64,000 nt of DNA from assembly GCA_038087875.1 (NCBI GenBank), contig CM075990.1, positions 12,278,001 to 12,342,000 of the forward strand. The letters are read 5' to 3'. The notes beneath the pieces are model-generated. The model was not told the origin of the DNA. It worked only from the letters and a program-made list of their open reading frames with translations, and made no database searches. Below are positions 1 through 64,000 of the stretch, piece by piece (the stretch's first letter is position 1; every line of letters starts with the position of its first letter). The DNA is from Malacoraja senta. Its lineage: Eukaryota. Made by a program: the position numbers and the translations under genes.

Positions 1-113
1 TTGGAAGGAATAAATGCTTTATTAGGTCCGACTGTGTTTGGAAGGAATAAATGCTTTAATAGGTCCGACTGTGTTTGGAAGGAATAAATGCTTTATTAGG
101 TCCGACTGTGTTT
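1..113. repeat. 37-bp tandem repeat, 3 copies
   Basis: TTGGAAGGAATAAATGCTTTATTAGGTCCGACTGTGT starts at 1, 38 and 75. Confidence 0.9.
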
Positions 114-514
114 AGTCCAAAAGTTCCGCTTACTGGACAGGTCCCGCTGATTATGTAATTTCCGGTGAGTGCAGAGGTCGCGCTGATTGCGTAATTTCCG
201 ATAAGTGCAGAAGTCACGCTGATTGCGGAAGTGCCGCTGACTGCGGAAGCCCCACAGTGGAGAGGTCGCGCTCAGCCATGTGAGTAGATTCACGAAGGGT
301 TACTGTCATATATATGGTGTGCGAGTCAGTGTGTGTGTATGTGAGTGAGTGTGTGTGTTTGTGTGTGAGTGTATGTGTTTGTGCGAGGTGGAGGATGTGT
401 GTGAGTGAGTGTGTGTGTGAGTGTACATTGGAATTGGTGGAGAGGTGGAATATTGCATTGGGGGACCAGCCCTCCCGTGTGAAGCTGGGACCCAACGGGT
501 CCCACTTAGTCTAG
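1..514 (+). mobile_element. 3' end of a non-autonomous Helitron-like element (5' part outside window)
   Basis: GC-rich hairpin TGGGACCC-AAC-GGGTCCCA (486-504), then CTAG (511-514) followed by T. Internal 37-bp and 36-bp tandem repeats and a (GT/GA)n tract. Confidence 0.7.
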
Positions 515-616
515 TCCTAATTATAAAGACAGGCTTAGTTTAGTTTAGAGATACAGCACGGAAACAGGCCCTTCGGCCCACCATGTCCGCGCCGACCAAC
601 GATCCCCACACATTGT

Positions 617-1560
617 TGTGTTAAAGAAGGAACTGCAGATGCTGGAAAATCGAAGGTACACAAAAATGCTGGAGAAACTCAGCGGGTGCAGCAGCATCTA
701 TGGAGCGAAGGAAATAGGCAACATTTCGGGCCGAAACCCTTCTTCAGACTGATAGGGGGTGGGGAGAAGAAAGGAAAAAAGGCGGAGGAGGAGCCCGAGG
801 GCTGGGGGAGGGGATGAGACAACCAGACGGCTGATGAAGGGGAGGGGACAGCAAGGGCTAGCAGAATTGGGAGAATTCAATGTTCATGCCCCCAGGATGT
901 AGACTGCCCAAGCGGAATATGAGGAGCATTTCCTCCAATTTCCGGTGTTGCTCGCTGTGGCCATGGAGGAGACCCAGGACAGAGAGGTCAGATACGGAAT
1001 GGGAGGGGGAGTTGAAGTGCTGAGCCACCGGGATGTCAGGTTGGTTATTGCGGACCGACCGGAGGTGTTCGGCGAAACGATCGTCAAGCCTCCGCTTGGT
1101 CTCACCGATGTAGATCAGCTGACATCTAGAGCAGCGGATGCAATAGATGAGGTTGGAGGAGATGCAGGTGAACCTCTGTCGCACCTGGAACGACTGCTTG
1201 GGTCCTTGAATGGAGTGGAGGGGGGAAGTGAAGGGACAAGTGTTGCATCTCTTGCGGTTGCAAGGGAAAGTACCAGGGGAGGGGGTTGTATGGGAGGGAA
1301 GGGAAGAATTGACAAGGGAGTTACGGAGGGAGCGGTCTTTGCGGAAGGCAGACATGGGGGGAGATGGGAAGATGTGGTGGGGTCACGTTGGAGGTGGTGA
1401 AACTGACGGAGGATCACTTGTTGTATGTGACTGCTGGTGGGGTGAAAGGTGAGGACTAGGGGGACTCTGCCCTTGTTGTGAGTGGTGGGATGGGGAGAGA
1501 GAGCAGTGTTGCGGGGTATGGCAGAGACCCTGGTGCGAGCCTCATCTATGGTGGAGGAGG
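617..1560 (-). mobile_element. Penelope-like retroelement, 5'-truncated: GIY-YIG endonuclease end plus terminal repeat
   Basis: ORF 858-1355 (-) has CNRKRCNTC...NLIYCIRCSRCQLIYIGETKRRL..RFAEH..VAQHFN..G.N, typical of PLE GIY-YIG. Terminal repeat 621-752 contains the hammerhead-like motif. Confidence 0.9.
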
Positions 1561-1772
1561 GGCATTACCACCATCCGACACACACTAGGGGCAGTTTACA
1601 ATCATACCAAGCCAATTAACCTACAAACCTGCACGTCTTTGGAGTTTGGGGGGGAAACCGAAGATCTCGGAGAAAACCCCATGCAGGTCGCGGTTGAGAA
1701 CGTACAAACTCCGTACAGACAGCACCTGTAGTCGGGATTGAACCCAGGTCTCCAGCTCTGCAAGCGCTGTAA

Positions 1773-2090
1773 AGTGCCTGTCCCACTGTACGAGGTAATT
1801 CAAGAGCTCTCCCGAGTTTAAAAAAAAATCAAACTCGTGGCAAGCACGTAGAATGTACGTAGCGGGTACGTCGGAGCTCGGGGACGTCTCCTAGCGGCTC
1901 GTAACGCTAACGGCAGGTACTCGGGAAACACGGTAAGCTCGTGAAGACTCATGAAGATTTTTCAACATGTTGAAAAATGTCCACGAGAGCCCCGAGTACC
2001 TACGAGCGGTTATTACCGTAATTCTCCGAGTTCGAATCAGGGGAAACTCGGGAGAACTCTTGAATTAGCTCGTACAGTGGGACAGCCCCT
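1773..2090. mobile_element. PIF/Harbinger-type MITE
   Basis: TIRs AGTGCCTGTCCCACTGTACGAG... / ...CTCGTACAGTGGGACAGCCCCT; TAA duplicated at 1770-1772 and 2091-2093 inside a SINE whose empty site reads CTGTAAGGCAGC. Confidence 0.85.
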
Positions 2091-2985
2091 TAAGGCAGCA
2101 ACTCTACCGCTGCGCCATCGTGCCACCCCTTGATGTTGATGCATTGACGTTAGCCAGAAAACAATGCTAGTGCTCCACGAGCAATGATGCTACTCCACAC
2201 TGGTCGGGAGATGGCTCAAAGACTTCACACTGTCTCAAATGATTACCTGATCGCTGCTGATTGGCATTTTACCCATTTAACTGCAATCACCACAGTCACC
2301 GACATATTCATCTCGTCTCCTTTAAACGTGAGTCCCATCTGTGAAGGGAAAGGGACTGCTAATTTGAATATTGACAGCCACATTGTATTAAAGCCAAAGT
2401 CGTAGCCATCTGCTGCAGTAACGTAAAGGTTGATGAGAGTGCTGACGATTCTAACCAGTGTTAAACTGCAGGGTTTTGCCTCAAACGAAACTCAGCAGAG
2501 GAATAAAAATAAAACACTGCCCTGGTTCAGAAATACAAAATAATTTAAAAAAATAGAGATTGAAGCCATTTATGATTTTCGGGTAAGCCATTTACTAATT
2601 AATGATTTATGATGACGTGGCTCGGACTAGGCTTGGTGGGTTCAGGAGATTGACAGCTGAAGTCGCTAAACACTTTGCATTTTAATTGGCTATTTATTGA
2701 CGTCTGATGGCCAGACCTTGAGGGACAGTTGTATTATTACATCTGTGCAGTAAAGTCTTTGACAACTGGTGGAGGATTGATTTATCAGCTCTGATGTGAA
2801 TTCTGAGTAACTAGATAGAGGGGGGGGGGGGGGGGGTTTCCCCTGAAAGGAAAGACGTGCCAGAAAACTGGTCAAACTTGCCAAATTGAATCTAAAATTC
2901 ACATGATGGATGGCAAATCTTCCTCCACAGATGATTCCCAGAGAATCTGCTTTGCTAAGTTCTATGAGAAAGTGAGTTGTATTTA

Positions 2986-3376
2986 AGGGCCTGTCCCACT
3001 TTCACGAGGTAATTCACAAATTCTCCCGAGTTTTCCCCTTGATTCAAACTCGCAGAATGTTCGTAACGAGTCCGTAGGAGTCCGTAGATATATCGTAGCG
3101 GCTCGTTACGCCAGCCGTAGGTACTTGTGGCATCAGGGAAGTCGGGACGTTTTTTCCAGTAAAAAAATGGTCGGGATGAAAGAAATTGCAACTTTTTACT
3201 CGTAAGGAGGGCATCGAAATAGTCGTGGGAATTCGTAGACATACTCGTTGGAGTTCGTGAACATAGTCGTGGAAGGTCGTAGGAGTTCCTAGATTGCCAC
3301 GATCTTGATTTTTTTTTATAGGTCCTTTAAACTCGGCAGAGGTTTTGAATTAAGTCGTGAAAGTGGGGCAGGCCCT
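2986..3376. mobile_element. PIF/Harbinger-type MITE
   Basis: TIRs AGGGCCTGTCCCACTTTCACGA / TCGTGAAAGTGGGGCAGGCCCT; TTA on both sides. Confidence 0.85.
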
Positions 3377-3595
3377 TTAAGTTGGTTTCCATGTCCCTTT
3401 CAGAATGTCACAGAGCTTCAATGCCAATGAATGTCTGGCAATGTCGCCACTCTTGTCCTATAAGAAACCTGACAGCTAATTTGGACAGAGCATGTTTACA
3501 TAATCAGTATTTTTTTTCTTCCTGAGGTTGGTTGGAATCTGCAGCCCACTGCCTGAGTGGGTGGTGGTGTCATGTACTCTAGCAACCTTCAAGAA

Positions 3596-4075
3596 GTAAA
3601 GACGTACTGGTATGTAGGTTAATTGGCTTGGTGTATGTGTAAATTGTCCCCAGTGTGTGGCGGCTAGTGTTAATGTGTGTGGATCGCTGGTCGATGTAGG
3701 CTCGGTGGGGCCGAAGGGCCTGTTTCCCCGCTGTATCTCTAAACTGAACTAAAAGTAGCAACCTTTAAGGGCGGCCCAGTGGTGCAATGGTCGAGTTGCT
3801 GCCTCACAGCGCCAGAGACCCGGGTTCGATCCCGACTAAGGGTGCTGTCTGTACGGAGTTTGTACGTACTCCATGTAACAGCGTGGGTTTTCTCCCGATG
3901 CCCCAGTTTCCTCCCGCACTCCAAAGGTCGACAGGTTTGTAGGTTGATTTTCTTTGGTAAAGGTTGTAAATTGTCCCTAGTGTATAGGATAGTGCGGTGG
4001 TATGGAGATCATTGGTCAGCGTGGCTCGGTAGGCCGAAGGGCCTGTTTCCTGCTGTATCTCTAAACTAAACTAAA
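3596..4075 (+). mobile_element. V-SINE (HE1-like): 3' half copy followed by a full copy (3768-4075)
   Basis: tRNA-like head with A box and B box (GGTTCGATCC), central TTTCCTCCCGCACTCCAAAG domain, CR1-like tail GGCCGAAGGGCCTGTTTCC ending in (TAAAC)n. Confidence 0.88.
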
Positions 4076-4122
4076 AAATAAGTATTTAGACATGGAAAGA
4101 AAATCATGAGGGGTGTATGAAA

Positions 4123-4299
4123 TCTTTCTCTCTCTCTCTCTCTCTCTATCTATATCTCTCTTTCTCTCTCTCTCTTTCTCTCTCTCTCTCTTTCTCTTTC
4201 TCTTTCTCTCTCTCTCTTTCTCTTTCTCTCGCTCTCTTTCTTTCTATCTCTTTCTCTCTCTTTCTCTCTCTCTTTCTCTTTCTCTTTTTTTCTCTTTCT

Positions 4300-4360
<61 letters not shown>

Positions 4361-4412
4361 CTTTCTCTCTCTTTCTCTCTTTCTCTTTTTCTCTCTTTCT
4401 CTCTTTCTCTCT
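4123..4412. repeat. (CT)n/(CTTT)n polypyrimidine microsatellite, about 290 bp
   Basis: Directly visible. Confidence 0.97.
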
Positions 4413-6564
4413 TCATTTTGTTTCCCTGCATCAAGCATGCAACCAAAACCCATTGGAACAGTTGGGACGCCAGACGCTGTTGGCCAATTGATGCGGTACC
4501 TTGTAAATTTTAGATTCTAATAATATTGAGTTGATGATATTAGTGCGACAACAGTTAAATTAATGTGTCATTACCCCCAGCTTCATTGTTTCTCTTGGAA
4601 GTGTAACATTAATCTATTATTTTGTGTTGCATGTGAAAACAAACAGTTATCCACTACGGTTTATAACGTCAGGCACAGGGATTGTCTTGTCACCTCCATT
4701 CTGCTTCATTGCCACACGCCGGCCCATTTTCTCACTGTTACCAGAGCCCTCTGCTCTTCCTGCAAAGCCAGCTTGGGTTTCTCCGCATGGTCACCTCCTT
4801 TCATTTTCCGCAGCAGCTTTAATTAATTTAGTTAATTTTGTGCATTTGTTGGTGAGGAGACATACACATCTTGTAATGGCGCCAATCTCCAGTCTGTTAT
4901 GTTCACAGTTGCCGACAATATTTTAAGATTCACCGCTGTCGTGTTCATGTTCCTCATCAACACAGGTAAGCGTTCTTCATTCCAGGCATTTATTAGTTGG
5001 ACCTCCTGAGCTTGTATTTTCCTGCAGGGCTCACTGCTTGTGGGGCTTTGCACATTGCCTTGTCGCAGGTGGATACGGTGTCACAATGACATCAGATTAA
5101 CACCTTACTGTTGTGCAGGTATGTAGGGTGATAAAGATCCTACACTGAGAGAGCTATCCTTAAGAGGCTGTCTTGAAAATTATATTCATTAATAAATGAG
5201 ATCCAAGTGCAGCTGGCAACACTGGCATTTAACGCCTCTCCCTGATGTCCCTTGACCTGCAGCTTTCAAGTGTTGCTGTTGGATCCAGTGAAGGTACTTC
5301 CACAGTTGTCGTTAGGTAAGGTGTTCCCAGATTTGCAGCCAGTGAGGATAAGTGACGGTGAAATATTTTCACAAAAAATAAGACTTCAAAGTGCTGGAGT
5401 AACTGAGCGGGTCAGGCAGCATCTCTATATTATATCTATATATATCAAAGAACATCAGAGGAAGATGACTGAACTTTGGTGCCTTCCCTCACAGTGGGAA
5501 ACTTTGATTCTGCTGTGTGGGGATGTTTATGTTGTGGTCTACCTATATATATATATATGTATATAGTAACATGGATAGGTGATGTTTCAGGAATGGACCC
5601 TTCATCAATTTGGTCGCAGTCCAAAACACCGTCTATCCATGTTGTCCAGAGATGCTGCCTGACCTGCTGAGTTACTCCAGCACTTTGTGTCTTTTTTGGT
5701 AAACCAGCATTTGCAGTTCTTTGATTCCACTGTTTCAAGGAAAATTTGGTTTTCAGCAAGCCTCGGCTCACGTTCTATTCCCTGCAGTTTAAGCTGACTA
5801 GGCCATTTGATTTGCAAGATATTAAGGTGTGTAGATGTGGGTAACCTATTTTTGGATTTGAAATCACAGTCTGCGAATTAGAGAGAGTCTTTTCAAGAGT
5901 GAAATTAAGAAATGCCTTTCCCACCCTTTGTGCTTAGAGATATGAAAATCTCCCACAGAAACCAATTGATGCTGGAGCAAATGTTATCTTAAAATGTACA
6001 GTTAATAGTTTTGTATCCACGGGACATGGGACAACATCATAGATTAGCCACGATCTAACAGGAAAGGCTCAAGGGTCTGAATGCACTGTCCCCTGTTCCC
6101 TGGTGCCCGCCCATTCCCTAAATTAGCTGTTGTGTTTTCTTTGTTTAATATTATTCCTTCCTTGCGCTCGATACTTATCCTATTCCCAGCACTCATTACA
6201 GATCCGGGATTATACCACGACACAACCAATTGACCCTGTATCCCAGGAGTGTTTATGTTTTAAAGATTAGAAAAGCCAGAGGTTAGTCACTGATAGGAAT
6301 TCTCGATCCCACAGGTTTGTGATGAAGTTCATTCAAAATGTGGATCTATAGATTTGTGAATGACAAGGGAATAGAGAGACAGGGGGATAGTGCAGGTAAT
6401 TGACATTGCGATGGAAGATAAGCTACGATAATTACTGGCCGGGCCAGCCGGAGTGGCCTAATATTATTTTCTAACTATTAGTGTTCCCTGATCTGTGGCC
6501 GATTTACATAGAATGTACATAATATGCTTTCTTTTTCCCCAGTTGTGATAAAGGGTCTTCTTTG

Positions 6565-7020
6565 ACCTGGAACATTATCATAAAACATCACAGCACAGGA
6601 ACGGGCCCTTTGGCCCACAATGTCATAAGTGGATAGGAGCAGGATTAGGCCATTCGGCCCATCAAGTCCACTCCACCATTCAATCATGGCTGATCTATCT
6701 CTCCCTCCTCACCCCATTCTCCTGCCTCCTCCCCATAACCCCTGACACTATGCCATGCCGGACAGGTTAAACAAATCTCATCTGCCTACACCTGACCCAC
6801 ATTCCTCCATTCCCTGCATATCCAAGTGCCTACCTAAAAGCCTCTTGAATGCCACTATCGTATCTGCCTCCTCTCACCACCCTTGGCAGCACCTTCCAGG
6901 CACTCACCAACCTCTATGTTAAAAGAAAACTTGCCCCACTAATTTCTTTTAAATGTTGCCCTTCTCACCTTAAAGCTATGCCCTCTAGTCATTTACATTT
7001 CCACACTGGGGAAAAGGATT
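6565..7020 (-). mobile_element. CR1 LINE 3' fragments (nested)
   Basis: Reverse complements of the CR1 tail (AATGGCCTAATCCTGCTCC, GGGCCAAAGGGCCCGTTTCC) and C-terminal coding remnants. Confidence 0.7.
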
Positions 7021-7218
7021 TTACCATGTTTTTTTGAAAATTCTTATTTTAGAGTTATCGAGTCTTGGAGTCGTACAGCGTGGAAACAGGCCCTTCGGCC
7101 CATCTTGCCCACGCTGACCAACACGCCCCGTCGACACTAGTCCCACCTGCCTGTGTTTTGGGGGGAACATTCTGCTGCCGTGATTTTCAGGTGGTAGAGA
7201 GGGGTCACAGGACCTGCC

Positions 7219-7255
<37 letters not shown>

Positions 7256-7685
7256 CGATAAAGCCCTGAAACGTCTCACAAAGTTAGTGGTAGTTGTCAG
7301 GGATGCAGAAACACCAATGTTGACCTGCTGTCTTCTGGCTGGTTTACGACCAGCTGTATATACTTGTGGGCAGAGGCAGTGGGACTATAAACACACATTT
7401 AGACACTGTCTCCTGATCCACAATGTGTTTAATTTGTTGAATAGATGTAGAAGATAATGATCTTCTTAGATGTTGATTTAAGCCACTTAATTGAACATAA
7501 TAGAGATAATGAAAATCACCTGAATAAAATTGCTACTTCAGTCAGTGACGTGACAAAGCATCTTGAAAACCCTGCCTGTGATTCACTGCCGGCCTCTTTT
7601 GCTGCACAAATGGTACTGTAGAATAATATTTAAGCATGTTGGAACATCTCCATTCATGGAAGGATGATTGGACTGTTCAGTGTAA

Positions 7686-7745
7686 CAGATTTGTGATTAC
7701 AGATTTGTGATTACAGATTTGTGATTACAGATTTGTGATTACAGG
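7686..7745. repeat. 14-bp tandem repeat (CAGATTTGTGATTA) x4, abutting a SINE 3' half (about 7742-7888)
   Basis: Directly visible. Confidence 0.9.
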
Positions 7746-8639
7746 TTTGTAGTTTAATTGGCTTCAGTAAGTTGTATCATTGTCCCCAGAGTGTAGGATA
7801 GTGCTAGTGCATGGGATGATCGCTGGTCGGCGCGGGCTTGGTGGGCCGAAGGGGCAGTTTCCACACTGTATCTCTAATGTCTAAAGTCTCAGCAGCACCT
7901 TCTCTAGGTAATTAGGGCTTGGCAATAAAAATAACCAACATTGCCAATGACACCCAGACATTGAAAACACAGCAACAACAAAAATAACTGGGTCATCTCC
8001 TGTTTGCAATTGATGGCAATTTAAAGCATGGGTCGAACCAAATGCTCAATCAAATGATGCGGAACCTCCATTGACTCAGGTTTCTGGAGTTATTCCAATT
8101 AATTATTGAGGATAGCTTTGTATGGCTTTCAGCTTGGACAGGGCCCACAAAGATGGCAGGGAAAACCGTCATTGCAATGGCCTTGTGTATTTCTTGCCCC
8201 TGGATAGTAACGCCTCCTTTCTCTATCCATGTCCGTTTCCTCCCAAAGACGCATGTGATTCTTCTGAGAAGAAATGCAGAGACGTAAAAGCCCAAAGTTC
8301 AGCTATTGCTCACTGCAATCCAAGATTGCATGGACATTAATATGTGTTCTTTCAAATTTTGCACATCATCATTTTTCTATTGAATAACTTCCTTATCTGG
8401 TTTGACACTGAGTTTTAGTATGTAAAAAGCACGTGTGAGGTGACGGGAAAGTTTGTTGCTTGAATGGCAGAATGTGAATTCAGGTAGTGATGGGACATGG
8501 GTTCCTTTGAAGTGTCGGCTGCTGTCTTTGCTCCAGCCTGCCTGATTCCTGCATTGTATTTCCAGTTGCCACGTTGGAGGTGATTACCAGAATAAGCACT
8601 AGTGCAGTTTATTGGCCTGCCCAACGTGACATACATCAC

Positions 8640-9196
8640 CAAATAGACACAAAAAGCTGGAGTAACTCAGCGGGTCAGACAGCATCTCAGAAGAAGTCTG
8701 AAGAAGGGTCTCGACCTGTAATGTCACTTATTCCTTTTCTCCAGAGATACGATATGACACGATACAACTTTTAAATTGGTCCGCCAACAATCACAACACA
8801 CAAGGCACACAAAAACTTGAAATTAAAAGCAAAAACAAAAAGAAAAAGACAAGCGACTGTTGGCCGTCTGCCGTGCGCGCAGCATCGACACCGTAACAAA
8901 CGAACGAACACAGACTTATCCCCTGGGCAGAGGATTCTAAAACTAGAGCCCTCCCTCCCCCCCCCCCCCCCCACACCGGGTCCCCCATTGTTCTCCCACT
9001 GCCCCTCACGGCGGTCACCCCCTTGCCGGGTCCCCATTGTTCATCACGCCGGTTCCCCACGCCGGATCCTCTATTGGCTTGCCCGCCCTCCCATCTCACG
9101 TTCCACTGCCATCGATGCAGTCTGACCCGCTGAATTACTCCAGCTTTTTGTGTCCACCTTCGATTTAAACCAGCATCTGCAGTTCCTTCCTACACA
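8640..9196. mobile_element. Palindromic Penelope-terminus insert interrupted by an unclassified retroposon (about 8750-9110)
   Basis: Arms at 8640-8748 and 9112-9196 match the terminal-repeat family. The internal insert has a (GATAC)-like tail at its left end. Confidence 0.65.
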
Positions 9197-9619
9197 TGAC
9201 ATGTGTCACAACTGTTTTCAGCGTTAGGATCAGAAAGATGGATCTGAACCTTCATTGAAGCTTACTATCTCCTCACAATCGAACTACGTCCCAACAGCTG
9301 AGCACCAAATCAATGAGAGCCTGGTCTCGTCACAGGTCATAGGTTGCCTTAATAGCATTCCACATTGCTTTTGCATTAAGCAGCAAGCTGAGAGCTACGC
9401 ATTTATATCACCAGCTGTTGGGTAATGAGTTAACTGTGTTTGGATGATGGAGTACATGTTGAACACTTGGAAAAATGATAGACAGCTACAGTGCTATTAT
9501 CAATAGTGTTTATTATCAGCGCTTGCTGTCTTTGTTACGCAAACTAAGTTGCGGAACGCTAGACATGCTGTTAATGATCCTTTTCAATGTAAAATGTTAT
9601 ACAGGAAGTAAATTCAGAA

Positions 9620-11245
9620 TTATGGATGCATTGGTGATCACTTTCCAATCATTTTCCAATGTTCTATAGATTCTGGATCAGTTCCTGTGGATTGGAGGAT
9701 AGCTAATGTTATCCCACTTTTTAAGAAAGGAGGGAGAGAGAAAACTGGGAATTATAGACCAGTTAGCCTGACATCACTGGTGGGGAAGATGCTGGAGTCA
9801 ATTATTAAAGATGGAACAGCGACACATTTGGATAGCAGTAGCAGGATCGGTCCAAGTCAGCATGGATTTACGAAGGGGAAATCTTGCTTGACTAATCTTC
9901 TGGAATTTTTTGAGGATGTAAGAAGTAAAATGGATAAAGGAGAGCAAGTGGATGTAGTGTACCTGGACTTTCAGAAAGCCTTTGATAAGGTTCCACATAG
10001 AAGATTAGTGGGCAAGATTAGAGCACATGGTATTGGGGGTAGGGTATTGACATAGATTGAAAATTGGTTGGCAGACAGGAAACAAAGAGTAGGAATTACC
10101 GGGTACCTTTCCGAATGGCAGGCAGTGACAAGTGGGGTGCTGGGACTGCAGCTATTTTCAATATATATTAATGATTTAGATGAAGGAATTAAAAGTAACA
10201 TTAGCAAATTTGCAGATGACACAAAGCTCGGTGGCAGTGTGAACTGTGAAGAGGAGGCTATGAGGATGCAGGGTGACTTGGATAGGTTGGGTAAGTAGGC
10301 AGATGCATAGCAGATGCAGTATAATGTGGATAAATGTGAGGTTGTCCACTTTGGTGGTAAGAACAAGAAGGCAGATTATTATCTGAATGGTGTCAGATTA
10401 GGAAAAGAGGAGGTGCAACGAGACCTGGGTGTCCTTGTACATCTGTCACTGAAAGTAAGCATGCAGGTACAGCAGGCAGTGAAGAAAGCTAAAGGCATGT
10501 TGGCCTTCATAACGCGAGGATTTGAGTTTTGGAGCAAAGAGGTCCTTCTGCAGTTGTACAGGGCCCTGGTGAGACCACACCTGGAGTATTGTGTGCAGTT
10601 TTGGTCTCCTAATTTGAGGAAGGACATTCTTGCTATTGAGGGAGTGCAGCTTAGGTTCACGAGGTTAAATCCCAGGATGGCGGGACTGTCATATGTTGAA
10701 AGAATGAAGCGACTGGGCCTGAATTCACTGGAATTTCGAAGGATGAGAGGGGATCTTATAGAAACATATAAAATTATTAAGGGATTGGATAAGCTCGATG
10801 CAGGAAACATGTTTCCGATGTTGGGGGAGTTCAGACCCAGGGGCCACAGTTTGAGAATAAGGGGTCGGCCATTTAGAACTGAGATGAGGAAAAATGTTTT
10901 CACCCAGAGAATTGTGAAATTGTGGAATTCTCTGCCTCAGAAAGTAGTGGAGGCCGATTCACTGGATGCATTCAAAAGAGAGTTAGATAGAGCTCTTAGG
11001 GCTAGCGGAATAAAGGGATATGGGGAGAAGGCAGGAACGGGGTACTGATTGTGTATGATGTTATATGAAATAGGAGCAAGAGAATGTCTTATGGCTGGAT
11101 TTTAAATCTGGTCCACCATAAAGAAGGCAGGAATGGGGTACTGATTGTGGACGATCGGCCATGATCACATTGAATGGCGGTGCTGGCTCGAAGGGCCAAA
11201 TGGCCTACTCCTGCACCTATTGTCTAGACTCTATTGTCTATAATT
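9620..11245 (+). mobile_element. CR1 LINE, 5'-truncated and disrupted ORF2 (reverse transcriptase) plus 3' tail
   Basis: DWRIANVIPLFKKG, NYRPVSLTS, YLDFQKAFDKVPH, KFADDTKL, LVRPHLEYCVQFWSP; several stops; tail ending in TATTGTC repeats. Confidence 0.95.
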
Positions 11246-11544
11246 TATAGTACGTCTAATATCCTCCTCTGGACACTTTTGTAATATATACATACTGGTA
11301 CCTCCTGTTTTACACATGTTTGATTGAGCATTTTTTAAATAACGCGCTGAAATTTCCTTTAATGCCGGAGCTTGATTTGTGTGCTTGCATTTTTGGAATA
11401 ACGCGCTGAAATTTACTGCTTACAGCATAGTTCTGTATATGTTTAATTTAGGCATCGTTTGAATTAAGGGTTGCTTTTCAAGTGCGTAAATCCCGCATAA
11501 AATGTGAGGTGCCTGTGTATGTATAATATATGATTTCCACAAAA

Positions 11545-12185
11545 GTGTCAGTGAAAAGATTAGCAAGTTTGAAGGTGACACAAAAACCGGTGGATTTGGA
11601 GACAGAGGCTGTCAAAGCATATGGAAGGATATAGATAAATTAGAAATTCGAGCAAAGACATGGCAGACAGAGTTAATCTGTGCAAGTGCAAGGTCTTTGG
11701 AAGGTCAGTTGTAAGAGGAAAGTATACAGTAAAAGGCGGATTTTCAGACTGGAGGCCTGTGACTAGTGGTGTACCTCGAATCTGTGCTGAGCCCATTGTG
11801 GTTTATATCAATGATTTAGATGAGAATGTGCAAGGCATGCACATGTCACTAAATTTGATGCAATCTTAGACAGAGTGGGTGGTTATCAAAAACTACAGCA
11901 GGATCTTGATCTGCTGGGTAAGTGGGCTGAAGATTGACCAATGGAGTTCAATGCAGGTAAGTGTGAGGTATTGCATTTTGGACGTCAAACCAGAGCAGAC
12001 CAGAGGAAGTAGTTGAGGCAGGTACAATAACAACATTTAAAGGACACTTGGGCAGGTACATGCATTGGAAAGGTTTGGAGGGATATGGACCAAATGCATC
12101 AAATTGGACCAGCTTAGGTCGGGCATCCTGATCAGCATTGAGTTCAGTCATAAGGCCTGTTTCTGTGCTGCACGACTCTCTGACA
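11545..12185 (+). mobile_element. Degenerate CR1 fragments
   Basis: SDWRPVTSGVP and YINDLDEN remnants plus CR1 tail. Confidence 0.75.
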
Positions 12186-12189
12186 TTGT

Positions 12190-12560
12190 ATTCTGCCCAC
12201 CTGGTCTGTGATTCTTTCAGCGACGTGCGGACACTGGAGAGGTTTGTGTGGGACGTCAGCTGTGTGTCTGGAATCCTGTTTTGCCACTTGACGTGAAGTA
12301 TTCGGCACAGACAGGCCGTTAAGCTGTCTGGTGTACACTGTCCATGCCTTGCAAGCGTGGAGTGGAGTGGGGTTGGCATGACAACAGATCGATACACCTT
12401 CAGCTTGCTCTTTTGACTGATCCCACTTGATTCCCACAGTTGACATCTCATTTTTTCCAAACGCAGAGCTGTCCAGTTGCTGAATTTATCATCAGTGTTG
12501 ACTATACTATACACAAGAGGCCTTGCCCTGCCCAATATCTTTTCAAGGCTCCAGTGAAAG
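12190..12560 (-). mobile_element. Degenerate RTE-clade LINE fragment
   Basis: KLKVYRSVV.P.L...CLCRILHVKWQNRIPDT in ORF 11948-12580 resembles the RTE/BovB post-RT region. Confidence 0.7.
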
Positions 12561-12923
12561 TAAAGTTCAATAATGTTCAATGCAGTTCCCGGGAAGACAA
12601 GCCAGAGTGACTAGGCAACACCAATTTTAGTAATGTCCAATGCAGACCAAGACGTTCAATGAAGTGGTGATTACACAGTAGCTTTGAGTGATGCAGTGGT
12701 TGAGGAGCAATACTGATTACCTACTTCAAAGGAACTATGTACAGCGTTGGCAGGAGCCAAAGGTCGCAAGCATATGCTCAGCCGAATGTGGATAGAAAAT
12801 GTCAACACAATCTGACAATCAAGTATAACCCCATTAAATGTATACATAACCACCTTCTGGTGTGAATTTGTTACTGAAGATCTTTCAAGCTACCTTGGAC
12901 AAGTTACACAAAATGTGTAACGT

Positions 12924-13133
12924 GTAAGAAGGAACTGCAGATGCTGGAAAATCGAAGGTAGACAAAAATGCTGGAGGAACTCAGCGGGTGAGGCAGCATC
13001 TATGGAGCCAAGGAAATAGGCAACGTTTCGGGTCAAAACCCTTCAGAAGGGTCTCGACCCAAAACGTTGCCTATTTCCTTGGCTCCATAGATGCTGCCTC
13101 ACCCGCTGAGTTTCTCCAGCATGTTTGTCTACC
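12924..13133. mobile_element. Palindromic Penelope-terminus insert
   Basis: Inverted arms of about 90 bp meeting at ...ACCCTTC|AGAAGGGT...; TACCTTGGACAAGTTACA occurs on both sides (about 12891 and 13130). Confidence 0.85.
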
Positions 13134-13755
13134 TTGGACAAGTTACAACAAGGTAGAGATCATTGTAAGTGCAATCACGATGAGATACTAATAACAACAA
13201 GTACCTAAGAAGAAAATCTTTGAATATTATAAGTGTTCAACTATGTGTGCTGGGGTTTTGAATGTAACCGACTTGAGTCCAACAGGCAATTTATCAAATC
13301 AAGTAGTTGCCGTTCTTAGACTCGAACCAAAAGCTGTTCACTTGGATTCATCCACAGACTCTGACTTTGGTCTTGTTTTTTTGTTGGTCTTCTATTGCTT
13401 TTCCTCTATAGATAATCTATTCCCATTATCAGTTTGTAAGATGTTCAAGAAAGAACTGCAGATGCTGGTAAATCGAAGGTAGACACAAAATGCTGGAGTA
13501 ACTCAGCGGGTGAGGCAGCATCTATGGAGAGAAGCAATCGCCGATGTTTCGGGTGGAGATTGTATGAGGTGTGTTTGCTACTTCTGAGCCGGACAATGAG
13601 AATTGTATGGAGAAACAGGAATAGACAGCGAGTTGCTGCGACAGTTGTGATTGCTTCATTCAGCTCTTTATAAACTACAAAGGTGTTCAACATAAACAAT
13701 GTTCGATTGGTGCCAAAATATAGAGAGTGCCTGCATCTTGTCTGGAATAAAAGAC

Positions 13756-14202
13756 AGGTGGCGTGATGGCGCAGCAGTAGAGTTGCTGCCTTACAGACCC
13801 AGGCTCGATCCTGACTACAGGAGCTGCCTGTACTGAGTTTGTACCTTCTCCCCGTGACCTGCGGGGGTTCTTCCGGGATCTCCGGTTTCCTCCAACACTC
13901 CAAAGACGTACAGGTTTGCAGGTTAATTGGTTTGGTATATTTGTAAATTGTCCCTAGTGTGTGTAGGATAGTGTAAGTGTGTGGGGATCGCTGGTCGGTG
14001 CGGACTTGAGATAGATAGATTCTTGATTGGGTGCAGGTCTCGGAGCTAATGGGGAGAATGGGGTTAGGAGGGAGAGATAGATCAGCAATGATTGAATGGC
14101 GGAGTAGACTTGATGGGCCTAATGGCCTAATTCTACTCCTGTTCCTTCTGACTCGGTGGGCCGAGTGGCATGCTTCCACACTGTATCTCTAAACTAAACT
14201 AA
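13756..14202 (+). mobile_element. V-SINE with a nested CR1 tail (about 14008-14148)
   Basis: SINE head, body and tail recognisable on both sides of a CR1 3' fragment. Confidence 0.85.
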
Positions 14203-15099
14203 AACGCCTAAAGTTGTTATAACTTGGTTGGCGTGGGCAAGTTGGGCCGAAGGCTCTGTTTCCTGACTCTGTGACTCTATAACATAGTTTAGTGAACCAC
14301 CAATGCATCTTGAATGTAGGCTTGGAAATTGACCAAATACGCCTGCATTTATTTTTTTTTTAATTCTGAAAACGCTCAGCGTGTTCGGGAGGAGATATGG
14401 GAGATGTTTCAGGTGAGGAACTCCCTGCCCTGCTGGCAGTTTGCAGCATTTTATGCTTCTATATCTGATTTCCAGCACCTGCAAACTTGTTTTTCATGCC
14501 TGTATTTCATCTTGTATTTTTGAAGCCTGATTTGTATTGCTCACGGACCCCATCAAAGTATTAAACAGATGCTTCGCTTCTGTTGGTGTATCTGTTAATT
14601 GCACATAAATATACTTTCCCATCTTTGATTCAGTTCAGGGCAGTTACGGTAAATCTCAGTGCAAGAGAATTCCCGGTTGGTTTTCAGTGAAACGGCTTTG
14701 GACTGAAGCTTAGTTTGATGACCAACACGAAGCTGGTTGCTTTGTAATCACCTTTACAGCGGCTCACAGGGTGAGGATTCTCTCCCATTTAATGAGGTAT
14801 TTTAGCTTTTGTCTTCCTTCAAGTAATGGGGGGAGATGGAAAATATAATTCCCTCTTTCATCAAGTGTCAAGCACAGTATAAATTGGAGAATGAGAGTGC
14901 TACAGAGAGGAGATTTGTTTCCAGTATCATTGATTCATTGTTTACTGCGATGTGTTTTTGCCGTATATCCTTTTGTTAAAGATAACCTTGCACTTGTACC
15001 AAGGGCCGGCACATATTCTTCACTATAAAGTTCTTCCTTCACCTTTCTGCGAAACACCTAGCAGCATTCACAGAGCAGGATCATCATGGCATGATACTA

Positions 15100-15565
15100 A
15101 TTCATACAGCATGGAAATAGGCCCTTTGATCCAATCTGTCCATGCTGACCAAGATGCTCGTCTAAGCTAGTCCCATTTGCCCATGTTTGGCCCCATATGC
15201 CTCTAAACATTTTCTATCTATGAACCTGTCCAAGTGTCTTTTAAATGTTAGTATACCTGCCACAACTACTTTCTCTGGAAACTCATTCCATATGCCCACC
15301 ATCCTCTGTCTGGGAAAGGTTGCTCCTCAGGTGCCTATTAAATATTTCCCCTCTCACCTTAAACCTGTGACCTCCAGTTCTTGATTCCCCTACTCTGAGA
15401 GAAAAAAAGACTCTGCACTCATGATATTCATTCCTCCTATGAGTTTGTAACCCTCTGTCAGATCATTCCTCAGCCTCTTGTGCTCCGTCCAAGGAATTAA
15501 GTCCTAGCCTGACCAAACTCTTCCTTCAGCTCAGGCCCTCAAGCCCTGGTGACATTCCCATAAAT
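15100..15565 (-). mobile_element. CR1 3' fragment
   Basis: Reverse complement of the CR1 ORF2 C-terminus and tail. Confidence 0.75.
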
Positions 15566-16021
15566 GTTGAGTCCCAGTCCAGAATTACCATTTTCAAATT
15601 CCACCCCCATTCTCTCCCTCTCTGTAACCTTCTCCAATAACCTCTTCCAATTCCGAACTCTTGCACAAAGTAAATTTTAATCTATTATTGACAGAGGTGA
15701 CCAAAGCTTGGACATTAACCGAGGTTTAAATCAATAAATGGAAGGTGACTGTCCTTAATTTATTAATTTGCTCTGTGTGGATGTTGTTGGCAAGCCCTGT
15801 ATTTATTGCCCATCTTTCACTGGGTTGGAGAAGTTGGTGGCAAGCTGCCTTCTTGAACCATCTGGTGAGGATATTCCCAGAGATGAACATCCCACAGCAA
15901 CAAAGAGCTGTCGCGGGACAATTCCCAATCTTATGGTCTTGACAATTGAAGCTGCAAATGAAGCTATCTGCCTGCTGCATTCATATGTGGCTCTTAAGTT
16001 TTGTCCAATATGCTACTTTAG

Positions 16022-16312
16022 ACTTTAGAGATACATTGCGGAAACAGGCCCTTCGGCCCACCGAGACCACGCCGACCAGTGATCACCTCGTGCTCTTGCA
16101 CTATCCCACACACTAGGGACAATTTTACCCAAGCCAATTAACCTCCAAGCCTGAACATCTTTGGAGTTTGGGAGGAACCTGGAGCACCCAGTGAAAACCC
16201 ACGCGTTCACGGGGAGAACGTACAAACTCCATACAGACAGCACCCGTACTCAGGATCGAACCCGGGTTTCTGGCGCAGTAAGGCAGTAACTCTACCGCTG
16301 CGTCATCATGCC
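16022..16312 (-). mobile_element. V-SINE (HE1-like)
   Basis: Near full-length reverse complement of the 3768-4075 family. Confidence 0.88.
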
Positions 16313-17384
16313 TTTCTGTGAAATGCGTTTGGATGTTTTGCTGAACAAGTTTAAAGATTTTTGGATTCTCATCGTGTTGGTTTCAAATCATTTCCATATC
16401 AAGCATGTTGAATAATTAAATTATACAATGTGCCACAATTTTGTTTCTGCGTGCATGTGAATGCAAAATATCAGCTAACGCAGCTGGCAATGCTCATCTA
16501 TATGCAGCAGAGATTATTGATACTGTGTGACTCCCTTTCATTGTGGAAACTAATGGTCTTGCTGGGACAATGAGCAAGAGAAATGAAGGCAAAACTGCAA
16601 CAAGCTCCTTCCTTTCGGATCGACCCATGTTTTGGCAAGTTAAGTCAAGTTGAGTTTATTGCATGCATGGTACAGGAACAATGAAAATCTAGCTTGCAGC
16701 AAAGTCATAGGCATGTAGATGAATAACACACAAACATAAAAACATATACACAAATTGTACAAGACAAGTAATGTTTAAGAAACAGTTAGACAGGTACATG
16801 GATTGGACAGGTTTAGAGGGATATGGACCAAGGACCAGTGTAGATGGGACATGTTGGTCAATGTGGGCAAATTGGGCCGAAGGGCCTGTTTCCACACTGT
16901 ATCACTCTATGACCATCACAGTGAACAGAAAGAGACTGCAAAATACAATTAGAGTTCAGGGTTTGAATAAGGGGTTTCAACATGGACGGGGAGTTGGGGC
17001 ACTGCTTTAGGGTACTGTAGGGACATGGTTATGTCACTAATGTCCAGAGTCCTGGGGTGTCCAGAAATCCATCTGTGGAAAAATGACCCAGAATCTTAAC
17101 ATGAACCCATTGAATCAATTAAAATAAATAAATCTAGATAATAAGCTGTTTTTAGTAATGGAATCTGTGAAACGACCAGATTGTCATTAAAAGTCTGTCC
17201 AGTTCCTTAATCTCCTCGGGAAGAAAATCTTCCAATTTTCTTGTAATGATTTTTGACCCTGCAATGTGGTTGACTTGACTTGTAACGGGATCATTTACTA
17301 AAATATGCCACCTTTGCCTTGAAGTGTACTATGGTGCAGTACTGAGGGTACTGTGCTATACTGTGCTATGTGGTGCCTTTCAGA

Positions 17385-17685
17385 TTAGTTTAGAGATACA
17401 GCACGGAAATGGCCTTTGGCCCACTGAGTCCGCACCGACCAGCGATCCCTGCACATTAACACTGTCCTACACACGCAAGAGACAATTTACATTTATACCA
17501 AGCCAATTAACCTACAAACCTGTACGTCTTTAGAGTGTGGGAGGAAACCGAAGATCTCTGAGAAAACCCAAGCGACAACGTCCAACCTCTTACACACAGC
17601 ACCCATAGTCGGGATCGAACCCTGGTCTCTGGCACTGTAAGCGCTGTAAGGCTGCAACTCTACCACTGTGCCACCATGCTGCCCC
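17385..17685 (-). mobile_element. V-SINE (HE1-like)
   Basis: Same family as 3768-4075. Confidence 0.88.
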
Positions 17686-19639
17686 TAAAGAGGAATGGTT
17701 AAAACACATTCATAACTGCTGGATGCAAACCATCTCAAGGCATTATTTTGAAGAAATGCAGGTGCCCCAGCTAAGATTAATCCTACAGTTGATATCACTA
17801 AATATGGATCTGTTCACCATTGCTTTGCGGCAGGCAAGCACATTTTTGATTATGTCATCTGCAGTATGGTAAACTAAATGAGGCACACTGTGGAAACTGA
17901 TGCATAAATGCACATACTGCATTCAGTGCACTTGATGAGGTTTTAAAGGTGGTAAAATGGCTACGGTGACATTGCTCTTTGGGCTAATAAATAGCATAAG
18001 AAATATCATGAATTGTTTATGAAGTACAGGAAAGTTATGACTTCTCAAGTCTACAAGGGGAATATATCAGGCACTGATATGCGAATTGCCATTAATCCAC
18101 AGGCCACAAAGCAAACCTGACCTTTAGTCTCACTCACTAAGACAATCCGACCACTGGTGTCAACCTTTCTGACCTTACTCTGTCAATCCTCTTCTTGGAT
18201 TGGAGCACCAGTAATAGAATTCAGTTGCGTTTGATGGCTTCAGGTCATCAAAGCTTCTGACATGTTTTTGACATTTAATAATTGGATTCCTTTATGACTC
18301 TTTTTAAGAGAGCTTCTGGCAAAAGCAATTTGATTTCCATCAATTTTATTCGTAGTTTAAATAAAAGCAGAAGCTCTTTATCTAAAAGCATTCTGTCACC
18401 GTTTATTATATTGGTTGTGTCACTCTGGCCTTACAAAAGTGAGTGATAATGAATGGTTTCCTCTATTCTCTGTGGTTTGGAAGGAGTACTACCACATTTG
18501 GGTTAAAGGGGAAGAGGACACAGATCAGCTAAAAGACTGGTCTCGGAGTGATGCATAATTTTATCTCGAGTCCTGTCCACGGTGACGAGCTTGCCACTGA
18601 ATTTTCAATTGATGATAATGGCTGGAAGGAATTGTGCCACAGAAGCTGCCGAGCATTTCTGATGCAGATGTAATGGAGTGTCAAAGGATACCCAAACGCG
18701 AGATTATCTTTTCATTTCACCGAGGCACTTGTGTTGGATTTAGCATTCATTTGCTTCGAAGCTGGGCTCCAGGTGACTCTAAACTACAGACAAATGTTTC
18801 GACAAATTACCAAGTAGTGTAATTTGTGACCATTCCCGTCTAAGAAACAATCGAGGGAGGAATTGAAATGCACACAGTGTTGCTGAACAGGCCAGATGGT
18901 GTCTGTGGTGAGGAAAGGTTTTGGGTCAATGATATTTTACAGTGGAGCTGGCCTCACATCTTCCACCTGTTGTAGGCCCCAGCTGATATTCATTTCCTTT
19001 GGCTTGGTAAACACTTACTCAAATTAACAATTACACGTAAAGTCTTTGGTATTGAATGAAGAGAAATATGGTGCCGAACATGAGTGAGATGTGTGTAAAG
19101 AAGGTGAACACTTGAATACATGGCTGTAAATTGAAGTATAATCCACGTGTGATTTAACACTCGTTAGAAGCACAGATGCTCTTTGATATCGCCACTATTA
19201 AAGCGTCCTTACATTGAGCATTTCCTTTTCATCGTTTGATTGTGATGTGTAAATTTGAAAGAATAGTTTTGCTTTAATTAAATTTCAGAAGGCCATTCCA
19301 TTTCAAAATCAGTCAATCGCTAGGCTTGGGTTTCTAAATTTTATTTGTAGATTAGGTGGGATAGGGGACTATCTGAGATTGTATCAGGATTTGTGGGGCT
19401 TGTGCAGGTGTGTTTCTGAAAAATCCCAATGAGTTAGTTCAGTTTATTGTGAAGTGTACCGAGGTACAGTGAAAAGCTCTTGTTGCATGCTAACCAGTCA
19501 GTGGAAAGACTGGGACTGGACACTTACAGACAGACAGACACACACGGAGGGACGCACACAGACGCACGCAGACACAGACACACGCAGACACAGACACACG
19601 CAGACACAGGCAGACGCAGACACAGACATTTTGCAAATC

Positions 19640-20275
19640 GAATTGGCAGTAAGGAAGGCAAACGCGATGTGAGCATTTATTTCAAGAGAGTTAGAATACA
19701 AAAACACGGATGTAATGCTGAGACTCGAGAAGGTGCTGTTGAGGCCACATTTGGAGTATTGTGAGCAATTTTGGGCATCATATCTGAGGAAGGATGTGCT
19801 GGCCCTGGAGAGGGTCCAGAAGAGGTTTACCCAGGAATGAGTGGGTTAACATTTGTTGAGCGTTTGTCAGCACTGGGCCTGTAGTCACCGAAGTTTAGCA
19901 GGATGAGGGAGGACCTCATTGAAACTGAAAAGCTTGGATAGAGTGGATGTGGAGACGATGTTTCCGCTAGTGGGATAGTCTATGACTGGAGGTCATAGTC
20001 TCAGAATTAAAAGGCATTCCTTTAGGAGGTAGATGAAGAGGAATTTCTTTAGGCTGAATCTGTGGAATTCCTTGCCACAGATGGCTGCCGAGGCTGTCAG
20101 TGGATATTTTTAAGGCAGAGATGGATGGATAGATTATTGATTAGTATGGGTTTCGGGTTATGGGGAGAAGACAGGAGAATGGGGTTGGGAGGGAGAGATA
20201 GATCAGCCATGATTGAATGGTGGAGCAGACTTGATGGGCCAAATGGCCTAATACTGCTCCTACACTTATGACCGT
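19640..20275 (+). mobile_element. CR1 3' fragment preceded by a (CAGACA)-type microsatellite (19525-19628)
   Basis: AVRKANAM and RPHLEYCEQFW remnants plus CR1 tail. Confidence 0.85.
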
Positions 20276-20779
20276 ATGAACGACGACCACTACAGAACTG
20301 CCCACCTCGAAGCTGTTTTCTTTCTTACCATCCCCTCCATTAAGGTGGTAGTTAACGTCATAGACCTAGCATGGACCTTTCAGATCTCATCACAGCAGCT
20401 GGTGGAATTGAAAACCTTTAATTAAACAAATCTGGAATCAAAAGCTGGAGTCAGTAATGGTAGCCATAAAAGTAAGTGAATGATATATAAACCCATCTGA
20501 TGAAGTGATATCCTCCAGGGAGGGGAATCTGCTGTCTTTACCCAGCCTCTCCCGCCTCTGACTTCAAACAGGAGCCTGATGGGACCTTGCTGTGTGCCTC
20601 AGGTTTATGTAGAGTCAACGCAAAGTCATTGAGCTCAGGCTGTGGCTTACTTAGCCCACGTTTTATCATTAAATATGCTGATGCTCGGGACTTTCTACAC
20701 AATATCACCTCTTATAAATAAAGCAAATGTTTTAATGGTTTCTAAACCACTTTCGTAACTGTTTTCTTTCTTACCATCC

Positions 20780-21087
20780 CATACTTGGTCACGGGGAAAA
20801 CGTGTCTCAGGAGCTAATGCACTACAATGCCGAGAACGATATTCTGCGCTCTGTGTCTTCCCCTTTGCTGTATCTAATGTTCTCACTGTATACACTGTTC
20901 CCCATTGTATCTAATGACCCACACCACCCTGGCCACACACTCATTTCACCCCTGCTATCAGGAAGAAGGTTCAGGAGCCTGAAAACTATAACGTCCAGGT
21001 TCACAAACAGCTTCTTCCCTACAGCCATTCGGCTATTAAACATCTAATTTGTTTACTGGAGCTCGGTACATGTGACAATAATAAACC
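20780..21087 (+). mobile_element. Rex/Babar-type LINE 3' fragments
   Basis: DPHHPGHTLISPLLSGRRFRSLKTITSRFTNSFFPTAIRLLN; 3' end GTGACAATAATAAAC. Confidence 0.7.
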
Positions 21088-21107
21088 AGGTTGCTTAAAC
21101 CGAGCTT

Positions 21108-21387
21108 CAGCACGGAAACTGACCCTTCAGTCCACCGAGTCCATGCCAACCAGTGATCCCTGCACATTAACACTATCCTACACACACTAGGGACAATTTA
21201 CAATTATACCAAGCCAAATAACCTACAAACCTGTATGTCTTTGGAGTGTGGGAGGAAACCGAAGACCCCGGAGAAAACCCACGTGGGTCACAGGGAGAAC
21301 GTACAAACTCCGTACAGACAGCACCCATAGTCAAAATCAAACCCGGGTCTCTGGCGCTGTAAGGTAGTAGCTCTACCACGCCGCCCA
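21108..21387 (-). mobile_element. V-SINE (HE1-like)
   Basis: Same family as 3768-4075. Confidence 0.88.
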
Positions 21388-22583
21388 CTTGATATAACTT
21401 TTCAGTTAGCCAGTTGATTCATAACAGAATAATTAATTTTCATGTGAACCCTATCAATTTAAAGTGCAAAACTCAGGCCCAGGTGAGTTTCAAGAGAGTG
21501 TTGGAAACTAAAGCAGGTGAGCTTCAAGGGACTGGTCCTACTGAGGCCCGGGTGAATGAGTGGGAGCACAGGTACGACAGCCCTGATGTGTTAAAGGGTG
21601 CGCAAAGATCAACAGCTGTTGAGCCAGATGATGGCTGCTGGGATTTCTGTGCAGGCAGATGGTGTTTTATGGGAGTTTAACTGGTATTGGATGATACGAA
21701 GAACTTTTCTCCAAAGAATGAAAATGCTTGTGATTTTTCCATCACAGCAGTTTAAGCATTTCGCACGTGTGTTACAAGTAAAATTGTTGCCAAGGTTAGA
21801 GAGAGTTACATCCAATTTGGGAGCACAGAAATTTAAAGATCAGTCATGAGGCAGAATCCATCGTATTCTCATGAGATGAAAGGTTTATCTCTCGGCTGGG
21901 TTTAAGAGTCTTAAGTGAAATGAGTTTGACCAGTCAACAGTGTTCAACCGACGTAATGTCAACAGCTGAAATCTGACTGTAATTTGGCAATAATTGGAAT
22001 TAAATTGATAGACTCAATCAGAAATGGAGGTGTCACACTGATTTAATATTAAGCATTCTTATAAGATTTAAGGTTACGATTTCTTCTCAGCAAAGCGGAG
22101 TTGGGGCATCATTTCACATTCAGTTTGCAGTACTTTACCTGACCTTGCTAGGCTTTACTGCGATAAAGATTGTGAATAGAGAGAGCTATAAAAAGGAAAC
22201 AGGCCTGCGGTGCTGCTGGAAATTGGCAGAAGAATTTGGCTCCCTGGACACGAGTCTGAATTTAACAGTGTGAAAACTTCAACTCTCCAGAGTTTGAGTG
22301 GGAAGGAACTGCAGGTTCTGGTTTATACCGGAGATAGACACAAAGTGTTGGAGTAACTCAGCGGGTCAGGCGGCATATCTGGAGAAAATGAATGAGTGAT
22401 GTTTCGGGTCGGAACCTGTGAATCTGTGGAATTCTCTGCCACAGAAGGCAGTGGAGGCCAATTCACTGGATGTATATGAGAGAGAGTTAGATACAGCTCT
22501 TGGGGCTAATGGAACCAAGGGATATGGGGACTGAGCAGGAACAGGGTTCTAATTCTGGATGATCAGCTATGATCATATTGAAT

Positions 22584-23436
22584 TGAATTAGACTTTAATA
22601 ATCGCCTTATTCAGGGGAAATTCAGATGTCCTTGCAGCACACTAATAAAATACAACATAGTATTAAAAAGAAGTTCAACACCAAAACATCCCCCCACATT
22701 GGTCCCCACTGTGGGGGAAGGCACAAAGTCCAGTCCCCATCCTCTTGTCCACCCAGAGTCGGGCCTATTGAGGCCTCCACAGTCGCCGCCACGGCGCCCG
22801 ATGTTCTCGCCGGGTGATGGTACTCCAGCATCGGGAGAACCCCCAGCGGCTTGGGGTACCAGGAACGACCACCTTCCCACCGAAGACCGCGGCTTCCAAG
22901 CCAACAGACCGCGCCGGACGGAGCTCCACACACTGGCAATCTCAGCGAGAGATCCCAGGCTCCAGGATGTACCGTTCAGCGTCGCAGCTGGGCCGCTCCA
23001 CAGAACCGCTGCTCCACGATGTTCTCATCGGCGGTCCCAGCATACTGGAGTTCCAGCGCGGCGACTCAGGAAAGGCATCGCCCGCTCCACGACAGCGCTC
23101 CAGCGCTGCACCGCCGCCAAAGCCGATGTTCTGCGCCGCCGCCAAAGCCGATGTTCTGGCCAGGTCCCCTCAGGGAAACGTCGCTCCAGGACCCGCTGGT
23201 AGGCCGCAAGGACAGGTCGAAGGCGCTGCTCGGAGGAAGGCAACCCCTCCGACCAGGTAGGGACTCGAAAAGCAGTTTCCCCCTTCCCCCCCACCACCCC
23301 CCACACATAAAATGATTAGGCCCCCTGACTACACACTCAACGTACTAAAAATAATTTAAAAAAGAAGGGAAAAAAACGGACAGCTGCAGGACAGGCAGCC
23401 GTTCTGGACAGCGCCTCCTCCGGTGTCCAGCACCGC
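22584..23436 (-). mobile_element. GC-rich non-coding retroposon (unclassified) inserted in a CR1 tail
   Basis: CATATTGAAT duplicated at 22574-22583 and 23437-23446; colinear similarity to 24575-25440. Confidence 0.7.
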
Positions 23437-23682
23437 CATATTGAATGGCTCCTGCACCTAATTTCTATGTTTCTGTGTTGAATTCTTCTTCAGACTGAAA
23501 GTAGAGGGGGGGGAGGGAACTGGAGGTAGAAAAGATAATTTCCGCCGCCCCCCCCCCCCCATCCACTTTCAGTAGAAGAAAGTCCTACCTCCAGTTCCTC
23601 CCTCTCTCAGTCTGAAGAAGGGTTCCGACACAGAACATCACACATCCTTATCTCCAGAGATGCAGTCTGATCAGCTGAGTTA

Positions 23683-24036
23683 AGGGCCTGTCCCAAGAGC
23701 ATGCGGCAAGCACGACTAAACCGGAAGCGGGGTCCGCGCGGAGGTCGAGTGAGTGACGTGAAGTTCGAGCGAAGTCCGCGCGTGATGTACGGCGTCAAGA
23801 CGATGCGTACGGTGTCGAGGCGGTGCATACAGTGTCGAGGCGGCTGCGGGCCGACAGGCCGTTGCCGCGCGGAATTTTTCAACACTGTCAGTTTTTCGGA
23901 TGTCGGGACCAGCTCCGCACAACTCCATACGGCTCCGGCGGTTGAAGTGGGACCGGCCCCGCGAGACCGTACGGCTCAAGCGACCACATTAGGTCGCACT
24001 TGCCGCATGCAGTCGCATGCTCGTGGGACAGGCCCT
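23683..24036. mobile_element. PIF/Harbinger-type MITE nested in a Penelope-terminus insert (about 23484-24060)
   Basis: TIRs AGGGCCTGTCCCAAGAGCATGCG / CGCATGCTCGTGGGACAGGCCCT; left TTA, right copy imperfect. Confidence 0.85.
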
Positions 24037-24574
24037 TATCTCCAGCACTTTGTGTCTATCCAGTTTGAGTGTTTGTCACAAAGTTGGACTAGCCAGCCAG
24101 AGAGAATGACCATCTACCGCTGATCGGGATAGAAACAAAGGTGGATTTCATAATTAGAAAATTTACGTAAAGAATCTAAAGAGAGAAATTTCTGACTTTC
24201 TTATTTTCACATTTCCCCAGAAAGGATTAAAATCTCTAATGTAGTTTTCAATTGATGCCACTGAAGTGACCAAGCCAGTCTATGCATTGGAAGCTTCCAC
24301 CAGTAGCAGTGTGATGATGATTAGGTTACCTGTTTGTGTTGTTGGGTATGGAATGAATGCTGGCCAGAGGAAGAACTCCTCTGCTCTTCATCAAAGTCAT
24401 GTGGGATCCTGCTGCCTCCCTTGCAATGGAGGCGGGATCTTGGTTTACCTTCTCATCCCAAAACACCCGCAAAGCAGTGCTCAAGTCTGAGAATGGGCTG
24501 AATTCTCAACCTTCTGTCTTGGTGGGAAGAGGCAAACACCACAAACAAACAACATAAATAACAAATAAATAAAA

Positions 24575-25440
24575 TTGTCGAGTGGTGGCACCTTGGAGTG
24601 TGGCAGCCTCGCCTGCAGCTGTTTTGTTCTTCACCATTTTTATATTTTTAGTTTGTAAAAAAGTTTTGTTCTGGAGGCCTTTTAGTCTTTTTATGTGGGG
24701 GATGGGGGGGGGGGGGAGAAGGGGGAAACCGTTTTTTCCAGTCCCTACCTGGGCGAGGAGGCACCCTTCCTCCGAGCTGCATCTTCTCCCCCCCCCCTCG
24801 TGGCCTATCACCTGGATTGGCGCGGCCTTTCCTGTCGGAGACCGGCCAGAGCTTCAGCGGCGGCCTCATCACTGAGGTACCATCGCGGAGCGGGGCGATG
24901 CCTTACCCGGGTGGCCGTGTTGGAGCTCCAGAGTGCTGGGCCTGCCGACTTCAACATCGTGGAGCTGTGGTCTGTGGAGCTTCCAGCCGCGGCGGCACTG
25001 ACTTTATCAACGCGGAGCCTGGGATCTCTCTCCGAGGTCGCCAGTGTTGCAGCTCCGCCCAGCGTGGCCTGTGGACTTCGGGAGCCGCGGTCTCCGGGAG
25101 GAAGCGGCCGTTTCGGAACTCCAAGCCGCTGAAGAGTGTTCTTCTGTTCCGATGCTGGAGTTCCATCATCCTGGCGAGAGGGCCTGAAACATCGGGCCGC
25201 CTTAGCGCCGACTGCGAAGGCCTCAAAAGGCCCCGACCACGGGTGAACATGGAGGAAGTGGACTGAACTTTGCTGCCTTCCCTCACAGTGGAAAATGTTG
25301 ATCCCGCTTTGGGGGGATTTTTATTAATGTTTAATGTTAAATTCTACAATGTTGTGTTTATTTTATTTGTGTGCTGCAATGGCAACTCAAATTTCACTGC
25401 ACCAATTGGTGTATGTGGCAATAAATGTCCTTTGTCCTTT
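24575..25440 (+). mobile_element. GC-rich non-coding retroposon (same family as 22584-23436)
   Basis: Shared blocks CCTGCAGCTGT, GGGGGAAAC, AGTCCCTACCTGG, CCTTCCTCCGAGC, GATGCTGGAGT and GCCTTCCC.CACAGTGG; ends GCAATAAA(TGTCCTT)n. Confidence 0.7.
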
Positions 25441-25852
25441 ATGATGAGGAATGGGAGTGATAAATGGGATTAGTCAGGATAATGTGACCCCCTTTATGGT
25501 TGTCCAGCTTGCTCGAAGTACCAGGCTACACAGATGAATTAAATCTTCCTCTTCTGCAGTTCCCAAAGTAGTTACTGATATACCTCATGAATTAGAAACT
25601 TCTGTCTTTAGTTGTTTTTGTTTGACATTCCCAGAGCTCATTTTAGCTTTCAGCGTGTACATCGTGGTTTATGAACCACAGAATCCTAGCCGTCCTGTGA
25701 TGGTATAACTGTGGTGCCATTGAGTCTGATGAAGGGTCTCGACCCAAAACATCACCTATCCATGTTTTCCAGAGATGCTGCCTGACCCGCCGAGTTACTC
25801 CAGTTACTGTAATAGAGGTGGCCCAATCTGGATTGGGATTAGATTGTTCACC

Positions 25853-28277
25853 ACATTCACTCAACATAATGCACTCACACAAATCTGAAGAACAAGAATT
25901 ATCAATTATTTCGCTGGATGCTGAAAAAGCATTTGACCAAGTAGAATGGAATTATATGGATAAAGTATTACAAAAATTCCAACTGGGAGAGAATTTTATT
26001 CTATGGATTAAATTATTATATAATAAACCTACAGCTAGAATACTAACTAATAACATATTATCCTCGAAATTCCAACTATCAAGGGGAAATAGACAAGGAT
26101 GCTCATTATCACCACAGTTGTTTGCTCTTATTATTGAACCGCTAGCAGAAAAAATTAGAATACATCCTGATATCCATGGGTATAATACTAAAGATTCAAA
26201 TAATAAAATATCTTTATACGCGGATGATATATTACTGTACATTACAAAACCTCAAATCACTATACCAAATATATTAAATTTAATTGAAGACTTTGGATCT
26301 TTTTCTGGATACAGAATAAATTGGAATAAAAGTGAAATTATGTCAATAAAACCGAAAGATTCAACACATCTTTTAAAATTCCCTTTTAAAATAGCTACAG
26401 AAAAATTTAAATACTTGGGAATCGAAATTACTAGAACATATCAAGGTATGTTTAAAGCAAATTTTGATCCCCTACTCAATAAATTAAACACACTAATTAA
26501 ATTTTGGAAAACGCTCCCGATGTCTTTAATAGGCCGAATAAATGCAATAAAAATGATCTTTCTACCACAAATTTTATACCTATTTCAATCGATTCCTATA
26601 TACTTACCAAAGAAGTTTTTTTTTAAACTGGACTCAGATATCACTAATTTTATATGGGACTATAAATCACATAGAATACAAAAAACTCACTTGAATAAAC
26701 CTAAAGTATTAGGGGGTTTAGCACTACCTAATTTCATGCATTATTATTGGTCAGTAAATATTAAAAATATGATTCAACTGATGGATAACTCTGCCCAGCA
26801 AGTGGACTGGATTGTAATGGAGAGAGAGGATTGCTCCTCTGGAAACATTGGAGCGATCCTCCTCTCACCAATGGAACTGAATAACATAAATTATAATAAG
26901 AACCCAATTATACATAACACAATCTGAATTTGGAAACAAATAAAACAAAATTTAAAATTAAGAAATGTATCACTTTTATCTCCCATAGTTAATAATCCTT
27001 CGTTTAATCCCTCTATTATAGATAAAGCTTTTACACAATGGGATAGACTAGGAATTAAAACGCTTGGTGACTTGTATGAAACTGGAAAATTACTTTCATT
27101 TCAACAATTACAAATAAAATATAAACTCGGAAATATTTTAAATATTTTCAAATATGCGACTATTTGAAAAAATATACAAAAGATCATTATAATAGCCCAG
27201 CAGATGTATTGGATGAGGCAATGCAGATAAAAGCTGAATCAGCAAACTTAATATCATATTTGTATAATATTATCTTAAATGTAGAAATACCATCTACGGA
27301 GGGTATCAGAAGAGACTGGGAACAAGAATTAGCTATTAAAATTTCAAAGGAAAGGTGGAATGAACACTTATTAAACGTGCATAAATGTTCGATTAATGTA
27401 AGACACACTTTAATACAATTTAAAATTTTACATATATTATATTATTCCAAAACTAAATTCCATAAAATTTTCCCATATGTATCATCAAACTGTGATAAAT
27501 GTCAATCCCAAGAAGCTACCATAGCGCACTCATTTGTTTTCTGTACAAAAATTCAAAAATTTTGGATTGAAATTTTTGAAATCTTTATAAAATTATTTAA
27601 AATAAAACTGATATTCAAAGCAGAATGGATTATCTTCGGAATAACGGAAGATGGTCCAGAACTAAATGTGTTCCAAAAGAAACTAATAGACTATGGGTTA
27701 ATAACTGGACAAAAGCTAATCCTAACATTTTGGAAAAAGGCTCCAATACCAACTATAAACATGTGGATTTCAAATATGTTCGAAACATTACACCTAGAAG
27801 AGATAAGACTCCTCCTGGCAGGTAAACCAGATCACTTCCACCTGACGTGGTCTGCATTTATAGAATTATTACAAATATAGGGTGCAAAAGTACCTTAAAA
27901 AAAAACCTGAGGTCAGGTAAGGGGGGATGAAAGTTGGAGAGTTGGTATGTCCCATTTGCGTGATGCTTACAAAAACTATTTCTTTTTCTCTTTTCCCTCT
28001 TTCTCTTTCTTCTTCTTTTCTAGGGTCTATTTCTTAACTCTTTTTCTTTTGTTTTTAATTTCGTTCTTATAGGGTCTTCGTTCTTTCTTGTCGTCACGTT
28101 TTTTACACTTTCACCTTTTCCTTCACTTTCTTCTTTCTCTCAATCTCATCCTTTCCCTTTACTAGTGTAAAAAACAAACGGAGTACATTAATTGTAAGAA
28201 GATATATGTGACGAGTACTAATGTATGTGGTTGTAATGTAATGTACTTCTAATAAATAATTTAAAAAAATTAAAAAA
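25853..28277 (+). mobile_element. L1-clade LINE, 5'-truncated ORF2 (RT plus C-terminal zinc knuckle), 3' UTR and A-tail
   Basis: SLDAEKAFD, RGNRQGCSLSP.LF, SLYADDILLY, CDKC..EATIAH.F..C; pyrimidine-rich UTR; AATAAA at 28251 then A-rich tail; 12-bp TSD AGATTGTTCACC at 25841-25852 and 28278-28289; internal TGA at 26925 and a later frameshift. Confidence 0.95.
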
Positions 28278-28903
28278 AGATTGTTCACCGCAATCGTCAC
28301 CCAGTCTTAGCTCCCGGATCGGGTCATTACTAGGGTCAAATATCCAGTCGCTTCAGAGACCACTGTGAATACCAGAACACTGTATGCAACACACTTTCCC
28401 TAAGAAGTGAACTGTGGACCGGATGACCCATTAGTAATCATCTCCTCTCCTCATAATGACTCTGGCATCTGTTATTCTCAGCAGTGTCCCATCCAAGGCC
28501 TGTTGAGATTGTAAGATCAGCCAGCATCAGGTATTTCCAGCCCATTTCTAACTTCTTGACTCTCAATCCTTTTTCTCGCCTTGTGATCTGATAATAGTAG
28601 ATCATTCCATCAATGTTGAATTGATTGCTCCTTTCATCCTCATTTTATTCATTCTAGTAAATGATCACTTCATTCTCGAGGAGAGACTGGAGTCAATCCA
28701 GATCAATCAGCTAATATCTCCACTGATCTGGGTCCCTTTCCCGACAGCAGTGTTGGGTGACTTGAAACATTTGTCTTTTTTTGTGAGAATTTGTTCCAAC
28801 ATCTTATTGGAGAGTAAAAGAGACAAAGATCTTTTTTGGTTGAGCCTGATGTGATAGTTCTGAAATGTGTCCTTTTTCCTTCCCCTGACAATGTTAACAC
28901 TCT

Positions 28904-29223
28904 GTTTAAAAAAGAACTGCAGATGCTGGTAAATCGAAGGTAGACACAAAATGCTGGAGTAACTCAGCGGGTGAGGCAGCATCTATGGAGAGAAGGAATG
29001 GGCGGTGTTTCGGGTCGAGACCCTTCTTCAGTCTGATGTCAGGGGAGGGGGCGGGACAAGGAAAGAATGTAGGCGGAGACAGTAATGTAGGCGGGACATT
29101 CTTTCCTTGTCCCGCCCCCTCCCCTGACATCAGTCTGAAGAAGGGTCTAGAAACATCGCCAATTCCTTCTCCCCGTAGATGCTGCCTCACCCGCTGAGTT
29201 ACTCCAGCATTTTGTGTCTACCG
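28904..29223. mobile_element. Palindromic Penelope-terminus insert with 13-bp TSD
   Basis: Inverted arms of about 130 bp; ATGTTAACACTCT at 28891-28903 and 29224-29236. Confidence 0.9.
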
Positions 29224-29315
29224 ATGTTAACACTCTCTGATCCCGAGTTACATGTTCAATTTGTGGCGTTGGGGGTGAAGCTGGGTTAGACAATGACCAC
29301 ACTGACACTTGCAGT

Positions 29316-29545
29316 AGTTTGAGTTTAGTTTATTGTCACGTGTACCGAGGTACAGTGAAAAGCTTTTGTTGCGTGCTAACCAGTCAGCGGAAAGACAATA
29401 CATGATTACAATCGAGCCATTCACAGTGTACAGATACATGATAAAGGGAATAACATGCATAACGTTTTGTGCCAGATAAAGCAAGTAAAGTCTGATCAAA
29501 GATAGTCCGAGGATCTCCAATGAGGTAGATAATAGTTCAGGACTA
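29316..29545 (-). mobile_element. LINE 3' UTR (probably Rex/Babar-type); related pieces near 19432-19510, 47330-47532 (+) and 62722-63010
   Basis: Shared TTTATTGTCACGTGTACCGAGGTACAGTGAAAAGC...CAATACATGATTAC. Confidence 0.6.
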
Positions 29546-29549
29546 CTTG

Positions 29550-29885
29550 GTATGTGGAGAGGATGTTTCCACTAGTGGGAGAGTCTAGGACAAGAGGTCA
29601 TAGCCTCAGAATTGGAAGACATTCTTTTAGGAAGGAGATGAGGAGAAATTTCTTTAGTCGGAGGGTTGTAAATATGTGGAAATATTTGCCACAGTAGGCT
29701 GTGGAGGCCAAGTCAGTGGATAGTTTTAAGGCAGAGATAGATAGATTCTTGATTAGTACAGGTTTCAGAGGTTATGGAGAGAAGGCAGGAGAATGGGGTT
29801 AAGAGGGAAGATAGAACAGTCATGATTGAAAGGCGGAGTAGACTCGATGGGCCGAATGGCCTAATTCTACTCCTATCACTTATGT
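29550..29885 (+). mobile_element. CR1 3' fragment
   Basis: CR1 C-terminal and tail motifs. Confidence 0.8.
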
Positions 29886-30117
29886 CTTAGGAAGACAGCT
29901 CTCTAGTTGTTGGTAGGATGGTTCAGCTATCTGATAACAATGGGGTGAATTCACATGACATGGTTTATTTATCGTGACAAGTTGGTCATGGACCACATGG
30001 GGATGCTGTCAGGGTGCATGTGAGGTGACACTGGCAATCTCTGTCTTGTCACGTCAGCTCAGTCCTGGTCTTGAAGGCGGAGGCACAATAATCTCAGGCA
30101 TTGCGCCTGAGATTATT

Positions 30118-31107
30118 TGTTTGTTTGTCATGTACATCAATGATCTGGATGATGGTGTGGAAAATTGGATTAGTAAGTATGCAGATGATACTAAGATAGG
30201 TGGTGTTGTGGATAATGAAGTAGATTTTCAAAGTCTACAGAGAGATTTAGGCCATTTGGAAGAGTGGGCTGAAAGATGGCAGATGGAGTTTAATGCTGAT
30301 AAATGTGAGGTGCTACATCTCGGCAGGACAAATCAAAATAGGACGTACATGGTAAATGGTAGCGAATTGAGGAATGCAGTTGAACAGAGGGATCTAGGAA
30401 TAACTGTAATAGTTCCCTGAAGGTGGAATCTCATGTAGATAGGGTGGTAAAGAAAGCTTTTGGTGTGCTGGCCTTTATAAATCAGAGCATTGAATATAGA
30501 AGTTGGGATGTAATGTTAAGATTATACAAGGCATTGGTGAGGCCAATTCTGGAGTATGCAGTACAATTTTGGTCGCCTAATTATAGGAAGGATGTCAACA
30601 AAATAGAGAGAGTACAGAGGAGATTTACTAGAATGTTGCCTGGGTTTCAGCAACTAAGTTACAGAGAAAGGTTGAACAAGTTAGGTCTTTATTCTTTGGA
30701 GCGCAGAAGGTTAAGGGGGGACTTGATAGAGGTCTTTAAAATGATGAGCGGGTTAGACAGAGTTGACGTGGATAAGCTGAGAGTAGGGAAGATTCAAACA
30801 AGGGGACATGACTTGAGAATTAAGGGACAGAAGTTTAGGGGTAACATTAGGGGGAACTTCTTTACTCAGAGAGTGGTAGCTGTGTGGAATGAGCTTCCAG
30901 TGGAAGTGGTGGAGGCAGGTTCGATTTTATCCTTTAAAAATAGATTGGATGGGTATATGGACGGGAAAGGAATGGAGGGTTATGGTCTGAGTGCAGGTAG
31001 ATGGGACTAGGGGGAAGTAAGAAGAAAGAAGGGGAAAAAAAAAAAAGTGTTCGGCACGGACTTGAAGGGCCGAGATGGCCTGTTTCCGTGCTGTAATGGT
31101 TATATGG
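30118..31107 (+). mobile_element. CR1 LINE (second subfamily), 5'-truncated ORF2
   Basis: YINDLDDG, SKYADDTKIGG, WQMEFNADKC, LVRPILEYAVQFWSP, LERRRLRGDLIE; tail GGCCTGTTTCCGTGCTGTA. Confidence 0.95.
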
Positions 31108-32361
31108 TGATCTCTCTCCAGTTCTCACTTGCCTCGAGAGGTGGCACTGGTTGTCTTAGGCCTGTCCTGGCAGCTCAGCTTTGATCTTGAAGAGGCTGCT
31201 CTGGTGATCTCAGGCTTATCCTGGCAACTCAGTCTTTGCCTCTGTGTGTGGGCACAGTCCCTTGCTGTCTTTGGGAGGCGAGAGACACTGGCGTCTCAGG
31301 CTCGCCCCGGCACTCAGTTGTGGCCTCAGAGGAGACTAAAGCATTTCCCGGCAGCTCGATTTTGACTTCAGTGGCACCGGTGGCTCTCGGGTTTGACCCG
31401 GTGGCTCAGTCTTCCTCCGAACCTGCAACGGGAGATGACTACCGCCTATACAGCCACCCGCCTATATGCAACTCCTTTCTCCAGCTTTCAACAGATTCTT
31501 ACTGAGCTTCTGAGAAGACCTGTGGCTCTCAATCTGCCAGAACATTGAGGCAAGATTCATAGAATCATACAGTGCGGGAGCAGGCCCTTCGCCCCAACTT
31601 GCCCATACCGACCGACATGGCCCAGCTACACTTGGCCCACAACCCTCTGAACCCATCCCATCCATGTATATGTCTAATTGCTTCTTAAACTTTGCAAACC
31701 TACAACTAGAAGGGAGATGCCCCACGATTGCATCCTGTCTCTCCTGCATCTCCTTTCTGGCTGGAACACCTGGGTTTATAAGGAGGAGGCTGACGAGGTT
31801 CGGGTGGGCCTGTCCAACAGCAGCTAATTGGACACAGCTGCTAGTTATTTAGCTGCTCAGTAGTGCGGAGGTTTGGCTGCTCCTGGATCGTCGGCTGGTG
31901 ACAGCGATCACAGCAGCAACCAAGGCAGGGCGCGCTGGCACACGTTCTTCATTCCTCCGCCTTCTCCAGCTCCGTGACAGCAAGGTTGGTCACCCGATGA
32001 CATGACTGTGGAAGGAACGTTGTTGTCTGACTGAACTTTGTTTGAACTGAGTGAACATTAGCAAAATGTTAGCCAGGTGGGCTAAATTACCTGTGGTGGT
32101 GGGTGTATGGAACAAGCTGCCAGAGGCAGGGACTATCGAATCAATTATACTGGTACGTGGATAGGACAGGTTTAGAGGGATGTGGGCCAAATGCAGGCAG
32201 GTGGGACTAGTATAGCTGGGACATGTTGGCCGGTGTGGACAAGTTGGGCTGAAGGGCCTGTTTCCACGCTCAATGACTCTTTGCCTAAAAATCCAGTGTT
32301 AGTTATTGGACTTTTGTGTTCTATCAATATTAATGTTGTTTTTCAATGTTCTTTTCCTCAG

Positions 32362-32426
32362 GCAACAGATAATGACATTGGAAGCTATGGAGACATCCTT
32401 TATTTCTTCAGTGACGACTCTGACAG
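32362..32426 (+). CDS. CDH23: Cadherin-23 coding exon (EC5; about human exon 15), 65 bp
   Basis: Polypyrimidine tract plus AG at 32360-32361, GT at 32427. Encodes ATDNDIGSYGDILYFFSDDSD(R), versus recalled human CDH23 ATDNDAGTFGEVSYFFSDDPDR; contains the AxDxD Ca2+ motif. Confidence 0.93.
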
Positions 32427-34574
32427 GTAGGACTCAGCTCTTGGTAGTAAGCATTTCTGAACGTTTACCTATATACACTGATGGTTATGAACTATTTGCT
32501 GAAAGGTGTGATGCATGAAGTCTGGTAAATCTCCCGCAAAGCTTCAAAACATCTGCTGAGGAAATGTTGCGTTTGGATTTAATCGACGGGATTTGGTATC
32601 TCATCCCCTCCTGGTCAAGACGTGGTGAATATTTGTAACACCTGACCCATATGTGGTCGTCAGCCTCCCGCCTATATGCAACTCCTTTCTCCAGCTTTCA
32701 ACAGATTCTTACTGAGCTTCTGAGAAGACCTGTGGCTCTCAATCTGCCAGAACATTGAGGCAAGATTCATAGAATCATACGGTGCGGGAACAGGCCCTTA
32801 GGCCCAACTTGCCCATACCGACCGACATGTCCCAGCTACACTTGCCAGCATTTGGCCCACATCCCTCTAAACCCATCCCATCCATGTATCTGTCTAATTG
32901 CTTCTTAAACTTTGCAATAGTTCCTCCCTCAGCTGCCAAAGAGATTATGATTTTAGTCAGAGAGACATTGAGCGATGGAGCTCTACAGCATGGAAACTGG
33001 CCCATCAACCCAACCACGTTGAAATTCTATTGTGGTTATTAACAATTCATTTTTGTTTGCTATATATCATCTATGTGTACTGTGTTTACAGGCCTGTTAT
33101 GCTGCTGCAAGTAGGAATTTCATTGTTCCGTTGCCAGTGTATATGATTTATTAAACACTCTTGACACCCCTCGCACCCTCCGATCCATATATCTGTCCAA
33201 AAGTCTTTTGATAGTCATAATTTTATCAGCTTCCCCAGCTTCTACTGGTGGCTCATACAGACTGCCCTCAGAGTGAAAACATTGTTGCCGAGGTCCCTAT
33301 TAAATCTCTCCTCTTTTACCTTGAGCCCACAGCCTCCAGTTTTAAAACCCTCCACCCTGCGAAAAAATGACTCTGAACGTTCACTGTTCTGTCTAAGGCA
33401 GTCGGCAGTCGGCAGGTTTATGCAAGTCCTAAAGAGATCATATTGTTGGAAATTGTACCCTAAGGTTGTGCCATCAGTGCCTCTAGATTGCCTGTTAGGG
33501 AGAATACAAAAGATCTGGTACATTCTTGGAAGAAGAGCAAGATGTTAGTTATCCTGGGGTTCTGGCCAACTGCTGCAAGAAATGATCGTCCCTATGTTGT
33601 TGCTCCATGCAAATGGACTGCCAGGTTTGTTTCTGTAAGCAAGAGTGACTCCATTTTGAGTAGTGATTCTTTGTTAATCAAAGTGCTTTAAAAGATCCTG
33701 AGAAAGTAATAAAGTATTACTGTATATAAATACATGTACTTCTTCTAATGAACGAAGAGCATTTATTAAATGGTCTTTGAGGGCGATTTCTTTTCTTTTT
33801 CTTTTCATCTATTTTGTGTCCTGTAGAGGGTTTTGTATGTTTGTTTTTAGTGAGACATCTTCAACCAAACTTCAATACAAGTGGCATCTGAAATTATTTT
33901 AAAACAGGCAATATAAAAGCATCCCCAGTTGCTAAAATGCAAAAAACAAAATCAATTTAATTTCACTTTGAAATGAGTACTTAAGAAAAAGGCACTTGGG
34001 CTTTTGATTCCTTGGATATGGAAGAAGGATATTGCAGGGTATAGTGTCTCCAGCTGTACGATCCTGCTATCACAGAGTTGTTTTGTTCCCATTGAAACCA
34101 GACGCAACGGCAGGCCGAGTAGAGATGCTGTCAGTGTGGAGTTTGCACGGTCTCCCTGCGACTCTGTGGCTTTTCCCCTGGTGCTCCAGTTTCCTCCCAC
34201 ATCACGAAAACCTGGATTGACGGGTTAATTGACAACGGTGGTTGACCCTAGTGTGATGATAAGTCGAAGGATCTGAGGAGAAGTTGATGGGAATGTGTGT
34301 GGTGTTCCATGGCTACCTCAGCAATGGAACACTATTGCCTACATCTTCCACTAGCATGGACTTGTTTTTCTAATTACGTTTTTCATGAGTCTTGTTTTTT
34401 CGCAGTCTTTTTCTATTAAATGTCTGGTATAATATACGTCTTGGTGTGTTGTCTAAGTTGATGTGCCCGTGATGCTGCTGCAAGGAAGATTTCCATTGAC
34501 CTCACCGTAATTGTGCACATGGCAATAAGCTCACATAGACTTGAGTAAAATAGGCAATTAATGCAACAATGAAT

Positions 34575-34995
34575 GCTCACTAGAATTTAGGAGATTGAGA
34601 GGGGATCTTATAGAAACGTACAAAATTCTTATGGGGTTGGACTGGCTAGATGCAGGAAGATTGTTCCCGATGTTGGGGAAGTCCAGGACAAGGGGTCACA
34701 GCTTAAGGATAAGGGGGAAATCCTTTAAGACCGAGATGAGGAAAAACATTTTCACACAGAGAGTGGTGAATCTCTGGAACTCCCTGCCACAGAGGGTAGT
34801 TGAGGCCAGTTCATTGGCTATATTTAAGAGGGAGTTAGATGTGGCCCTTGTGGCTAAGGGGATCAGGGGGTATGGAGAGAAGGCAGGTACGGGATACTGA
34901 GTTGGATGATCAGCCATGATCATATTGAATGGTGGTCCAGGCTCGAAGGGCCGAATGGCCTACTCCTGCACCTTTTTTCTATGTATCTATGTATG
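34575..34995 (+). mobile_element. CR1 3' fragment (similar copies at 46880-47100 and 48565-48810 on +; 60303-60550, 61665-61843 and 63660-63950 on -)
   Basis: RGDLIETYKI...FTQRVVNLWNSLP...GYGEKAGTGY* followed by the tail and (TTTCTATG)n. Confidence 0.9.
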
Positions 34996-36074
34996 CTGTG
35001 GGCTCCATGAGTAGATGAGCTTGTATTTCTATGACTCCAGATACCGGGCAGTATCCAGTGAGTGTTCCCAGTGGAAATGGGTGGGAGCCACATCAATATA
35101 GCCTGCTGCCACTATCCAACTACACATGGGAATGCGTAGGAAAGAAGTGCAGATAATAATAATAATAATAATACATTTGTATAGCACATTTAAAAACAAC
35201 TCATGTTGACCAACGTGCTTTACATCAGTGCAGGTACTAATTTGATACATACAACGGTAGACAGACCTAACAATACATACATAAACTGTTTACAGCGCTC
35301 CCTCAGAGGGGCTCAAAAACGTTAGGGAGTAGAAATAGGTTTTGAGTCGTGACTTAAAGGAGTCGATGGTGGGGGTAGTTCTGATGAGGAGCGGGATGCT
35401 GGTTTACACCAATGACAGACCCATAGAAGGAATGGGTGACGTTTCGGATCGAGACCCTTCTTCAGACTGGTGCACACAAGGGTAAACCTTTGACAGCAGC
35501 TTCCATTCATGGAACAATAGCCAGGACCTTACCCCAGGTGCTGACATTGCCAGGGGAGAGATATTCAACAGTGCGAGTAGCAAGACCCAAACGTTGAGCA
35601 ACTGTCAACAATCGAGAATTTATTTCCAATTATAAAATTTGGCGAAACCTCTACACATGGGTGATTCAAGAAAAATATGAGGTCAAAATATCAAATAGAA
35701 TTAGAATGGACAGTTCCTTCTTAAATATTGTGCATACAAATTCTTGTTTTGCAAATTGTAATATGTGTCATCGTTTATACATTTCTAGCATTGTGCAAAT
35801 GTACTTCCTTGTTTCTTCAGCACTTCACATAGACTGGGGTCCGGTAATATAATAAAGCACGTCAATTATAGTGTAATGTGGAAATAATGAAAAAAACAAT
35901 TTTATTCAAATCCACATTTGCGCAGAACACATTGTGAAACACATAGTTAATTTATTTTACTGTGAGGATATTGCACACGCATCACATTTCATTAGATTGT
36001 TGCCCATATATTTAAATATGTTGTGCTGTAAAGTATTGTCATTGATCTTACTCCACGGCTGTCTTCTAACATTT

Positions 36075-36487
36075 AGCACCAGATCGGCGGGCATGTGTTC
36101 GATCCCGACTACGGGCGCTGACTGTACGGAGTTTGTACGTTCTCCCTGTGACCGCGTGGATTTACTCCGAGATCTTTGGTTTCGCCCCACGCTTCAAAGA
36201 CGTACAAGTTTGTAGGTTAATTGGCTTGGTATAAATGTAAATTAGCCCTAGTAGACACATAACGCTGGAACGCTGTAACTCAGCGGGACAGGCAGCATCT
36301 CTGGAGAGAAGGAATGGGTGACGTTTCGGGTCGAGACCCTTCTTCAGTAAATTAGTGACTTAGTAATTTAGTAAATTAGCCCTAGAGTATATAAATTAGT
36401 GTAAGCATGCGGGGATCGCTGGTCGGCGCAGACTCGGTGGGCCGAAGGGCCTGTTTCCGCTCTGTATCTCTAAACAAAACTAAACAA
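36075..36487 (+). mobile_element. V-SINE with a nested Penelope-terminus piece (about 36250-36347)
   Basis: SINE body interrupted; TAAATTAGCCCTAG duplicated around the insert. Confidence 0.8.
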
Positions 36488-39444
36488 ATGAAGAGTGTGT
36501 AGGGAGGAACTGCAGATGCAGGTTTAAACCAAAGATAGACACAAAAAGCTGGAGTAGTTCAGTGGGTCAGTCAGCATCTCTGGAGAAAAGGAATAGGAAA
36601 CGTCACCTGTGTCACATTACGGGCGAGCCACATGGAGTATTGTGTGGCGAGAGTCAAGGGTCAGCAAGATCAAGTCTCAGTCGAGCTTGAATCAAAGCAC
36701 ATAGGATTAAGGTGAGAGGGGAGAGAGGGACAATGTTTTCACACAGAGGACAGTGGTATATGGAACAACCTGCCAGAGGAGGTGGTTGAGGCAGATACTT
36801 CTTCCTTCCTCATGTCCGGCCATCTTCCATATCACTTGAAGAAGGGTTTCGGCCCGAAACTTTGCCTATTTCCTTCGCTCCATAGATGCTGCTGCACCCG
36901 CTGAGTTTCTCCAGCATTTTTGTGTACCTTCCATATCACTTCTCTCCGGTCGGTCAGTGACGGTTGCAGAATTGGCTACTTCAGTCAGTCACTGTGATAC
37001 AGTTTCTGTCGTCAGCATTGCCCTGAATGCGCCACGTGGAGGCTTCTGCTTGCATCCCGAGGCAGATACTATAACAGGCATTTGAAAGTCATTTGGAACG
37101 TGTAAGGAGAGCAAAAAATTATAGTGATATGGCCCAGAAGCAGGCGAATGGGAACAGCTTAGATAGAGCATCTTTGTCGGCATGGACAATTTGGACCAAA
37201 GGGCCTGTTTCTGTGCTGTATGACTATATTAGCTAGCCAGCCCTCCATTGGGGTACCGTGCTATATTATCAGAGATGCCATCATTTGAGGGGTAAGAGCC
37301 AACTCCATGCAATAAACATCCTTGTGCTTCATCATGCTGCCTTTTGGGTCATCAATATCCACCTTGGATGCAGGTCTCTAATTAACGCCTCATTCAAAAC
37401 AAAATGGTATTAACGTCGCCATAAGAAGTCAGAAGTCATTCACACCATCCGTTCTTCCACCAGATTGTTTTTATCAGCGTCCCTGTTGTTCTGCCTGACA
37501 TATTACATCCATTGTAACAAGCATCCTCTGATGTAACAGTTAAAGATCAGCATAGCGTTTTAAACCGAGTGTAAAAGGAGTCTGGCAGCGTGTTTGAGGC
37601 AATAATTCAACTCTGCAGAATCTTGATGGTCGTAAACTGCTCGAGTTTTGTTTTTATGGCATCATGTGAGATGGTGGACAGCAATATTTCCCATTAAAGG
37701 CTGCCAACCATCTCATTTACTCTCGTTTATTTCATTGTTAAGTATGGTGTACATTGATGGTAATTCAGATTTCTCGTTGGACTAGCCTCGGGGATTAACT
37801 TTGTAAAAACAGTAAGTATCCAACAGAGATGAGGAATGGTTTTCATGGAATGCCAAGGGTTTATTTAATAGCACTTGGAGCAATTATGAAGGGTCATCAC
37901 AAACTCATAATTTTTCCTTTATGCGTTTGTTTGGTTCAATATTGGTTTGGTGGCAGTTAATATTTCTGGAGAGGAACTCATCCATTACTTCCTTGACAGG
38001 CTTGAGAATGTTCATTGTGTCGGTTTTGTTGTCGAATTTTCCCGTGCGTTTTAATTTGCATAATGCAAATATGTAAATCATATTTTAATGTCATTAATAT
38101 GGTCTGATCACAAGAAAGATTAATCAGCGGTTAATGATTGGCTGTCTGTCTTGAATTAATGGAAATGCAGTTTGTCTTTGAAATCACTGCAAACTTCCTT
38201 GTTGTTAATTAACCCAGAGTATTAATTTTTTTAAAACAGGAATCTCAGCCTATTAAGGAGAATGACTCTTCCCTTCAATGTTTCTGTCAAAATCCGCTCA
38301 TTTCCCTCCAACAACAAAAAAAATCACAGTCCATAAATTTCCAAAGCAGGACCTCGGGATGATTGATTACCGATGAATTGATCAACTAATTATTTCAATC
38401 CTTTAAGCACAATACCCATAATAATTAATCATAGTGAATATGACAAATATTTCTAAACTTCTCCGAGTGCAGGTAAATGGGATTAGTACTTGAGGTGTGT
38501 CACGGACCTGTTTCTGTGTTTTATTGCCTCCACCACCTTTTCGTTCATCTACATTCTGCTGCGTTAGCTTTGCAGATTTTCGGATGGGTTGGGACATCTT
38601 CGACCCTGGAAGTGATTATTTATCAGCTTGAGTTTTATTTCAGAACTTCAGGCTGACCAGCGACAGCGTACAGGTTATGAAGTGGCACTGAAGTCAAAGA
38701 GGTTATAAACCAAGCCGACTCAGACCAAAACACAAAGTGCTAGGAGTAACTCAGTGGGTCAGGCAACATCTCTGGGGATGATAGGCACAAAATGCTGGAG
38801 TCATTCGGTGGGACAGGCAACATCTCTGGAGAGAAGGAATGGGTGATGTTTTGAGTCGAGGACCTTTCTTCAGACAGACGGACGTTACATTCTAGAGGGT
38901 TAGCAGAGAAGTTAACCTGGACTTACAGAGAACTTCAGTGGGAAGGCATATATGGGGAGTGCTATATTCTCCATTTTATAAGATTGGGAAGAATTGAGGA
39001 AAGGTGCGTGGGGGTAAAAGAGATCTGAGGGTGACTCCAGCACTGAGATTCATCTGTTGGACAGGTACATGGTTTGCAGAGTGGAAACCTGCCTGTGAAA
39101 TAACTGGTCGGCTTGGATTGATGTGAAGAAGTTGTTCCTTTTTACATGCGAGATTCCAAACTAAAGTCCTCAATGTAAGATGGTTCGGGATGAATCCAGA
39201 AGACATTGCTTCACCCAGAATGTAGTTAGACGATGAAAGTTGTCACCCTCAAAAGTAGTTAACGCAAAAATCATGTGTTTATTTCAACTGCAGCTGGATA
39301 AATACATGAGGGGGAAAGAGCAGAAGGAAATGTTGACAGGTTAATGAAGGGAGGCTGGAGAAACACCTGGTGGGTGATCTATCACCTATCATCACTCCAG
39401 GACTTTGTGTCCTTCCATATGCTTCCCTCCTGGTCACTACTCAG

Positions 39445-40145
39445 AGATACAGCATGGAAACAGGCCCTTTGGCCCATCGAGTCCATACTAACCATCCGTC
39501 ACCTATTCGCACTAGTTCTATCTTAGCCCACTTTTAAATCCATTCCACGCACTATGGGTGGTGCAGTGATGCAGCGGTCGAGTTGCTGCCTTGCAGCGCC
39601 CAGAGTCAATCCTGACTACGGGTGTAGACAAAAGTGCTGGAGAAACTCAGCGGGTGCGGCAGCATCTATGGAGCGAAGGAAATAGGCAACGTTTCGGGCC
39701 GAAACCCTTCTTCAGACTACGGGTGCTGTCTGTGTGGAGTGTGTATGTTCTCCCCGTGACAGCATGGGTTTTCTCTGGGTGATCCGGTTTCCTCCCACAT
39801 TCCAAAGACGTACAGGTTTGCAGGTTATTTGGCTGCAGTTTAAAACAATTGTATATTGTCCCTTGTGTAGGATAGCGGTAGTAAAGGGGTGATTGCTGGT
39901 AGGGGGCAGATTCAGTGGGCTGAAGTGCCTGTTTTCACACTGTATCTCAAAAGTCTAAAGTAAAGTACACATTAGGGGCAATTATACCGAGGCCAGTTAA
40001 CCTACGACCCCACACAGCCTTGGGAATGGGAGGAAACCAGAGCACCCGGAGAATGCCCACACAGTTCTAGGGAGAATGTGCAAACTCCACTCAGACAGCT
40101 CCCAAGGTCAGGATTTAACCCAGATCTCTGGTACTGTAAGGCAGA
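39445..40145. mobile_element. Nested cluster: - SINE interrupted by + SINE (about 39556-39965), itself interrupted by a Penelope-terminus insert (39625-39714)
   Basis: GACTACGGGTG duplicated at 39614-39624 and 39715-39725. Confidence 0.8.
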
Positions 40146-40622
40146 CATTGGTTACATGTGCAGAATTCATTTTTATTTTCAAGGAGATTTTCTTTCAGCC
40201 TATATGATGGGTTCTGTTGGCATTTGGCAGAGTAAGTTTAAGAAATAGGAGCAGCAGGAGTCCTATCTGCCCATAATCCTACTGTTCCACCATTCATTTA
40301 TTGACTGATCATCTACTTTAGTTCCACCTTTCCCCCCCCCCCCCAAATCACAAATGATTTTGTGCCACCCATTATCAAGCTATCACTACTCTTGGATGAA
40401 TAACGTCAGCCACCGTGCATTTATTAACCTTTGAGAGAGTGAATTGCAAAGGTCAGCAAGCTTCTGAGGGGAAGATCAAGAGCGTCGTATTGTCATATGT
40501 TTGCCACGAAAAGGAACAATGAAATTCTTCCTTGCAGCAGAACCACATGAGGTTGAACTTAGTTCTCAGTAGATACCATAATAAACAGCAAAAAGTTCAA
40601 GAAATTTAAAATTAATTTAAAA

Positions 40623-40625
<3 letters not shown>

Positions 40626-40676
<51 letters not shown>
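40626..40676. repeat. (AT)n microsatellite
   Basis: Directly visible. Confidence 0.97.
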
Positions 40677-40680
<4 letters not shown>

Positions 40681-41054
40681 CTCCAAATATTGTTTTTGTC
40701 TTTGCACTATATATATGTCAGCAAAAAAGTTAAAGAAATTTAAAAATAAAAAATATGTATATATATATATGTTTTTAATTTATTTTTATCGAACTTTTTG
40801 CTGATATATATAGTGCAAAGACAAAAACAATGTTTGGAGATTAGTTGGAGATATAGCATTCAGTAGTCTGTTGGTTGTTGGGAAGAATATACAGTAGTTT
40901 TTTAGGCTCTTCCCAAAGACAAGAATGAAATGAGAGTTAGTGTGGCCAGGTTAGTGTGGGTCCCTGATGATGCAGGCTGCCTTGTTGAGGCAGCGCCTCC
41001 TGTAGATGTTTCTGCTCATGTCAGTCCTATAATGGACAACCCTTTGCCTCAGAG

Positions 41055-41727
41055 AGGACAGGCAGCATCTCTGGAGAGAAGGAATTGGTGACGTTTCGGG
41101 CCGAAACCCTTCTTCAGACTGATGTAGGGTGGGGTGGGGGGGGGGGGGGGCGGGAAGAAGAAAGGAAGAGGAGGAGCCAGAGGGCTGAGGGAGAGCTGAG
41201 AAGGGAGACCTCTCCTCCTCTTCTCCCCTTCTCAGCTCTCCCTCACCCTCTGGCTCCTCCTCTTCCTTTCTTCTTCCCGCACCCCCCACCCTACATCAGT
41301 CTGAAGAAAGGTTTCGGCCCGAAACGTTGCCTATTTCCTTCGCTCCATAGATGCTGCCGCACCCGCTGAGTTTCTCCAGCACTTTTGTCTACCTTCGATT
41401 TTCCAGCATCTGCAGTTCCTTCTTAAACATGATTACAATCAAACCTTGTTCTTGTTTCTATGGACAGAGGAAGCAGCCCTACAATAGTCACCCCATCAAA
41501 CCTTAAGAAAGGTAGACACAAAATGCTGGAGTAACTCAGCGGGACAGGCAGCATCTCTGTGGAAAAGGAATGGGTGACATTTCGGGTCGAGACCCTGAGT
41601 CTGAAGAAGGGTCTCGACCCGAAACGTCACCCATTCCTTTTCTCCAGAGATGCTGCCTGTCCCTCTAAGTTACTCCAGCATTTTGTGTCTATCTTCGATT
41701 TAAATCAGCATCTGCAGTTCCTTCCTA
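41055..41727. mobile_element. Two adjacent palindromic Penelope-terminus inserts (about 41055-41430 and 41505-41727)
   Basis: Each has inverted arms of the terminal-repeat family; the first includes the GA-rich 3' UTR seen in the Penelope copy at 42486. Confidence 0.88.
41601..41628 (+). ncRNA. Minimal hammerhead-ribozyme-like motif in a Penelope terminal repeat (representative copy)
   Basis: CTGAAGA-A-GGGTC-TC-GACCC-GAAA-CG-TC: CUGANGA core, stem II, GAAA, palindromic ACGT helix III, GUC triplet. Identical at 63014-63041. Helix I pairing is only about 2 bp. Confidence 0.6.
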
Positions 41728-42485
41728 TAAAAACCCTTAAAAATATAAATGTTTCAGTGGAGATAGAATCTGTAGAATTTGTTCATCACCCATTTTTCTA
41801 TGAATACATTGCCTGGGGCTTGAGTAAAGCATTAACACTTCATGCATTTGTATGAAATGACTTTCTCCTCTGTTTGAGCAGTGATGTTAACACATTTATT
41901 TTAAATGGCTAGCAAAACAATTCATTCCAAAGGCACCCAGATATTTTTTTTGCTTAGCTGCACAGGGTAATCTCAAAAGAGTCAGTGTGTGGAAGGAGGC
42001 TATTTGGCCCATCAAAGTCTATACCAGCTCCATGTTAGAATGGTTCATCTAGTCCCATTGGCTCTCCTCCCCAAAACTGGGCAATTTCACCCTGGTCATT
42101 GCCTCTTCACCCCTCTCCCATCAGGTAAAGATATAAAAGCTTGAAAGCACATACCTCCAGATTCCAGAGTTGCTTCTTCCCCTCAGTTACGGATCAACTG
42201 AACGGTCTTCCCATAAGCTTGGTCCCGATCTCCCAATCTACCTGATTATACACCTTATTGCTTTTCTAAATCTGCATGTTCTCCATGACTGTAATGTTAC
42301 AATACTGCAGCACTGTATTCTGCATTCTAGAATTTTCTCTTTGTAATTGTGTAAAGCTTGATATTATAATTTAACTGGGTAGAATGCAAACAAAGTTTAA
42401 TTGTAAATCGGTGCACGTAACAATAATAAACCAATACCAGTAACAACTGCTTTCTTTTCAATACTAAGACAGTTTCCTTCAAATT

Positions 42486-43449
42486 GCATCTATGGAGCGA
42501 AGGAAATAGGCAAAGTTTCGGGCCAAAACCCTTCTTCAGACTGATGTGGGGGGGGGGGGGCGGGAAGAAGAAAGGAAGAGGAGGAGCCAGAGGGCTGAGG
42601 GAGAGCTGAGAAGGGGAGGAGACAGCAAGGGCTACCGGAAATTGGAGAAGTCAATGTTCAGGCCACTGGGATGTAAACTGCCCAAGCGGAATATGAGGTG
42701 CTGCTCCTCCAATTTCCGGTGGTGCTCACTCTGGCCATGGAGGGAGGCCCAGGACAGAAAGGTCGGATTCGTAATGGGAGGGGGAGTTGAAGTGCTGAGC
42801 CACCGGGAGATCAGGTTGGTTAATGCGGACCGAGCGGAGGTGTTCGGCGAAATGATCGCCAAGCCTACGCTTGGTCTCACCGATGTAGATCAGCTGACAT
42901 CTAGAGCAGCGGATGCAATAGGTGAGGTTGGAGGAGGTGCTGGTGAACCTCTGCCGCACTTGGAACGACTGCTTGGGTCCTTGAATGGAGTCGAGGGGGG
43001 AAGTAAAGCGACAAGTGTTGCATCTCTTGTGGTTGCAAGGGAAAGTGCCCGGGGAGGGGGTGGTGCGGGTGGGAAGGGAAGAATTGACCAGGGAGTTACG
43101 GAGGGAGTGGTCTTTGCGGAAAGCAGACAGGGGGGGGTGGAGATGGGAAGATGTGGCGAGTGGTGGGGTCACGTTGGAGGTGGCGAAAATGACGGAGGAC
43201 TATTTGTTGTATGTGACGGCTAGTGGGTTGGAAGGTGAGGACTAGGGGGACTCTGCCCTTGTCCCGAGTAGGGGGATGGGGAGAGAGAGCAGTGTTGCGG
43301 GGTATTGAAGAGACCCTGGTGAGAGCCTCATCTATGGTAGGGGAGGGGAACCCCCGTTCCCTGAAGAATGAGGAAATTTTCTCCAGTTAGTTTCTCCAGC
43401 ATTTTTGTCTACCTTCGATTTTCCAGCATCTGCAGTTCCTTCTTGAACA
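42486..43449 (-). mobile_element. Penelope-like retroelement fragment (GIY-YIG, frameshifted) with an inverted terminal-repeat piece at its 5' side (43381-43449)
   Basis: CNHKRCNTC, CIRCSRCQLIYIGETKRRLGDHFAEH, KLEEQHLIFRLGSLHPSGLNIDFSNF; close relative of 617-1560. Confidence 0.9.
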
Positions 43450-44073
43450 TCTTGTAAATTGCTGCAGTTGAGTTTCGGGTCGAGACCCTTCTTCAGACTG
43501 ATCAGTCATCACATAGATATATTTATGTTACACTTAAGCATTAACATGAACCGAGACATGGGTTCTCTGCCACAGAAGGCAGTGGAGGCCAATTCACTGG
43601 ATGTTTTCAAGAGAGCGTCAGATATACTTCTTAGGGCCACCTTGCCAATGTTAGTACAGCTTGATTGGATGAGTTCCTTCACATTTGTTTCTGGATGGCA
43701 TTACATGGAGTGAGGAAAAACTTTTTCACCAAGAGAGTTGTGGAATTCTCTGCCACAGAGGGCAGTGGAGGGCAGTTCACTGGATGTTTTCAAGAGAGGG
43801 TTAGATTTAACTCTCGGGGTTAACGGAATCAAGGGATGTGGGGAGAAAGCAGGACGGGGTACTGATTTTGGATGATCAGACATGATCATATTGGCCTACT
43901 CCTGCACCTATTTTCTATGTTTCTATGAAAGGCGGTGCTGGCTCGAAGGGCTGAATGTCCTACTCCTGCACCTATTTCCTATGTTTCTAGTACAAGTACA
44001 TTACAATGAGCTTTAGCCATCTTTGCCTCTTTGTTTTGCGACTTGTTGCAGTAAAACATTCTTTGCTCGGTAG

Positions 44074-44309
44074 GTTTGCAATCGACAAGGATACTGGCAA
44101 GATAACGCTGATCCGGGTCTGGACTTTGAGACCACGCGGCGGTACACGTTAACGCTGATAGCGAGAGATGGCGGGGGAGAGGAGAGCACGGGCCGGCTGC
44201 GAATCAACGTGTTGGATGTCAACGACAACGTCCCCACCTTCCAGAAGGAGACCTACCTGGGAACGATTCGAGAGAACGAGGCGGCCCAGTGCAGGTGGTC
44301 CGTGTGCGG
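44074..44309 (+). CDS. CDH23: Cadherin-23 coding exon (EC5/EC6 junction; about human exon 16), carries two apparent -1 frameshifts
   Basis: AG at 44072-44073, GTGAGT at 44310. Reads (R)FAIDKDTGKITLIR / LDFETTRRYTLTLIARDGGGEESTGRLRINVLDVNDNVPTFQKETYLGTIRENEAA / VQVVRVR across three frames. Recalled human: RFSLDKDTGLIMLIARLDYELIQRFTLTIIARDGGGEETTGRVRINVLDVNDNVPTFQKDAYVGALRENEPSVTQLVRLR. LDxE, AxDGG and DxNDN cadherin motifs present. Confidence 0.93.
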
Positions 44310-45729
44310 GTGAGTATGCTGGTCGCGTCGGATTCAGTGGCGGTGGCCATACTGACTTCACACAGCCCCTTCACGCCCAACGCCGGCACGTGTCCAAGGA
44401 GCTCCTGATGGGATTCGGCCCCATCCCCTCCCATGCAATGGGACACGACCATAGCTGATGGCTTTGACGTTGGGCTTCCGTGTATGTGGTCATTTGCTGC
44501 GGCTCGGCCGTGTGATGCAAACATCCTCTTCCCATCTCTTCCAAGTTCCAAATACCAACCCCTCCCCCACCTCCCAAATCACTGCCAACAAGCGAGAACA
44601 AAACACCGCGTAGGAAGGAACTGCAGATGCTGGTTTACACCGAAGCTAGGCCCAAAATGCTGGAGTAACTCAGCGGGTCAGGCAGCATCTCTGGAGAAAA
44701 GCAATAGGTGACATTTTGGCTTGAGCCCCGTTCTCAGATTGTCACTGTGCTACTGTCATGCTTCTAACCTGACTCCTGAGGAAGGGACCTTTGAGTCTGA
44801 GAAAGGGACTCTACCCAAAATGGCATCTTTTCCTAGGTACACAAAAAATGCTGGAGATACTCAGCGGGTGCAGCAGCATCTATGGAGCGAAGGAAATAGG
44901 CAACGTTTTTCCTTCTGTCTTTAAGAAAAACACAGGGCCATAAACCAATTCCTATTGAGTGATATATCATGGAAATATGCCCTTCTGCCCTTCGAGCCTG
45001 ATCAATCTCTTCCTCCTAACCCCATTCTCCTTCCTTCTTCCCATAACCACTGAACACTGGCAAGGCTGAAAGAAAGGGGTTCCACGCTTGCCGTGGAGTG
45101 ACCAAGGATTGCCACAGTTTGAGCAAACTCTCGTTAGATCCCACTGCATCCATGGAATCCCTTCCCCAGCCTCAGTTCATGTACTGAACAAATGGGTTAA
45201 TGTATCTATCAGGAGATTAGATCTATCCATGAATTTAAACCGTTGTTCATTTCTGTATTATACCTCCCAGCTTCACGATAATGTCTCTAACATAAGATCC
45301 ATTGTTTGATAGAACCTTTCCATGTTAGAATATGACTTGATTCACTAAGATTTGTATTACCGACGCTTGGGAAAGAATAGTATCACTCTTTCCAATCTAC
45401 CCTCCGAATTGCTGTTTTTGTATGGGTGTCCACTGAATTTGTGAGGAGCTCTAGGGCTACAATGGAGATTACACGGGGTCTCTGCAGCAGCCAGTGTGTG
45501 TCAGTTGAACCAGGCTCTGGCCAAGAGCTGAGACAAATCATCTTCTCATCCAGGAGCACTGATTGAAGTGGAAGTCCTCGGCCATGAATAACCCTCTTTC
45601 TGGACAATGAGCCAAGCTATATCGCACTCGAGATATCCCATGCAAACCTTCTGCTTTGTAATCATTATTTTTGAACATCTTCCTGATTGATGTTGCATTG
45701 AAAAATGAATACAAATATTGGACCTTCTG

Positions 45730-46016
45730 AGTTTAGTTCAGAGATACAGCGTGGAAACATGCCCCTCATCCCACACCGTCCAGCAATCACCCATACATTA
45801 ATTCCAGACTATGCACTAGCAACAATTTACTGAAGCCAAATAGCCAACACGCCTGCACGCCTTTAAAATGTGCGAGGAAATCTGAGCACCAGGAGAAAAC
45901 CCACGTGGTCACAGGGAGAACGTACAAACTCCGAGCAGACAGCGCCCATGGTCAGGTTCGAACCCGGGTCTCTGCCGCTGTAAGGCAGCAACTCTACTGC
46001 TGCGCCACTGTGCCGC
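45730..46016 (-). mobile_element. V-SINE (HE1-like)
   Basis: Same family as 3768-4075. Confidence 0.85.
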
Positions 46017-48010
46017 TCACAAAAAGAGGGTGTGGTGTAACTTCTCAGGCAGCTGTTTCTCCTGAAGATTGGCACCCTGACATTGTAATGGATGGCCTTT
46101 TAATGCCTCTTGAAGAATAGTGCTCTCTTTCCAAAAGAAAACTTTTTTTTTTAAATGTACATAATGAGGAGAATAGAACTCCGTGTTACCCACTGTCTAC
46201 AGCGGTGGTCAAAAGGGGTCACGTTTCACATGTCTTTTTGGCAATTACTTTAATTTGTGTTTTAATGAATCAGTTAATGCCTCACTTAGGGAGCCAGGCA
46301 AAATGTGCATCTTCCTATTAATGTCAGCAATAATCATCTCTATGCCCATGTTGAGAGGCCAACTCTACAGTTTTAAACTTCACTGCTTTTATTCAAGCAT
46401 TTATTACAAAATAAATCATCATTTTAAAATGTTAAGTCATCCAAGATCTGGTAATGTTTTATGAAGAGGTGTTCTTTTAAATATCTATACCTACTTATTC
46501 TCCCATGTGTTATAATTAGACCCATTGTGCCTTGATACTGCCTAATTGTGTCATCCTTCTCCCTGAAGAAAAATGTTAATGATTATCAGATACATTTCAT
46601 TTGCACCAGGTGATTATATTCATCACCTTGCCAATGTTAGTACAGCTTGATTGGATGAGTTCCTTCGCTTTGTTTCTGGAGCAATGGCCACAGATGGCAT
46701 TACGTGGAGTGAGTAAAAACTATTTCACCCAGAGATCTGTGGAATTCTCTGCCGTGGAGGCCAGTTCACTGGATGTTTTCAAGAGAGAGTTAGATTTAGC
46801 TCTCGGGGTTAACGGAATCAAGGGATGTGGGGAGAAAGCAGGAACGGGGTACTGATTTTGGATGAACAGCCATGATCATCAGCCATGGTTTGTGGAATTC
46901 TCTGCCTCAGAGGGCAGTGGAGGCAGGTTCTCGGGATGCTTTCAAGAGAGAGCTAGATAGGGCTCTTAAAAATAGCGGAGTCAGGGGATATGGGGAGAAG
47001 GCAGGAACGGGGAACTGATTGGGGATGATCAGCCATGATCACATTGAATGGTGGTGCTGGCTCGAAGGGCCGAATGGCCTACTCCTGCACCTATTGTCTA
47101 ATGTCTATCATATTGAATGGCGGTGCTGCCTCGAAGGGCCGAATGGCCTACTCCTGCACTGGTTTTTGTATGTTTCTACGAGTGTATTTCCCTGTTTCTG
47201 CTAATCATAGAGGCTTGGTGCAATTGACTCCATTCAGAGATATTGCAGAGGGAATGGCAACTGATGTTTCAAAAGTCAACATCACATAGTCCGAGGGTCA
47301 CCAATGAAATCGATAGCGATCGTGAACTATTATCTACCTCATTGGTGACCCTCAGACTATCCTTGATCGGACTTTGCTGGCTTTACCTCGACACTAAATG
47401 TTATTCCCTTATCCTGTATCTATACACTGCAAATGGCTCGAATGTAATCATGTATTGTCTTTCCGCTGACTGGATATCACCCAACAAAAGCTTCTCACTG
47501 TACCTCAGTACACGTGACAATAAACTAAACTGCAACAGTAACTGGTTCTGTACAATGCACAAGGAGGAAGTCAGCGGGTCAGGCAACATCTTGGGAAGGA
47601 ATGGGCAGGTTATGTTTCAAGTCGGTACCCTTCTTGAAAATCGGTCTGAAGAAGGGTCTCGACCTGAACCCTCATCTGTCCATTCCCTCCACAGGTGCTG
47701 CTTGACCTGCTGAGTTCCTCCTGGAATTTGTGTTTGCTCAAGATTCCTCCGTCTGCAGTTCCTGGTGTCCTGGTCATAAAACGCCTGGATTGTCATAAAG
47801 ATCCATCGGGTTCTCTGATATCCCTCAGGGTAGTATATACAACATCCTTGCCCAGGCTGGCCTCCAATTTCATCAGTGATTGCCTCCAGAGACAGTCAGT
47901 GAAGGGCAATAAAGGCTGGTGTTTCCAGGAATGGCCACTTTTGTTCAGTGAACAAATAATGGGGGGGTTTTAATTCCACATTTCTGCTCCTGGAAAGGTT
48001 GTGGTTATTA

Positions 48011-48257
48011 GGGGTGGCACAGTGGCACAGCAGTAGAGACCTGGGTTCGATCCTGGCTACGGAGTTTATGTTCTCCGTGTGATCTTGTGATATTTTCTCT
48101 GGGTGCTCCGGTTTCCTGCCAAAGACGTGCAGATTTATAGGTTAGCTGGCTTCTGTAAATTGCCACTAGTGTGTAGGATAGTGTGCGGGTGATCGTTGGT
48201 CGGTGCGGACTTGGTGGGCCGAGGGGCCTGTTTCCACGTTGTCTCTCTAAACTAAAC
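48011..48257 (+). mobile_element. V-SINE (internally deleted)
   Basis: B box GGGTTCGATCC; tail (TAAAC)n. Confidence 0.8.
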
Positions 48258-50037
48258 TTGTTTCCCGATTGCACTGCTGTTTGGCTTGGCTCTGGGTTTG
48301 CCCCCCCTCGATTGGGCTTCAGTCCCTTCCCTTCACCCCCATCACCCGAAGGGACGGGGAAATGGAAGGTCAGGACATTGGTGAAAAGGTGGATGGCCAA
48401 AAGTGGGTGTGACGGATACGTGTGTGGTTGTGCATGCGTGCACGTGCACAGTCAGAGTGCTTCTGCGTGTGGTCAGTGTGAGTCTCAATGTGTATGCGTG
48501 CCTGTGTGTGTGTGGTCTATGCAGCCAAACCCAAACTCCAATCACCCTTTGCATCCCCCCTGACTTTCACACAGAGAGTGGTGATCTGTGGAATTCTCTG
48601 CCACGGAATGTAGTTGAGGCCAGTTCATTGGCTAAATTTAAGAGGGAGTTAGATGTGGCCCTTGTGGCTAAAGGGATCAGGGGGTATGGAGAGAAGGCAG
48701 GTACAGGATACTGAGTTGGATGATCAGCCATGATCATATTGAATGGCGGTGCAGGCTCGAAGGGCCGAATGGCCTACTCCTGCACCTATTTTCTGTGTTT
48801 CTATGTTTCTATCCCTCCACCACCCAACTCGTACTAGCTTCAAAGTCGTTGTGTTGAGTCTCATTATCTGTGCTCTTTGTCACCTAGTTCACAGCAAACA
48901 GTGGCCTGTTTCTTTTATCATTGCTACTTTTTTGCATATCTTTCATTCATTTGTTCTACATTACCGTCTATATCTCTACTTTCCCTTTCCCCTGACTCTC
49001 AGTCTGAGGAAGGGTCTTGGCCCGAAACGTCACCTCTCCCTTTTCTCCAGCGATGCTGTCTGACCCGCTGAGTTACTCCGGCTTGTTGTGACTAACCTCA
49101 GTCAGACCTTGTTGGATCAACAATGTGTGGCAGCAGGTATGTAATGCCCTCTCCACATTGACTGTGTCTTACACAGTCCCTCGGCAGGGAAATTAAAACA
49201 AGTCATTTCCTGCACTGTCTGTACTTGTGTCTACACTTTTAGCTCGAGCTGTCTGTTTGATGAAAGGTAGCAAGTTGTACGCCTTTGGTCGCCGACACTA
49301 AGATTGTAGCCCTTTAATTACAAGCCTCCACCTTTATCTGTGCATTCCCTATAATAAAGCAAGACTGACTGGTCCTTAATTACTTGTATTTTCTTTAAAG
49401 AAAAGCTATTTACTGCACTGTCGGGTTCTCCAAATCTACTGTCATTTCGGTCATTGAGTTTGATTAAGATGTGATTGTGATGCTAATGGCATTGACAGTG
49501 TGTTGATTGTGTGGCAGTTTAATTTATTGGAGGCAAAAAGGAAAGCAGGTGAAAGCATTCTGTGTTACTTCAAAAGTACATTTTAAATATAAGATGTGAC
49601 CTGTGAAACTGGAGAGGGAATGTCACCTGAAAGGGTCATTGTCTCGTGAATATTGTTCGGCAAACCTCTGCTTTCACATCTTTGCACGTGCCCTGACCTC
49701 TTAAGTCCCACTGTTGCAGATTGCACTGCCACTGGAAATATTGCAGACTGGAGAACAGGAGGAGGCCATTCAGCCCATCGACTTTATTCCCTTTTACAGT
49801 TATATCAAATAAACTAACATATTGTCTTAAAAATTAGCCTGTATGAGGGTCTTGTCAATAAATACTTGTTCAGACAAAAGGATTGATCGAGCCAACATCA
49901 ATATGTGAATTAAGCATGGGGGCAGGCCATTCGGTCCCTCTCTCCCGTTCCATAATTGATTAAGATCACAGCCGGTCTGATTGTACTGGTATTCCTGCCT
50001 ACCTCCTGTAACCTGTCATCCCTTTCTTATCAAGAAG

Positions 50038-50305
50038 GGCGGCAGAGTGTCTCCCAGCTGGTGGCGCTGCTACCTCAGTGCCAGAGATCCTGACCTCGAG
50101 TGCTGCCTGTGTGGAGTTTGCACGTTCGCTCCGAGTTTCCACCCACATCCCAAAAACGTGCGGGTGTGTAGGTTAATTGGCCTCTTTAAATTGCCCCTTG
50201 TGCTAATGCAAAAGTGGGATAACATAGAACGAGTGTGAATGAGTGATCAATGGTCAGCGTGGACTTGGTGAGACAAACAGCCAGGTTCCAGGCTGTAATT
50301 TTAAA
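50038..50305 (+). mobile_element. Older V-SINE copy
   Basis: Degenerate head and central domain. Confidence 0.7.
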
Positions 50306-51211
50306 TCAATTTCGTTCATCAAAAAGGATGGGTGACGTTTCGGCACGGGACCCTTTTTCAGACCAACCCGAAACATCACTCATCCTTTTCCTCCAGAGAT
50401 GCTGCCTGACCCACTGAGTTACTCCAGCACTTTGTGTCTATTAATTTTTTTGGTTTGCAAAAGTTTCAACTTTTAAGTTGTCACCCCCATCAGTTGCTGA
50501 ATCATCGAACGTCCATCTGTTGCACGCTTCCTTTCCCTTGAGTTTCCTTCCTTACTTGTGGTCGTTGCTGGACACATCAGTATTTATTGTCCATCCCTAA
50601 TTGTTGCTGACCTGAGGAAGTGCCAGTGGCTCTGACGCAGATATCAGCCAGAGCAGGTCAGGACAGTGTCTTTCCCTCCATCAAGGGCATTATTGAACCA
50701 GATGAGTTTCCAATGAAAATCTGTTTCTTCCAGATTTATTTAAATTTCTTGAACTTGCTACCATTACCTAGCTACCATTGTGGATTTGAACCCAAGCCTC
50801 TGGATCAATGTGTAGGAAGGAACTGCAGATGCTGGTTTACACCGAAGATAGACACAAAATGCTGGAGTAACTCAGCGGGACAGGCTGCATCTCTGGAGAG
50901 AAGCAATGGGTGACGTTTCGGGTCGAGACCCTTCTTCATCTATGAAGCTCAGGACCAATTGTCCCAAGACCTGGCTGCCAACTCCATTTGGCTGTTGAAT
51001 CTGGTGTTGAGTCCCAACAGCTGCCATGTGCACAGATGGCCATCGGAAGAGGTGGTGTTACTCCTTGAGCTGGACTTGGACTTCTTTGGAGCGATGTAGG
51101 AGGCCACATTGTCAATTTCTGCTTCAGCCTACGGAAATGTGCCAGTGTTTTCACTTCCGCCGCCCCATGTTGTCCAATGATCCATGTGTTTTTCTTTCTC
51201 TTGTCCCGCAG

Positions 51212-51317
51212 GTGATCGATGATGACTCCCCACCAAATAACCAGATCACCTACAGCATCTTCAACGCCTCCATTCTCAGCAACTCCTTTGATATCGGGGT
51301 GTCAGAAGGCTATGGAG
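51212..51317 (+). CDS. CDH23: Cadherin-23 coding exon (EC6; about human exon 17), 106 bp
   Basis: Pyrimidine tract plus CAG ending 51211, GTAAG at 51318. Encodes VIDDDSPPNNQITYSIFNASILSNSFDIGVSEGYG, versus recalled human ATDEDSPPNNQITYSIVSASAFGSYFDISLYEGYG. Confidence 0.93.
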
Positions 51318-51492
51318 GTAAGATGTTTTGCCTATGACTCAACGCCTCTCAGGCACAGGTTATGCAATGTGAGAGGTTGTGATAATGTTATTAGATGTGC
51401 TGGCGGGAGGGCGGGGGTAGCCCAGAACTAACTGGGGGGGTTATTGGGATGATCAGAAGCCATTCATTTCATTGTATATTTGTTGTAAGTAA

Positions 51493-51815
51493 TGGGCCTG
51501 TCCCACTTGGCGATTTTTTAGGCATCTGCCGGCGACTCTCACAGTTGTAGCAGGTCGCCGAAATACCGGCGACAACCTACGTCATCCTGGCGACAACCTA
51601 CGACAGCACCTACATCAGGAGAAGTCAAGCTACGCTCATTGGCGTCAAACCCACTGTCGCCAAAAAATGTTCAACATGTAGAAAATTTAGCGGCCAGACA
51701 ATTGACCAGAAAGACGCTATGACTTTACGACATTTTGCGCGACTGAGGAGACTACTCCCGGCGACAAACTAGTCGCCTGTAGTTGCCTAAAAAATCGCCA
51801 AGTGGGACAGGCCCA
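51493..51815. mobile_element. PIF/Harbinger-type MITE
   Basis: TIRs TGGGCCTGTCCCACTTGGCGATTTTTTAGGCA / TGCCTAAAAAATCGCCAAGTGGGACAGGCCCA; TAA at 51490-51492. Confidence 0.88.
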
Positions 51816-52221
51816 TTACTTACAACAAATATACAATGAAATGAATGGCTTCTGATCATTCCTATAACCCCCCTAGTTAGTTCTGGGACAAGGCCCATTA
51901 GTGATGATAAAAAGGTCCTGGCTTATAATGTGTTGGAATGGGAATCTCGATGCCTTGACTCTTCCACCAACTATTGCTTGGATTCAGTTACATGGACTTC
52001 CATTGAGGGTAAATGTATCAGCAGTGGCTTGGTAGCTGGTGCTTTCACCGCTCATTCAGGAGGTTGTGGGGTCAAGACCCACTCTGGAGTCATGAGTACC
52101 CTGATCTAAGCTGAAACTCATTGCGTACTGTGGCAGTTTTACACAACTTGAGATGGCGTTGGTTAGGTGAGGTGCATGGTGTGGTCCTCTCTGCCCTCTC
52201 CCTTCGACAGACAACGATTCG

Positions 52222-52497
52222 GTTTTAGTTTTGGAGATACAGCGCGGAAACAGGCCCTTTGGCCCACCAGGTTTGTGCCGACCAGCGATCCCCGCACATT
52301 AACACACTAGGGACAACTCACAATTATGACAAGCCAATTAGCCTACAAATCTGTACGTCTTTGGAGCGTGGGAGGAAACCGGAGCTCCCGGAGAAAACAC
52401 ACACTGGTCGCTGAGAGAACATACAAACTCCGTACAGACAGCACCCGTAGTCAGGATCAAACCCGGGTCCCTGGCGCTGCAAGGCGGCAACTCTACC
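52222..52497 (-). mobile_element. V-SINE (HE1-like)
   Basis: Same family as 3768-4075. Confidence 0.85.
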
Positions 52498-52582
52498 TGT
52501 GAGGATATTTTGAAGAATTCTGGGTGACTGTCCTGTAACACAGGCCATAATTTTCCCTCCATCAACATTTCTGTCTGTTGCT

Positions 52583-52828
52583 GGTAGACAAAAATGCTGG
52601 AGAAACTCAGCGGGCGCAGCAGCATCTATGGAGCGAAGGAAATAGGCAACGTTTCGGCCCGAAACCCTTCCGGGTTTCGTCCCGAAACGTTGCCTATTTC
52701 CTTCAGGGTTTCGGCCCGAAAACGTTGCCTATTTCCTTCGCTCCATAGATGCTGCTGCACCCGCTGAGTTTCTCCAGCATTTTTGTCGACCGTCGATTTT
52801 CCAGCATCTGCAGTTCATTCTTAAACAC
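52583..52828. mobile_element. Palindromic Penelope-terminus insert with an internally duplicated hammerhead-like segment
   Basis: Inverted arms; GGGTTTCG.CCCGAAACGTTGCCTATTTCCTTC occurs twice in tandem. Confidence 0.85.
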
Positions 52829-53359
52829 TTTATATCTGTTGCTGTTGCTGTTTATGGGAATATTTCAAGCACAATCTATCAGCAATATTTCTGACATTAC
52901 ACCTGTGACTACACTCCAGAAGTGATTCATTAGCTGTAGAATCCTTTGGAATGTCATGAAAGAAATGTCAGGGACAGAATAGAAATACAAGTCTCTCTGA
53001 TCTTCAGTATTCTCTTGTCTGCTGCCGCCGCTGTGTGACACTGCTTGCCTGATCACTTGTCACAACTTGTTAGAACTTCCTTTGTCTGTGCAGTTTCTCA
53101 GTTTGGTGGGCTGTCAGTATTGAAGATAAGAAAAATGTGATGCTTCTGGGTGCGATGCAAAGCTTTAAATCTTCGAAGCTTTGTGGGGCAAAGGGTCCCA
53201 TTGGGAAATAAGATGTAAAGATTAGAATGCAGTTGCCTCGTCATTCACTTCCCAACCCCACCCATTGCTCTCCCTCCAACTCCATCCCATCTTTCAGTTC
53301 TTTTCTTTGATTAATTCCCAAGGTCTCGGCCAGCTTGGCCAACTCCAAACCAACACTGC

Positions 53360-53760
53360 TTTAAGTTTAGAGATACAGCATGGAAACAGGCCCTTCGGCC
53401 CATCAAGTCCACGCTGACCATCGCTTGCCCCTTCACACTAGTTCTATGTTTTGCCACTTTCTCATCCGCTCCCTGTACACCTTTACAGAGGCCAATCAAC
53501 CTTCAAACCTGCACGTCTTTGGAGTGTGAGAGGAAACCGGAGCACCCGGAGGAACCCCATACAGTCACAGGGAGAACGTGCAAACTCCACATGGACAGCA
53601 CCCGTAGTCAGGGTCGAACCCAGGTCTCTGGCACTAAGGCAGCAACCCTTACTAAGGACAGCCACCAACCGGGACAGCACCCGAGGCCAGAATCGAACCA
53701 GGGTCTCTGGTGCGGTGAGGCAGGAGCTCTACCCGCTGCACCACTGTGCCATCACCGTGC
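53360..53760 (-). mobile_element. V-SINE with a duplicated head region
   Basis: GGACAGCACCCG...TCGAACC..GGTCTCTGG occurs twice. Confidence 0.75.
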
Positions 53761-53982
53761 GGAGCCAGTTGGCAATTGGTTTAATGTGTTGATGGGTGTC
53801 TACCCTTTGAGCGTGACCCCCACCTTGACTCAGACTCTGCGGATGTGAAAGGCACAGATCTGTCCTGAACTCTTGTAATGGAGTGACACATACTGGCGCA
53901 TGTTCCCCATGGGTTGATGTAAGGATGCAAAAGGCCATTATTTAAAATCAGGAATGTTACAAGTTTTAAATTTGATCATTTT

Positions 53983-54270
53983 GGGCGGCGCAGCGGTGGA
54001 GTTGCTGCCTTACAGCACCAGAGACCCGGGTTTGATCCTGACTACGGGTGCTGTCTGTACATTCTCTTCATGACCTGCGTGAGTTTTCTCCGGGATCTCC
54101 GGTTTCCTCCCACACTCCAAAGACGTGCAGGTTTGCAGGTTAATTGGCTCGGTATAATTGTAAATTGTCCCTAGCGTGCGGAGTGTAGTGTTACTGTACG
54201 GGGATTGCTGGTTGGCGCGGACTCGGTGGGCTGAAGCGCCCGTTTCCGCGCTGTATCTCTAAACTAAACG
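53983..54270 (+). mobile_element. V-SINE (HE1-like)
   Basis: Same family as 3768-4075. Confidence 0.88.
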
Positions 54271-54487
54271 AAATCATTTACAGTGATTGAAATTTCAACA
54301 GTTTTAACATTGAAATAGAAAATGGAACCAAATGTAGACCACGTGGTCCTTTGAAACTGCCCCACCTTTCATTACGGTTGTAGTTCTTCACCTCCCTCAC
54401 AGCACAGTGGCTGGCACTATGTCAGGCTGTGCTGTAAGGCAGGGTAGGGCAAACACTATGCCAGTAATTGTGAAAGCGTACTCTGCA

Positions 54488-54900
54488 GAGACGGACATTT
54501 CTGTGGCTGCAAACAAGACTCCAGGATGGTGTGGTGCTTCCCTGTTGCCACGGTCAAAGTTGTCTCAGAGTGAGCTTCGGACATTCTGAAATGAGCAGGC
54601 AAATCAGACCAATTCTTAAAGATTTGGTCTCCCTTTACGATTTATTACAAGCATATGGTGCAACATAACCCTGGAAATTAACTGTTTCAGAACCGGGTGA
54701 GGGGTGCACAAAGATATCAAGCAGCTATATCCCTTTTATCTTTTTAATTTTTTTCTCTTTTTTCTCTTTTCTCTTCTTCTCTCTCTTTTTACTGCACTTT
54801 TTCACAATCTATTACTTTCACCACCTTATCTACCTTTCTTTTTCTCTCTTTTTGCTTCCACTACTTTTTTATTATTCAATTTAAAAATATAAAAAGTGAA
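54488..54900 (+). mobile_element. CR1 ORF1-like remnant (about 54488-54596) next to an L1 3' end remnant (about 54597-54900)
   Basis: First part translates roughly to FCGCKQDSRMVWCFPVATVKVVSE (CR1 ORF1 esterase-like). Second part resembles the end of the 25853-28277 L1 (TTATTACAAG.ATA.GGTGCAA, pyrimidine-rich UTR). Confidence 0.6.
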
Positions 54901-54970
54901 ATGAGCACCGACTCACTGAGTTACTCCATCACATTGTTTTTGTCTTCCAGACCAGCCTGCAAGGAATACA

Positions 54971-55164
54971 TGTGTCGGAAGGAACTGCAGATGCTGGTTT
55001 AAACCCAAGATAGACGCAAAAAGCTGGAGTAACTCAGAGGGTCTCTGGAGAAAAGGAATAGATGATGTTTTGGGTGAAGAAGGATCTCGACCTGAAACGT
55101 CACCTATTCCTTTTCTCCACAGATGCTGTCTGACCCTCTGAGTTACGCCAGCTTTTTGTGTCAA
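54971..55164. mobile_element. Palindromic Penelope-terminus insert with 13-bp TSD
   Basis: TGCAAGGAATACA at 54958-54970 and 55165-55177. Confidence 0.85.
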
Positions 55165-55359
55165 TGCAAGGAATACAGTTCCTTGTGTCTGCAAGTTCAG
55201 GAAGTTTAATATCACATCCAAAAGATGGCTCTTTCCACCATGCTGCGCTCCCTCAGTTCAGCCGACTAAATTAACCACTTGTGTCATTGGTGGTCATCAA
55301 CCCACAACCTCGGACTGGGATATCAGACATCGTCCCCTGCTTAGCCATCACCAACATCT

Positions 55360-55705
55360 CCAAAGATAGACACAAAAATCTGGAGTAACTCAGCGGGACA
55401 GGCAGCATGTCTGGAGAGAAGGAATGGGTGACATTTCGGGTCGAGACCCTTCTTCAGACTAAAGTCAAGTCACTTTTATTTATATAGCACATTTAAAAAA
55501 CAACTCTCGTTGGCCAAAGTGCTTTACATTGGTGGAGGTACTAACGTTATACAACAGTGGTTCATAGATTAAATACATAAAGAAGGGTCTCAACCCAAGA
55601 CGTCACCGCTTCCTTATCTCCAGAGATCATGCCTGTCCCGCTGAATTACTCCAGCTTTTAGTGTCCAGCTTTGGTTAAAACCATCATCTACAGTTCCTTC
55701 CCACA
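55360..55705. mobile_element. Palindromic Penelope-terminus insert interrupted by an L2-like tail (about 55461-55579, - strand)
   Basis: Arms of the terminal-repeat family; the insert TTTATTTATATAGCACATTTAAAAAACAACTC...GTGCTTTACA also occurs near 35153-35390. Confidence 0.7.
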
Positions 55706-56764
55706 ACAACGTCCAACCTTGAACTGTGATGTTTTGGCCCTCTGATTCAGTTGGAATCTCGGGACCTGGGACTCTTTCCCCTCTCACTGAGAGCAGGTGG
55801 GGAAGCAGGAGGCAGATGTTTGCCTCCAGCTGTGTACGCCTGTCACGCAAAAATAATAAGCCTAAAGAAAGGAAATAACTCTCTGAACGGTTTTCACAAG
55901 TATTACCATAAATACACAACACAATGAAACAGAAGGGTCATTATTCTTAAACCTTTGTCACAATGTAATTACATGCAATGGTTAAAAATAGCTCCCTGTT
56001 TTGTTAAGACCACAAACTGCATGCTAATAGTGTTCTCACAAAAGCATGACTTGCACTGCAAGATGTTCTGCCTGTTGAAAAATCTCACCGTTCCACAAAA
56101 TACTTCGAGTGAAGCTCAACGAATGGGATTTAATTTAATCCCTCACCTCTGCGACAGCTCTGCTCTGAAATAAGTGGCTTCTTACAAATTTCTCTCCAGT
56201 CATTTTTTGTTGTTGTAAAGAACGACTGGACTTTTTGCTTCTTCTGATCTCCGCGATTCAACCAGTGAGCAAGAAGAGACCTGGTCCCAGTTCTGTGCGA
56301 ATCTGTTCTGAAACTAGCCAAAAAGGACAGTGTAATGAAGGATTTGCCTTGTTATAGCGCCAGGTGTCATCTCAGAAGATCCAAGGTACTTTAATGCCAA
56401 TGAAAGGTTTTCAACATAACAGACGAACATGTCGGGGAGGCTCAGCAGGTCAGGCAGCATCTGTGGAGAGGTTGTTTCAGATCAATGACTTTCCGTCAGA
56501 ATAGGAAAGGTGAGAGCCAGGATTACAGTGTGGATGGGGGAGGAGAAAACGGAGAGAAGGTCTGCGAAAGACCAAGAATGTTCAGGTGGCCCAACTGCTG
56601 GGTACCGTCTGAAATAGAGTGATGAATTCTCATCAATGTGTGGACTGGTGGAGTGGAGGGGGGAAACATTTCCAAAGTGCACTCCATGTAGGAATTGCAG
56701 AAGCCAATTTGCTCACACAACCTGGTTTGCATTTGGGTTTATTCTTGTGCAGTGAAAAGCTTGC

Positions 56765-57260
56765 ATCGTGGCTTGGTTCGGCAACTTGAGCGCCCTGGAG
56801 AGGAAAAGACTACAAAAAGTAGTAAACACTGCACAGTCCATCATCGGCTCTGACCTCCCTTCCATCGAGGGGATCTACCACAGTCGCTGCCTCAAAAAGG
56901 CTGGCAGCATCATCAAGGACCCACACCATCCTGGCCACACACTCATCTCCCTACTACCTTCAGGTAGAAGGTACAGGAGCCTGAAGACTGCAACGACCAG
57001 GTTCAGGAACAGCTACTTCCCCACAGCCATCAGGCTATTAAACCTGGCTCGGACATAACACTGAACTTTACTAGCCAATACTGTTATTTGCACTTTATCA
57101 GTATATTGACCATTGTGTATATATTTATAGAATGCCTTGTAGTAAATGCCTACTATGTTCTGTTGTGCTCAAGCAAAGTAAGAATTTCATTGTCCTACCA
57201 GGGACACATGACAATAAACTCACTTGACTTGACTTGACTTGACTTGACTTGACTTGACTT
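56765..57260 (+). mobile_element. Rex/Babar-type LINE 3' end
   Basis: AWFGN...RKRLQKVVNTAQSIIG..LPSI...RCLKKAGSIIKDPHHPGHTL..LLPSGRRYRS...RFRNSYFPTAIRLLN*, UTR, AATAAA, (CTTGA)n tail. Confidence 0.8.
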
Positions 57261-57467
57261 TCTTTTGCATGCTAACAAATCAGGTAATACTACACACAAG
57301 TACAATCAGCCCCGACCAAAGTATAATAACAGCACCTTTATACAAATTAATCATCCACCTTTGATGGTGTGGAAGGGAAACATATTTGCCTGGTCATTTG
57401 GCCTCACTCCCCACTATTCCTAAATATTGGAACAAGATAATTTCTATCCAATGAATATAGGAAAGAT

Positions 57468-57670
57468 TGACCCAAAGTGCAGGAGTAACTCAGCGGATCT
57501 TGCAGCATCTCTGGAGAAAAGGATGGGTGCCGTTTCGGGTCAAAACCCTTCTTCAGACTCTTCAGACCCACCCTCTTTCTCCAGAGATGCTGCCTGACCT
57601 GCTGAGTTGCTGACCAGCATGTTTTGTCCATCTTCGGTATAAACCAGCTTCTGCAGTTCCTTTCTACACA
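57468..57670. mobile_element. Palindromic Penelope-terminus insert
   Basis: Inverted arms; GAATATAGG on both flanks. Confidence 0.75.
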
Positions 57671-59197
57671 GGGAATATAGGGACTTGATTTAATGTCTCA
57701 CCTGAAAGGTGACAATGAAACAATAGTCATTTCACCGTCTAGTGTTAGCCTGGAGTTGTACTCAAGGTGTTGGAGCAAATTTTAATCTCTTAAACTGCCT
57801 GGCTCCAGTTAGATTGCACCCGTTGATAGGGAAGCAAGTACAGAGGAACATGCTCATTCGCACGTGGACATCATATTGTTACGATGCTGGTGATGCAAAC
57901 AGTTGGGAATGTGAATGATGTGGTGGCCTTTTTGCATTCAGGTTGATCTACAAGAGAAATATTGTTCGATCGTATCGGACTTTAACGAGACAACATCTGC
58001 GCACAATGTGTTCTTCACACCTGAAGAAGGGCATACACAATGGAGTCAGTGCAGCATAGATTCACTGGATGAATTCTAGAATTGTTGGCTGGGTCTGTAC
58101 TCATTGAGAGGTGATCTTGTTTCCAATAAGATTAGGAGAGAGATTGATAGGGAAGCTGCTCGGAGACTGAGTCTGGAACCAGGTCGTAGTAGGTTTAGGA
58201 GTTGGACATTTAGGGACTTGGATGAGAAGAAATCCCTTCATTCAGAGCACTGTGACGCTCGAGAGTGTCTTATCCAATGGCTGGTGGGTACTTGATTTTC
58301 AAGTATACTCAAAGCTGAGACTGATAGACGTTTGAACGAAGCGCTTCAAAGGATTTGAGTATTTGATGGGAAAGCGAAGTTGATCAACTGTGATCTTATG
58401 ATGGAACAGGTTCAAATCCTTCTTCTACTTGTTTTCTTATAAATGTAAATGCTTTGGCAGAGGTGGCTGTTTTTTTTTTTTAAAGAAAGTCTTAAGCTTG
58501 TAATTCCTTCATTTGCAAACATCAGGCTCATAGGATTGAATGTTAGCAGTCACCCAGGAGTTGCATTCATCCTTTTGACTGCAACTAATGCAGTGCCGTG
58601 AGATCAGGGCAAAGAGAGGAACATCTGTCCTCTGCACACGAGGAACACATTTCCAGCCTTTCAAGGTTCCTGTTTCACATCAACCAACATGTAGAAATGT
58701 TCCGGTTAACCGTCTGGAATGCTCTGTGTATTGATCAGCTGCAGATGATATTTGATTGTCCTCTTGAATTGATGCTGTTAATTACAACCAAGAAATGATT
58801 ATCTGTGCCTGTAGTGGGCAAGTGTTTAATGTGCCCTTATGACAGTACTCTCCTATAATTTTAATTAAAAATGTTCAAAAATCAATGGTTCTGTCTCTGG
58901 AGATGTATTTAATAGTGAAGCAGGCAATTAATTTTTACAGAGTCAAACAAGTTTAAATTATCTGTTGCTGATGAGGATAAATCGGAAACTTGAAAAAAAT
59001 ACAGCTACTGTTGTAATCTCCAGTCTGAAGAAGGGTCCTGACCCCAAACGTCGCCTGTCCAATCCCTTCACATACGCTGCGTGACCTGCTGAGTACCTCC
59101 AACATCGTGGGTTTTGCTCAATCTACTGTTGTGTTAGAATTCAGGCCTGATCATCTTTCTCAGCAATAATCTTCCTCATTGCCTTTCTGTTTTCCAG

Positions 59198-59325
59198 TTG
59201 TGATCGTCACCAGGCCCATTGACTTTGAGCAGGTACCAGGAGGGTTCATCTACCTGACTGTCATGGCCAAAGATGCTGGGACCCCGTCTCTCCATAGTAC
59301 AGTACCTGTGATTGTCGAAGTCTTT
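59198..59325 (+). CDS. CDH23: Cadherin-23 coding exon (EC6; about human exon 18), 128 bp
   Basis: TTTCCAG acceptor ending 59197, GTAAGT at 59326; phase fits the previous exon. Encodes VVIVTRPIDFEQVPGGFIYLTVMAKDAGTPSLHSTVPVIVEVF, versus recalled human VISVSRPLDYEQISNGLIYLTVMAMDAGNPPLNSTVPVTIEVF. Confidence 0.93.
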
Positions 59326-61361
59326 GTAAGTATGCATCAGTCCATATTGTTACTGCTTCTAGCACTTGTGGCAATGCAGGTTCGTTCTGGGCAAAGATAC
59401 TAGAGGAGCAAGATAGACCACTCCTACAAAATCCAATGGACTGACGTGTAGTATGCAACGGTACGCAATGGAATGTCACTTCCGCCATTTTAGGAATAAG
59501 ACTTCCGTTATGCCTCTCGCTGTTTATATCTTTGGTTCTGGGAAGTGGGAGGGATCTGTGGTGGCCTCGCTATCACTAAAGAATCTACCGTGGGATCTTA
59601 GTGCCAATATCAGATGGGGAAAAACGAGATTTCCATTCATGCAGCATGTTGCACAAATCCAGTAAAGTGTTATAAAATATAAACAGAAAATACTGGAAGC
59701 GTTCAACAGTTCGGGCAACATCTGGGGAAAGATTAACAGAGTTTAAAGTTCGGGTCTGAGATTATTCATTGGCATTGGTTTGACTTATTATTGTCACATG
59801 CACCAAGGTTCAGGGAAAACTGCAGGTGCCGAGAAAGGCTCTCATACCTGAAAGAGTTTCCCTTTCCACGGATGCTGCCTGACCTGCTGAATGTTTCCAA
59901 CATCTTCTGTTTTAGTCACAGATTTCCAGAATCTGCATTTTTAAGAATGTCTTAAAGCACCGACATAGGGAAGCATCCGAACTATGCATCAGGACAGTTC
60001 GTAATCAAAAACTATAGCTAAAGAATCCAAAAGTGTGGTCAAAGTGATGTGTTTTTCAAAGAGCTTCTTATTAGGGGAAGGAGAAGTTGGGAGTTTTGGA
60101 TCTTCTTATCGAGTCCACACACAAGATTAGAAGTTGTTCAGCCAAAGCAGAACACACTTCTCAGCCTCTGCATAATGGTGTCTGTCTTGTGCTTCTTGTG
60201 TGTGGTGGTGGAAAGATTGGTGAAAACAGGGCCGCGACGTGAACGCTCTTTCCTTGACCCCGGAGTTTTGGATGCTGGCAGTTGAAGGTAGGGTTTGTGG
60301 TGATAGAAACATAGAAACATAGAAACATAGAAATTAGGTGCAGGAGTAGGCCATTCGGCCCTTCGAGCCTGCACCGCCATTCAATATGATCATGGCTGAT
60401 CATCCAACTCAGTATCCAGTACCTGCCTTCTCTCCATACCCTCTGATCCCTTTAGCCACAAGGGCCACATCTAACTCCCTCTTAAATATAGCCAATGAAC
60501 TGGCCTCGACTACCCTCTGTGGCAGAGTGTTCCAGAGATTCACCACTCTGATGGAGCAATTCAATCTGTGGATGATCAATGGACCAGAAGTAGTGGCGCA
60601 CTGTGTCATGGAATTGTAGGAGGCAAGAGATAAGGAGGGCTGAGACCAAGGAAAGGAGGGAAAAATGGTTTTAAGAATTAAGGTAATGCAAAGTGGGTCA
60701 GCAAGCATGGGTGAACAGGACCTAGTATGTGTTGGAGCTCATGCAGCTGGACTTTGAATGATTTGACGTTTAGGAGAATAGAACGAGGGAGGATATCAGG
60801 AGTGTTGGAATATCATGGTCAAAGGCGAGCTGAAGCAGAACGGGAGTTGGATATGTAGTCAATACCTCATTGCAGGGTTGATTACAATCTCAAGGTTGTT
60901 GACAGTCTGGTGGTTGGTCCAACAAGTTGCCAAGAGGAGAGGTGTTGTCATTGACAGCGATCTGTCCAACATTTAGTTGAAAGGAATTTCTACTCCTTCA
61001 TTATTCAGTCTCTGACAAACACAATGAGAAGTTAAGATGAATGGTACTTCAGAATATTTAAAAACTAATTTTAGCTAATGATGAAGGACATGAACTGTAA
61101 TTAGTATCGAATGTCGGAATTGCTGCAGTCATTTGGACACCAAGATCCCAGAAGCATTGAGATAATCCGACTAAGTTGTTTGGGGGGTGAATATTGGGCC
61201 TGCGCTTCTTCAAAATAGTAATCTTTTATACCACTGAGTGTAAATTTGAGATTAGCATAGTATCACCAATTGAAACACAGTGACCATTTACAGTCTCACT
61301 GGTGCAGCCTTTAAAGTATCTCAAATTAATACTTTGTGAAGGGTGACAAGTTAGTTTATTA

Positions 61362-61646
61362 ATTTAGTTTAGAAATACAGTGTAGAAACAGGCCCGCCAA
61401 CCCAATTAGTCCGCACCGACCAGTGATCCCCGAACACTAACACTATCCCACGCAAACGCAGGACAATTTACAATTTTATCAAGCCAAACCAGTACGTCTA
61501 TGGAGTGTGGGAGAAAACCGGAGCACCCGGAGAAAACCATTGCAGGTCACGGGGAGAACGTACAAACTCCGTTCAGACAGAGCCTGTGGTCAGGGTTGAA
61601 CCACGTTCTATGGCGCTGTGAGGCAGCAACTCTACCGCTGCACCCC
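61362..61646 (-). mobile_element. V-SINE (HE1-like)
   Basis: Same family as 3768-4075. Confidence 0.85.
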
Positions 61647-62742
61647 CTCAAGTTGTTGGGGCCCATAGATACATAGAATAGAAAATAGGTGCAGGAGTAG
61701 GCCATTCGGCCCTTCGAGCCTGCACCGCCATTCAATATGATCATGGCTGATCATCCAACTCAGTATCCCGTACCTGCCTTCTCTCCATACCCCCTAATCC
61801 CTTTAGCCACAAGGGCCACATCTAACTCCCTCTTAAATATAGCTCAACAAACAGCAAGTTCACATCATAGAGTGCAAGTTGAATGGCTTTTTATTCCAAG
61901 AATTGTTGGTTGAGGATGGAGAGTTGGTGTGAAGATGAGGCATTCACCCTGCTCACCTTGTGATATGTGAAATTCCCAGCGTTCTCTCCGAGCTCTGGTG
62001 TTGGAGGATCAGCTTTACCATAAAAAGTATTACAAATTCTCAGTTATCAGAACGTGACAACTCTGACAGTTTGGCGAATGTTAGACAGTCCAAACTCCTG
62101 TCAGTGGTCTTGAACTCCCAAACCTCTGGCTCTGAGGCAAGTCTAGATTTCCCCACACTGTGAAGAGAGACTCATTCAAAGATCACAGTGGTTGATAGCC
62201 TCGGGCAGGTTAGGAATGAGCTCATTTATTCCTGTGGATATCTGCAGTCTCGACTCCTACACAGCGATGTCCCAGAGCTATGTGTTGTCCACAGTGAACA
62301 AAAGACTGTTTGTAAACAAAGCAGGAATGAATCTTTGTAGGTTTTCCAATTATCATTTAATGAGGGGATGTTGCACAATTGTTTGAATAGAGCGTGTGGC
62401 ATTTGTAACTTATACACCTGGTAGCATTGTCCATAATGAGTTCACATTGCCATTGAAGTAGCATTGAAGGTGTCATGCAGTCATGCAACTGAGATCTGAC
62501 TAGTAAACTTTGAAAGTCCATGGGCTTTTGTTGCGACTTGGCCTATCACCAAAGCGAAATTCTAACTTTAAAATCTTGTGTTTGGTTTATCAATTATTGA
62601 TTTTTCTTTTTTAATCTGCTGATGCTGGAAATCTGAAACAAAACCCCCAAAAAAACACTTGGGGAAACATTCAACAGGTCAGTCAGTTGGGCTTCTGATG
62701 CAGATCTGAATACGGTGTCTACAGTTTAGTTTATTGTCACAT

Positions 62743-63106
62743 GTAGACAAAAGTGCTGGAGAAACTCAGCGGGGTGCAGCAGCATCTATGGAGCGAAGGA
62801 AATAGGCAACGTTTCGGGCCCGAAACGTTGCCTATTTCCTTCGCTCCATAGATGATGCTGCTGCACCCGCTGAGTTTCTCCAGCACTTTTGTCTACCTTC
62901 GATTTTCCAGCATCTGCAGTTCCTTCTTAAACACGTATGTCATGTGTACCGAGGTACAGTGAAAAGCTTTTGTTACGTGCTATCCAGTCAGCGGGAAGAC
63001 AATACATGATTATCTGAAGAAGGGTCTCGACCCGAAACGTCACCCGTTCCTTCTCTCCAGAGATGCTGCCTGACCCGCTGAGTTACTCCAGCTTTTTGCG
63101 TTTATC
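62743..63106. mobile_element. Palindromic Penelope-terminus insert (62743-62933) and single-arm insert (63016-63106) nested in a LINE 3' UTR
   Basis: Second insert flanked by TACATGATTATCT at 63003-63015 and 63107-63119. Confidence 0.85.
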
Positions 63107-64000
63107 TACATGATTATCTTTCTCCTGTTTCTCTTGTCACAAGTCCTCTCTGATCTGCTAGCTATTTCCAACATTTTCTATTATTTATTTTGTGCCATTT
63201 TATATTAACTAAGAAAAACAAAGTTAACATTTCAGATCAAAGACTCGTCTTCAATCAATTCTTCTGTCGTCCCCAACGAGGGCTGGACCTCTGTCTCAAG
63301 CCCCTCCACCCTCTCCAGCTATGCTCCTTCATGGTTTAGTGGGTGCTGGAGCGGGGTTTCATTGTCAGATGGCACAGCTGGGTAATCTCCACGACTTTGC
63401 ATAATTAACTGTTTACAGCAACTTACCACTTTATTGGTTCGTAATTTGAAAGTATGTTTTCAAACGAAAATATGCCTGAGATGATTGCTTGAGATTAACC
63501 CAGGCACTGGCAGCTGGCAAAAGGAAATGTCAGCTGTCCATTTGACACTGCATGCAGCGACTGGAACATTCATTTCTTCGGGGAAATTACGTCTTTTCTC
63601 AGTGGCTCTGCTATCTCGTAGATTCATACAGTATGGGAAATGTCCTTCGGCCCATTGAGTCAATAGACAATAGACAATATGTGCAGGAGTAGGCCATTTG
63701 GCCCTTCGAGCCAGCACCGCCATTCAATGTGATTATGGCTGACCATCCCCAATCAGTACCCCGTTCCTGCCTTCATCCCCATATCCCCATGACTCCGCTA
63801 TTTTTAAGAGCCCTATCTAGCTCTCTCTTGAAAGCATCCAGAGAACCTGCCTCCACCGCCCTCTGAGGCAGAGAATTCCACAGACTCACCACTCTCTGTG
63901 AGAAAAAGTGTTTCCTCCTCTCCGTTCTAAATGGCTTACTCCTTATTCTTGAAGTCCATGGGTGGAGAGATGTAGACTGGTCCTGGTCACGAGAGTCCCA

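Follow-up and report, generated by a model that had tools for sequence, protein, structure and literature searches.

The CDH23 exon at positions 44074-44309 of the forward strand of the window (the whole 64-kb stretch of DNA analyzed here) lacks one base at each of two places, and on the basis of priors and indirect tests both missing bases are very probably local consensus errors of the assembly. The lesions most likely do not represent any real biological feature, and the CDH23 of the animal is likely ordinary and functional. The sequence-only reading had also considered an assembly error likelier than a real null allele, a preference supported by in-frame relatives, by the lack of decay and by intact splice sites and phases.

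A tblastn search with eight CDH23 proteins recovered four exons of the gene in the 64-kb window, all on the forward strand: exon A (32362-32426, 65 nt, phase 0 to 2), which covers residues 482-503 in little-skate numbering and belongs to cadherin repeat EC5, exon B (44074-44309), which holds the end of EC5 and the start of EC6, exon C (51212-51317, 106 nt, phase 0 to 1) and exon D (59198-59325, 128 nt, phase 1 to 0), with A, C and D intact. The four are collinear with CDH23 proteins, have compatible phases provided that exon B is 238 nt long, and correspond to residues 482-660 of little-skate CDH23, i.e., to repeats EC5-EC6 as judged from linker positions, one linker being deduced. The same search gave no CDH23 exon in positions 1-32361 of the window, so that the intron preceding exon A spans at least 32 kb. 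Exon B is presumably the 'exon 16' of CDH23, a numbering for which no supporting paper was found in the literature search. Its middle piece shares about 70-84% identity with named CDH23 proteins vs. about 38-60% with FAT and protocadherins, and across 162 compared residues the window sequence is 96-97% identical to skate CDH23. In the tree it falls within the batoid clade (95/96), nearest to Leucoraja, Amblyraja and Rhinoraja, its placement inside the batoids not being settled by the tree. The best matches, which favor CDH23 over other cadherins, the exon phases and the tree thus agree with the earlier assignment to CDH23, and the proposed elasmobranch host is confirmed by the position in the batoid clade at 5-7 of 162 residues from skates. 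A PDB search was discarded as identity evidence, being uninformative: it ranked multi-repeat cadherins by their repeat number. By its name, the human variant c.1515-12G>A (PMC8741999) places an acceptor on the third base of codon 505, that is, at the same phase-2 Arg (dog numbering).

Exon B is bounded by AG and GT and measures 236 nt, against the 238 nt expected from the CDH23 of sharks, rays and other vertebrates, and relative to these proteins each break leaves it one codon position short. Similarity to CDH23 is spread over three successive frames, with switches at 44115-44118 (+), where the codon for residue 518 lacks one base (break 1), and at 44285-44287 (+), where the C run in the codon for residue 575 is shorter by one base (break 2). 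The assembly reads GGG at 44115-44117 and CCC at 44285-44287, and the losses (net -2) do not cancel each other. Once exon 32362-32426 is spliced to exon B, the translation reads ...RFAIDKDTGKITLIRVWTLRPRGGTR*, and the shifted frame is closed by the TAA at 44150-44152 (+), which falls at roughly codon 529 of 3352 and 157 nt upstream of the 3′ junction of exon B. Frame-disrupting lesions, by which a pseudogene is recognized, are therefore present in the assembly sequence of the exon. The two single-base losses and the premature stop had been described beforehand, and splicing, translation and orthologue comparison bore them out; the TAA after splicing to exon A was reproduced, the length of 236 instead of 238 bp with shifts that do not cancel agrees with protein matches one codon position short per break, and the other three exons, reported as intact together with the splice sites, are all in frame with AG/GT kept and phases compatible.

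The base missing at break 2 is readily named. Residue 575 is Pro in 16 of 17 cartilaginous fish species, including all 16 elasmobranchs compared, and one more C gives Pro, which fits a clear homopolymer slip with a C lost from the C run. Residue 518, at break 1, is Ser in seven of eight batoid species, Gly in Rhinoraja only, and Arg in the remaining nine species, which are sharks and a chimaera; Ser requires an A between the two Gs, and Gly one further G. By parsimony Ser, and hence a lost A, is likelier than Gly, and a homopolymer slip is improbable at break 1, since the batoids, mostly Ser at this residue, point to an isolated A between Gs as the lost base. The idea that both lesions lie in homopolymers consequently holds for break 2 and is unestablished for break 1. 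The repair offered for break 1, ATC CGG GGT CTG GAC (IRGLD), has a match among batoids in Rhinoraja alone, the other seven species having Ser, and a test that looks for GGGG is too narrow, as the lost base may be an A. A lost C at break 1, giving a shark-like Arg, was dropped because batoids have Ser or Gly. In a wider set, Arg or Lys occupies residue 518 in 155 of 180 vertebrate CDH23 models, yet all eight batoid species have Ser or Gly.

Relatives read through this region in frame. Among the 21 cartilaginous fish CDH23 models examined, 18 (17 species) include the region and three are without it; it is in frame in all 17 species, which comprise three skates and five other batoids and from which the true sister species is perhaps absent, and the lesions of exon B are common to none of them. 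Aligning the exons of other skates and rays had been proposed as a check, and the eight batoids compared gave an in-frame exon without exception. Residues were compared at 162 of 179 positions, leaving aside both break codons and 15 consecutive residues of exon B. Over these, the number of residues separating the window from its relatives is 5 for Leucoraja, 7 each for Amblyraja and Rhinoraja, 12 for Narcine, 13-16 for stingrays and mantas, 21-26 for sharks and 35 for Callorhinchus, and among the three skates themselves it is 2-9; no annotated CDH23 model was identical to the window sequence over the 162 residues. The skate models of Leucoraja erinacea (XP_055517733.1, P0243; 157/162 identical), Amblyraja radiata (XP_032868636.1, P0128; 155/162) and Rhinoraja longicauda (XP_078284733.1, P0126; 155/162) are collinear with the window over residues 482-660 without gaps, and all three are in frame through exon B, whereas the window lacks one base in codon 518 and another in codon 575. 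As it is identical to none of the three, the window probably comes from a different species. None of 180 regularly spaced CDH23 models has an X in exons A and B. A search for short open frames of independent skate assemblies across break 1 found none, its 10 candidates giving 2 catfish proteins, and an exact 24-base pattern of the region had 0 matches in metagenome contigs. In public runs (24 rows), 61 sampled window words were present at 0.75 in X1 and at 0.10-0.15 in 21 runs, with no RNA run listed as containing them, values not counted as evidence. Eight isoform models of Narcine bancroftii CDH23 (within P0262-P0270) have 38 inserted residues immediately ahead of exon A, within EC5, which reflect either an additional exon or faulty annotation.

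The same comparison bears on the hypothesis of a fixed change in the skate lineage, in which exon B is dead and either the cadherin is truly lost or in-frame skipping of exons A and B joins EC5 to EC6 in register and yields a protein one repeat shorter. We consider this hardly credible. Skipping has in its favor that exons A and B (303 nt, 101 codons) lie between phase-0 junctions and extend between successive DXD motifs, so that the frame is kept, but none of the 197 CDH23 models having both upstream and downstream anchors omits the pair; these models derive from 293 proteins fetched, are in many cases isoforms and were in part found by way of exon B. The retention of splice sites and near-skate sequence in exons A and B, the intact exon in three skates and five other batoids, and a literature search that at listing level gave no report of natural vertebrate CDH23 loss also stand against a fixed change. 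If it were true, a shortened or lost cadherin would have consequences for the ear, the lateral line and possibly electroreceptor mechanics. Exons A and B form one cadherin repeat in register and are thus a module that can be skipped in frame. Other routes around the lesions were discarded: skipping exon B alone shifts the frame, and rescue by cryptic sites, of which two AG and three GT would put the middle piece in frame, was rejected by inspection, the AGs lying in a purine-rich context with no pyrimidine tract and their use deleting most of the EC5 core.

Neither relaxed selection nor further lesions were found in the window CDH23, which has two private residue changes (H494L, P648S) in 162, three other exons intact and a short end branch, an outcome of low power for a very recent loss. 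Five relatives scored 0-3 private changes, the 63 compared residues of exon B contain none, and the terminal branch of the window CDH23 in the tree measures 0.013 vs. a median of 0.021. Repeats of the window show 8-10 mismatches per gap opening, and a dead gene should therefore acquire about six residue changes per indel under neutral decay; the few residue changes seen argue against an old pseudogene. The decay test is weak, as the probability that 1-4 later events include a second indel is, given the first lesion, P = 0.13-0.44; two random indels fall in the same exon with P = 0.31.

Absence of decay would also be expected of a recent null haplotype in the sequenced individual, probably heterozygous, with both deletions in cis, its transcript removed by nonsense-mediated decay and the other allele intact. 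Both lesions are indeed present in the sequence, the surroundings of exon B have no error signature, and the stop, 157 nt before the junction, lies past the 50-55 nt limit that holds for nonsense-mediated decay. Such a haplotype is nevertheless improbable, as two independent one-base deletions 170 nt apart would be needed on one short-lived recessive haplotype, in a window whose repeats accumulate substitutions at 8-10 times the rate of gap openings and in an exon with no private change among its compared residues. We attach an equally low probability to the window being a recently duplicated, dead part-copy of CDH23 with an intact copy elsewhere in the genome. A redundant copy would be free to accept frameshifts, but the four exons have kept splice sites and normal divergence over 27 kb, and the window contains no second copy of exons A-D.

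A consensus error, the preferred reading, raises the question of how accurate the assembly is around exon B. The repeat test covered 56 non-overlapping repeat copies (6281 positions), in which private changes came to 231 substitutions and 4 one-base deletions, alongside 8 insertions, and the eight copies at 41-48 kb had 0 deletions; window repeats thus show no excess of deletions. At the repeat deletion rate, the probability that two bases are lost within 238 nt is P = 0.010, and an error therefore requires a small, exon-sized bad patch. One-base losses make up 17 of 68 indels in the repeat copies of the window, some copies being counted twice. An excess of one-base deletions in young repeat copies was also considered, and vanished after overlapping copies and shared indels had been removed. 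A retroelement frame of 408 codons is unbroken in the window.

This frame, which contains an RVT_1 match, belongs to an AT-rich LINE remnant at 25701-27880 (+); after it comes a frame of 251 codons that matches zf-RVT weakly. Two other element copies, at 694-1562 and 42486-43348 (-), are 87% alike and have GIY-YIG matches, and we take them to be Penelope-like. Retroelement fragments, which we assume to be CR1-like, occur at 9612-11057 (with RVT_1 at 9612-10052), 29959-31010 and 34562-35007 along with several 3′ tails, some of which are 94-96% alike.

The composition of exon B sets it apart from the rest of the gene. It has 59% GC and 22 CpG vs. only 1-3 CpG in exons A, C and D, being the GC- and CpG-richest of the four, and its CpG observed/expected ratio of 1.1 vs. 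0.49 for the window makes it a CpG-island-like patch inside the gene body; only 1.3% of the 236-nt windows in the stretch match its CpG count. With 35% repeats, the 64-kb window contains no N, and from this feature alone we infer that the assembly was built from long reads. Frameshift-causing short indels were the most frequent error in CLR vertebrate assemblies, and the TLK1 frameshifts in the primary assembly of Anna's hummingbird came from an unpolished locus (PMC8081667); errors in a rice ONT assembly clustered where GC was extreme and methylation high (PMC7736813). Exon B resembles the two cases in its short indels, clustered at one locus of a conserved gene, its GC- and CpG-rich context and the lack of other decay (PMC8081667; PMC7736813), but these were proven by read mapping, whereas the losses in exon B are seen in the assembly sequence.

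A consensus error is accordingly favored because the region is in frame in 17 of 17 species and shows no signs of decay, because AG/GT and phases are kept in the four exons and 22 CpG in exon B, because each lesion is the loss of one base, a type that accounts for only 17 of 68 repeat indels, because exon B is GC- and CpG-rich as in published error clusters, and because loss of CDH23 is costly. The long-read consensus would have dropped a C from the C run at break 2 and, at break 1, either A or G, and the patch around exon B may have escaped polishing. The true exon would then be 238 nt long, and the segment of the tip-link cadherin that it encodes would run from the end of EC5 into the start of EC6.

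The CDH23 protein is laid out as an ectodomain followed by a membrane anchor and a tail. If the lesions were real, the transcript would be expected to decay and the allele to be null. Taken at face value, the premature stop would then deprive the protein of its membrane anchor, its tail and the greater part of its ectodomain, as truncating disease alleles do. Mechanotransduction in zebrafish hair cells requires CDH23, and Usher 1D mutations lie in the same gene (PMC13761534); the malformed dead zebrafish embryos that were genotyped all proved to be cdh23-/- (PMC10416109). The null alleles of human USH1D and of zebrafish cdh23 mutants are verified single lesions, found in patients or laboratory lines (PMC13761534; PMC10416109), unlike the two unverified single-base losses that share one exon of the present assembly.

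Annotation built on this assembly would yield a CDH23 that is truncated, split or in need of two corrections. If the losses are errors, the matter is one of curation only, and screens for gene loss in skates would get a false positive, with CDH23 scored as lost. If they were instead real and fixed, a wild vertebrate would carry a null or shortened tip-link cadherin, a condition for which the literature search, at listing level, gave no precedent, and which would test the dispensability of tip-link length, and of CDH23 itself, in elasmobranch hair cells.
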